A stretch of 55,995 nucleotides of DNA, counting the filler, from Squatina squatina (taxonomy: Eukaryota): the NCBI GenBank assembly GCA_031763465.1. It is 3 parts of 3 records of this genome, joined end to end, with 100 filler letters (N's around TTAATTAATTAA, not from the genome) between each part and the next. Parts side by side here need not be neighbours in the genome. Positions count along the whole stretch, not along the records: positions 30,451 to 55,995 come from JARFOE010000219.1; 2 more parts are not named here. The stretch is one strand, 5' to 3'. Position numbers and translations under genes: made by a program. This document shows, one piece after another, positions 1-55,995 of the stretch (position 1 is its first letter; the number at the start of each line of letters is the position of its first letter). The notes beneath the pieces are model-generated. The model searched no databases. It saw nothing but the letters and a program-made list of their open reading frames with translations, and had not been told where the DNA came from.

Positions 1-967
1 TGCCAATCAAAGTTACCACCTCTACTCCTCACGACTTGTGCTTCTGTGTTGACATAGGATGAGTGCATGGTTCAGCTCTACTGCTCTCTCTCTTTTCTCT
101 CAAAAATCGGAATGGATGTCAAAGCAGTGGTAAATTGGCAGGACGAGCAACTGTTCCATGTTGGTTCTACCAGAGTCCCAATTTTGAGCACAAACTGGAC
201 GGTAGCGAGACAAAAATCAACCTCTGTCTTTAGAAGAAAATAAATCGAGTGAAAATTGGTTAGGAGAAAGATTCACTGAGCAATATGCAATCTGAAGCAT
301 ATTCCAAAAAACTAACAAACTTTGCTTTAAAATAGCAATGATAATTCATGCGTTAGTTTCATGGATTATTCATCTTTTCAACTCCTTGTAGTTTTACTCA
401 TCCTGTAACACATTATGGCCTGTATGTTCTTTTATATAACCCTGAAATTCTCTGCAGGCTGTGTGCTATCCTATATTCAACATAAAAAAGTAACAATCAC
501 AACAAATTGGCAACCAGAACACAGTCTGTATAAAGAGCGTCTGAAGAATTACAGTTGCCTGGAGAAAGAATTAGACAAATAGCATTTGCTGCTTCAATTG
601 GTTTTACTGTTGAAAAGTAGGGCACCAGCTTACAAGTTTCCTGATCTACAGTAATTAAAATCCTGTTGTGAAGTAACTTCCATTAAGCTATATTCAAGCT
701 TACATTTCTTTCTATTGATTTTAGACTACTATAAGAATATGAAGCAAACTTATTAATGCTTATTGGCTTCTATCTCTTGGCGCATTATGATTCAGATGTC
801 TTATTTTACATTTCCTTGTATTGCAGACTCGTTTTTCACAACCCGGTTTAAATTCCCTGGAGGAGCTNNNNNNNNNNNNNNNNNNNNNNNNNNNNNNNNN
901 NNNNNNNNNNNNNNNNNNNNNNNNNNNNNNNNNNNNNNNNNNNNNNNNNNNNNNNNNNNNNNNNNNN

Positions 968-1280
968 CTGCTCGCAACCTTGGTGTCATATTTGAGCCTG
1001 AAATGAGCTTTCGACCACGTATCCGCAGTACATCTAAGACCGCCTATTTCCACCTCCGTAACTTCGCCCGTCTCCGCTTTTGCTTCAGCTCATCTGCTGT
1101 CGAAACCCTCATCCATGCCTTTGTTACCTCGAGAGTATTCCAACGCACTCCTGGCTAGCATCCCACATTCTACCCTACATAAACTTTAGGTGATCCAAAA
1201 CTCGGGGGCCCATGTCCCCACTCACACCAAGTCCCGCTCACCCATCACCCATGCCCTCGCTGACCGACATGGGCTCCCGG
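968..1280 (+). mobile_element. L2-clade LINE fragment (C-terminal part of ORF2, post-RT)
   Basis: Translates RNLGVIFEPEMSFRPRIRSTSKTAYFHLRNFARLR...VETLIHAFVTSR, typical of L2 ORF2 (RNLGV..D..LSF..HI...AFFHLRNIA..R...ETLIHAFVTSRLDY); degenerate afterwards. Confidence 0.85.
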
Positions 1281-1454
1281 GGCTTGTGGTGATTTTGAGA
1301 TCTATGGTAGCAGCCTCAATACCGCAAGGCTTTCCCTAAAGTGACATTTTCTTTCTTGTTCTTTCTAAATCTGCGCTCTTACCTCCTCTTCATTGAATCG
1401 AAATCATGATTCACCTCGAAGTCTCTTGCATTGCTTGTCCAAGATCAAGTCATA

Positions 1455-2393
1455 CATAGAATCATAGAATGATCCAGCACAGAAGGAGGCCATTTATCCC
1501 ATCGTGCCTGTTCCGGCTCTTTGGTGGAGATATCCAATTATCCCACTCCCCTGCTCTTTCCCCATAGCCCTGCAGATGTTTTCCCTTCAAGCATTTATCC
1601 AATTCTCTTTTGGATGTTGCCATTGAATCTGCTTTCACCGCCCTTTCAGGCAGTGCATTCTAGATCGCAACAATTCATTCTGTAAAAATAAATGCTTCCT
1701 CATGTTGCTTCTGGTTCTTTTGCCAATCACCTTAAATCTGTGTCCTCCAGTTATCGACTCTTCTGCTTTTGGAAATGGTTTATCCTTATTTACTCCATCA
1801 AAACACCACTATTAAATCTCCCCTTAAACTTCTCTGCTGTAAGGAGAACAACCCCAGCTTCTCCAGTCTCTCCACATAACTGAAGTCCCTCAACCCTGGA
1901 ATTGTTCTGGTAAATGTTTTCTGCATCCTCTCTAAGGCTTTCACATCCTACCTAAAGTGTGGTGCCCAGAGTTGGACACAATACTCCAGTTGAGGCCAAA
2001 CCCATGTTTTATTCAGGTTCAGCATAACATCCTTGCTTTTCTACTCTCTGCCTCTATTTATGAAGCCCAGGATCCTGTATGATTTTTTTAACCGCTTTCT
2101 CAACCTGCCCTGCCACCTTCAATGACTTGTGCACATATACCCCCAGGTCTCTCTGTTCATGCACCCCATTTAGAATTGTAACCTTTAGTTTATATTGCCT
2201 CTCCTCATTCTTCCTACCAAAATGTACCATTTAGCACTTTTCTGTGTTAAATTTCATCTACCATGTGTTCGCCCATTTCACCAGCCTGATTATGTTCTCT
2301 TGACATCTATCACTATCCTCCTCACTGTTCACTATATTTCCAATATGTCATCTGCAAATTTTGAAATTGTGCCCTGTACACACAAGTCTAAGT
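1455..2393 (-). mobile_element. CR1-type LINE 3' fragment
   Basis: Begins with the catagaatcatagaa tail and ggaggccatt..cccatc motif of shark CR1 3' ends; the minus strand encodes decayed late ORF2 (KFADD.., LEYCVQLWAP, ..KFKGRFNS); same family as 20435-20830 and 46925-47500. Confidence 0.85.
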
Positions 2394-3664
2394 CATTCAC
2401 CATGTTTCTCGCCAGCTGTGATCAGCACTGTGAAGAATGTCAATGGAGCCACCGGAGGTGAACCTTTAGCCCTCAGCTCTGGACCTTGGGGTCTTTGGCT
2501 GCCATTAGGGATCGATCCAGATTTGGTGAACGGAGTCATGAGTAGCTATGTGTGAGAACTGAGAGCCAGTAGATCAGCTGGTTGATCAGATATGCTGTGC
2601 CAGCTTTGCTTGCTTGCAGGAGCAGTGAGTTCTGAAATAAGAAAAAAGAATTGGTGGAACCACTGGCGCGTGTTGATCTTTCGTTAATTGCAAAATGTCT
2701 TGTGGAAAATTGAGAATGCAGGTAAGGGGAGAGTGGATAATCAACATTCCAAAGATGGAAAGATCAGAAATGTAAGAAAAAAGAACCTTTAATTTGTAAA
2801 TGTTTTAAGAAAGGAAATGTGAATGTGAATTGAAAACTTAATGAAATTGCTCAGGCCATTGTAATACAGGTTTAAAGAACCTTTACCCTCCTCTGGTTCC
2901 CTGGTTATTGGGTGCTTTCCAGTACTTCGCCCAGATGGCCATTATTCATAAATGAGCATTGACGTTGAAGGTCAGCAGACCATTGGTGAACAAGGAGCAT
3001 GGCTGAGCTCAATCCTACCCTCATCCAATGTCCCAGTCATTTTCAGCAGGCTTGTTGGAGACCGATCATGATTGGATGATGTCATCCATCCTAAATTCTA
3101 TCATTTCCATCCTAGGAACTGCCAATCTAAGATTGGAAGGGCAGTTCATAAGGCAGAACTGCTGGAGATCTAGATCCTCCTGCAGATATCCAGCCACCAG
3201 GATGTATAAACCCAGAAGATCTTTCCTTAATACATCCATGGAGTTATGTGTCAGAGGCATCTGTGTTCTGTGGGATGCATGCAGAGGTTCCTTACAGGAT
3301 GTTTTGCATTGTTAAGAAGCCCTCTCTGATATTGACACAAAGGATTGCATTGGCCTCTGCCACCCATCCCTTTCAACTACCAAACATTTTCCAAGAGGCT
3401 TTGCAGCAACTTCATGTGAGTTTGGTGCTCTGCTAACATTAATGTTTTCATGGCTGGACCCCTGAGAGTTTTGTCTGAATGCCGTTTATCCAGGGGTTGG
3501 CTTTTCCTTAGCCTTCACTCAGGAACACCATTGCTTACTTCCACTACCTCTTCCACTGACTTTCCTTGTACATTATGCACCTCCAAAGTCCACACCTCAT
3601 TTAAACTATTTATATCATCTCAGGTGAGTCTCTCTGGGCTGTTGAGTGCAAATGAGAGTGTGAA

Positions 3665-3760
3665 TTACAGCGTGGGTGAATTTCTGCTGGCTGTCACTGC
3701 TATTGAAGCTCCTGCCAATGGGTCACTTTCTCTCTGCTTCTTATTTCTTGCTTCCAGCTC
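3665..3760 (-). CDS. Candidate terminal exon of an unidentified gene (ELEARNKKQRESDPLAGASIAVTASRNSPTL*)
   Basis: Acceptor ctttgtgtttctacag, 31 open codons then TAA, phase 0; phase-compatible with the candidate exon at 5446-5526. No homologue recognised. Confidence 0.3.
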   Translation of the reverse strand, partial: ELEARNKKQRESDPLAGASIAVTASRNSPTL

Positions 3761-4985
3761 CTGTAGAAACACAAAGACTGAGAAATTCACCAAGTTTCAT
3801 GTTATTCAGGTTTTCCTTACATTTCTGCTCGTGCAAGGGTCTCCTTACAGAATGAATCTCATAAAACCAACATATTTTTCTGATCTGATGTTAGCACTTG
3901 ATCTACACAAACCAACTGGGCGTGCAGGACCTCCCATATCTCCTTCGTCTATTATGTTGACCCCCTTTTTGTTTTCTAGGGTTTCAACTGACGTATCGCA
4001 CAAATAGACTTCTAAACCAGAGTTTCTTACAACCTATTCTTTACTAGTTGTCAGGCTACTTATACACACACGTGTTTTAGTTAACTCTTTANNNNNNNNN
4101 NNNNNNNNNNNNNNNNNNNNNNNNNNNNNNNNNNNNNNNNNNNNNNNNNNNNNNNNNNNNNNNNNNNNNNNNNNNNNNNNNNNNNNNNNNNNNNNNNNNN
4201 NNNNNNNNNNNNNNNNNNNNNNNNNNNNNNNNNNNNNNNNNNNNNNNNNNNNNNNNNNNNNNNNNNNNNNNNNNNNNNNNNNNNNNNNNNNNNNNNNNNN
4301 NNNNNNNNNNNNNNNNNNNNNNNNNNNNNNNNNNNNNNNNNNNNNNNNNNNNNNNNNNNNNNNNNNNNNNNNNNNNNNNNNNNNNNNNNNNNNNNNNNNN
4401 NNNNNNNNNNNNNNNNNNNNNNNNNNNNNNNNNNNNNNNNNNNNNNNNNNNNNNNNNNNNNNNNNNNNNNNNNNNNNNNNNNNNNNNNNNNNNNNNNNNN
4501 NNNNNNNNNNNNNNNNNNNNNNNNNNNNNNNNNNNNNNNNNNNNNNNNNNNNNNNNNNNNNNNNNNNNNNNNNNNNNNNNNNNNNNNNNNNNNNNNNNNN
4601 NNNNNNNNNNNNNNNNNNNNNNNNNNNNNNNNNNNNNNNNNNNNNNNNNNNNNNNNNNNNNNNNNNNNNNNNNNNNNNNNNNNNNNNNNNNNNNNNNNNN
4701 NNNNNNNNNNNNNNNNNNNNNNNNNNNNNNNNNNNNNNNNNNNNNNNNNNNNNNNNNNNNNNNNNNNNNNNNNNNNNNNNNNNNNNNNNNNNNNNNNNNN
4801 NNNNNNNNNNNNNNNNNNNNNNNNNNNNNNNNNNNNNNNNNNNNNNNNNNNNNNNNNNNNNNNNNNNNNNNNNNNNNNNNNNNNNNNNNNNNNNNNNNNN
4901 NNNNNNNNNNNNNNNNNNNNNNNNNNNNNNNNNNNNNNNNNNNNNNNNNNNNNNNNNNNNNNNNNNNNNNNNNNNNNNNNNNNNN

Positions 4986-5118
4986 GAGTGTAGTCACTGT
5001 TGTAATGTGGGAAACGCGGCAGCCAACTTGCGCACAGCAAACTCCCACAAACAGCAATGTGATAATGACCTATAATCTGTTTTTGTTATGTTGATTGAGG
5101 TATAAATATTGGCCAGAC
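4986..5118 (-). mobile_element. Deu-domain tRNA-derived SINE fragment (SacSINE1-like)
   Basis: gtcactgttgtaatgtgggaaacgcggcagccaacttgcgcacagcaaactcccacaaacagcaatgtgataatgacc is the reverse complement of the core of the full copy at 39309-39749. Confidence 0.8.
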
Positions 5119-5445
5119 AAATGAGCACTTCGGGACTTGTATTGGCTGCCTTACATTGCCCCATTCTCTTGTCTTACTAATCCACGCTAAGCAGGTTGAG
5201 ACATTCTACCCTTATGTTCCCTCCATATCTGGCTGTAGAAATGAGCTGACCACAATCAGTAAAAGCAGGGAGACAGTGTGGGCATGCGGAATCTGACATA
5301 GAGTGATAGTAACTGGGAGTTTCTGAATCATTTTATAGTGATCTGGTACCTCTAATCTTTGAAAGCTGAATGCAGATTCATGGAATGTATTTTGATCTGA
5401 ATTTTTCAATGTGCAGGTGCCAGATAATAATGAGTTTCTTTGTAC

Positions 5446-5526
5446 CTGAGCCTCCTGTGAAGACTGCTCATTTATATAATTATTGGGCAATTGTGCGTGG
5501 ATAGAACAATGCTCGTTAACACCATA
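5446..5526 (-). CDS. Candidate internal exon of an unidentified gene (YGVNEHCSIHAQLPNNYINEQSSQEAQ)
   Basis: tttgttttag acceptor, 81 nt open, CAG|gtacaa donor, phase 0/0. No homologue recognised. Confidence 0.27.
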
Positions 5527-6656
5527 CTAAAACAAATCCTCAGAAGAATGTGGGTATTAGGATATAGATAATCTGATTAAAATTTTGATGGCATTTAGGG
5601 CATATATTCTAAAACTCAAGGCATTTTGTATTGTGTCTGTATTTGGTAAATTTCCCATACAAAAAAGGGGTTTCTAAGGTCAGTTGAGAGGTACAAATGT
5701 TCAAGTTCTTTAACTNNNNNNNNNNNNNNNNNNNNNNNNNNNNNNNNNNNNNNNNNNNNNNNNNNNNNNNNNNNNNNNNNNNNNNNNNNNNNNNNNNNNN
5801 NNNNNNNNNNNNNNNACACTTGCTCCTCCCACTGAAGTGGCACTTAGATGAAGCAGATTAAAAAGTAGATATTGCACGTACTAAACATTCACCCAGGGCA
5901 AGCAGGAGGGAAGCAAACATTGATGCAGGAACACACATGTGGAGTAGAGTGATGTAGGAAAACAGAGCTCTCTGATTTGATTGTTGGTAAGTTCATGACA
6001 TCCCTGGAAATAGTTTTGAAAGGAGGTCCCTGTGGTGAAAGGATGGTGTTCTAACCCACTGCATCACCTAGTTTCCCTAAATTATACAGCACATTGGAAC
6101 AAACTGTAAGCCTAATAGTCATTTAAGTGTTTATGACTTTGTTTCCCAGAATAATATAGCCTGCATAAAATAGACTCAGCAAAATTCACCATTGGAGAAA
6201 GATATTTTATGCTTCACAAAGCATTTTTGTTTTTCAAAAATAAAGACAGGAACAGCTGACAGGCAGGTCTAGTTTTGCTATAGCATTTTCCCGAGAGTGT
6301 GCACAGCTTTATTTTAATGCTGATTGTTGAATCTTTTAAATATTGAATATTTAGAATTCAGGGGCCTTCATATTATACTTTAGCACCTTGTGCAAAATAC
6401 AACTGCCTTTCTATTGTTGCGTATAATTAATTGTTCTTTGCCATAAAATTGATACTCTTTTGGTTTGAAGTCAATGATTGTTCACAGATTAGAATTTAAA
6501 ATACATGATGATGTGAGCATTGCTCGGTAATTAAACACAGTATAATTTCTGCTCTCAGATGCAATGTATTTGCATATTCTGTCCATTTGTCTTTTGGGAA
6601 TAACAGATTAGTAATTTACTTGCTATAAGAATGATGATCTCTATTAACTTTCCACG

Positions 6657-7157
6657 AGCATCACTGAGAGGTGTTAACATTCAGCAAGCACAGTATGACT
6701 GAAGGATGATGGCATTCAATAGGCACAGTATGACTAAAGGATAATAATATTCAGCAGTGTGAGGGATGATGATATTCAGTAAGCACAGTGTGACTCGAGG
6801 TTGACGGTGTTCAGTGCACACAGTGGACCTGAAATTCTGATAGGGTTCTTCCTGTCTCCTGCTGTAATTTTGGAAGGAGACTGGTGGAACCCTCAGGGAA
6901 ATGGTGTAAACATCTGTTTGTGTAATTTCTCTAAAGATTCTATCGGTCTCCCGCCAAAGTCACAACGGGGGACTGGGAAAACCACCATGGAATTCAAGGC
7001 CAGTATGACTGAAATTTGATGCCATACTGTGGACATAGTATGAATGAGGAACGATAGCATTCGATATTTTAGCATTCAACACTATGACTAAAGGATGAAG
7101 GCATTCAGTAGCCAGGGTAACAAAAACTGATGAGAAAAGTCTGATAACCAGCATTCA
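6657..7157. repeat. Degenerate ~32-bp tandem repeat interrupted by a MITE
   Basis: Recurrent unit agcacagtatgact(g/a)aaggatgatggcattca on both sides of 6825-7001. Confidence 0.75.
6825..7001. mobile_element. Palindromic MITE (PIF/Harbinger-like)
   Basis: Imperfect TIRs ggacctgaaattc...gaattcaaggcc, self-complementary arms, flanked by the 3-bp duplication AGT (6822-6824 and 7002-7004). Confidence 0.7.
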
Positions 7158-7846
7158 AACATTTATCAGTTAAAAGATATCAAAAACTGACATGCATGCC
7201 CAGCATTGCCCATGTCGTGAATTAATTCTTTCTAGCAGTATGCATCCAGGTAGCACATTTGCCTCTCTGGAGATTTGATTTAAAACCAGAATGGCAGCTT
7301 TATGGAGGATAATACTGCTGTGATCCGAGATATTTTGGGACAAGCTGCCAGGATGCTATTCAGACGTGCTTGATTGAAATGAAAGGTCTTGCCTAAGCAT
7401 TCCAATTATTTTAGCGCTTACAATATCACGAGCGGAACAAAAAATCCTTTATGTTCAAACGTTACTATAAAATAAGAAAAAACCTATTGGGTATCAAAAT
7501 TAGTGTCGTGAAGGTAAAAAAAAGTACATATAATTGGCAATTGTCTTGAATGATGCATTATCATAGCTTATATCTTCGCATGGTTCTGATCAGTGTAAAA
7601 CTAATGAAAGCTGATACAGTATATTGTTGAACTTCCTGCATGACTGGTGTTTTCTTTATGAAAGAACCATTTCAAAGAACCATAACTATGCAAGAAAGTA
7701 AAACTAAGATAAATAAAATCAGTAGATGAGAGTTAGGAGTAGTTAANNNNNNNNNNNNNNNNNNNNNNNNNNNNNNNNNNNNNNNNNNNNNNNNNNNNNN
7801 NNNNNNNNNNNNNNNNNNNNNNNNNNNNNNNNNNNNNNNNNNNNNN

Positions 7847-8053
7847 AATTCCCTGGCTAAACCTCTCCGCTTCTCTTTCCTCCTTCGAGACGCTCCATAA
7901 AACCTACCTCTTTGACCAAGCTTTTGGTCATCTGCCCCAATTTCTCCTTATGTAGCTCAGTGTCAAATTTTTTGCCTGAAAATACTCCTGTGAAGTGCCT
8001 TGGGACATTTTACTATGTTCAAGGTGCTATATAAATACAAGTTGTTGTTGTTT
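7847..8053 (+). mobile_element. L2 LINE 3' end
   Basis: aaaacctacctctttgaccaagcttttggtca...aaggtgctatataaatacaagttgttgttgtt tail, typical of L2 3' ends; reverse-complement copies at 16640, 45430 and 51393. Confidence 0.8.
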
Positions 8054-10479
8054 ACTGATATAGTGGACTGGGAAAATGCATTTGATATCACTTGGATCTC
8101 AGAATACATTTGAATGTTTTTGGTGAGAAGGGATTGAGGGAAATTATGAGAAGAGGGCTGATGTATGGAAAATAAACTGGCTTAGGGCCTAATGGTCATT
8201 ACCTGCACCAAAAATCCTCATATTACAATCAATGTTTCAATTAGAATCTATTATTATAGTTTGTTATTTTCAGAATTCTGTGAGAATGATTGCCCATCAT
8301 TGTCAATTATATAATCATCACCTTTCATTGGTTTGAAGCTACAATAAACAGAAATTGTATCTTGGCCATTAGATCTTTAGTAAAATACTAAGGAAGAAAG
8401 AACGTTCAAAAATGAAAAGTGATTTAGTTTAATAGAATCATACATTACCCAATACAGTTCAGGATAGGGGATACCTGTGCTGAGCACTTTGAAGTTATTT
8501 GTACTGAGTGTGACCTTTCAGGTCACTGCCTCAATAACCTATTCTGTTGAATGTTGGAATAGAAATTTCAGATTCAAAGCATGGATGTGGATGACCATAG
8601 TGGGGGTCCTTTGACTCAGCTGCCTCTTCACAGAAAAGATGCTTTACTCTGTGGTGCCAAACGTATCACCGAACTATGAAGTAAAGAGAAGCTTGTAAAT
8701 ACATTCAAACTGTGATCTGAATCTCCCCTGATGGCTTAGTGGGTTGGTACTGAGCTACACAGAGGGATAGGTCCAAGGTTTGATCTGTGTGAAGTTAGCT
8801 GATCTCAATGGGAATACCATTAGTTACTACAAGTGGCCTCAAAGTCCCGGGGCCAAGGAGGGGAAATATTTCACCATGGTTACTGCTCTGGATTACTATC
8901 CAGAGACTTGGCACTATTATTTTGGCAGAAGCTCACTTTTGAAAGGAAAATGTGTTTGAATGTGTTTTGATTTCTCTGAAGACTGAGAATCACCAATGCT
9001 AAATCAACTGTGCTGTTAATATCTCTACAACCATCAACCTCCCTTTTTATCAGAGCCAACTCCCTTCATCAATTGATTCCAAATTTGCACGTCTGTCGAA
9101 CATGAGTACTATACTTTGGTGGAGTGGCAGAGCATAATTCTAATCTCCGACATTGCTGGAGGCTTGTGAAATTTTGTACTACTGTCTTTGCTCTGTGGTT
9201 TTGCATCATGCGATGGTAAGGGCAGCATTACAGCCTTATGATGTTGGATCTATCCTAAAAATAAAATGTGTTGCTTTCTCGTAACNNNNNNNNNNNNNNN
9301 NNNNNNNNNNNNNNNNNNNNNNNNNNNNNNNNNNNNNNNNNNNNNNNNNNNNNNNNNNNNNNNNNNNNNNNNNNNNNNNNNNNNNGCGCAAGAGAGGCCC
9401 TTGTCTTGCTTAAGAGGCCCAGAGGAGCATTCCTGCCCCTATTGGCTCAGTAGGAAATTTAAAATTAAACTTTAAAATTTACCTTCTGGCCCAGGATCCA
9501 GCCACCGGCAGGTTTGCCTGACAAGGCCCCCTACCCCCACCCATATTCAAGCCTCGGATTGAAATAGCAGATTGGATTCTGATGGCATTATCGGAACCGA
9601 TTTGCATATTTAAATAGGACTTTGCTGGTTAATAGCAGGTTAATATCAGGACACAGCGGCAAGGCAGCAGTATTAGAGTAAGTGACCCATCTTATTTTAA
9701 CAGTCCCCCACCCCCGCACCGTTTCCACCAATCGGGGGCAGTTAAAATCGGTACCATTGTAAATTCATGTTGAACATAAGGATATTCCAGGAGGATTGCA
9801 GGTGAGCACTCAGGTTTGAAGGCAAGTTTAACTGTTCTGCAGTACTTTATGATACTGGAGCCTTCAGCAATTGTAACACCACACTCTTGCTGTAGAAAGC
9901 TGCAGCTAAGAATAGAAGCTCATACATATTAAACAGTCAGAGGTGTGAGTTACCGTTACAACTAGTAAAATCTATACCAGGAAAATTACAACTTGAAACA
10001 ATCTTGGGCTGACGGCTGCCACAATAGAAACCATATCATGACAAGAAGGCACAGTATGAATGTTTATTAGAATATTTATCGCGTTATCTAACAATTGATA
10101 CTAAAATTCCAAAACACTGAACCATTTCCTATTCAGTTGTATTATAGACACTGTATAAATCCATACAGTTTTACTAGGTTTTTTGGCAAACAAGTTTTGT
10201 ATTTGCATTGTTGTTTTAGGGGTTCCATTGATGAATATTTATCTTAGCTTATGCAAAAGTGAAATACTGTGGATGCTGGACTCTAAAATTTAAACAGAAT
10301 GCTGGAAAAAACTCNNNNNNNNNNNNNNNNNNNNNNNNNNNNNNNNNNNNNNNNNNNNNNNNNNNNNNNNNNNNNNNNNNNNNNNNNNNNNNNNNNNNNN
10401 NNNNNNNNNNNNNNAATGTAATACTAGTGCCAGAGTGTAAGAGGAATAGGTTTAAAAAATGTCAGATGATTTGAGTTAA

Positions 10480-11365
10480 TTTGACTGGGGGTTGCTGCTA
10501 AGCAGAGATAATTGCAGGACTGATGAAAAATGGAAAATTTTAGAACCAGTCCTATGCATAAAGAAGCTTTGTATGTCCATCCAGACAGTAAAGATGAAAA
10601 TTACTCCATGGTGAAACAAAATGGATAAGTTGTCCAAAGACAAATTAAACAAAAGCAGAAATGTTTTACCAAGTACAAGATAAACAACTCTCAAGAGAAT
10701 AGGTATCGGATTTGAAGACAAAAATGTTTGCTATCATATTGGCCAAAACAGCAATGGAAAAGAGGATAGTGGATATGTATGGCAGTGATAGCAAGGCCCT
10801 TTTTAGCTTCATTAGGAGACAGAGAACAATCAAAGTCTGCAGAGGACCAGTGAGTGATTCTTCAGGGCAGATTTGTGTGTAGTCCCAGGTTTTAAATGGT
10901 TACTTTCCATCAGTCTTCACTACTGAAGATGATGCTGAGTTATCATTACTGTTACATAGATGAGGTGCTAAAATGAAATGTAGGTACAGATATATTCCTT
11001 GCTAGAACGAGTGCTGTTAAAACAAATCAAGCTGCTGGCACTGATGGCATTTACCCTAGGGTACTGAAAGTAATGAGAGCTGTATTATGCAAGCCACTGG
11101 CTCATGTATTTAACAGCTCACTGAGGTCTGGGATTATTCCAATGGACTGGAGAAAGCATATTTAAAAAGAGCAGTAAGTCAGAGCTAACAAACTATAGGT
11201 CTAATAGTTTAACTTGATGCATAGTGAAGTCCCCAGAAGATATTATTAGAGATGCATTCTTTGATCATCTCGAAAGAGGTGATTAGGAAATCCCAGCGTA
11301 ATTTCTGGACAAGGAGGTTCTGTTTCACCAACTTAATCAAATTTTTTGAAGAAGCTACAATGATG
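10480..11365 (+). mobile_element. Old, degenerate CR1 LINE ORF2 (tether/RT) fragment
   Basis: Frameshifted motifs AAGTDGIYPRVLK, PLAHVFNSSLRSGIIPMDWRK, NYRSNSLT, RFCFTNLIKFFEEAT match the CR1 RT N-terminus (GPDGIHPRVLK / NYRPISLT / SCLTNLIEFFE). Confidence 0.85.
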
Positions 11366-11935
11366 GAATTCCGGTTATGATTGTGGCCTAGAAATTCCAT
11401 CGTGCCCAAAAACAGATGTGCAAGGGGCACTGCACATGCCTGTTAGTGTCCTAGGCAGCACATATTACTCATTCTGCCTGCTTATAAATCTTGAATGTAG
11501 CCAGCGCTACCCACGCTATTGCCTGTTTGGGGAACGGTCCCTGACACCACTTAAAGGCAGCTAGCACCTCTTAAGAGAGAGATGCACTCTGGCTACAGGT
11601 AGCAGGGAAACACTTGTAAATAGAGAAATTGCTGCTGCAAGTACTGACAGGGACTGATAGTGCTGTTAACTGTCAGCTATTTAAGGGATTAACACTAAAG
11701 TAACCTCACCCACTGTAATAATCTCAGACTCTGATCACTGAGAGATTAATACCCAGTGTCCGTAAATGAAAAGAAGAAAGACTTGCATTTATATAGCATT
11801 TTNNNNNNNNNNNNNNNNNNNNNNNNNNNNNNNNNNNNNNNNNNNNNNNNNNNNNNNNNNNNNNNNNNNNNNNNNNNNNNNNNNNNNNNNNNNNNNNNNN
11901 NNAGATGTCAGACAATCAGTGCACAAACAGACTAT

Positions 11936-12097
11936 GGGTGCGAAATTCACTGTTCCGTATCACCTGGGGAGGTATTTTAAAAATCTCACAAAAATTAACA
12001 AAGTCTTGAAGCTCAATAAAATTCCGTTTACCTTTAATTTTTAAAAGGAGCACGGATACTAAAACTCTCTCTATGCAGGCAAGTGAATCTGTCCCCC
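11936..12097. mobile_element. MITE with 3-bp TSD
   Basis: TAT|gggtgcgaaattcact...agtgaatctgtccccc|TAT: imperfect TIRs and a TAT duplication. Confidence 0.6.
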
Positions 12098-14984
12098 TAT
12101 ACGGTGTTTAGGAATATTTAGAAAGCTGAATTCCCAGTAGGAGCAATTTCAACTGTGAGCACTCTTGATTGGAAAATTCTGCCTCCTTTTAAGAGGAATT
12201 AACAATACTGACATCAGTGATCAATGGTGTGGAGTGGAGAATAAAAGGATGTAATTTCACTTTCGATTACTGATGTGCAATGCAATATTTAAAACAAACA
12301 GCTTGCACGTAACAGGAATTTATGTAGACTGAATGGGAAACATCTGTATAAGAATCAAATATTCTCAAGGTCAAATTACTTCATGCTCATGGACAAGAGA
12401 CAAGTCAAAGGCTCAGTAGGATGTTATCCTTCCTCAGGACTAATCCGCAGTGTCATTCGTGTACTTAAACAATGAGAATCTAAAGATTATCAAATGCTTA
12501 CAAGAGGAAAACAAAGTTAAAATTCAAGGTAATGGAAGTGAAAATTGACCACTGGTTCTTTGGTTGGAAATAATGAACCATTTTTGGAGATGATTTGTGA
12601 AAACCTAAATTTCCTTATTTTTTCCATTTGTTCCTAAATGTCTGTTGATTATACATTTTTAAAACGTTTAGATTCCTGCCCCAGTTTTATAGCTAAATAT
12701 AATTCTCTCACTTTGCAAATGTCATTTCCTTTGTTTGTACTAAAAGCTGCAGAGAATCAATTCTGCCAAATAGCACACAGAGAAACATTGCAGATTGAAT
12801 GAGCATGTTTGTGGGTGGGGGTGGGGGNNNNNNNNNNNNNNNNNNNNNNNNNNNNNNNNNNNNNNNNNNNNNNNNNNNNNNNNNNNNNNNNNNNNNNNNN
12901 NNNNNNNNNNNNNNNNNNNNNNNNNNNNNNNNNNNNNNNNNNNNNNNNNNNNNNNNNNNNNNNNNNNNNNNNNNNNNNNNNNNNNNNNNNNNNNNNNNNN
13001 NNNNNNNNNNNNNNNNNNNNNNNNNNNNNNNNNNNNNNNNNNNNNNNNNNNNNNNNNNNNNNNNNNNNNNNNNNNNNNNNNNNNNNNNNNNNNNNNNNNN
13101 NNNNNNNNNNNNNNNNNNNNNNNNNNNNNNNNNNNNNNNNNNNNNNNNNNNNNNNNNNNNNNNNNNNNNNNNNNNNNNNNNNNNNNNNNNNNNNNNNNNN
13201 NNNNNNNNNNNNNNNNNNNNNNNNNNNNNNNNNNNNNNNNNNNNNNNNNNNNNNNNNNNNNNNNNNNNNNNNNNNNNNNNNNNNNNNNNNNNNNNNNNNN
13301 NNNNNNNNNNNNNNNNNNNNNNNNNNNNNNNNNNNNNNNNNNNNNNNNNNNNNNNNNNNNNNNNNNNNNNNNNNNNNNNNNNNNNNNNNNNNNNNNNNNN
13401 NNNNNNNNNNNNNNNNNNNNNNNNNNNNNNNNNNNNNNNNNNNNNNNNNNNNNNNNNNNNNNNNNNNNNNNNNNNNNNNNNNNNNNNNNNNNNNNNNNNN
13501 NNNNNNNNNNNNNNNNNNNNNNNNNNNNNNNNNNNNNNNNNNNNNNNNNNNNNNNNNNNNNNNNNNNNNNNNNNNNNNNNNNNNNNNNNNNNNNNNNNNN
13601 NNNNNNNNNNNNNNNNNNNNNNNNNNNNNNNNNNNNNNNNNNNNNNNNNNNNNNNNNNNNNNNNNNNNNNNNNNNNNNNNNNNNNNNNNNNNNNNNNNNN
13701 NNNNNNNNNNNNNNNNNNNNNNNNNNNNNNNNNNNNGTATATTTTGAGTGCTGTACTGTAGGCTAGGGCTGAGTTATGATAAGCTACATTTAACTGAGTT
13801 GATGTGAGCAGCCATGTTTTGCCTAGAAGGTTTCAAACAGAAAGTCTGAAGCTGTGATTTTCAATTAAGCTTGCAGTTTCATCAAAATATACCATGTAAA
13901 ATTATTCCAATACAGAATAAAATAATTAAAAACATATTGATCACCTCTTGGAGTGTTGTGAAACAAGTTCAATGTGCATGCTGTTGATCTGTACAACACT
14001 GTTTTTAATCTCCATGAGTACAATATGCCCTTTTGTGAAGCTATGTCACTTGCTTGCGTACAACATCACATCCATGATAAATATATTTTTCAGACAGGAT
14101 TCAATATTCTCAGTGTATAAATTCACCGTAGGCAATTTAACCCTAATAGAATTTGGTATTGCTGACATCAAAACTAATCATCATTAAAAACACAGGGACG
14201 TTGTAAATCACTTCCATGTGTATTTGGCTCATATTCCCAGCTGTTTTGACCATACATCAGTTTTAATGATCAAAGGGTGTTTTGGGTCCTTAGCCTGGAA
14301 GAAGGACAAGAGTAAAATAAGTTTGTGAGAAATAACCATGGGGTGCATATGTAAACTTGTGAGTCTTAGTTTGAAAACCTATTTCCTATTTTAGAATAGA
14401 ATAGTGCAAGTTGCTGTTATTAGTCATACACCTTGGTACAATTATGCACACCGATACCATATCTTAAAACCACATTACATGACATTTTTACATTGACTTT
14501 ATTGTTTCAGCATGTGCCAAGACAAAATTATGGACACTTCTTCATCAAATATTTAAAAAATAACATCTATCTTGCTTGTACAGATTTACATTTAGTATAT
14601 ACAGTACGGTTAGAACATCCAATGCTGGCTGCATCTTTCTTTTGCACAGCAAAGAAATGATATATCCGATGACAAACCTATTTACAGACAATAAAATACT
14701 GGTTAAGAAGTCACAACAGTGCAATATACAAACCACAGAGTGTAACAGGCAAGAATAAATTCTGTGAATCAATCAAGAGATTGTAAACAAATACTTAATT
14801 TAAGACATATAACCATGGTATTTGACTGAATGTAAAAAAATTGCATCCATTCCATAATGAGAACAGACAAGTGTAAGGAATCCATTCTATACATTGATGA
14901 GAACCTATTCAGTCAAGTCAGATAACAATACCAATGTATTACAGATTGTTTTTCTTTACCTTATCACACTCTGACAAAGTTATA

Positions 14985-15142
14985 CGGGGTAGTTTTGCAT
15001 TTGTGTAATAGTGTAAAACAGGGAACAGCGAATCGGCAGTTTCTATTGACTTTTATGGAAATAAAAATTGGGAGAGATGTATAACGGACAGCTGATTCAA
15101 TATCGGTTATTTTGCACTATCACCCAAGTCGAAATTACCGCT
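14985..15142. mobile_element. Palindromic MITE (PIF/Harbinger-like)
   Basis: ATA|cggggtagtttt...aaattaccgct|ATA; internal sequence (aatcggcag, atggaaataaaaattg, gagatgta, ctgattc) shared with 18334-18506. Confidence 0.75.
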
Positions 15143-15469
15143 ATAGCCTGTTAAGGAGACGCTACCTCTTTTTAGTAGCCTCATCTGAACTTCATCTGAC
15201 CACAATAGTGTACCTCTGTAGCAAGAATTTTGTGTTTTAATCAGATATCTTTGACCGCTGAAATAATTTTATGGAGCCGTTAATCTGAATGGAAAAACAT
15301 TCCTAACAATACAGTAGTTATCTTTCACAGTGCTGACCTTTATGTTTAGGTTGAGATACTATAATACAGAATGTCTCATAGGTTTAGATTTATGATTGTT
15401 CATACACGTAGTCTGTATAAGATACCAGAAGGAGTACTCTTTCAAAAGGCATTATTTAGCTTACCTTTT

Positions 15470-15569
15470 NNNNNNNNNNNNNNNNNNNNNNNNNNNNNNN
15501 NNNNNNNNNNNNNTTAATTAATTAANNNNNNNNNNNNNNNNNNNNNNNNNNNNNNNNNNNNNNNNNNNN
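15470..15569. other. Artificial scaffold-joining spacer N44-TTAATTAATTAA-N44
   Basis: Exactly 100 nt with a central 12-mer giving stops in all six frames; identical structure at 30351-30450. Confidence 0.95.
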
Positions 15570-15983
15570 CTCCAGAGTCTAAAGAATTTTGGAAGATGAC
15601 CACCAATACGTCCACTATTTCCAGGGCCACTTACTCGGTACAAGGAACAAGCTCCCAGAGAATGTAGTTGAATCAGGGTCAATTTGGAGGTCCTTTTAGA
15701 GGCAGCTGGAGTGACGTATGTTGAGTAGGGGATCGATGGTTATAGAGATATTATCATTGCTTATTTTCAGTGGAGTTTTGGAAAGCAACTCGGTGTAACC
15801 TAAAGTGGGAGATCAACGAGTAGTGTGAGAGTAGGGTCTAAAATAAAATAATCTTACGTGGAATCTAGATGGATTGAGTTCAATGTGCAAAATTCCATTT
15901 TCTTATCCTGAATTATCTAATGTAATTATGGAGTCATGTTCTGTTTGTTTAAATATGATTATTTTTCTCATTCTGTTATATAG

Positions 15984-16158
15984 ACTTTTGAAGCTAAAAT
16001 ACACCATATTGAAACAAGGCCAGCCAGAAAATGTAAAGATAACATGGAGGTATTAGAATTCTTCATCCGTTGTGAAACAAACAGCTCGGATATCAGCACC
16101 TTGGTCAGCTCTTTGAAAAGAGTTGCTGAAGATGTAAAAACAACAAAAGAAGAGAAAT
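15984..16158 (+). CDS. TH: Tyrosine hydroxylase, regulatory ACT-domain exon
   Basis: tag|...|gtaag, 175 nt: [58 protein letters not shown], matching the vertebrate TH motif [12 protein letters not shown]...KRVAEDVRTTKEDK. Not in the ORF track. Confidence 0.95.
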
Positions 16159-16639
16159 GTAAGAATGATGACCTTTCACTCTAGCTAACCATTGTGTGCT
16201 TCCTCTTAGCCCGTACAACCGCAACTTTTAGTCTTTAGTGAATATCATCAATCATTTCCCAGACCTGCTCTATACTGAGCCCATTCCTTTTCAGATTTTT
16301 CAAACACTTTTTTTCCCGCGTCCTCCATAATACTCTACTCTCCTCTACTGAAGAAATTGTCTTATGTTGGGATACAGTTCCATAGTTACTGACTGTCCCT
16401 AGACAGCTACTCAACTGGGTATTGTGAGCCTTAACAGTGAGTGCTGGGTATCATAGCTGAGCCCAATCAAATCCAGCAGGATATTGGGGAGTGGGGGAAC
16501 TGGATGTCAATCCTGAGCAGGAAACCTGGATGATATATTTTACCCTTCATAGTTCAGGACTGCCGTACCACCTGAGATTAGATAACTTAGCAGAGACCAG
16601 GGATTAACTCTGACCTTCATGATCTGCAGAATTTAGTAC

Positions 16640-17233
16640 CGACAACAATAACGTGCATGTATATAGTGCAGCAAAATGTCCCAAGGTGCTTTACAGGAGA
16701 GTTATCCATCAAAATTTCATATCGACCCACATAAGGAGATATTAGGATGGATGACCTGGTCACAGAGATAAGTTTTAACAAATGTCTTAAAGGAGGAGAG
16801 AGAGAGCTAAAGATGCAGAAAGGTTTAGGGAGGGATTTCCAGAGCTTAGGCAGCTGAAGGCACAGTTACCAACGATGAAGCAATTAAAATCGGGGATGCG
16901 CAAGAGGCCAGAATTGGAGGGGCGCAGATATCCAGAGGGTTGTAAGGCTGAAGAAGGTTACAGAGATAGGTAGAGGCGAGGCCATGGAGGGATTTAAAAA
17001 CAAGGAGGAGTATTTTAAAATTGAGACGTTGCCAGCCCGGGAGCCAATGCAGGTCAGTAAGCACAGGTGTAATGGGTGAATGGGAGTTTGGCTGCAGAGT
17101 TTTGGTTGAGCTCAAGTTTATGGAGGGTAGAAAATAGGAGGTCAGTTAGAAGAGCATTGGAAACATCAAGTTTAGAGGTAAAAAAGGCATACATGAGGGT
17201 TTCAGCAGCAGATGAGCTGAAGCAGTGTTGGAG
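16640..17233 (-). mobile_element. L2 LINE 3' fragment in TH intron
   Basis: Minus-strand translation PITPVLTDLHWLPGWQRLNFKILLLVFKSLHGLASTYLCNLLQPY is the canonical L2 ORF2 C-terminus; tail near 16640. Confidence 0.9.
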
Positions 17234-17410
17234 NNNNNNNNNNNNNNNNNNNNNNNNNNNNNNNNNNNNNNNNNNNNNNNNNNNNNNNNNNNNNNNNNNN
17301 NNNNNNNNNNNNNNNNNNNNNNNNNNNNNNNNNACAGAGCCTGTATTGTCAGTTAAGTTACTTTGCCTATGATTATTGTACCGTCTAACTCTTTCTGTCT
17401 GTAACCTCAG

Positions 17411-17467
17411 AACATTGGCCTCGCCTCCCTCGGAGCAACTGAAGAGGAAATTGAAAAGCTTTCCACT
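17411..17467 (+). CDS. TH: Tyrosine hydroxylase, catalytic-domain exon
   Basis: cag|NIGLASLGATEEEIEKLST|gtgagt, 57 nt; aromatic amino-acid hydroxylase motif IGLASLGA.DE.IEKL.T. Confidence 0.96.
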
Positions 17468-17628
17468 GTGAGTTTACCGTATTCACACCTGCATGCAATT
17501 CATGGTGATTGTTAAATTATTCTCTCAAATAAGCAACATAAAGAGAACCCCCGCAAATTACCTCATTACACCCTCACACGGCACAAAGAAAGGCTGGGTA
17601 ATTATTCTTTGGAGTATGTTTGTTGCAG

Positions 17629-17724
17629 CTATACTGGTTTACTGTGGAGTTTGGACTGTGTAAGCAAAATGGAGAAATTAGAGCGTATGGAGCTGGCCTG
17701 CTGTCGTCCTACGGTGAGCTAATT
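17629..17724 (+). CDS. TH: Tyrosine hydroxylase, catalytic-domain exon (iron-ligand Glu)
   Basis: cag|[32 protein letters not shown]|gtaagt, 96 nt. SSYGEL is the TH form (PAH SSFGEL, TPH SSI.EL); linkage to IGF2 indicates TH1 rather than TH2. Confidence 0.97.
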
Positions 17725-18333
17725 GTAAGTGATATTGTAATAATGTGGTTGTTTTTAAAAAAAAATTTCAGCAATCATTTTTCTCCGTGTTACTCTTTTC
17801 CCTCAATTTACAGATTTTGAAGAGTTTTTTTTAAGAGTGACTTTTTTGTTTTCTGGTATTCTCCCATGTTTTCCCCTCACTCACATTAGGGAATGATCTG
17901 ATTTGTGGGCACAGACACTGCCAGCCGTCCGGTACTATGCCTTAGTGGGTATCAAGCATGCCAACCTGGNNNNNNNNNNNNNNNNNNNNNNNNNNNNNNN
18001 NNNNNNNNNNNNNNNNNNNNNNNNNNNNNNNNNNNNNNNNNNNNNNNNNNNNNNNNNNNNNNNNNNNNNGCTAATCTGAGCCAGGAGTAAGTAGGGGGAG
18101 CTAAGGAAGGGAAAAACCAGGCAGGGTTTTCACTCCTAAATGCTATCCAGGAATTCCGATCAGAACAGGCACACCTACTGAGTTAGGTCAGAAATGGGCT
18201 TGGTTGGGATTTCCTCCATAGTATAACAGTCTACTGACACTGAATGGAGGGCTCACACATAAAGACCCAGCTACTTGGACGAGGGCTGCTGGTGCCCATG
18301 GAACTGTGACCTCGTAACCTAGTAAGAGTCAAC

Positions 18334-18506
18334 AGGGTAGATTTTAGCTTTGTACGACTGTGTAACACGCACGATAGTGAGTTGGCAGCCCGTTTTACAT
18401 CTCGTCCATTGAAGTCAATGGAAATAAAAATTGCTAGAGATGTAAAACAGGCTGCCGATTCGTTATCATCCATTTTAGACTATTGCATAAATTCAAAATT
18501 GCCCCC
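18334..18506. mobile_element. Palindromic MITE (PIF/Harbinger-like)
   Basis: AAC|agggtagatttt...aaaattgccccc|AAC; long arms ggcagcccgttttacatctc / gagatgtaaaacaggctgcc pair; central ccattgaagtcaatgg. Confidence 0.8.
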
Positions 18507-19331
18507 AACATCTTCCAGAGCTGAAGGGAGAAAAGGATAGAAAATTCGGGGAGAATAAATATTTTAAACTGCACATACAGAACAATGACCAAGAAAGAAA
18601 CATAATAAAATGCTATGAGCAAAAGCACCTCAAGGGCTTAACTCGGGCCAGAAAGAGATGAAGGAAAGCAGGGAGCAAGGAGAAAGACAGAAATAGCTGA
18701 ACAGAGGGAAAAAGAGAGTGAGCTATTAATCATTCAGATCAGGACAAATCAGAGAGTTCTCCATGTAATGGGAACTGTGATGGCAAAATCATTGTCCACC
18801 CCACGTCANNNNNNNNNNCCCAGGAGTTTAATTTGTTCCACAACCACGAAACAGTTCTGTTCAATTCCAAGAAAACTGCTACATCAGCAAATCAACAGGT
18901 TCATTAAGATGGGCAATCCGGTGTTTTAAGTGCTCGGAAGCGTCCTCTTTCCGTCACTAACTCTAATAAGCAAAACAAAGAAATGCAATTAATATATCAG
19001 CAGCACCTACCAAAATGGCTGCAGTCATTATTAATTGACAAGCAGACACTTTCAGAGCTGTTCAGTAAGGTTTAACAGCTCTTGAAAGTGAAATGACCAT
19101 GTTTTATGAATAGCTTCTGATGCTGAGCATAAATGAAGGATAGAGATAAAAATTATAAGTGCAAACAATTAGAGAATACAAGTTAAATGAGTTGCAAAAT
19201 GTAACGATTGACTAATTTGCAAAGATAGCAANNNNNNNNNNNNNNNNNNNNNNNNNNNNNNNNNNNNNNNNNNNNNNNNNNNNNNNNNNNNNNNNNNNNN
19301 NNNNNNNNNNNNNNNNNNNNNNNNNNNNNNN

Positions 19332-19460
19332 GTGCAATTTGGCTGCCATTGGTTCCTACATTACAACAATGACTACACTTCAAATATACTTTGATTGTAA
19401 AGTGTTTTTGAACTTCCTGAGGTCATGAAAGGCACTATATAAATGCAAGTCTTTCTTTCA
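19332..19460 (+). mobile_element. Deu-domain SINE 3' fragment
   Basis: gtgcaatttggctgcc...gtcatgaaaggcactatataaatgcaagtctttcttt, the same as the 3' half of 39309-39749. Confidence 0.8.
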
Positions 19461-20184
19461 TGTCTTTTAGAAAAAATGACTTCCAATGATTATTACTGGT
19501 GACAAGCGTAATTTAATAAAAGCCCCAGTGTCTGTCTTCAGCAAAGAATGTGTAAAATATTTTACACAAGATTATTATAACCACCACGTTCCATTCAGCT
19601 ACTGATTCATGGCTGGTAAATAATTTTCTGTTCGGTTCAATGATTCAGCTGGGCAGGGCAAGCTGACTCAGTGATCTTATCCTTATAACTTTCCCTTCCT
19701 CTGTGAGTGATAGCTCTGTTTTAAGAGGTCCTGATAAATAGTATTACACATAGGACAAATTGTTTTTTTTCCTTAATCCTATGCTCAGTCCTGCATCAAA
19801 ACAGCATGAAAGAGTGAAACCTAATTCATCTTGCATCCAAGTTGCATCAGGAAATTCACTTTAACATGAGCAAATACATATATTGGCCATGTCATTGTCC
19901 TGTAATGTTCAACATAAGTCAAAGGGTATCTAAGGTTTCAATTACATGGATATGTGGAAAAAAACAAGGAAATAGGATTAGAACAGACAGCTCCAGTGAG
20001 GACCAAGCATGAATACAAGCACAAGTGGCCAAACGGGCTTTAAAGTTTCTATGGTTTCTATGTTACACATATCCTGCTGTTTGTTTGAATCTCTGCTAAT
20101 GAATGTTTCTGTAATGGAGATATATGATTATAACAACACAATGGATTATACTTCAAGGTAGTGGACGATGTCTAAATGATTCCC

Positions 20185-20830
20185 TTGACTATTGAAGATT
20201 GAGGGGTGATCTGATCGAGGTGTTTAAAATGATAAAAAAATTTAAAGGGTAAATGTTTTCAGCCTTAGCAGGACCAAGTTGGCCACCTAGAAAAGCTATC
20301 CTGTTCATTTGTAAAAATATATAAGGATGAGGGACTTCAGATGTCAGCCATGGCTGAGTGGATAGGACACTCACTGCTGAGTCAGAAGGTTGTGGGTTCA
20401 TAGACCCAGTCCAGAGATTTGAGCTCAAAATCTCAATTATTTTCTTTAGAGCGGAGAAGGTTAAGGGGAGATTTAGTAGAGGTGATCAAAATGATGAGGG
20501 GTTTTGATAATACAGTTTTGTAAGTAAGGAGAAAATGTTTATGTTGGCTGGTGGGTCGGTAACCAGAGAATACAGATTTAACATAATTGGCAAAAGAATC
20601 AGAGGGGAGATGAGGAGAAATTTTTCTACACACGGGTTATGATCTGGAAGGCACTGCCTGAAAGGATGGTAAAAACAGATTCAATATTAACTTTCAAAAG
20701 GGAATTACATATATACTTGAAAAGGAGAAAAAAATGCAGGGCTTTGAGGAAGAGCAGGGGAGTGGGGCTCTTTCAAAGAGCTGGCACAGGCATGATGGGC
20801 TGAATGGTCTCCTCCTGTGCTGTATGATTC
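20185..20830 (+). mobile_element. Cluster of CR1 3' fragments with an embedded SINE tRNA head (~20340-20432)
   Basis: RRLRGDLIEVFKMIK (about 20195) and RRLRGDLVEVIKMMRGFD (about 20450) CR1 C-terminal motifs, tail gggctgaatggtctcctcctgtgctgtatgattcta; SINE head catggctgagtggataggacactc...gggttca. Confidence 0.85.
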
Positions 20831-21519
20831 TACAACACAAGAAAGGACACTCCAAAGTGTATCACACCCAATAATTTACTTTTGAGGTGTAATTACTGTG
20901 TTTTTTAGACAAATGCAGCAAACAATTTTTGCATGGTAAACATTTAGAAACAGCAAATTAGGTAAATGACAACATTTTGGTGATATTGATTGAGGGAATA
21001 ATGCTGGCCGGGACACTCAAACTCCCCTGCTCTTCTTCATACAGTGCCAAGGTTTTATTTAGGGACGGGTAAATTTCCAACACCTAAAGCCCTGATTGGG
21101 CCCCCTTGATGACAAATCCTGATTGCTGATTGGTCTCCTTGGAGAATAAGACACACCCAGCAGTTTCTCTTTACAAAGTGTCATTTGAGCCATTCTGACT
21201 GCTGACTCCAGACAGAACAGAGGTTACTTGGAACAGACAGGGCTCAACATTATGGGTTGGGACCTCCTCCCACCCCCCCAAAGATGTTCCTGCCCCCACC
21301 ACCCAAGTTCTTGACTCTCCTAAGTCCAAGTTTCNNNNNNNNNNNNNNNNNNNNNNNNNNNNNNNNNNNNNNNNNNNNNNNNNNNNNNNNNNNNNNNNNN
21401 NNNNNNNNNNNNNNNNNNNNNNNNNNNNNNNNNNCAGCAACATGACCCACACTGAATTAAATAAATGCATTCAGGCTGCCTGCACCACCTTGAGGCAGAG
21501 TTTTGAGCCCACAAGGCGA

Positions 21520-21900
21520 TGGTCTGTTGAATTATGTTGCCCGTTCACATTGCTGATGATGGTCAGCACCAAAAATAATGAAGTCGTTGGGCCTGCTGAG
21601 TAATCCTTGTGTGACCTGTTCGATGCAGCTGTGGGCAGAAAACTGGTTAACACTGCAGATGTCCTCGATGCCAGGAAGGAGCCTGACACGTAATAACTGA
21701 GGGCCTCAATGGCTTTGATGGCCACAGGCAGTCCTGCAGAAATGTAAATGTTGCATGGTGGCCTTTCTAAAGGAGAATGATACAGCTCTGCCACAACCCT
21801 GTGGCAAAACCTCAGCCACCTTTAGTATATTTCTTGCATTATTCCCATGTAGTTGGGCCTGGTATGTCAGACCCATTGTTTTAAATAGTGGTAGGGTATG
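21520..21900 (-). mobile_element. Degenerate PIF/Harbinger (HARBI1-like) transposase fragment
   Basis: Minus strand, with frameshifts: RWLRFCHRVVAELYH...LPVAIKAIEALSYYVSGSFL / EDICSVNQFSAHSCIEQVTQGLLSRPNDFIIF, matching the Harbinger transposase HTH region (LPVAVKVT.ALNF.ASGSFQ...GD...ISQ...H.CI..VT..L). Confidence 0.75.
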
Positions 21901-24659
21901 ATGGCACACCTTTTTGCGCTACCTGACACCATGGGCAGCCCTTGTCAGCCTCCTTGGGTCAAACTCAATACTAGCAGAGCATTGACTGCAATTATATAGT
22001 GTGCAAAAACAGGGGGTTTCAGCTAAAAGCAGCTCACCTTCAACTAACCAAGGTGACAGACTGCAACTTCTGCATTAACAATGGTTCGCTCTGAGGGCTA
22101 GCTCTGCATGCAAAGCATTATCATTGCATTATAGTGCAATATGATATTAACAGGCTGCATTATCGGCAATAGCAAGGTTAATGACCATAATGCACGTCTT
22201 TAGCACTATAGCACTCAGAACTTACTTTCACTCCACAGTAATGTTGCAGCAGCCAGGAAATAGGCAGTGAATAAGCACTAAAGGGAACTCAAAAATTACT
22301 GATCAGTATCACTCCTAACACCGCAGGCATTAGGCTTAANNNNNNNNNNNNNNNNNNNNNNNNNNNNNNNNNNNNNNNNNNNNNNNNNNNNNNNNNNNNN
22401 NNNNNNNNNNNNNNNNNNNNNNNNNNNNNNNNNNNNNNNNNNNNNNNNNNNNNNNNNNNNNNNNNNNNNNNNNNNNNNNNNNNNNNNNNNNNNNNNNNNN
22501 NNNNNNNNNNNNNNNNNNNNNNNNNNNNNNNNNNNNNNNNNNNNNNNNNNNNNNNNNNNNNNNNNNNNNNNNNNNNNNNNNNNNNNNNNNNNNNNNNNNN
22601 NNNNNNNNNNNNNNNNNNNNNNNNNNNNNNNNNNNNNNNNNNNNNNNNNNNNNNNNNNNNNNNNNNNNNNNNNNNNNNNNNNNNNNNNNNNNNNNNNNNN
22701 NNNNNNNNNNNNNNNNNNNNNNNNNNNNNNNNNNNNNNNNNNNNNNNNNNNNNNNNNNNNNNNNNNNNNNNNNNNNNNNNNNNNNNNNNNNNNNNNNNNN
22801 NNNNNNNNNNNNNNNNNNNNNNNNNNNNNNNNNNNNNNNNNNNNNNNNNNNNNNNNNNNNNNNNNNNNNNNNNNNNNNNNNNNNNNNNNNNNNNNNNNNN
22901 NNNNNNNNNNNNNNNNNNNNNNNNNNNNNNNNNNNNNNNNNNNNNNNNNNNNNNNNNNNNNNNNNNNNNNNNNNNNNNNNNNNNNNNNNNNNNNNNNNNN
23001 NNNNNNNNNNNNNNNNNNNNNNNNNNNNNNNNNNNNNNNNNNNNNNNNNNNNNNNNNNNNNNNNNNNNNNNNNNNNNNNNNNNNNNNNNNNNNNNNNNNN
23101 NNNNNNNNNNNNNNNNNNNNNNNNNNNNNNNNNNNNNNNNNNNNNNNNNNNNNNNNNNNNNNNNNNNNNNNNNNNNNNNNNNNNNNNNNNNNNNNNNNNN
23201 NNNNNNNNNNNNNNNNNNNNNNNNNNNNNNNNNNNNNNNNNNNNNNNNNNNNNNNNNNNNNNNNNNNNNNNNNNNNNNNNNNNNNNNNNNNNNNNNNNNN
23301 NNNNNNNNNNNNNNNNNNNNNNNNNNNNNNNGGCATGATTGACAAGAGGATTCGGACTTGAGGTCTCGCACTTACTTTGCTAATGATGAAAGTCTATTGA
23401 AACTTCCAATAACTAACACCTCTACCTCACAACACATGGAAGCAGTTGGAAGAATAATTTTATTTTAAAATAAGAATGGTAGGCAACAGGCTACGGGACT
23501 GTCGCACATTCACATTTCCAGGTGAGAACATGAGTGACAAGAGTGGTGTTCAAGTGGCTTCTGGATATTGCCAAAATTTGGGATTGAATTGGTGCCTTCA
23601 AATGACAGGGAGTTATATTCCTTGTAATGTATTCACCATGTACTGTCCATCTATAGTTTTACTTTTCTGATGCCCTTTTTCATATCACAGAATTACTTCA
23701 AAAAGCCATGCTACAACATAATCTGAAGCTGCCAGTGCTTACAATCTGCCCCTTTATACTACTGTGTTGTCTTGATCCCATCAGTGATGCCGGAGACAGC
23801 CCTGTAGTGTAAACGTCCCAGCACTCTTGTTTCTAGAAGCACTGATACCCTTCTCAAGTGTGAGTTTCTCCTTATGCCACCAGGTGCCAGAGATGGCAAA
23901 GCTAAATAACTCCCATTGGTGAAACTTGGAGTCGAGGCTGCTTTTTTTTGGGTCTGGCTGTGGATGGACTGAAATCTCAGCCTAACTATACAGGCGAGCG
24001 TTGCACATTCCCCACCCCAAATCAAGTTTCTCAGCATACTGGAAAAGCTCAGGTGCTAGACTAATACACTGTTGTGGTTACTGACTGTGCCTGGGGAGCA
24101 CCGACTCAGTTACTGAACTGCTTCCAATGGAAGGGGTGCAGCAATATGAAAGAGGCAATAGACAGTGAGGTGGATTAGATGCTACCAGAGCAAGTAAAAA
24201 ACAACAGCGTATGCGCAGTAATTATAGATTGTCCTGTATAATTACTGCAGTACACTGTCACACAGGGCCTGGTAGAGGCAGAATAACAGAGCAACCAAGA
24301 GTCAGAAGGACAACAGTGACTCATGAGCTAATGGTGCCTGGCATCACGTGACTGTGCTGTTATGCATTTTTCTTCTGCCATGGATGGTTAATAAACTCAA
24401 CTTCATATGTGATACAGAGAGAGACAGGGCTCAGAAGGTTGTACGTTACCATCCAGTATCTCACCCCAAGTGTTCATTCTTCATGTGTGAGCCTCGATAG
24501 CGAATGTTGGCAATAGTGAGGTGGAGCAAGGTTGGCGTACACAATCCTGATCCTGTTATCGTCCAACTTCAATATGTGCAGACTTTCTGACCTTTCTGCC
24601 ATCAGTTGAGCCGTGATGGAAGCTGCTGTTGTTTGAAAGTAAGTGAATCAGTGTTTAGT

Positions 24660-24805
24660 TAGGGTGACCAGACATCCTGGTTTTGCCGGGACAGTCCCAG
24701 TTTTTGAGGAAGTGTCCCGGTGTCCCGACACTTACCTCAAAATTACTCAAGTCCCGGTTTTTCATGCATATGCAGCTCCGGCGAAGACCGCACTGCGCAT
24801 ACGCA
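24660..24805 (+). mobile_element. hAT (Blackjack-like) DNA transposon end
   Basis: TAGGGTGACCAGACATCC terminus followed by repeated gggaca/tgtccc(g) subterminal motifs; the other end is lost in the gap. Confidence 0.65.
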
Positions 24806-26928
24806 NNNNNNNNNNNNNNNNNNNNNNNNNNNNNNNNNNNNNNNNNNNNNNNNNNNNNNNNNNNNNNNNNNNNNNNNNNNNNNNNNNNNNNNNNNNNNNN
24901 NNNNNTTAAAAAAATAACATGTTTAGTTGCAACTCTTCCAGAAGCACTTTCATTGTTGGGTAAGTTATTTTTTGAGGGGGGAAAATACGTACTGCAAGAG
25001 AGAATAAGTGTGCTACCCCAAGCTCATTTATTTTTACATGCATTTCTCGTTTCATTTGCAAAAAATATATATTTTTGCACAGAAACGGTGGAAAAAAAAG
25101 TTATGCATACAACGGCCTTCGACTATTGTCTCCCCATCCGCCCCTTTCTAACGGGTTTCAGTATTTTTTTAAATTGTGTATGAAGTGCATTGAAAATAAT
25201 GCAAGCTCCGGCACTGTGAACAGAGAAGTAATCTGATGCCCTTATTTCTTGTTTTGCACCATGTTGGTTGTTCGCTGCCTGGGCTGGGGTGAGTTTCCCA
25301 GTGTGTTCCACTGGGTAGCGTTAGAATCCTGCTTGTGTGCCGCTCGACTCTGGTTTGACTTTACTGTAGTATCCTTAACCCGGGGAAACAGATCTATGAT
25401 TTCTGATACATCATTATAATCCATGCCCATTTAAAATAAAATAAAAATCCGTGGGGACCAAACCTACTTCCTTTCAAGAGATCGAGGCCTTGGCTGATTG
25501 TATGTAATACTACGGCAGCACTTCCTGGTGAGGCCCTGTTGTTTTAATTAGCACAGTGCCGTTACAATGGTATTTAATGTTATTTTCCTCTTGAGAAATT
25601 TAGTCAAACATTGCCTCTGTAGTGAAGCATTAAACGCTTTCGTATCCAATGTCTTTGGTTAGGCTTAATAAGGCTCAGTAGAGCCATCTGTCTGACACAC
25701 TTTCCTTGCCGATAAAGTAAAGGATTGGCTTTTAAAAGAGCCTTTGTATAAGTATTTCCAGATATATACAACAGAGGCATAGATGCATTCAAAGTTTCCA
25801 AACTTCATGCATTTNNNNNNNNNNNNNNNNNNNNNNNNNNNNNNNNNNNNNNNNNNNNNNNNNNNNNNNNNNNNNNNNNNNNNNNNNNNNNNNNNNNNNN
25901 NNNNNNNNNNNNNNNNNNNNNNNNNNNNNNNNNNNNNNNNNNNNNNNNNNNNNNNNNNNNNNNNNNNNNNNNNNNNNNNNNNNNNNNNNNNNNNNNNNNN
26001 NNNNNNNNNNNNNNNNNNNNNNNNNNNNNNNNNNNNNNNNNNNNNNNNNNNNNNNNNNNNNNNNNNNNNNNNNNNNNNNNNNNNNNNNNNNNNNNNNNNN
26101 NNNNNNNNNNNNNNNNNNNNNNNNNNNNNNNNNNNNNNNNNNNNNNNNNNNNNNNNNNNNNNNNNNNNNNNNNNNNNNNNNNNNNNNNNNNNNNNNNNNN
26201 NNNNNNNNNNNNNNNNNNNNNNNNNNNNNNNNNNNNNNNNNNNNNNNNNNNNNNNNNNNNNNNNNNNNNNNNNNNNNNNNNNNNNNNNNNNNNNNNNNNN
26301 NNNNNNNNNNNNNNNNNNNNNNNNNNNNNNNNNNNNNNNNNNNNNNNNNNNNNNNNNNNNNNNNNNNNNNNNNNNNNNNNNNNNNNNNNNNNNNNNNNNN
26401 NNNNNNNNNNNNNNNNNNNNNNNNNNNNNNNNNNNNNNNNNNNNNNNNNNNNNNNNNNNNNNNNNNNNNNNNNNNNNNNNNNNNNNNNNNNNNNNNNNNN
26501 NNNNNNNNNNNNNNNNNNNNNNNNNNNNNNNNNNNNNNNNNNNNNNNNNNNNNNNNNNNNNNNNNNNNNNNNNNNNNNNNNNNNNNNNNNNNNNNNNNNN
26601 NNNNNNNNNNNNNNNNNNNNNNNNNNNNNNNNNNNNNNNNNNNNNNNNNNNNNNNNNNNNNNNNNNCAGAACTGATCATGACCATTTTACAAATCAAGGT
26701 CATACTTTAAGTTTGTTGTTTTTGGAGCAAATGAGGATTTGGACTGCATAACAATAAACATTTGCTACCCCTGATGCTGTTAATAAGATGTTACTATAGA
26801 CACTCTGTAGTCTTGTCAAAATAGCATAACACGTGGTGAGGTGGTTTGGGCAAGCTGCAGTACAGAGGCTCTTAAGATAATTGGGAATCAGCAACTTCAG
26901 CTGATTAACTTTTCTTTTTCCTTTTCAG

Positions 26929-27082
26929 GATAGAAAAATGTCCCCATCTAGGCAACTGCTGTTCATTTCCATCGCTTTCACAATGTACATTATAGATGGA
27001 GTGACTGCAGCTGAAACACTATGTGGTGGTGAGCTGGTGGACACACTACAGTTTGTCTGTGGCGAAAGAGGATTTTACTTTA
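26929..27082 (+). CDS. IGF2: Insulin-like growth factor 2, signal peptide + B-domain exon
   Basis: Polypyrimidine-cag|[51 protein letters not shown]-a|gtaagt; [13 protein letters not shown] is the IGF2 form (IGF1 is CGAELVDALQFVC). Confidence 0.96.
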
Positions 27083-27584
27083 GTAAGTTAACCATTTTTG
27101 TATTGAATTCAGCAACTAAAGAATTGTCTTGGTGTGTGTAAAGCTTGCTGAGCCCTATTACTTTCCCCTATTACTAAAAATTCTTGTATGTTCTTCATGC
27201 CCTTGTTATTTGATTACTTTTTACATGTTGGGGGAAGGGTCCACTAATCTAAATCTCCATTTACAGTGCCTGTGTCTCCAATTACTTGGAGGTATTGTGG
27301 GGTCAGGCAATCTTAAGGGTCTGTTTCAAGACCAGAGGTGTCCATCTTTTTAAATTTTGGTTTGCCTCCTAGATCTACAGCCATTCTGCATCTTGACCAC
27401 ATGACAGTGTCATTTGATAATGACTTCCTTAAAGACAATACACTCCACTCTAGTGAGTTTGTGTCACGTCTACTAGTGTCCTAGGTTCTGCAAAACAAAC
27501 TGAATGGGCATGTTAATTGGCAGTGCAAAATTTAGGATCGTGTTCAAATTTTTGGAGCTCCAAAAAAAATCCCTTTGAATTTCA

Positions 27585-27735
27585 GGCTGCCATTGACAAT
27601 TTCAAAACTGAGATGAATAGATTTTTGAGGCAGGGGATATGGATCAAAGGCAGGTAAATAGGAGCTGAGATACAGATCAGCATGATCTCACTGAAAAGGT
27701 TCGAGGGGCTGAAATGGCCTACTGTTCCTGTGTGT
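27585..27735 (+). mobile_element. CR1 LINE 3' end in IGF2 intron
   Basis: ttcaaaactgagatgaatagatttttg...aggggctgaaatggcctactgttcctg tail. Confidence 0.75.
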
Positions 27736-29464
27736 GAACCCCAGCCTGGATTTAATACAATTCTGTCCATCGAAAGGCTTTACGGATGTTATTTGCATTT
27801 CCTTGGACCATCTTGCGCTGCAACATAAGGATTTTCAAATGGTTTAGAAATCCTGTTTCCTTGCAAGGTAATAATGAAAGGAAAAGCATTTCTCTGTTTA
27901 AGTTAGGGTTGTGTGATTCTTGACTTGACAAATCACACCTGCTGAGTTATTGTGGCCGTCCTGGTGCCATGTTAGTGAAAAATAATATGTGAAGCAGAAC
28001 TGGAAACAAATCTACAAACTCCTGTATATGATGAAGAGGGTTAGGATACTTTATTAAAAAATAAGTTATTGTTGTTCAAACACTTGAACTTCAGACTGTT
28101 TATTAACAATCTTTCTATAGCATTGGTCAATGATAAATGCTACTGGCTTCATAATTCTTATAATAACCTCCCTACCTCCTCCATTACAAATAAAAAGCTT
28201 CAAATACAGCTTCACTAGTCTTTGCAGCCAATCATTTGTGGACTACAAGCAAATGTTCCTTTTAAATGAATATTTTTTTTTTATTGGTTCCTGGGATGTG
28301 GGCGTCACTCTCAAGGCCGGCATTTATTGCCCATCCCTAGTTGCCCTTGAGAAGGTGGTGATGAGCCTCCTTCTTGAACCGCTGCAGTNNNNNNNNNNNN
28401 NNNNNNNNNNNNNNNNNNNNNNNNNNNNNNNNNNNNNNNNNNNNNNNNNNNNNNNNNNNNNNNNNNNNNNNNNNNNNNNNNNNNNNNNNNNNNNNNNNNN
28501 NNNNNNNNNNNNNNNNNNNNNNNNNNNNNNNNNNNNNNNNNNNNNNNNNNNNNNNNNNNNNNNNNNNNNNNNNNNNTTTGGAATTTGGCGATCCCGCCCC
28601 CTCCCCCCACCGGTTTAAGTATGGCGGCGGCGCTGCTAAGTGAGCGGGGGTTTCGTTGGCTGAGGAGAAGCCTGGAACAGTGAGTGTTCAGAGTGGGGGA
28701 TGGCTCCAGGTGCGCCGTTTGCTGGCAGTTGCTCGACAACCACCGGTTTTGCACCATGTCCTTTGCGTGCATTCACACTCTGGTCCTGATTTACATGGAC
28801 GGCGCAGTTATAGTGTAAATGCGGTGAACCTGACCCGACGCCAGACTGGAGGAGAGGGTCTCACTCCACATTGCTTCAGTCAGTTGGGGCCTGATTTATA
28901 TCTCACAGGTTTAGCGTTGGTGATGAGTCAAAACAGCTTTGCACAATGCTGACGTTGTAATGTGACCTCATTGTGGAGCAAATGAACAGCACCAAGTGGC
29001 ACTGCCTGCTCTTTCAATGCCCCCATTGAGGGGGAAATGGAAACTTTTTAAACCAAGTATGTGCAAAACTGCTTGTGAAACTTCAACTGTTGGAAAACTA
29101 TCAGTAAGACAAGCCAGCACAGACACAATGGACAGAATGCCATAAACCTCTATGATGATTCTATGAAGATAGCTGGCTGTTCTCCAAAAGTGCATTTGCA
29201 CTACAATATTAGAATGAAAAGTTGACTTTCCACCAGTTGCAGTTTTACTCTGATCCTACAGTTGATGCCATATAGTTCATTGGACCCCTCTGTTTCATTG
29301 CGTGCCTTTTCTGCTGTGTTAGCAAGGTCAAGTGGCCTGTGCTTTTTTTTTGGCATGATCCATAAATTTAGTTGCTTTCTAAAGCATTCAAGTCAATATT
29401 AACTGGAAGCGTCCTAGCATTTTCTTTACTGAAGAGGGAAAAAAAATTTTCTCCCACCTTCCAG

Positions 29465-29634
29465 GTAGAGCAACTGGACGATCCAATAGCCGTAGACAGA
29501 ATAGAGGAATAGTAGAAGAATGTTGCTTCCGCAGCTGTGACCTGGGCCTTCTAGAACTCTACTGCGCAAAACCTGTCAAGAAAGAGCGAGATCTCTCTGG
29601 AACACCTTTTAATCTTTTACCATCAGGAAATAAG
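29465..29634 (+). CDS. IGF2: Insulin-like growth factor 2, C/A/D domains and start of E peptide
   Basis: ccag|(S)[56 protein letters not shown]|gtatgt; the phase-1 start fits the previous exon; [13 protein letters not shown] is IGF2-diagnostic. Not in the ORF track. Confidence 0.97.
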
Positions 29635-30216
29635 GTATGTGGTTGTTTCATTTTTACCTCCATGCCATCGTGCTGCCATTTTTTGGGGAGAGGGGGTAGT
29701 TAAGTAAACCAGTTGTATACTCCTGCCCTCTGCTGTCAGATAGGTCTCCATTTCCAGGTTAAAAACGGTTGCAGTCATTCTTCCCACCTCCCTCCCCAGT
29801 CATTAGATTTATTGTTTTTAGGAAAGATTTCTGTTGTAGCCTACTTGGATACACTAGTATCAGCGATGGTTAGTACAGTTAATTATAGGCTGCTACATTT
29901 CAGAGCAAATCTGAGGCATGCTCTGTTTTAGTTAATTTTCTTCCCCACTATATTGTTTTGACTATTCTATAAACACATCTTAATTCTCCTTATCGTGATT
30001 TATATGCTGAAATAATTTGTCAGCTAAATCTTACCTGATTTTTTTTTTTCCCTTTCTTTATTAATCGCAATTAGCTGGTTTTTCACAAACTGAAATTTGC
30101 ACAATGCCGTAGGCTGATAACAAACAGCCAACAAAAGTGGAGTTGGGTTTAACGGCCTTTACTCTTACTGTGTTAGTACAGTACCATTGCTGGTATATGG
30201 GTACATGATATACTTC

Positions 30217-30330
30217 ATAGAATGAAGGAGGCCATTCGGCCCATCATTCCTATGCTGGCTCTTTGGTAGAGCTATCCAATTAATCCCACTCCCCTGCTCT
30301 TCCCCCATAGCCCTGTAATTTTTTTTCTCT
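30217..30330 (-). mobile_element. CR1 LINE 3' end
   Basis: catagaatgaaggaggccattcggcccatc...cccactcccctgctcttcccccatagccctg, as at 1455-1580. Confidence 0.75.
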
Positions 30331-30350
30331 TCATAATTTGACCTCCCTTG

Positions 30351-30450
30351 NNNNNNNNNNNNNNNNNNNNNNNNNNNNNNNNNNNNNNNNNNNNTTAATT
30401 AATTAANNNNNNNNNNNNNNNNNNNNNNNNNNNNNNNNNNNNNNNNNNNN
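30351..30450. other. Artificial scaffold-joining spacer N44-TTAATTAATTAA-N44
   Basis: Same 100-nt design as 15470-15569. Confidence 0.95.
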
Positions 30451-30456
30451 ACTCAC

Positions 30457-30539
30457 AGCTCTCCTTTGTCTCAACTTTGCAGCTTCAGTTGGATGGTTGA
30501 ACCTGAACTTGTGCACCATGCCCAGCACTATAACAGCAC
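30457..30539 (-). CDS. STARD9: STARD9/KIF16A exon, end of FHA domain
   Basis: ttttgcag|(G)AVIVLGMVHKFRFNHPTEAAKLRQRRA|gtgagt; kinesin-3 FHA motif G....FRFNHP.EAA.LR. Confidence 0.9.
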
Positions 30540-31740
30540 CTGCAAAACAAATTGAATCATGCTAAATAAATACAGAAGTAAAGGAAGAGCAGACCCCGTT
30601 ATTATAAATCTATGAACATACGGACACACTCATCTTGCCACAAAAAAAACACAGCACCTTTTCAGACAAAACATTTAAAATCATTTTTTTAATCTTTTGG
30701 GGGGAAAAATCTTGCGTGGGCAGTTTTGAGTTCTGGAACACTGTTGTGATGTTTCGCTGCTAACTTGGCCTCTCAGGTATTTTACATTTGGAAGTGATCT
30801 AAGTAGATGATTGCCACTGGTCCTTGTAGTGCTTGTAAATTCCTGGCTCCAGGTTAGAAGAACTCATCATGAAATAATCAGCTTTTTCTCCTCTTTATAA
30901 AATTGTATTGCATCTGTAATGTAGTGAGACATTTTGAAGTGTGATGGGAATATGCTAAATGCAAGACTTTCTACATACATAGCACCCCCATGACCTTGCT
31001 CATGGTGAGTTGGTGGATAAACTGCTTTATCCCATGTAAGGCGAAATATATCATCACGCCCATGTACTTCCAGTGACTGGATAAATCATGTTGGGTTTTT
31101 ACGACAGAGTCTTGTGGGAATGCGAGTGGTATTTCTAGGCTTGATGTTGATGTTTGTATGCGTGTGGAAACTCAATCAGTAGTTTTGATTATTACTATAG
31201 GTTTGCTTAACGATGTAGTTAATGTTGTATTTTAGCTTTTTTGAAACCCCAGGAATGGAAGATGTTAGGGATGTCACAGGCTACAAGTAGGCATGTTGTA
31301 CATTGGGCATGTAATACGATATAGGAGTTTTTAGGGATTTGTCCTGGAGTGNNNNNNNNNNNNNNNNNNNNNNNNNNNNNNNNNNNNNNNNNNNNNNNNN
31401 NNNNNNNNNNNNNNNNNNNNNNNNNNNNNNNNNNNNNNNNNNNNNNNNNNNACAAAATGATACGGTGCAATCCCAAATTCTACAATTAGTCACAGCGAGG
31501 ATGATTATGAGGTACTTCCAAGAGTTAGGAAAGAACAAATAAGTACAGCAAAATCAAAAAAGTCAACCTGAACTTTCTCGTGTCTGATCTACAGTAGCAT
31601 AAGCATAGAAGAAGGTAACCCATTAGTCAGGAGATCTTTGACAGAAAGGGAAAATATTCAGAGAATAAATGTAATATTTTTACAAAACACTAATATTGAA
31701 ACTAAAATTGAATCAATCCAAAACAGGCCTGAAATCTTAC

Positions 31741-31920
31741 CCTGAGATGATAGAGAGCAACACCTGTACTTAATATATCCTCATCCACTGCTATTAAATG
31801 AGGCAACTGCGAGACAACAATCACTCCTGTTTTCCCTCTGTTTATGTCTACGTAGTATTCCTCCATGATTGCTTTTGTGTCTTTCCATCTGTCTGTCCAA
31901 TCTTTGGTGAGCTGGTCTAC
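31741..31920 (-). CDS. STARD9: STARD9/KIF16A exon, coiled coil into FHA
   Basis: tcag|VDQLTKDWTDRWKDTKAIMEEYYVDINRGKTGVIVVSQLPHLIAVDEDILSTGVALYHLR|gtaaga, 180 nt; matches STARD9 DQLTKDWT...VDINR..GV....LPHL....D.LSTGV.LYHL. Confidence 0.93.
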
Positions 31921-32184
31921 CTGACAGAGATCACAGGAATTCTTGGCGTCAGTATTTAAAGTAACAAATTAATCTAAACTACATGGGATCAAATTTTAAC
32001 TTCAAATTCATGCCCCAAATTCTGTATCAATGTATTATTAATATAAACAGAGATACTGACATTACTATCCAATTTACAACTAAGACTACAAAACAGCATT
32101 AATTAGCTATTTTATATAATGAATTGCAATGAATAGGAAAATATTCAGGTAATCTGGTTGCCCTTCAACGTCTTAACATGTTAG

Positions 32185-32347
32185 ACATGGCTCAATGGGA
32201 GGACTCTCACTTCTGAGTCAGAAGGTCCACTCCAGAGACTTGAGCACAACCAGTCTGGCATTCTAGTGCAGAGCTGCAGGAATGCTGCATTGTTGGAGGT
32301 GTTATCTTTGAGATGAGATGTTAAACTGAGGCCCCGCCTGTCCTCTC
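32185..32347 (+). mobile_element. Deu-domain SINE 5' fragment
   Basis: catggctcaatgggaggactctcacttctgagtcagaagg...ccagagacttgagcaca, the same head as 39309. Confidence 0.7.
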
Positions 32348-33800
32348 NNNNNNNNNNNNNNNNNNNNNNNNNNNNNNNNNNNNNNNNNNNNNNNNNNNNN
32401 NNNNNNNNNNNNNNNNNNNNNNNNNNNNNNNNNNNNNNNNNNNNNNNTTAGGGGCTGTGTGTAGCCCTCAGAACACAGAATGGACACCCCTGTATTATGC
32501 ATTTGCATGAAATTCCTCGATCTAAGTGGAGGCCCTAAACCATTTCACTACATTTAGTTATTGTTAATCTGTACACAGCAATGTTTCAAAGCCAGAGTGT
32601 CACCAACATGCACGTGTGTGCCTCAGTATATAATGAAAGAGGGATCTGTCAGACCCTACTCCAAGAAACAGGATTCCATGGGCGCTGGATATAGCTCGCT
32701 CAAGTGGCCAATTTTCACGTGTGAGCTGAGGCGGTGGACATTGCCTGGCCATTCGGTTATGGCGGGCATCACAGCTGAGTCAGATGCTTTTCTCACTTGG
32801 CGTCCACACACATACACTTTCCAGCACAGGTCTAATGATCAGGCACAGGAGCCTTGATGCCAAAATTAGCAGTTGCGTGTGACTAGGTCACAGGATGCAG
32901 ACAATTTAAAAGTGCAAATAATCTGGGCTAATACGGGCTGATTAACTTCTTCCTGTTATTGCGTTTGTGTGAAGTCGCAGCATGGATAACAGATTTACTG
33001 CTTGTGTGTGCTTTTTGTTAGTTCCTATTGCAACCTCCCACATGACCTCCATCAATCGAGATAGGGAATTAAAAAATCAGCACAGGACTAAAGATAGCCA
33101 AACACTGGACTATGTTGGACACAGATTCCACAATCACCGTCAACATCATTATGTTGCTGGGCAAAATAACAGACACTCCTTTGGGAAAAAAGTTTTGCCT
33201 GTTCTTGCAACTCCTGAGTTGCATTGTAATATACTCCACCTAGTGGCCAGGCCAAGAACTGGTATTGATTTTATTTAGAATTCATCGGAGAAGGCTGGCT
33301 GGCTCTGTGACAGGGTAGGGCAAGTAAACTGGATGACCAAGGGAAGCATTAGGACATGGAAACGGAAACCGGCTACTCCTAATGTTGGACGGTGTGCAAT
33401 TCAAGGGTGAGAAAGCAATGCAGAATTGGGGAGGAATGGAAAAAAAGAGGAATGGTACAGTGAGGGTGTGCAACAGACTATGTAGTGGGATAGAGGATGA
33501 AACTTAATATTGACTTCCCATCTCAGCCACAATCATGGGGATGGTGTGACAGAGGGTGGGAGTATTACCCTGGACTATTCATGCACACCTCCAACATAGC
33601 AACATTGGCAGCTCCCTCCTTGGTCTTTCCAGGGAATGGTGCATAGCTTGGGCAACACTTGGAGAGGAGATTTTTTTTAATATACAAAAGACGAGATAAA
33701 AAGACTTCACACTTAGAGATTCTTGGAATATTATGTGTTTATTCAAAGCTTGCCAGCCAATTAAATTAAATGCTCATTTTGAAATGACCATGATACTCAC

Positions 33801-33992
33801 TTGCAATCATGATGGTTTTAGAATTCCCTCCAAGGCTGTCCTTGAGAAGCCAGGTGAGGACAGAATCACGGTAAGGGATATAATATTGCCGTCTGCTGCT
33901 CACCGAATATGCGCTGGAATGGCTTCCAGTGTCTCCTTCACTCAGTACACTATTAATACTCTGGCAGCTGCTGGACATCTGGGAATTTTGTG
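33801..33992 (-). CDS. STARD9: STARD9/KIF16A motor-domain exon
   Basis: gcag|(A)[63 protein letters not shown]|gtgagt, 192 nt. Kinesin [20 protein letters not shown]; the Ser-rich insert (SSCQS.NS...RRQ.YIPY) is STARD9-type rather than KIF16B. Confidence 0.95.
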
Positions 33993-34130
33993 CTGCATAT
34001 TTCAAGCAGCAACCTGAAGCACCACTCTCCTAAATGTAAAGTGCCTTGTCTACGGAATGTTTGTGATTTGTGAGAATGTTTGAGAGCTCATTGACACCTG
34101 TATGGCAACCTGCATATATAGCAGGCTTGA

Positions 34131-34430
34131 GCCTTGAGAAACACGCATCCCACTGGACTCGGGTCTCGAGAAACACGCATCCCACTGGACACGAGCCTCA
34201 AGAAATACGCATCGCACTGGACTCAAGTCTCCAGAAGCACACATCCCACTGGACTCGAGTCTCGAGAAACACACATCCCACCGGACTCGAGTCTCGAGAA
34301 ACACACATCTCACTGGACTCGAGTCTCCAGAAGCACACATCCCACTGGACTCGAGCCTCGAGAAACACTCATCGCACTGGACACGAGCCTCGAGAAACAC
34401 TCATCGCACTGGACTCGAGCCTCCAGATAC
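34131..34430. repeat. ~32-bp minisatellite in STARD9 intron
   Basis: About nine units of gagaaacac(a/g)catc(c/g)cactggactcgag(t/c)ctc, running into a gap. Confidence 0.9.
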
Positions 34431-35224
34431 ANNNNNNNNNNNNNNNNNNNNNNNNNNNNNNNNNNNNNNNNNNNNNNNNNNNNNNNNNNNNNNNNNNNNN
34501 NNNNNNNNNNNNNNNNNNNNNNNNNNNNNNNGTTGGTAATGCTGACACCAGCAGTTAAAGAACGAAGTGTAGTGTGTGAAATTTTGTACGCAGTTTAAAA
34601 TCATATTATCGTATGAACCCTAAAAATAAAATAACATTCAGAGAATGGGCCTTTTCCACGGATTGTTACAGAGAAGAAGCTAAGCTGGTGAAGGCACATA
34701 GTGTACGTGGAACTTCTTTGCATTACAAAGTATTTTTCAATTTTTGTTCTTGGGATATGGATGATGCTGGCAAGGCTGCATTTGTTGCCCATCCCTAATT
34801 GCCATGAGAAGCTCTTGTAGGAGCACTGCAGACATGGTGTTAGGTGGGATATCTCAAGAAGTTGCCCCAGCAATGATGAAAGAATGGTGATTTTTGGCCA
34901 AGTCTGAATAATGTGTGACGTGGAAGAGAACTTGGAGGTGATGGTGTTCCTATCTTTGAGTGGGAAATAGAAAACAGGTGATCTAAATGCCAATGTAAAA
35001 TTGAAACCTGTCACTGCAGCAGATGTTAATGGGACAGACTGTGCAGCAGTTCAGATAATGATTTTATCAATATTTGTACCCGATTTACAGGACAAGAAAG
35101 TCATGACCCCAAAAAATCACGTGACGGTGCATCTTGATACAAAGGTGTGCCCGTACTGAACCTCTGCTTCTGGGGGCCCAGACAATTTTGCGGTGCCAAG
35201 AGGAGAACCCATGATTTCTGGTGC

Positions 35225-35449
35225 AAAAACCCAACAGAAAAAGTGCCCCAACTGTGGCTAACAAAAGAAATTAAGAATAGTATTAGGTCAAAGGAGGAGT
35301 CATATAAAGTGGCCAGAAACAGCAGCAAGCCTGAGGATTGGGAGCAGTTTAGGATTCAGCAAAGGAAGGCCGAGAAATTGATAAAGAAAGGGAAAATAGA
35401 ATACGAGAGTAAACTAGTGAGAAACATAAAAACGGACTGTAAAAGCTTC
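35225..35449 (+). mobile_element. CR1 LINE ORF2 fragment (between endonuclease and RT)
   Basis: PQLWLTKEIKNSIRSKEESYKVARNSSKPEDWEQFRIQQRKAEKLIKKGKIEYESKLVRNIKTDCKSF; W.T.EI...K.AY...W..F...YE.KLA.NIK...KSF pattern. Confidence 0.85.
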
Positions 35450-35954
35450 NNNNNNNNNNNNNNNNNNNNNNNNNNNNNNNNNNNNNNNNNNNNNNNNNNN
35501 NNNNNNNNNNNNNNNNNNNNNNNNNNNNNNNNNNNNNNNNNNNNNNNNNTATTTTATACAGATGTTATCTGGAGATGAAAAATTTGCTGTCAAATACAAT
35601 ATACTGCAGTCAAGGTAAATTAAATAGCCTAAACACACTTCAGGTGCAACATCATACAAACGAGTGACATCCTTTGTCCCATCTCATGCAGTAATACATC
35701 AGCAACACCACCACTAAAATAGAATAAAATCAAAAGGGCATTTGAAATCTAACACGTTATAAGGAGCAATACATCTCTCGCTAAATTTAAGACAGTAATC
35801 TAATACCTGGGTTCAGGTGGCAAACATAGGCCAACCTAGCTTTTCTCTTGTGGTTTACAATATCATCTGCCTTCCCCCACAGAGCTGATTGGATTACAAC
35901 CTTAAGTCACAGAGCTATTAATTATCCACACACACACACATCAAGAAGTTAATT

Positions 35955-36106
35955 AGGGGTGTAATTGGTCTGCGTCAGTTAACACGAAACGGGCTCTCAG
36001 CCAATCGGCAGTCCATTTTACACCCCACCCGATTTTATTTTCAATTGTCGTGCTGATTCGCTACAAGCCCCATTCCGTGTTACTGGTGTAGATCAATTGC
36101 ACCCTC
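35955..36106. mobile_element. Palindromic MITE
   Basis: aggggtgtaattggtc...gatcaattgcaccctc TIRs; shares aatcggcag and cgattttattt with the 14985/18334 family; TSD ambiguous. Confidence 0.65.
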
Positions 36107-36747
36107 AATTGTCATCAGCTTCGCATTTAAAAAATAAATGACTATCAACATGTGAGAATTAGCTATTGTAGAAATAAATATGTATAACTAAAAATATATT
36201 TAGAGTCCAAAACATGTTAATTTTATTGTCCTTGTAGGTATATTGATTAACGGTCTAAAAGATACATCCGAGACAGCTTTAGGAGTGAGTGACCAATCCA
36301 AGTGAGAAGAACACGAAAGAGCATAGCACTTTAAGTGTCAGCCTGGCTCCATTGGTAACACACTCACTTCCGAATCAGAAGGTTGTACATTCAAAAATTC
36401 CAGTACATAGCATTCTTAGCTGCTCTAACAGAGTCTGCTGCAGGAATGTTAGTACATTCTATGCAGTAAGGGAAGGAGTATAAATTTATACAGCAAGGTT
36501 CCACACCGAGGTATGAATCTCCATGAATGTAGCAGTGCTGCAGTCTGCACTTAGTGCAATTGTACATCACTTTACCAGTAGAATTGTCCTTCCCGGCAGC
36601 TATATTTGGAGGACTTTTTCCAACAGTCTGCATATCAACCAATCACAGTTGAAATCTTAAAACAGTCGACAACCACCATAAATGCACGCTTTTAAGGTTG
36701 CAATGGATAATACCAGAGAAATCGGATTAACAGTTCACAATACTCAC

Positions 36748-36864
36748 CAGTTCCTGAGGTGCAAAGTTGGTAGAGTCAGAATCCACTGACCAGTAACAGT
36801 AATCAAAGGTGAACTCTATATTCCGCTCCCTTGTATCCCCTGGGCTATCGAGCCGGGGGTCCAG
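36748..36864 (-). CDS. STARD9: STARD9/KIF16A early motor-domain exon
   Basis: tag|LDPRLDSPGDTRERNIEFTFDYCYWSVDSDSTNFAPQEL|gtgagt, 117 nt; F.FDYCYWSV...Q motif. Confidence 0.93.
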
Positions 36865-38877
36865 CTAGTACAGGATTCAGAAAACAAAAGACAGTTTTAA
36901 AGCCAATTCCACCAACTGAATGCACGTTCTAAATTCTATGCAATTACCTTTTTGTGAGGTCTGTGCCAATTCTATTCATTATTTTACTGTATTAGATGAT
37001 TGTCAATTATATTTTTCATGGACTAGAAAANNNNNNNNNNNNNNNNNNNNNNNNNNNNNNNNNNNNNNNNNNNNNNNNNNNNNNNNNNNNNNNNNNNNNN
37101 NNNNNNNNNNNNNNNNNNNNNNNNNNNNNNGCTGGGGCTTTAGGCTCAAAAGGCAGCATCAGATCATCTCAGGTCGAAAGGTTTCGGGTTTTCTTCAAGA
37201 TCACATGCCCAGCCTGTGTGCCCTCTTCGTAGGCCCCATTTTGTCTCCCCTCAACGATTCCCTGGATCACACACACAACCTGCAGCTGGGAGGACGAGGA
37301 AAACAAATTGCTCCCAGGACACCTCCGACACCTGGGCCTCCATGAGACACAGAGGGGAATCTCTTTTTGAGTTTATCTTGAACCTGTGTCCTTCTGTTGG
37401 TACTTCCCCAGAGAACGGCAGAGAAAGGAGTCTCAATGAAAATGGGCTGGAGGGGAGTCAGTAAATCAAACTCATGCCCTTCTCTGTAGTTTTACAAGGT
37501 GTCGTGCCAATCTGAAAAGATCAGATCTTTGTTTTAAAAAAATCAAACACTCGAAGAAACCTCAACAAAAAATCAGCAACTCGTATGATTTATCTTTCAC
37601 ATTTTCCTCATTTATTAGAAAATGGTACTTTAATAAATAGCTTAATAAAAATGTGTACAAAATGTTCATTTGTTTAGGGTAAGAGATTTAATACTATACA
37701 GCCAACCAAACAATGAATTATTCTGTTCACCCACTATTGACAGTATCGACAATCCCATGTGTTTCGAGTAAGGCCTCTGAACTGGCNNNNNNNNNNNNNN
37801 NNNNNNNNNNNNNNNNNNNNNNNNNNNNNNNNNNNNNNNNNNNNNNNNNNNNNNNNNNNNNNNNNNNNNNNNNNNNNNNNNNNNNNNNNNNNNNNNNNNN
37901 NNNNNNNNNNNNNNNNNNNNNNNNNNNNNNNNNNNNNNNNNNNNNNNNNNNNNNNNNNNNNNNNNNNNNNNNNNNNNNNNNNNNNNNNNNNNNNNNNNNN
38001 NNNNNNNNNNNNNNNNNNNNNNNNNNNNNNNNNNNNNNNNNNNNNNNNNNNNNNNNNNNNNNNNNNNNNNNNNNNNNNNNNNNNNNNNNNNNNNNNNNNN
38101 NNNNNNNNNNNNNNNNNNNNNNNNNNNNNNNNNNNNNNNNNNNNNNNNNNNNNNNNNNNNNNNNNNNNNNNNNNNNNNNNNNNNNNNNNNNNNNNNNNNN
38201 NNNNNNNNNNNNNNNNNNNNNNNNNNNNNNNNNNNNNNNNNNNNNNNNNNNNNNNNNNNNNNNNNNNNNNNNNNNNNNNNNNNNNNNNNNNNNNNNNNNN
38301 NNNNNNNNNNNNNNNNNNNNNNNNNNNNNNNNNNNNNNNNNNNNNNNNNNNNNNNNNNNNNNNNNNNNNNNNNNNNNNNNNNNNNNNNNNNNNNNNNNNN
38401 NNNNNNNNNNNNNNNNNNNNNNNNNNNNNNNNNNNNNNNNNNNNNNNNNNNNNNNNNNNNNNNNNNNNNNNNNNNNNNNNNNNNNNNNNNNNNNNNNNNN
38501 NNNNNNNNNNNNNNNNNNNNNNNCTACTATCGATCTCCATTATTGATAAATTACAGCTCTATTGACTATCTTTAGTGGGGAGGGGTGTGGGGGGAGGGGT
38601 GAACAAACCGCATCCCCGAGTAATGTTCAGCTACGCTGACCTTTGAACCCCATTCCTCACCATAGCAGACAAGTAATGACTATTGGCTATGAAGCTGAAC
38701 ACTAATGAAGGTGGGTTATTAGACAAAGGTTATTGACCTTTAAACACTGTCAAATCACACTCAGAATGTTAACTCAAGACCTGGTTAATCCAGTAATGTC
38801 CAATACAGGGCACCAACCGAGCAATGTAGACCAACTGCATAATCTGAGCAACAATGATTCATTTATTTTTCCCTCAG

Positions 38878-38947
38878 TTTTCGCCGCTCCTTTTCTGACT
38901 ACTTTGACGTGCGGGAATATAGTTCCATGGACACCAGTAACCCGTAA
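38878..38947 (+). CDS. Candidate terminal exon of an unidentified gene (FRRSFSDYFDVREYSSMDTSNP*)
   Basis: Strong acceptor atttatttttccctcag, 22 open CpG-retaining codons, then TAA. No homologue recognised. Confidence 0.25.
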
Positions 38948-39308
38948 ACTCAGCCGAGGCCCCAATCCTCACATGGGAGCCTAGATGACAAGTAAGAGGG
39001 GTTGTTTGACTGCAACCCAATCTTGTCCTCTCACAACGTTCACACATGTGCATCTTTCAGCAGAGCTTTTGGATAATGATCAGGGATGGGATACTTAGCT
39101 GGTTGCCGCACACCCCCCCTCCCACCCCGTACACCCCTCAAGCCCCAGAGGCATTGAGGCTAATTGTGTTGTGGCACCCTCTACTGGTACAGCACAGATT
39201 GCAAATTGTACTTGGGGACATCTAATCTACACGGCTCACTTTCCAGCCCCATGTTCCAACCCATATCCTACAACCCTCTCACTCTGGCCTCCTGTACATC
39301 CTTCTTCC

Positions 39309-39749
39309 CCAGTGGCTCAGTGGGTCGCACTCTTGCCTTTGAGTCAGACGATTGTGGGTTCAAGTCCCACTTCAGAGACTTGAGCACAAAAATCTAGTCT
39401 AACACTCCAGTGCAGTACTGAGAAAGTGCTGCATTGTCAGAGGTGCTGTCTTTCGGATAAGACGTTAAACCAAGGTCTGCTCTCTAAGGTGGACATAAAA
39501 GATCCCACGGCACTACTTCCAATAAGAGCAGGGGTCCACGGTTTCCTGGGGCCAATATTTATCCCTCAATCGACATCACTGGTCATTATCACTTTGTTGT
39601 TTGTGGGAGCTCGCTGTGTGCAAATTGGCTGCCGCATCTCCTAAATTACAACAGTGACGACTCTTCAAAAAGTACTTAATTGGTTGTAAAATGCTTTGGG
39701 ACATCCAGTGGTCATGAAAGGCATTATATAAATGCAAAATGTTCTTTCA
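39309..39749 (+). mobile_element. Near full-length tRNA-derived Deu-domain SINE (SacSINE1-like)
   Basis: A-box tggctcagtggg, B-box ggttcaagtcc, central cagtgcagtactgag...taaaagatcccacggcacta...tgcaaattggctgccgc, L2-like tail gaaaggcattatataaatgcaa. Confidence 0.85.
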
Positions 39750-40054
39750 TTCCGCTTTCAATGGCAAAGTGTTTTAAGCGATCTCAGTCCTACTCCCTGG
39801 AGATGCTTCCCTCAAATCTCGCTGTCTTGCAACTTCTCTACCCACCTTTGAAAGCCTCCATAAAACCTATCTTACTNNNNNNNNNNNNNNNNNNNNNNNN
39901 NNNNNNNNNNNNNNNNNNNNNNNNNNNNNNNNNNNNNNNNNNNNNNNNNNNNNNNNNNNNNNNNNNNNNNNNNNNNCCATGATCCAATTGAATGGCGGAG
40001 CGGGCTCGACGGGCCGAATGGCCTACTCCTGCTCCTACTTCTTATGGTCTTATG

Positions 40055-40397
40055 GTGCTGTGGGAAACACGGCAGCCAATTTGCGCACAGCAAGCTCCCA
40101 CAAACAGCAATGTGATAATGACCAGATAATCTGTTTATATTATGGGTAAATATTGGCAGGATAACTCCCCTGCTCTTCTGCAAAATAGTGCCATGGGATC
40201 TTTTACCTCCTCCTGAGAGCCAGACGGGGTCTCAGTTTAATGTCGCATTGAAAGACGGGATCTCCGACAGTGCAGCACTCCCTCAGTGCGGCACTGGAGT
40301 GTCATCCTAGAGTTTTTGTGCTCAAATCTCTTGAATGGGACTGTGAACCCACAACTTTCTGACTCAGAGACGAGTGTACTACCTACGGAGCCACTGG
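40055..40397 (-). mobile_element. Deu-domain SINE, inverted relative to the 39309 copy
   Basis: Reverse complement of the head and core of 39309-39640; preceded by a CR1 tail at 39977-40050. Confidence 0.85.
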
Positions 40398-40839
40398 AAG
40401 TAGCAGGCAGCGGCTCTTCTTGCAGGGGAGGAGCTTACGGGAATCCTGGTCAGGTAGAGAGGTGGTGCAAGGCCTCATCAAAATTTTTCTGATATTCTAC
40501 ACATAATTTTGGTGGTGAATTCATCCAGACTCTTTTACACAACAACTCATCCCGTAAACCTATGACTAACTCTTTCACCAACCTGTTCTGATCAACTGCT
40601 CTGATTACTAATTATGATTACGGTACATATTAAAGCTGTTTTTGTTGTTTTTGTTAAATGTTTTGCCAACATCTTTCCACTTGTTTAAGAAGCCACAACA
40701 CAAATGATTTGGATAGTCTGGGTGCCCCACTTCCAAAGCAAATTAATGCACTGTGAAGGGTTCAGAGAAAGTGGCTACGATGAGGGTCAAACGTGAGATT
40801 CATAGAACTGAACTGCTATTCATTAGAGGAAAGAATTAG

Positions 40840-41070
40840 AGTGGGGAGAGAGAGAGAGAGAGCACGACGCAGGCGTGGGGAGAGAGAGAGCCCGACCCAG
40901 GCGTGGGGAGAGAGAGAGAGAACGACGCAGGCGTGGGGAGAGAGAGAGAGAGAGAGCCCGACCCAGGCGTGGGGAGAGAGAGAGAGACAGAGAGAGAGCA
41001 CGACGCAGGCGTGGGGAGAGAGCGGGAGCACGACGCAGGCGTGGGGAGACAGAGGGAGCACGACGCAGGC
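40840..41070. repeat. Compound minisatellite: (GA)n plus cacgacgcaggcgtgggg
   Basis: About seven or eight units of (a/c)cgac(g/c)caggcgtgggg separated by variable (ga)n. Confidence 0.9.
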
Positions 41071-43794
41071 TCCGTCTGACCAGTTCCAACGTGAACTGGC
41101 GACCGAGGTCCTATTCACGCCCTCGGGGTCACCGCCCCCATTCCGAGGCCATTGCCAACCCTTTAATCCCAGGTGAGGGCCAATCAACATTGAGCGGTGA
41201 CAGAGAATTGGAAACAAGGAACCAGACAACACTTCTTAACTCACAGCTCCTTGTTCTCTTCCATCTGCTGTGGAAATGCACCTGAGGTCCTCAAAGTAAC
41301 AGAACCCAGTTCAATAAAACTTGCACGCTTTTTGAAATTGTTCGTGTTTTATGCTCGTTACATTTAACAGTCAAAAAAACCCTGATAATGCAAGTAAGGT
41401 TAGGCAGCAAGTGACTTGGGTCTACACTGTCAATATATTACTTGATTAAAATTATAATACTTTAAGGTCATTTTTATTTTTGAACACACTTTCACCAAGA
41501 AGCCAGTTTGTTCCTGCATGTTTTTTGCAATTGGTAGTTTCCTCAGCTTAAAATGTTTAGCGGCAATTATAAAAATGGATCAACGTTTGGATTTCAACTC
41601 CAATTCAAGTAAGATAAAAGTGCTTTCCTTTTCAAACTGTGCTTGAAAAAGTGCCAATTTATTCGAGTTCATTACATTGCAAAATACTGTGACAAAGATT
41701 CTTTCACGTTAAAAGCCAAGAGGGTTTATTTTAGAGAGGTGTTTCTGTGGTAATGCTGAACATGGATTGAGAAGTTTAGAACGTGAAATTTATCAAACTG
41801 TATGAAAGCAAACACTTTGTGTTTTATTCTGAAGTGACATTATCACACAGATTAAAATAAAAATCACCTATCCCTGAAAAAGTGCAAGACAATTCTGAGT
41901 TTCAAAAAAAAAATAACTCTGAAATTAAATATAAATCAGTGGAAGAAATTCATTAAAAGAAATATATATTTTAAAAATAAGTTGTGTTTTTGCAACAATC
42001 CATGTTAAGATGGACTTTTAGCCTTTGTCACTGACCAACTCTAATATCTGTACACTCAGTCTTCCACAGCACAGACCTTCCTTCTGTTCACACAGGCTCT
42101 TGGAACACATTTCAAAATGATTCAAGCACAACAACTTCATAAATACTGCGTACGCACCCAACCCCACTTTCAACACGGAAACAGGTCCCGCCAATTTGTG
42201 AAAAATCTTCATTTGTTTGAAAGAAAAAACCCTGCAAAATCAACGTCAACTTGCATCTTTTGATGGAAAAAGAAAATAATCAGTACAATTGTGAAAATCG
42301 TGGACATCAGTGCCAACCAACACATGATCTAGGACATGTGGGAACATGCTAAAGGCAGTGAAAAACACTAGGGCTACAATGACCGGGGCTCAATATTGCC
42401 TCAAAATAGTGACGAGTCAGCCAGCGACTTAATTAGGAAAAAAGCTCCCCGTGTAACCCAGTCATCTCTTTGCGCAACACTTAATGGAGGATTATCGAGG
42501 AGTGAAACTATCTGATAGGTCTGCAAATCTTCAGAGTGTTAATAAATAATGTTATTGTACGACACTAGTTGTTTAGATGTCAACCACTTTCTTTCTACGC
42601 AACTGGTATTGTACAATAACCTGTGTAGGCACTGTCCAAGTAACTATACAGCACTTCAGCACTTGCATCTGTAACTTTCTACACTTAGGTCACAAAATGC
42701 ACGCTAATTTTGCTTCTAAATTAAGCCTCATTTCCATAAAACCAGTGAGCTGCGGAGACCAATCATGTGCCTCGATGCAGTTGACCCATCATAGACTTCA
42801 CAAAATTGGTCAGAGCACTAGATCATCCTGTGCATTTACAAAAAGCAGGTAGACCTCAAACTTTGAATATAAAATGTGTGGCAAAATTCTTTCAACTTCA
42901 CCTTAATGATCTGCCCTGAAATTATAATGAGTTAAGCTGCCACACAAATCATCCTTGTGGCCTCTCCAGGTAAGTTTTCCAACGTTGGATTTTAGGGGAA
43001 TCATGGGATAGAAACATAGAAAATAAGTGCAGGAGAAGGCCATTCGGCACTTCGAGCCTGCACCGCCATTCAACGCGATCATGGCTGATCTTTCAACTCA
43101 ATACCCCGTACCTGCTTTCTCTCCATACCCCCTGATCCCCCTTGCCGTAAGGGCCACATCTAACTCCCTTTTAATATGGGGATCGGGCGGGGAAGTGGCG
43201 TTGAGGTTGAAAATCAGCCGTGATCTTATTGAATGGTGGAGTGGGCTCGAAGGGCCTGCTCCTAATCCATATGTTCTTAATGTACAGTTCCAGTCAGTTT
43301 CACACTAGGAACTCATATTCATTAGCACATGGGTGGACATTACCCAGACTCAATTCATTGTGAACTTTTACAACCAAAAGTTATCCCATCAGCTTGAGCT
43401 GGATTTGAAACTTGAATGTAAAGGTGAAAGTACAGCATTCATAACTTGGTTAACTATGGACATTTAAGTGGTTTGATAATCCAGTGTAACTGTTATTCCT
43501 GATCAAACTCATTTAGTTAACAGGAAGACTTTTTTTCAGAAAATGTTCTGGTCTTTTGAGGAATTGGTGATATCTTGCATATCAGACAAATATATTTTCA
43601 TAATGTCCAAATTGTGAGAGTATTCTGACTAGATCAGAGGAGTATCCAACTTGCATAATGGATGAAGGCCAGCAGATATGTGACAAAAGATGGCTTGATG
43701 ATGTGTGCACATTAAAACTGTAAAAGTCATTAAATAATGGGCTTACATTAACATGTGGTAGGGTTGGAGGAGGCTCGTGTGGAGCATAAACACT

Positions 43795-44022
43795 CAAATC
43801 AGGAGGGGTCTGGACAGAGTAGAGAGAGAGAGAAACTGTTCCCATTGGTGGAAGGGTCGAGAACCAGAGGACAGAGATTTAAGGTGATTGGCAGAAGAAC
43901 CAAAGGCGACATGAGGAAAAACTTTTTTACGCAGTGAGTGGTTATGATCTGGAATGCACTGCCTGAGAGGGTGGTGGAGGCAGATTCAATCACTGCTTTC
44001 AGAAGGCAGTACCTGAAAGAGA
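43795..44022 (+). mobile_element. CR1 LINE 3' fragment
   Basis: EKLFPLVEGSRTRGQRFKVIGRRTKGDMRKNFFTQ*VVMIWNALPERVVEA, the CR1 ORF2 C-terminus. Confidence 0.9.
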
Positions 44023-44183
44023 NNNNNNNNNNNNNNNNNNNNNNNNNNNNNNNNNNNNNNNNNNNNNNNNNNNNNNNNNNNNNNNNNNNNNNNNNNNNNN
44101 NNNNNNNNNNNNNNNNNNNNNNTAATTTTGCTTCTAAATTAAGCCTCATTTCCAGCTTATTCTTCCCATCTTTCAATGTTTCC

Positions 44184-45358
44184 CTAGTCGCTTAAAATAC
44201 TGTTTACTGCTTCTTCCAAAGTGGAGGTCCCCGCTCCAACAAGGCCACCGTCATGTTCTGGTTCCATGAAATCCCCCAAGGAAGCCATCGGGGAGAACTG
44301 AGGGATGTCCAGTTCTGCTGAATCGGGAGGCTCGGTTGTGGACTGCTCCTCCTCAGAAGTCTGGAGCCTCTGTAGGTCCAGAATGCTGTTGATGGCACTC
44401 TGTAGGTGTTCGTTGAGCGTGCTGTCCTGGGGGCTGTCGCTGGAGAAACTGGCATTGTCCACAGAGTCAGACTTGCGACGTTTGGGCTGCGGGAGCGGCA
44501 GCTCCCAGCGCAGGTCCTCTGCTGAGCCAACCTTCATCAGACCCTGCGTGAGCGCGTCTTCCACCTCCGCAAGTTCCTTCATAAGATTGCTTGCGCTGTC
44601 ATCGATCTTCCCTCCCGGCAGTCCCTCAGCTTTGTCCTGCATCAAGTTCTGGAAGCCATTGTCCGTAGTCCTGNNNNNNNNNNNNNNNNNNNNNNNNNNN
44701 NNNNNNNNNNNNNNNNNNNNNNNNNNNNNNNNNNNGTTGTCTTCATGTTCAATCGATCTTTGAAACTCAGAACTGTTCTGTGGGAGGGGTATTTTACTTT
44801 GGTCGAGTACCAAACTTGGAGTGCAACTCACAGGACAATTCCTTTCACATTTTGCAAGATTGGTAAGATAGCCCCTTTCTTCCGACGCACCCCTGGGGTC
44901 CAAATGTTCCAGTTGACGTTTCTCAGCTGGAGGAGGGATGGTGCGATTCAGATCTCCGTTGCTTTGGCCAGTGGGGGTCGCGGCGAGGGTGCTGGGGTGT
45001 CTGGTTCCTGAGCTCTGTGGGACTGGCGGGGAAGAGAGCTGATCGAACGCTGTGTTGTGGACAACCTTGCTGTAACCCGCCTCCTGCTTTATCTTCAACT
45101 TGAGACCGCCTCTGCTACTGGCAACATAAGTCTTCAGAGGCTTGGGCCGACTTGGGAGGGCCTCCATCTCCACATCTCCCGTCGGGGAGGCTGTTGCCTG
45201 GGTGACAGAGGGCGAACTCCTGGCCTGTTTGATAACCAGCTTGGTGGCGGTGATCTGTGTTGAACTTTGAACAAGCTCGTTGGGAGCTACAAGGGGGAAA
45301 GAAGGGGTTGGCGGAGTACTGGTAATTCTAGGCTTGAAAACTGATGAGATATATGCAT
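44184..45358 (-). CDS. GLTSCR1-family (BICRA-like) protein, last coding exon
   Basis: tttttag|(D)AYISS...ATKLVIK...LKTY..SSRGGLKLKIKQEAGYSKVVHNTAFD...KRRKSDSVDNASFSSDSPQDSTLNEHLQSAINSILDLQ...LEEAVNSILSD*. These motifs match the recalled BICRA/GLTSCR1 C-terminus. Frame is kept across the internal N-run. Symbol withheld because orthology (BICRA versus a paralog) is uncertain. Confidence 0.92.
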
Positions 45359-45429
45359 CTAAAAACAAACCAAACATACATTGAGCACTCTACAGCCACA
45401 TTACGTTCAAAGTAAGTGCATTTAAAACT

Positions 45430-45690
45430 GAACAACAACTTGCATTTATATAGAGCCTTCAACTTAGTAAAACTTCCCAAGGTGCCTCACATGAGTGTAA
45501 TCAGACAATATTTGACACATAGGGAGATATAAGAGGTAGGTTTTAAGGGGTGTCTTAACGGAGGAGAGAGAGATACAGGTGGAGAGGTTTAAGGAGGGAA
45601 TTCCAGAGGTTAGGGTCTAGGCAGCTGAAAGCATGGACGCCAATGTTGGAGCGATTAAAATAGGGGATGCGCAAGAGACCAGAATTGGTC
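45430..45690 (-). mobile_element. L2 LINE 3' end
   Basis: aacaacaacttgcatttatatag...ggagagagag...agggaattccagag, the reverse complement of 7847-8053. Confidence 0.8.
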
Positions 45691-45703
45691 TTTGGAAGAT
45701 ATT

Positions 45704-46452
45704 GGCCGGACTATCAATGTCCATAATCAGTACTTCTCTGAAACCAACAGCAACTTCTGGATTCAGCGCACTTGCAGATAAGCGTGGAAATCCAAAAGTT
45801 GCTGTCAGTGATTCTACGCTTCTCCACAGGCTGGGCTGGTGAATTCCCCAGAGCCGGCAATCAATTCAAATCACTGAACTGACAAAAACGTCCAATTTTA
45901 TACTGGAATACCGCTGTTAAAAGCCCCCGAAAAAGTTAAATCTTGTTGAAGGAGGTGTAACTTGGTTTATAACGGTGTATTGACTGATAACAACCGTTCT
46001 GGCCCTGAAAAACTAATTTCATATTTGTGGAATGTCAAATTTTTACATTACGATAAAAATTCCATGCTTTTTAATAATTTTTAAAAAGTTTATTTGATAT
46101 TTCGGCTTCTACGTTAATCCCATGTGTGTGTCCCAATCTTTATTTTGCTCTCTGTAAAATGAAGGAAAATCAGTGCATTTTACTTCCTGGTTTGTTGTCT
46201 GTGAGAACTCTTCAGTGTGATTGGCTGCGTAGCCAGCTTGATGACATCACTGTTGCTGGACGCTGGAGATCCCCGAGACTTGGCGTCAGATTCAAATTAA
46301 CGCCGAGAGAGGTGAAATCTATGCCGCAGAGATTGCTGGATAAACAGGGTAACCTAGAAGTTGATGGCTAGATCTTTGTGCACAGCTTTCTTCAAGGTCA
46401 GAGCTCAGTGGTGAGCGCCATCACTTTGTTTGCTGACCGTAAAATCCAGGCC
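45704..46452. mobile_element. Probable non-autonomous DNA transposon
   Basis: Ends ggccggac...atccaggcc; internal hairpin acagcaacttctggatt...aatccaaaagttgctgt (about 45747-45805); no coding capacity; TSD not clear. Confidence 0.45.
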
Positions 46453-46924
46453 GATGTTTATCTTCTAGTTGTACACATTGTCTCCCTTGAATTATCAAGC
46501 CAGCCCATTTGCAGAAACACCCTTCTATACCATAGTTTATTTCACTGTTTTCATATATATACCTCATAGATCATATCATGTATAAATATCAAATAATGTG
46601 TTTCTCCCACATTAATAAATAGCAGACATTCTACATACAAACTAAGTTGTTCGTTGAGTCACAAGACACTGGTCCTAGATCTCTGCAGTAGCTGTGCAGT
46701 TTAGTCAGCCCACGCCATATCTGTGGCCTTGTCCTCGATTTTCTCCTCCTTTCTTCTGTTATGATTGTCAGCAGTGGAGTTCTGCTGATTTACTGTGAGG
46801 CACAGGAACTCTTATTGTCTTTCTTCCATTTACTGCTTTTTTTTTTACTTTAGTAGCTTAATTATTCTCTCAATGATATTTTAATTTTCTTTTTCTGTGT
46901 TGTTTGCGCTTAAACACAAAGGAG

Positions 46925-47500
46925 TGGAAGTTGTATACAGCTCTGCTAAGACCACATCTGGAGTACTGCATTCATTTCTGGGCACCGCACCTCAGGAAGG
47001 ATATATTGGCTTTGGAGTGGATGCAGTGCAGATTCACTAGAATGATACCGGGACTTAAATGGTTAAATTATAAGGAAAGGTTACACAGACTAGGCTTGTG
47101 TTCCCTTGAGTATAGAAGATTAAAGGGGTCATCTAATTGAGGTGTTTAAAATGATTAACTGATTTGACAGGGTAGATAGAAAGAAACTATTTTCTCTGGT
47201 GGGGAGTTCAGAACAAGTGGGTATAACCTTAATATTAGAGCTAGGCCATTAAAGGGTAATGTCAGGAAGCACTCCTTCACAAAGGACAAGTGGTAATCTG
47301 GAACTCTCTTTCCCCCAAAATGCCGTTGAAGCTAAGTCAATTGAAAATTAAAAAAAGCAGATTAATAGATTTTTGTTAGGTAAGGGCATTAAGGGATATG
47401 GAACCAAGGTGGGTAAATGGAGTTAAGATACAGATTGTCCATGATTGAATTGGATGGCGGGGCAGGCTTGAGGGCCTAAATGGCCTACTCCCGTTCCCAA
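46925..47500 (+). mobile_element. CR1 LINE 3' fragment
   Basis: LYTALLRPHLEYCIHFWAPHLRKDILALEWMQCRFTRMIPGLKWLNYKERLHRLGLCSLEYRRLKG followed by the 3' UTR ending in tggcctactcccgttcc. Confidence 0.92.
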
Positions 47501-48108
47501 ATTTGTCCTGTTGATTTTTGTCAGATGTAGATCAGATGTAATTATTAAGCCAAACAGCTGGAGGCTCAGAACTGAGGTCTGTATCATAGAAACATAGAAA
47601 ATAGGAGCAGGAGTAGGCCATTCAGCCCTTCCAGCCTGCTCCGCTATTCANNNNNNNNNNNNNNNNNNNNNNNNNNNNNNNNNNNNNNNNNNNNNNNNNN
47701 NNNNNNNNNNNNNNNNNNNNNNNNNNNNNNNNNNNNNNNNNNNNNNNNNNGCCTTCGTTACCTAACCCTTAATATTTTTGCGCAACAAAAATTGATCAAA
47801 CTCACTTTAGAAATTTTCAATTGCCCCGCAGCCCAGCTTTTTGGCAGGTGGGGGGTGGGGGGGGGAGCTGTGGCGGAGGAAAGTTCCACATTTCCACTAC
47901 GCTTTGCGTGAAGAAGTTTTTCCTGACATCACCCCTAATTTTAATTAGATCACGCCTTGGGTCCATATCTCTTCATACCCTTGCCTAACAAACAGGTAAA
48001 CAAAAGTGCGACCGAGATAAACGTGGCTTCTGCAGGGACGAGTTAGGAAAGCTGAACTTGGGGTGAAGCCTGCTGTGAGGCGAAGGTGCTTCCCAGTCGA
48101 TTCCTTAC

Positions 48109-48245
48109 CTGCACTGTAGACTGCAGCTGTGGCTGGACAAGTGGTTTTAAAGTGAATTGTCTGAACCTTCCCTTGCCATTGTGGAGACGCTGTCCTTGCA
48201 GAGCTTGCGCGTGACAACACACTGAGTCACCCACAGCAGTCGAGT
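48109..48245 (-). CDS. Candidate internal exon of the BICRA-like gene
   Basis: tcttccaccag|..STAVGDSVCCHAQALQGQRLHNGKGRFRQFTLKPLVQPQLQSTVQ|gtaagg; good splice sites and one open frame; lies between the two large exons, but no homology recognised. Confidence 0.45.
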
Positions 48246-48574
48246 CTGGTGGAAGACAGAATTAAAACCAATTGTCCGTTTGCACTGTACTTAAAGAGGA
48301 ACTAAAGACTGGTGGGCAGAAATCCATTCCTTTCCCAGCATTGACTAGTGCTTCTCTCCTCCTGATCAATGTGAATGCTTCTTGGTTACTTCTTATTCCT
48401 TTGGTCAGAGTATTCCATTAATCGGTGCCACGCTTACCTCAAACAATTATGCAATCTAGTTCCTGTGTAAATTANNNNNNNNNNNNNNNNNNNNNNNNNN
48501 NNNNNNNNNNNNNNNNNNNNNNNNNNNNNNNNNNNNNNNNNNNNNNNNNNNNNNNNNNNNNNNNNNNNNNNNNN

Positions 48575-48960
48575 CTGCTATTTCTAGGGCCACTTCCTTA
48601 AGTAACCTGGGAAACATTTTCTCCACATCTACCCCATCAAACCCCTTCATAATTTTAAAGACCTCAATCAGGTCACCCCTCAACCTTCTCTCTTCTACAG
48701 AAAAGAGCCCCAGCCTGATCAGTCTTTCATGATAGGTATAAGCTCTCAGTTCTGATATATTTGTAAACATGGTTATCATCCATAGAACAGGAATAGGCCA
48801 TTCAGCCCCTCCAGGCTGTCCCACCATTTAATGAGGTCATGGTTGATCTGTACCCGACCTCCATTTACCTGCCCTTGATCCCCTTACCTAACAAAAATCC
48901 ATCAGTCTCAGTCTTCAAATTTCCAATGGACGCCCCTGCATCCACGGCCTTTTGGGCGAG
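48575..48960 (-). mobile_element. CR1 LINE fragments
   Basis: YHERLIRLGLFSVEERRLRGDLIEVFKIMKGFDGVDVEKMF plus a 3' tail at about 48780. Confidence 0.85.
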
Positions 48961-49181
48961 AATGGACTGTGACAAATACTCCATTTTGTAACTTACTAAA
49001 TCAGAAATGCAATTGGCCACATCTGGATTCCCAATTAGCCATATGTGGCTGGAGGCCAACAGATTAGACACCACTGAAGGTTGAAAATATTGCATTCCCG
49101 TAGCATCTGTCATCTTTACGGGCATAAAACATTACCAGGACTAGATCAATGTACCTCCTCCTACAGTATCAAGGGACTGAC

Positions 49182-50815
49182 CTGTTGGAAAAGCAAAAGC
49201 TGGTCAGCATTGAGTGCTGATCCTACCCCTTGCTGGTTGATGAGCTTGTCGGTGTTTTCAGCCGAAGTGTTGCTTGGTTGTGAGGCTGCAACGGATTGCG
49301 GAGTAGGCTGCTGAACTTCCACCAGTTGGGACTGAGATTGGGCCTGCATGTGTGGATGGCACTGAGGTGGAGTGTGTGTCTGCTGCAGCCCAAGAGCTGA
49401 CGTTAACTCTGCATCAGTGGAAGGCTGTGGCTGCACAATACTGCTCTTGGAGGTGCTCAACTGCTGAATGTTCATGGCTTGTCCCAAAGGGCCAGTGTTG
49501 TTGAGCACAGTTATCTGATTTGGCAGTGAGACACCCTGTACAACAGTTTGACCCGGCTGTACTACCTTGCGTTGACCAGACGGGTGCGACTGTGAAGCAA
49601 AACCAGCGCCTAGCTGGGCGGGCATCTGAAATAGTGTAGAGGGAGCCAGCTGTCCAGGCTGCAGTTGCAGAGGTCCAGATCAGATATGCGCTGTTCCGTG
49701 GCCGACTGTCAGCGGAGTGTNNNNNNNTGCAAAAACCTGGCCGAAGTTGGTCTGGCTGGTAATCAACGGTCCCGCCACATTTTGGGTGGTCAGGATCTGT
49801 GCAGGCAAGGCCTGGCTGGTGACTAATTGGCCAGATGGTCCTGGACGCCCCATAACGTGAGCCGTGGCTGGCTGTCCAGGGAGACTCTGAGCTGCAGCAC
49901 TTTGCGCAGACAAAATAGTTCCCGTGTGAAGTGCAGAAAGTTGCTGGGGCACGCTGACTGCTGATGCATTGGCCAACTGCCCTGGTAAAATAAATTGGCT
50001 TTGACCTGGGATCACAGCCTGAGGAACTGACTGAGGCTGGATCACGATACTACTCCCCTGGTTCAGAACTTGAACACTGACCGGTTTGCCCACATTTGGC
50101 TGCATTTGTTGTGGTGGTTGTTTGATCAGGTTGGTGGCAATAGTCTGAGCGACTGCCGGGCCTTGCGTTGATAGTAGGACGTTCTGACCTGGGGCTCCTG
50201 CTACAAATGTCAAGTTCTGCTGAGCTTTCTGTTGCTGGAGTGCGGCTTCTGTCTGAATCTTTAATGCTGTCTGAAGAGCAGAGGAGTTTGGGCTAAATGA
50301 AGGCTTTGGGCTTATCTGGACAAGTTTGGGTTGGATATTCACACGGTGCTTTGGCTGAATTGGAGTGGGAGTCCTCTGAATTATCACATTTTGGGTCGAT
50401 ACTGGGGTGTGAACCACCTGGTTACTAATGGACGGTCTAACAGTGACCTGTTGCGTCGAGTGAGAGAGATTTGGATTGGCAAAGAGAGAATTTCCATTTA
50501 GATTGGCGCTCGCGATATTCTTTTGGAACGGTGAAGAAATTGAAGAGCTTAGGGTCACCTGATGCTCTGAAGGTGAGGCAGACAGGTAACTCCCTGAAGG
50601 AAGAGCGGTCATCTGTGGTGACAGACCGGGTTTGGCGATCAATTGTTGATGATGCTGACCAATGGACATCATGGCAGTTTGACCACCATGCTGGTCGACC
50701 ATCTGAATCTGTCCAATCCCGGAGGTTCTAGGGCTGCCATTGGACACGGTCTGAATACTTGCTATCGGCTGTATCGCGACACTGTTCAGTCCGACCTGTT
50801 GAATCAAACGTTGCA
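49182..50815 (-). CDS. GLTSCR1-family (BICRA-like) protein, large Q/P/S-rich exon (5' end lost in gap; in-frame TGA at 49680-49682)
   Basis: ORFs 49680-50807 and 49161-49625 share a frame. Motifs QQVGLNSVAIQPI..NGSP, NVIIQRTPTPIQPK..PKLVQISPKP, QNLTF, KPVSVQVLNQGSSIVI, PGQSQFILPG and LFQMP align with recalled BICRA. Donor CAG|gtcagt at 49182. Confidence 0.9.
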
Positions 50816-50915
50816 NNNNNNNNNNNNNNNNNNNNNNNNNNNNNNNNNNNNNNNNNNNNNNNNNNNNNNNNNNNNNNNNNNNNNNNNNNNNNNNNNNNNN
50901 NNNNNNNNNNNNNNN

Positions 50916-51047
50916 ACCTCCAACAGTGCAGCGGAGGCTCCCTCAGTACTGCACTGCAGTGTCGACCTGGATTATGTCTTCAAGTCTCTGGAGTGGGGCT
51001 TGAACCCAAAGCCTTATGACTGCTATCACTGAGCCACAGCTGACACC
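50916..51047 (-). mobile_element. Deu-domain SINE 5' fragment
   Basis: ctccctcagtactgcactg...caagtctctggagtggggcttgaaccca...cactgagccac is the reverse complement of the SINE head. Confidence 0.75.
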
Positions 51048-51392
51048 GAGGCCTATTCTCCCTGTTCAGTGAGTTCTGCTGGCACACCTATGTGTCAGGA
51101 TGTCAGGTGAGGTCAGAACCAGACTCATTCCCCCAAGCTGGATAACCTGGCAGACACTCACTGCCAAAATTCATTCGTACATAGAAAATGGCCATTGGAG
51201 TGAAATATTGGATGGGGACTGAAAACCATGGTGCCATGTGCAGTTACTGCATTCATGAGGGGAGGGGAGGGAGTTGAAAATATGAGGTACAAAAACACAT
51301 CATCCAAGACAGTAATTCACTGTGGGGTTCATATTTCACTCAAAACTATTACATGTTCAATTTCTATAATTCATGTCATCATTTACTGCCTG

Positions 51393-51700
51393 ACAACAAT
51401 GTGCATTTATATAGCGCCTAACTTTGTAAAACATCTCAAGGGCTTCACAGGAGCATTATGGACAAAATTTGACCGAGTGCAGAAGGGCATGAGGAGTCCA
51501 AAAGCTTGGTGAATGAGGTCGGTTTTAAGAAGCATCTCACAAGAGGAGAGGTAGAGGCACGGAGAGTTTCAGAGTGGGTATTTCAGAGCTGAGGGTCTAC
51601 ACAGCTGAAGGCATGGCCGCCAATGGTGGGGCGAAGGGAGTGGGGGATGTACAAGAGGTCAGGGTTGCAGGAGCGCAGAGATCTCGGAGGGTTGTAGAGC
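51393..51700 (-). mobile_element. L2 LINE 3' end
   Basis: acaacaatgtgcatttatatagcgcc...ctgaaggcatggccgccaatggtg...agatctcggagggttgtag, the same family as 16640-17233. Confidence 0.8.
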
Positions 51701-52349
51701 TGGGCATTGCAAATGGCATTATCCTAAATTATTGAAACAATGGTAAGACCTGTATAGCAAACGGACACCATTGATTCGGGATCCTTCAGCCGATGGGCTG
51801 TTTTCTCTTATGCAAAAAGGGCAGACTGTGGACGTCGAACTGACTATAAGCGAGAAAATATATTACAAGTATATTTCGTGTCTGCAGAGTGTGTCTTTTT
51901 CGACCCTTTTCTGTTAACACATTTCTGGATGTTATTTTCTCTTGCACTGTGGACGCTATCCGTCACATCCAATAAATCCGGAATGTGCATAATAAAAAAA
52001 AGAGGGGGCTTAATTATGTAAATCTAAACAGCAGTAAAAGTTTAACCCAATTAGGAGGAAAGTAATGACGGGGACGATTTATACATTCTAGCTATCGTCG
52101 ATTCCCAACTCCTCCCTCCCCCTCCAATCCATCACTAGCCAAAGAGAGGCCAGACTGAAATAATCTGACCTATTTGGGGGGCAACAAAACATTAAAACCC
52201 GAACGGTTCCCACATACCATCCTATACAAAGGCGAGCTCGCAGTTCCGAGTCTCTCCAGTCCAATGTATCGAGCGAAGGGGGGATACTTACAGCGGACTG
52301 GGCTACGTAATCCGTCTCAATCTGATCGAAGAGGAGCCACACTGAATAC

Positions 52350-52440
52350 CTTGTCCTGCCGACATCTTGTTACTTTGTTCAGGCGGGGAGAGAGAGAAAA
52401 AAAAGGATATGTAGTCTTTGCAAGGGGGGCAATTTTCTTT
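52350..52440 (-). promoter_or_regulatory. Candidate promoter / first exon of the BICRA-like gene
   Basis: Minus strand: GACTACATATCC (ACTACA-type motif, 52405-52416), pyrimidine run, GC box (52382-52388), AACAAGATGTCGGC (YY1-like) and donor AAG|gtattc at 52350; local CpG enrichment at 52070-52390. Confidence 0.4.
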
Positions 52441-53913
52441 TAGATATTTTAGAATGCATACATTAATTTAATAAATCCACTCAGCAGTTTCACAACACAT
52501 TGTTTATACGTATTTTTATTTTTAAAAATCAAAAAATTAGGGTGTGGTCTCATTGTAAAGGTTACACAGCTCATTAAATACTGACAGTATTTTCGCCACC
52601 GTATTATTTCACACACCAATTTTTAGAGAGAATTAACCTGGCGCTGGTTTATTTCCAACGATCAAAGCACTGATTTGGTGCTTGCTGTTAATATCTGGGG
52701 GGGGGGGGGGGAGTTAAAGGGCCCATCGCTCCCCTTTAATACAACACCCCGGTTAACAGTAAGGGGTCTCGGGCTTTTATATANNNNNNNNNNNNNNNNN
52801 NNNNNNNNNNNNNNNNNNNNNNNNNNNNNNNNNNNNNNNNNNNNNNNNNNNNNNNNNNNNNNNNNNNNNNNNNNNNNNNNNNNNNNNNNNNNNNNNNNNN
52901 NNNNNNNNNNNNNNNNNNNNNNNNNNNNNNNNNNNNNNNNNNNNNNNNNNNNNNNNNNNNNNNNNNNNNNNNNNNNNNNNNNNNNNNNNNNNNNNNNNNN
53001 NNNNNNNNNNNNNNNNNNNNNNNNNNNNNNNNNNNNNNNNNNNNNNNNNNNNNNNNNNNNNNNNNNNNNNNNNNNNNNNNNNNNNNNNNNNNNNNNNNNN
53101 NNNNNNNNNNNNNNNNNNNNNNNNNNNNNNNNNNNNNNNNNNNNNNNNNNNNNNNNNNNNNNNNGTAGGTCTCAGCAAATAATCTCTTCAACAACAAAAA
53201 AACCCACCCAAAGGTCTGGAGAGAAACACCTCCTCCCCTCACACTCTGCCAGCCAGGGAGGTGTCACTACACAAAGAAGTTTTTAAAGTCAGGAGACACG
53301 CGCCTTTTGTTGGGGGTTTGTTTCGTTTATTGGTTATTCCCTCCATGATCTGGTTACAAAATCTGACCTGCCTGCAGAGGCTGATACATGTTTATTACAA
53401 AATGATACATTTTCTGTTGCTGCAATGATTCCAATTCTGAGGGATCTGCGGGAGTTCACACAGGGACAAAATATATAGCAACTGCTCCCAAAGAAATGAT
53501 ACTTTCCTTTGTTGTATTGATTTGTTTGTCGGTTCTAGGTGTAGCTTTTTAAAATATATATTTATATCATATCACAGGGAAGAGAGAGAGAAGAATTGTA
53601 ACACTTTAAAAAAGGGACTCACCGCCAATGTGGTTTGCCTTGTCAACGGGGTTTCTTCGCCATCACTTCAGGGGCTGCAAGGGGAGGGGGAGGGGGACAA
53701 GAGTCAAAACACAAGGAGATCAGCTGCTGGCGTCTTGAACTGCAGCCTCCACACACCAGGCAGAAAGGAGATTTATGCAAAGACTCCAATAATTAGCCTC
53801 TGCCGCTTAAAAGNNNNNNNNNNNNNNNNNNNNNNNNNNNNNNNNNNNNNNNNNNNNNNNNNNNNNNNNNNNNNNNNNNNNNNNNNNNNNNNNNNNNNNN
53901 NNNNNNNNNNNNN

Positions 53914-54130
53914 GGGATCGGGAAGGATGAGTAGCATTGACTGGGATTGGGAAAGGTGTGCAGCGGCTGGGATCGGGAAGGGTGGGTAGCATTGACTGGG
54001 ATTGGGAAAGGTGAGTAGCGGCTGGGATCGGGAAGGGTGGGTAGCATTGACTGGGATTGGGAAAGGTGTGCAGCGGCTGGGATCGGGAAGGATGGGTAGC
54101 ATTGACTGGGATTGGAAAAGGTGGGTAGCC
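53914..54130. repeat. 55-bp G-rich minisatellite
   Basis: Units start at 53914, 53969, 54024 and 54079: gggatcgggaagggtgggtagcattgactgggattgggaaaggtgtgcagcggct; begins at a gap edge. Confidence 0.92.
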
Positions 54131-54299
54131 GTGAATGGCGATCAAGGTCGGTCATGGTCGCAGTTAGTGGGGTCAGGGGTGATGTGCTGGCCAGAAGCGG
54201 CCCACGTGATTTGAGTGTGGAGCTGAGAAAGGGAATCTTGTAACTCCTGACTCCACATTCAGGTAAATATATTCAATACTTACCTTGTTGATTGCATGT

Positions 54300-54460
54300 C
54301 TGCTTCATTGGGACCACTTCTGGAGCAGGTGGGACTTGTACAAGCTGGACAAGTTACACCTCAGCAGGACCGGGACCAATATCCTCGCAGGGGAATTTGC
54401 TAGTACTGTTGGGGCAGGTTTAAGCTAACTTGGCAGGGTGAAGGGAACCTGAGAGGATTC
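54300..54460 (+). mobile_element. CR1 LINE ORF1 (SGNH/GDSL esterase-like) C-terminal fragment
   Basis: HWDHFWSRWDLYKLDKLHLSRTGTNILAGEFA resembles the CR1 ORF1 esterase block (W..F......Y..DGLHL...GT..LA..F); CR1 3' tail follows at 54588-54790. Confidence 0.75.
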
Positions 54461-55077
54461 AGAAGGGAGGGAAACAAAGCTAGAAGTNNNNNNNNNNNNN
54501 NNNNNNNNNNNNNNNNNNNNNNNNNNNNNNNNNNNNNNNNNNNNNNNNNNNNNNNNNNNNNNNNNNNNNNNNNNNNNNNNNNNNNNNCACAGGAAGCTGT
54601 TGAGGCCAGTTCATTAGCTATATTCAAAAGGGAGTTAGATGTGGCCCTTACGGCTAGGGGGATCGGGGGTATGGAGAGAAAGCAGGTACGGGGTACTGAG
54701 TTGAAAGATCAGCCATGATCATGTTGAATGGTGGTGCAGGTTCGAAGGGCCTAATGGCCTACTCCTGCACCTATTTTCTATGTTTCTATGAATGCTACTT
54801 CATACCCATTTCTATATCCAGAGGGCTCAAGTACAAATCTTATCAGAAACTGGAATTTAAACTGGTGAATTTTGGCTGGCAGGTTTTACCACTTCTTGAC
54901 GGCATTTATGTAGCATGTTTCCCAAGGGGGGGAAAATCCCAGTCAGAAGTATCCCTTCCACCTATCAGTTATCAGACCAGCAGCAATTATTGAAGGGTCC
55001 AGTGCCTGCCTGCACGGACTGAACAGTAAGGGTTGAGATTTATACTAATGTATTTTTTAAACCTTAAAATCACTAAC

Positions 55078-55176
55078 CTTTGAACAAACAAAGTCAACTA
55101 GTGTTGCTTCTTCTTCACCAATGTATTCTATTATTTTTTTATTGATCCATGGTCTAATGCGGCGGTCCATCAAGTT
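55078..55176 (-). CDS. RBM25: RNA-binding protein 25, PWI-domain exon
   Basis: ttttctttttacag|NLMDRRIRPWINKKIIEYIGEEEATLVDFVCSK|gttagt, 99 nt, nearly identical to the recalled RBM25 PWI domain. Not in the ORF track. Confidence 0.96.
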
Positions 55177-55995
55177 CTGTAAAAAGAAAAAAAGTCAGAA
55201 GATGCACTCAAAATAATGTTATTCAACTGTAACCTAGAAACATGACAAATCCGGTTCAATATTAATCAGCATACCCTCCAATGTAATCAATTCACACAAG
55301 ATAGAATAGGAGATGGGTTTATATCCACAAATCCCCAGGTGGCGAGTTCCCCATTATGGCAGAGCTCTGAGCAGAGGGCAGAGGGGAGAACACACAACTC
55401 AACATCTTGGATTAACTGGAAGCATTAACAGCCCAGCATGCCAGGTGTGTCAGGACGGCTCTCCGGCCTTGCCGCTCGTCAAGTAATTATATTTGAGAAC
55501 TTCAAGTGGAGAAACGCAACATGCTCCAAGCTTCTAATTTTAATAAACAACAATCGGGATTTCACTTCTTGTCGCAGTATTTTTAATTGAATGCTCCGAA
55601 CAAAGGAAAAGATTTCCAAACGGGATGTTTTTCGCAGGTGACAGTAGTCATCCCAGGCGTCGATGTTTCACCCCAGGCGTCGATGTGTTTAATACCAATC
55701 AACTGATTCCCAAGTCAAGCAGCTGCACTTTTCATTTATTTTCTCCTTCCATTCACATGTAAAAATAATTCATTGTAGAATTTTTTCTCGTAAAACTGCT
55801 CAAGAAACTTCCCAATTATAAAAGCCTTTTTGACACATCTAATTTCCCCAGATACTTTAGCCAATTGAAAGAGAGACACAAACACATCTGGTGACAAACA
55901 GTGCTACCATTTAATCCAAAGCAGCATCCAGTTGCTCTGAGCGGGTGGAAAATCCTCCACTTTTTAATCTATTCATGTTCGAGCTGTGGGAGGTG

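Follow-up and report, generated by a model that had tools for sequence, protein, structure and literature searches.

Exons and neighbouring genes in the window

The window, the whole stretch of 55,995 nucleotides from Squatina squatina that was analysed, carries on its minus strand an exon of RBM25, two large GLTSCR1-family exons and two kinesin-3 exons. The upstream neighbour is the PWI-domain exon of RBM25 (55078..55176, Pfam PWI E-value 2.1e-06), which has AG/GT ends and shares 31 of 32 aligned residues with the RBM25 chain of PDB 3v53 (E 1.5e-16); no further RBM25 exons were seen in the window. On the other side lie a kinesin-3 motor exon (33801..33978; PF00225, E 1.7e-11), with KIF13B, KIF1 and KIF14 as top PDB matches, and a post-motor exon (31741..31920) with AG/GT ends, which matches ESM Atlas clusters with PF16183 (Kinesin_assoc) at scores of 0.91-0.95. 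We infer that both belong to STARD9, the name coming from the gene order (synteny) in bamboo shark.

With this name, the co-orientation of RBM25, a BICRA-like gene and STARD9 described in the original prediction holds. No TTAA spacer separates the three genes, as also predicted, since the only spacers in the window are found at 15514-15525 and 30395-30406. The three had further been placed in a single assembly piece. They do share one scaffold piece, but it is made of 17 contigs separated by 16 N-gaps, of which 12 measure exactly 100 N. Four gaps separate the RBM25 exon from the big family exon; none of the listed contigs of related organisms bridges them, and the gaps towards the kinesin exons are likewise unbridged among these contigs. 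The linkage of RBM25 to the family gene in this assembly rests on scaffolding. The sequencing runs compared count as relatives only, because the highest word share reached 0.12, with no run from the same species.

The first family exon is the 3' part of a big Q/S/P-rich coding exon (49182..50815, minus strand), of which 544 codons were read. A GT donor follows 49182, and the 5' end is lost in a 100-N gap. At the protein level, it is 89% and 86% identical to the Pristiophorus and Heptranchias versions of a third family gene, referred to here as the third paralog, compared to 45% for Heptranchias BICRA and 30% for catshark BICRAL (BICRAL range 27-31%). The last coding exon (44184..45358, minus strand) consists of 391 codons and a TAG, its acceptor was found, and the frame is kept across a 62-N gap. 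Its identity is 80% to both third paralogs and 40% to Heptranchias BICRA. The two exons match BICRA with E-values of 7e-120 and 5e-61 and BICRAL with 4e-52 and 4e-12. Homology to the family is thus present outside the GLTSCR1 domain, in the big exon and in blocks of the last exon. A C-terminal search gave 72-89% identity to 13 chondrichthyan entries, compared to 52% for a second Heptranchias protein.

Altogether, the window covers 940 of the 1374 residues of the Heptranchias ortholog, and no frameshift occurs across 935 window codons. This assembly's window lacks the N-terminus and the exons for the GLTSCR1 domain, so the domain of the Squatina gene itself is not seen.

Three more segments on the minus strand are conserved. 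The segment at 48109..48245, inside the family gene, has AG/GT ends, is covered by contigs of related organisms and is possibly an optional exon; it was not accepted as coding, because the Narcine model (82% over 33 aa) reads a frame other than the open one. Conserved sequence past the stop codon (41129..42713) is probably 3' UTR: a 3880-base contig of a related organism (run X5, organism B) joins it directly to 44150-45458, and 44123-44154 overlaps 42705-42736 by 32 bases. The third segment (37727..37786) is the terminal exon in three shark gene models, matching 19 of 19 residues at the end of the Pristiophorus model and 18 of 19 in Carcharodon and Cetorhinus.

A third clade beside BICRA and BICRAL

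The position of the window gene was determined in a tree of 28 rows and 542 columns (LG+C20; long outgroups, no cyclostome or amphioxus rows). BICRAL and BICRA each form a clade supported at 100/100, and the window gene falls in a third clade (99/98), the separate grouping that had been anticipated. This clade joins the chondrichthyans (100/99), chimaera included, to a group of coelacanth and ray-finned fishes (97/93), the latter represented by si:ch211-168d23.3, a fish gene with no name beyond that of a clone, which is the ortholog of the window gene. All three clades hold both cartilaginous and bony vertebrates, and the duplications are therefore older than the split between chondrichthyans and osteichthyans. 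Sharks are represented in the BICRAL clade by other genes, and the window gene is not among them; it also lies outside BICRA both in the tree and under AU constraints. Forcing the chondrichthyan third genes into BICRA was rejected (p-AU 7e-52 and 1e-49); the two rejections are probably one test, as the likelihood drop is identical (161.43).

How the three clades branch relative to each other is less clear. Grouping of the third clade with BICRA received 75/62, and grouping with BICRAL was not rejected (p 0.21). The ray-finned stem branch measures 0.46, compared to 0.07 for the chondrichthyan stem. A quick tree left the ray-finned group unplaced, and a 115-column domain-only FastTree, which served only to place unnamed rows, put it outside all other vertebrate rows with the clades unresolved. 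One protein picked as a third paralog by a margin rule (P0289) proved to be invertebrate-like and was dropped. The gene is, with high confidence, an ancient paralog distinct from BICRA and BICRAL.

The third protein resembles BICRA in its GLTSCR1 domain (66% identity between the two Heptranchias proteins), a near-identical N-terminal motif, the long Q/S/P-rich exon and common blocks in the last exon. However, the Heptranchias third protein is about 500 residues shorter (1374 versus 1883) and closes with an acidic “EAVNSIL”-type motif that BICRA lacks. BICRAL shares the domain (53% mean identity) and a C-terminal motif of the same kind, which is ancestral, as invertebrate outgroups carry it too; its separation from the third paralog shows in the tree and in the low identity of the big exon. 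The shark and coelacanth RefSeq “BICRA-like” models belong to the same clade as the window gene, as do the ray-finned si:ch211-168d23.3 proteins, which evolve fast and are reduced in length, mostly to 1000-1250 aa. RefSeq models in Acipenser, Amia, Esox, Nothobranchius and Gymnodraco carry the plain product name BICRA, which hides the paralogy.

GLTSCR1 domain, predicted ncBAF role and integrity of the gene

Databases contain full-length models of the gene for many species. The shark and coelacanth orthologs score 120-121 bits on PF15249 (cutoff 28) over profile positions 1-101 of 102, so that the third gene is, by the domain in its orthologs, a member of the GLTSCR1 (BICRA/BICRAL) family. The domain aligns over its full length in all 22 third-clade proteins, which keep 23-28 of 30 invariant columns. 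Invertebrate outgroups retain 21-27 of the same columns, and domain conservation is thus no proof of ncBAF function. In the PDB, no chain matching the Heptranchias ortholog was found.

In the literature consulted, the domain of human GLTSCR1L is described as necessary and sufficient for BAF binding (10.1101/445148). Binding of SMARCD1, BRD9 and SMARCA4, with one paralog excluding the other, is reported there for human GLTSCR1/1L only (PMC7607862, 10.1101/445148), and the defining subunit of ncBAF is treated as a two-paralog switch (PMC7607862). By analogy, the product of the third gene is likely to assemble into ncBAF as an alternative defining subunit. The GLTSCR1 (GiBAF) domain of about 100 residues would take the place of BICRA or BICRAL at the SMARCD1/BRD9 core, docking there as human GLTSCR1L does. 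One paralog would be present per complex, with BRD9 reading acetylated histones, and the long Q/S/P-rich regions, the most divergent between paralogs, may provide paralog-specific contacts.

It is less probable, though it deserves consideration, that the gene is a true third ohnolog that is no longer an ncBAF subunit, at least in the fast-evolving ray-finned fishes. Their long stem branch would fit such a change, as would the low average identity of their domains to BICRA and to BICRAL (47% for each) and the loss of a Gln found without exception in 20 BICRA and BICRAL domains and replaced in all 22 third-clade ones. The completeness of the domain in the same 22 proteins, with most invariant columns kept, argues against it, and so do the shark and coelacanth Pfam scores, which are close to the 126 bits of BICRA.

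In Squatina squatina, the copy could alternatively be a pseudogene within a real lineage, cut by the in-frame TGA in the big exon (49680..49682, minus strand; codon 378 of the 544 read). This is improbable. The best word share of 0.12, with no same-species run, leaves the base to be judged from relatives, in which plus-strand position 49681 is an A in four of four runs, giving Leu. A 7-N gap is 39 bases away from the stop, and all four differences between the window and all four relatives in 49681-49714 are transversions, compared to 5 of 21 elsewhere (25 places among the differences listed, 40 of 217 rows). The intact frame across the window codons and a short terminal branch (0.023) also speak for a functional gene, and the TGA probably reflects a read error where a contig ends.

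Gene order, probable origin by genome duplication and apparent loss

Heptranchias carries the third paralog and BICRA on different chromosomes, at 87.3 and 17.1 Mb, as does Rhinoraja, at 62.1 and 15.6 Mb; in each of Mustelus, Narcine and Scyliorhinus, the third paralog and BICRAL are likewise on different chromosomes. At most two of the three paralogs were retrieved as sequences from any one species. The bamboo shark protein chiPu_0016856 falls in the same 90% cluster as the third-clade P0204. In human, RBM25 adjoins PSEN1. The latter was used as its stand-in, as no RBM25 row was found in the consulted part of file 6 of PMC10972751.

In the rows consulted from this supplement, family OG_5505 (14 rows) has three loci in bamboo shark (chr9, chr10 and chr41) and in gar (LG16, LG7 and LG2), the number expected for a third ohnolog; BICRAL is on a chromosome other than that of the third gene in both. 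On bamboo shark chr10, chiPu_0016856 is located at 90.52 Mb, between PSEN1 (90.04) and STARD9 (90.63-90.89), followed by CDAN1 (90.91) and TTBK2 (91.08), and the gar third gene is near PSEN1 on LG7. A separate BICRA beside EHD2, likewise foreseen, is listed in gar and Xenopus, where it adjoins ehd2, and the family gene on bamboo shark chr41 adjoins a ZNF541-family gene. The EHD2/ZNF541 neighbourhood of these three species, on small chromosomes, thus holds another family gene, while the third gene sits in the STARD9 block of a macrochromosome. The table also places hagfish BICRA (EA11654) 7 kb before STARD9 and lamprey BICRA (chrm17) 0.16 Mb from a STARD9-family gene; this position resembles that of the third gene, but the table has one copy for each of the two cyclostomes. 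The original prediction took the RBM25 and STARD9 regions for two paralogous regions, which is contradicted by the listed gene order, since PSEN1 and STARD9 belong to a single ancestral block in shark, gar, frog and chicken.

In the consulted table of PMC10972751, whose labels are used as published, each of the 12 gnathostome rows of OG_5505 is given as CLGA1 (CLGv). The neighbours of the third gene are labelled alpha1 and those on the BICRAL chromosomes alpha2. As read from this table, the copies sit on segments that are paralogous and derive from a single ancestral linkage group. The three loci, the separate BICRA and the independent clade support the predicted third whole-genome-duplication ohnolog, and an origin in the 1R/2R duplications is very likely. 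One pre-vertebrate family gene may have stood beside STARD9, with copies later surviving on three of the four paralogous segments; the one next to STARD9 would have retained its old neighbour and been deleted on the tetrapod line.

An ancient paralog that arose by duplication of a single gene or segment before the jawed vertebrates split has a low probability. The unsettled branching order would suit it, as would the family's own labels in the same table (1R status “nd”; CLGB as the ancestral group, with CLGA1 for the vertebrate segments). Yet every gnathostome row listed lies on a CLGA1-derived segment, BICRAL accompanies the alpha2-labelled TTBK1 on gar LG16 and chicken chr3 while the third gene has alpha1 neighbours, and the EHD family flanking BICRA also maps to CLGA1. 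A true shark BICRA moved beside STARD9, or a shark-only BICRA duplicate, is hardly credible: the gene is indeed nearer to BICRA (mean domain identity 62% versus 53% for BICRAL; big exon 45% versus 30%), but a separate Heptranchias and Rhinoraja gene groups with bony BICRA at 100/100, both placements fail the AU tests, the third gene also occurs in coelacanth and ray-finned fishes, and the consulted rows show the STARD9-side position in hagfish and lamprey and three loci in bamboo shark and gar.

For the whole-genome-duplication ohnolog, retention in cartilaginous fish and loss in mammals had been proposed. Sharks, rays and chimaera do keep it, but so do ray-finned fishes and coelacanth, and the loss looks tetrapod-wide rather than mammalian, as the frog and chicken rows consulted lack the gene. 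Xenopus has only two family genes in OG_5505, although its PSEN1-STARD9-CDAN1-TTBK2 block is kept (PMC10972751). Judged from protein collections and this one table, the third gene appears to be lost in tetrapods.

Very probably, the window thus contains two large exons from the third GLTSCR1-family gene of jawed vertebrates, which is likely of whole-genome-duplication origin, apparently lost in tetrapods and predicted to encode an ncBAF subunit. Ohnologs kept in fishes and lost in tetrapods are a common pattern, which limits the surprise. No publication on the third gene was found, and databases list it under vague names; the supplements of PMC13450315 and PMC7269912 yielded nothing on it, although the ohnolog database of PMC13450315 may already list the three paralogs.

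A third fish paralog would turn the two-paralog ncBAF switch into a three-way switch, and fishes are roughly half of vertebrate species. Tentatively, early jawed vertebrates may have had three mutually exclusive ncBAF variants. The STARD9-linked one would have been lost on the tetrapod stem once coelacanths had branched off; sharks would have kept it in a slowly evolving form, and ray-finned fishes would have quickly reshaped it into a complex that acts on targets of its own. The three GLTSCR1 domains offer a natural comparison for locating the complex-docking surface. The gene matters for fish models of BICRA-related disorders, because several fish RefSeq models of it are named BICRA and the gene could compensate in mutants. 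If the reading is true, zebrafish and other fish models carry an unrecognised type of ncBAF, able to mask or confound bicra and bicral mutants.

The third GLTSCR1-family gene and its assembly

Besides BICRA and BICRAL, jawed vertebrates have a genuine third GLTSCR1-family paralog, and the window gene belongs to it. TTAA spacers (15514-15525 and 30395-30406) split the window into three pieces, and the third (30451-55995) is made of 17 contigs of 0.55-4 kb, with 16 N-gaps between them; in 12 of these the length is exactly 100 N. Its minus strand carries, in this order, one RBM25 PWI exon (55176-55078; 31/32 residues as in PDB 3v53), a large Q/S/P-rich exon of the family gene, represented by its 3' part (50815-49182), the last coding exon of this gene (45358-44184), and two kinesin-3 exons (33978-33801, PF00225; 31920-31741), in agreement with the proposed co-orientation of RBM25, a BICRA-like gene and STARD9. 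The family exons cover 940 of the 1374 residues of the Heptranchias ortholog. Residues 1-166 and 720-987 have no match in the window, and their exons, including those for the GLTSCR1 domain (880-980), are thus presumably concealed by the 100-N gaps.

The contig order is supported in part. The 32 terminal bases of the last-exon contig are repeated at 42705-42736, a 3880-base contig of organism B, a relative (run X5), joins 41129-42713 directly to 44150-45458, and another contig from the relatives' data crosses a 7-N gap in the big exon. The segment 37786-37730, 6.4 kb downstream of the coding end, matches the 19-residue ends of gene models from Pristiophorus (19/19), Carcharodon (18/19) and Cetorhinus (18/19). 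No bridging contig was found, among the relatives' contigs listed, for the four gaps to RBM25 or those to the kinesin exons. The 100-N gaps suggest scaffold ordering on a related genome, in which case the contig order would be the relative's.

The big exon contains an in-frame TGA (49682-49680; codon 378 of the 544 read), 39 bases from the 7-N gap, which is likely a read error. A null allele is the less likely explanation. A Leu codon stands at this position in all four runs of related organisms; among 25 sites at which the window departs from all four (from the 40 of 217 rows listed), the substitutions are transversions at 4/4 sites beside the gap vs. 5/21 elsewhere; and the 935 codons of the family exons are free of frameshifts.

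Several flanking segments were also characterized. The ~1.4 kb at 42714-44149, within the probable 3' UTR, is bypassed by the organism B contig, has the 32-base duplication at its gap edge and is matched in parts by many repeat contigs; it may be an allelic or a lineage-specific insertion, or else an assembly bubble. Contig 37131-37786 is conserved in organisms A and B; in the three shark models, its first 57 bases form a terminal exon of the third gene. The contig may hold an alternative 3' end of this gene, or belong to the 5' region of STARD9. The non-coding 51757-52697, between RBM25 and the big exon, is matched by one organism B contig with 97 differences and may serve one or the other gene as UTR or regulatory sequence. 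Short tandem-repeat arrays (34050-34430, 40830-41070 and 53914-54140) are a source of spurious open frames. Two plus-strand exons in the second, unlinked piece (26929-27082 and 29465-29634) have IGF-II as top PDB match (E 6e-15), ahead of IGF-I, and this insulin-like growth factor gene looks ordinary.

Relatives and phylogeny

With the last 162 residues as query (best 120 of 264 proteins), the top 13 entries are chondrichthyan "BICRA-like" proteins (72-89%), followed by coelacanth (62%) and two skates (54-57%); the second Heptranchias protein, a BICRA (1883 aa, encoded on a 17.1 Mb chromosome), reaches 52%, the same level as the BICRA of birds and reptiles. A domain query (best 120 of 400 matches) retrieved BICRAL of shark, coelacanth and amniotes, and a search of 50% representatives (best 150 of 267 matches) retrieved a ray-finned group comprising Erpetoichthys, Acipenser, Amia, Paramormyrops, Denticeps, Esox, Gymnodraco and Nothobranchius, where the name Si:ch211-168d23.3 is attached to the Paramormyrops cluster and to the Nothobranchius protein. 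A score-margin rule, passed by 367/417 proteins, called 267 BICRA, 36 BICRAL and 64 third-gene proteins. Two of the latter are the window's own and one, invertebrate-like, was rejected as a false call; the others either come from fishes identified by name or match a fish third-clade protein best.

In a quick tree (46 rows), the ray-finned group remained unplaced. The careful tree contains 28 rows hand-picked for taxon spread (542 of 2941 columns), with Lingula and one further representative as outgroups and with cyclostome and amphioxus rows absent; its "S. canicula" rows are Scyliorhinus as recorded, the species part being inferred. BICRAL (100/100), BICRA (100/100) and the third clade (99/98) are separated, the latter with two subgroups, one chondrichthyan (100/99), in which the window gene is 94% to Pristiophorus, and one uniting coelacanth and ray-finned fishes (97/93). 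The predicted separate clade is thus recovered. The possibility of a translocated true BICRA is dismissed, as constraints that unite the third genes of chondrichthyans with BICRA of sharks (p-AU 7e-52) or of bony vertebrates (p-AU 1e-49) were rejected; with the same 161.43 log-likelihood loss, these constraints probably equal a single test. The third clade may be sister to BICRA (75/62), and a third-BICRAL grouping (p 0.21) is not rejected. Within chondrichthyans, the third gene is faster in skates and carpet sharks (P0017, P0018, P0204 and P0207) than in other sharks. Both duplications predate the split between cartilaginous and bony vertebrates, as each of the three clades has members from both lineages.

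Chromosomal neighbourhood

The rows covered of supplementary files 5 and 6 of PMC10972751 give gene positions. The family orthogroup, OG_5505, has 14 rows there, including one each for lamprey and hagfish, two for Xenopus, BICRAL plus two unplaced fragments for chicken, three for bamboo shark (chr9, chr10 and chr41) and four for gar, at three loci (bicral LG16, si:ch211-168d23.3 LG7 and bicra LG2). Three loci are thus listed for a chondrichthyan, as for gar. The third paralog is a likely ohnolog, as originally suggested.

On bamboo shark chr10, the order is PSEN1 (90.04 Mb), Chipu0016856 (90.52), STARD9 (90.63-90.89), CDAN1 (90.91) and TTBK2 (91.08). Chipu0016856 shares a 90% cluster with the third-clade row P0204, which ties the published table to our tree. 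Gar LG7 has PSEN1 (19.31 Mb), si:ch211-168d23.3 (19.35), cdan1 (19.85) and ttbk2 (19.89). Xenopus chr8 retains ttbk2, cdan1, stard9 and psen1 (85.5-85.9 Mb) with no family row in the block, three model numbers between stard9 and psen1 falling outside the rows covered. BICRA itself adjoins ehd2 in gar and Xenopus, and the expected separate BICRA locus is thus present, with the third gene elsewhere. The bamboo shark chr9 and chr41 genes were assigned by neighbours and row order; a ZNF541-family gene is found 0.15 Mb from the one on chr41, and one of the chicken family fragments is on the scaffold that carries chicken ZNF541. Hagfish BICRA ends 7 kb ahead of STARD9, and 0.16 Mb separates the lamprey pair; the place beside STARD9 therefore seems to be the ancestral one in vertebrates. 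The table assigns CLGA1 alpha1 to the neighbours of the third gene, and alpha2 to TTBK1, on the gar and chicken BICRAL chromosomes; however, the family's own rows are given as 1R "nd" and ancestral group CLGB.

Public annotation already includes the gene under the names "BICRA-like", si:ch211-168d23.3 or, in several fishes, plain BICRA, and the orthogroup table (PMC10972751, rows covered) lists it without remark. Judged from search listings, no published account of a third paralog was found, and the clone name si:ch211-168d23.3 gave 0 literature matches, most subscription journals lying outside coverage. The part covered of PMC9170682, on GLTSCR1/1L across eukaryotes, does not name a third vertebrate copy; PMC13450315, which comes with a web database, has no match for the family in the part covered of its supplement.

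Distribution and predicted role

The original prediction had the gene kept in cartilaginous fishes and lost in mammals. The retention stands, but ray-finned fishes and coelacanth keep it too, and the loss apparently concerns tetrapods. Coelacanth residues 1-480 (best 120 of 847) matched coelacanth and chondrichthyan third genes, then directly tetrapod BICRA, with no tetrapod third gene. Ray-finned orthologs are absent from these matches as well, and a tetrapod copy that evolves fast could have escaped this search; such a copy, if any, should have appeared in the search of 50% representatives (best 150 of 267). No lungfish protein occurs among the matches listed in any protein search.

The whole GLTSCR1 domain of third-clade orthologs scores 120-121 bits, vs. 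126 for shark BICRA. Among 30 columns invariant in 20 BICRA and BICRAL domains, chondrichthyan third genes keep 23-28 (n=12), coelacanth 28, ray-finned fishes 23-27 (n=9) and invertebrate outgroups 21-27 (n=3). Skate domains retain only 23-24. The ray-finned stem branch (0.46 vs. 0.07 for the chondrichthyan stem) hints at an altered role in that group.

According to the parts covered of 10.1101/445148 and PMC7607862, human GLTSCR1 and GLTSCR1L bind BAF to the exclusion of each other, the GLTSCR1L domain alone pulls down BAF, and its deletion abolishes binding. By analogy, in the simplest reading, the third paralog would serve ncBAF as a third interchangeable subunit, and its low-complexity arms, which are divergent, would be predicted to provide contacts of its own.
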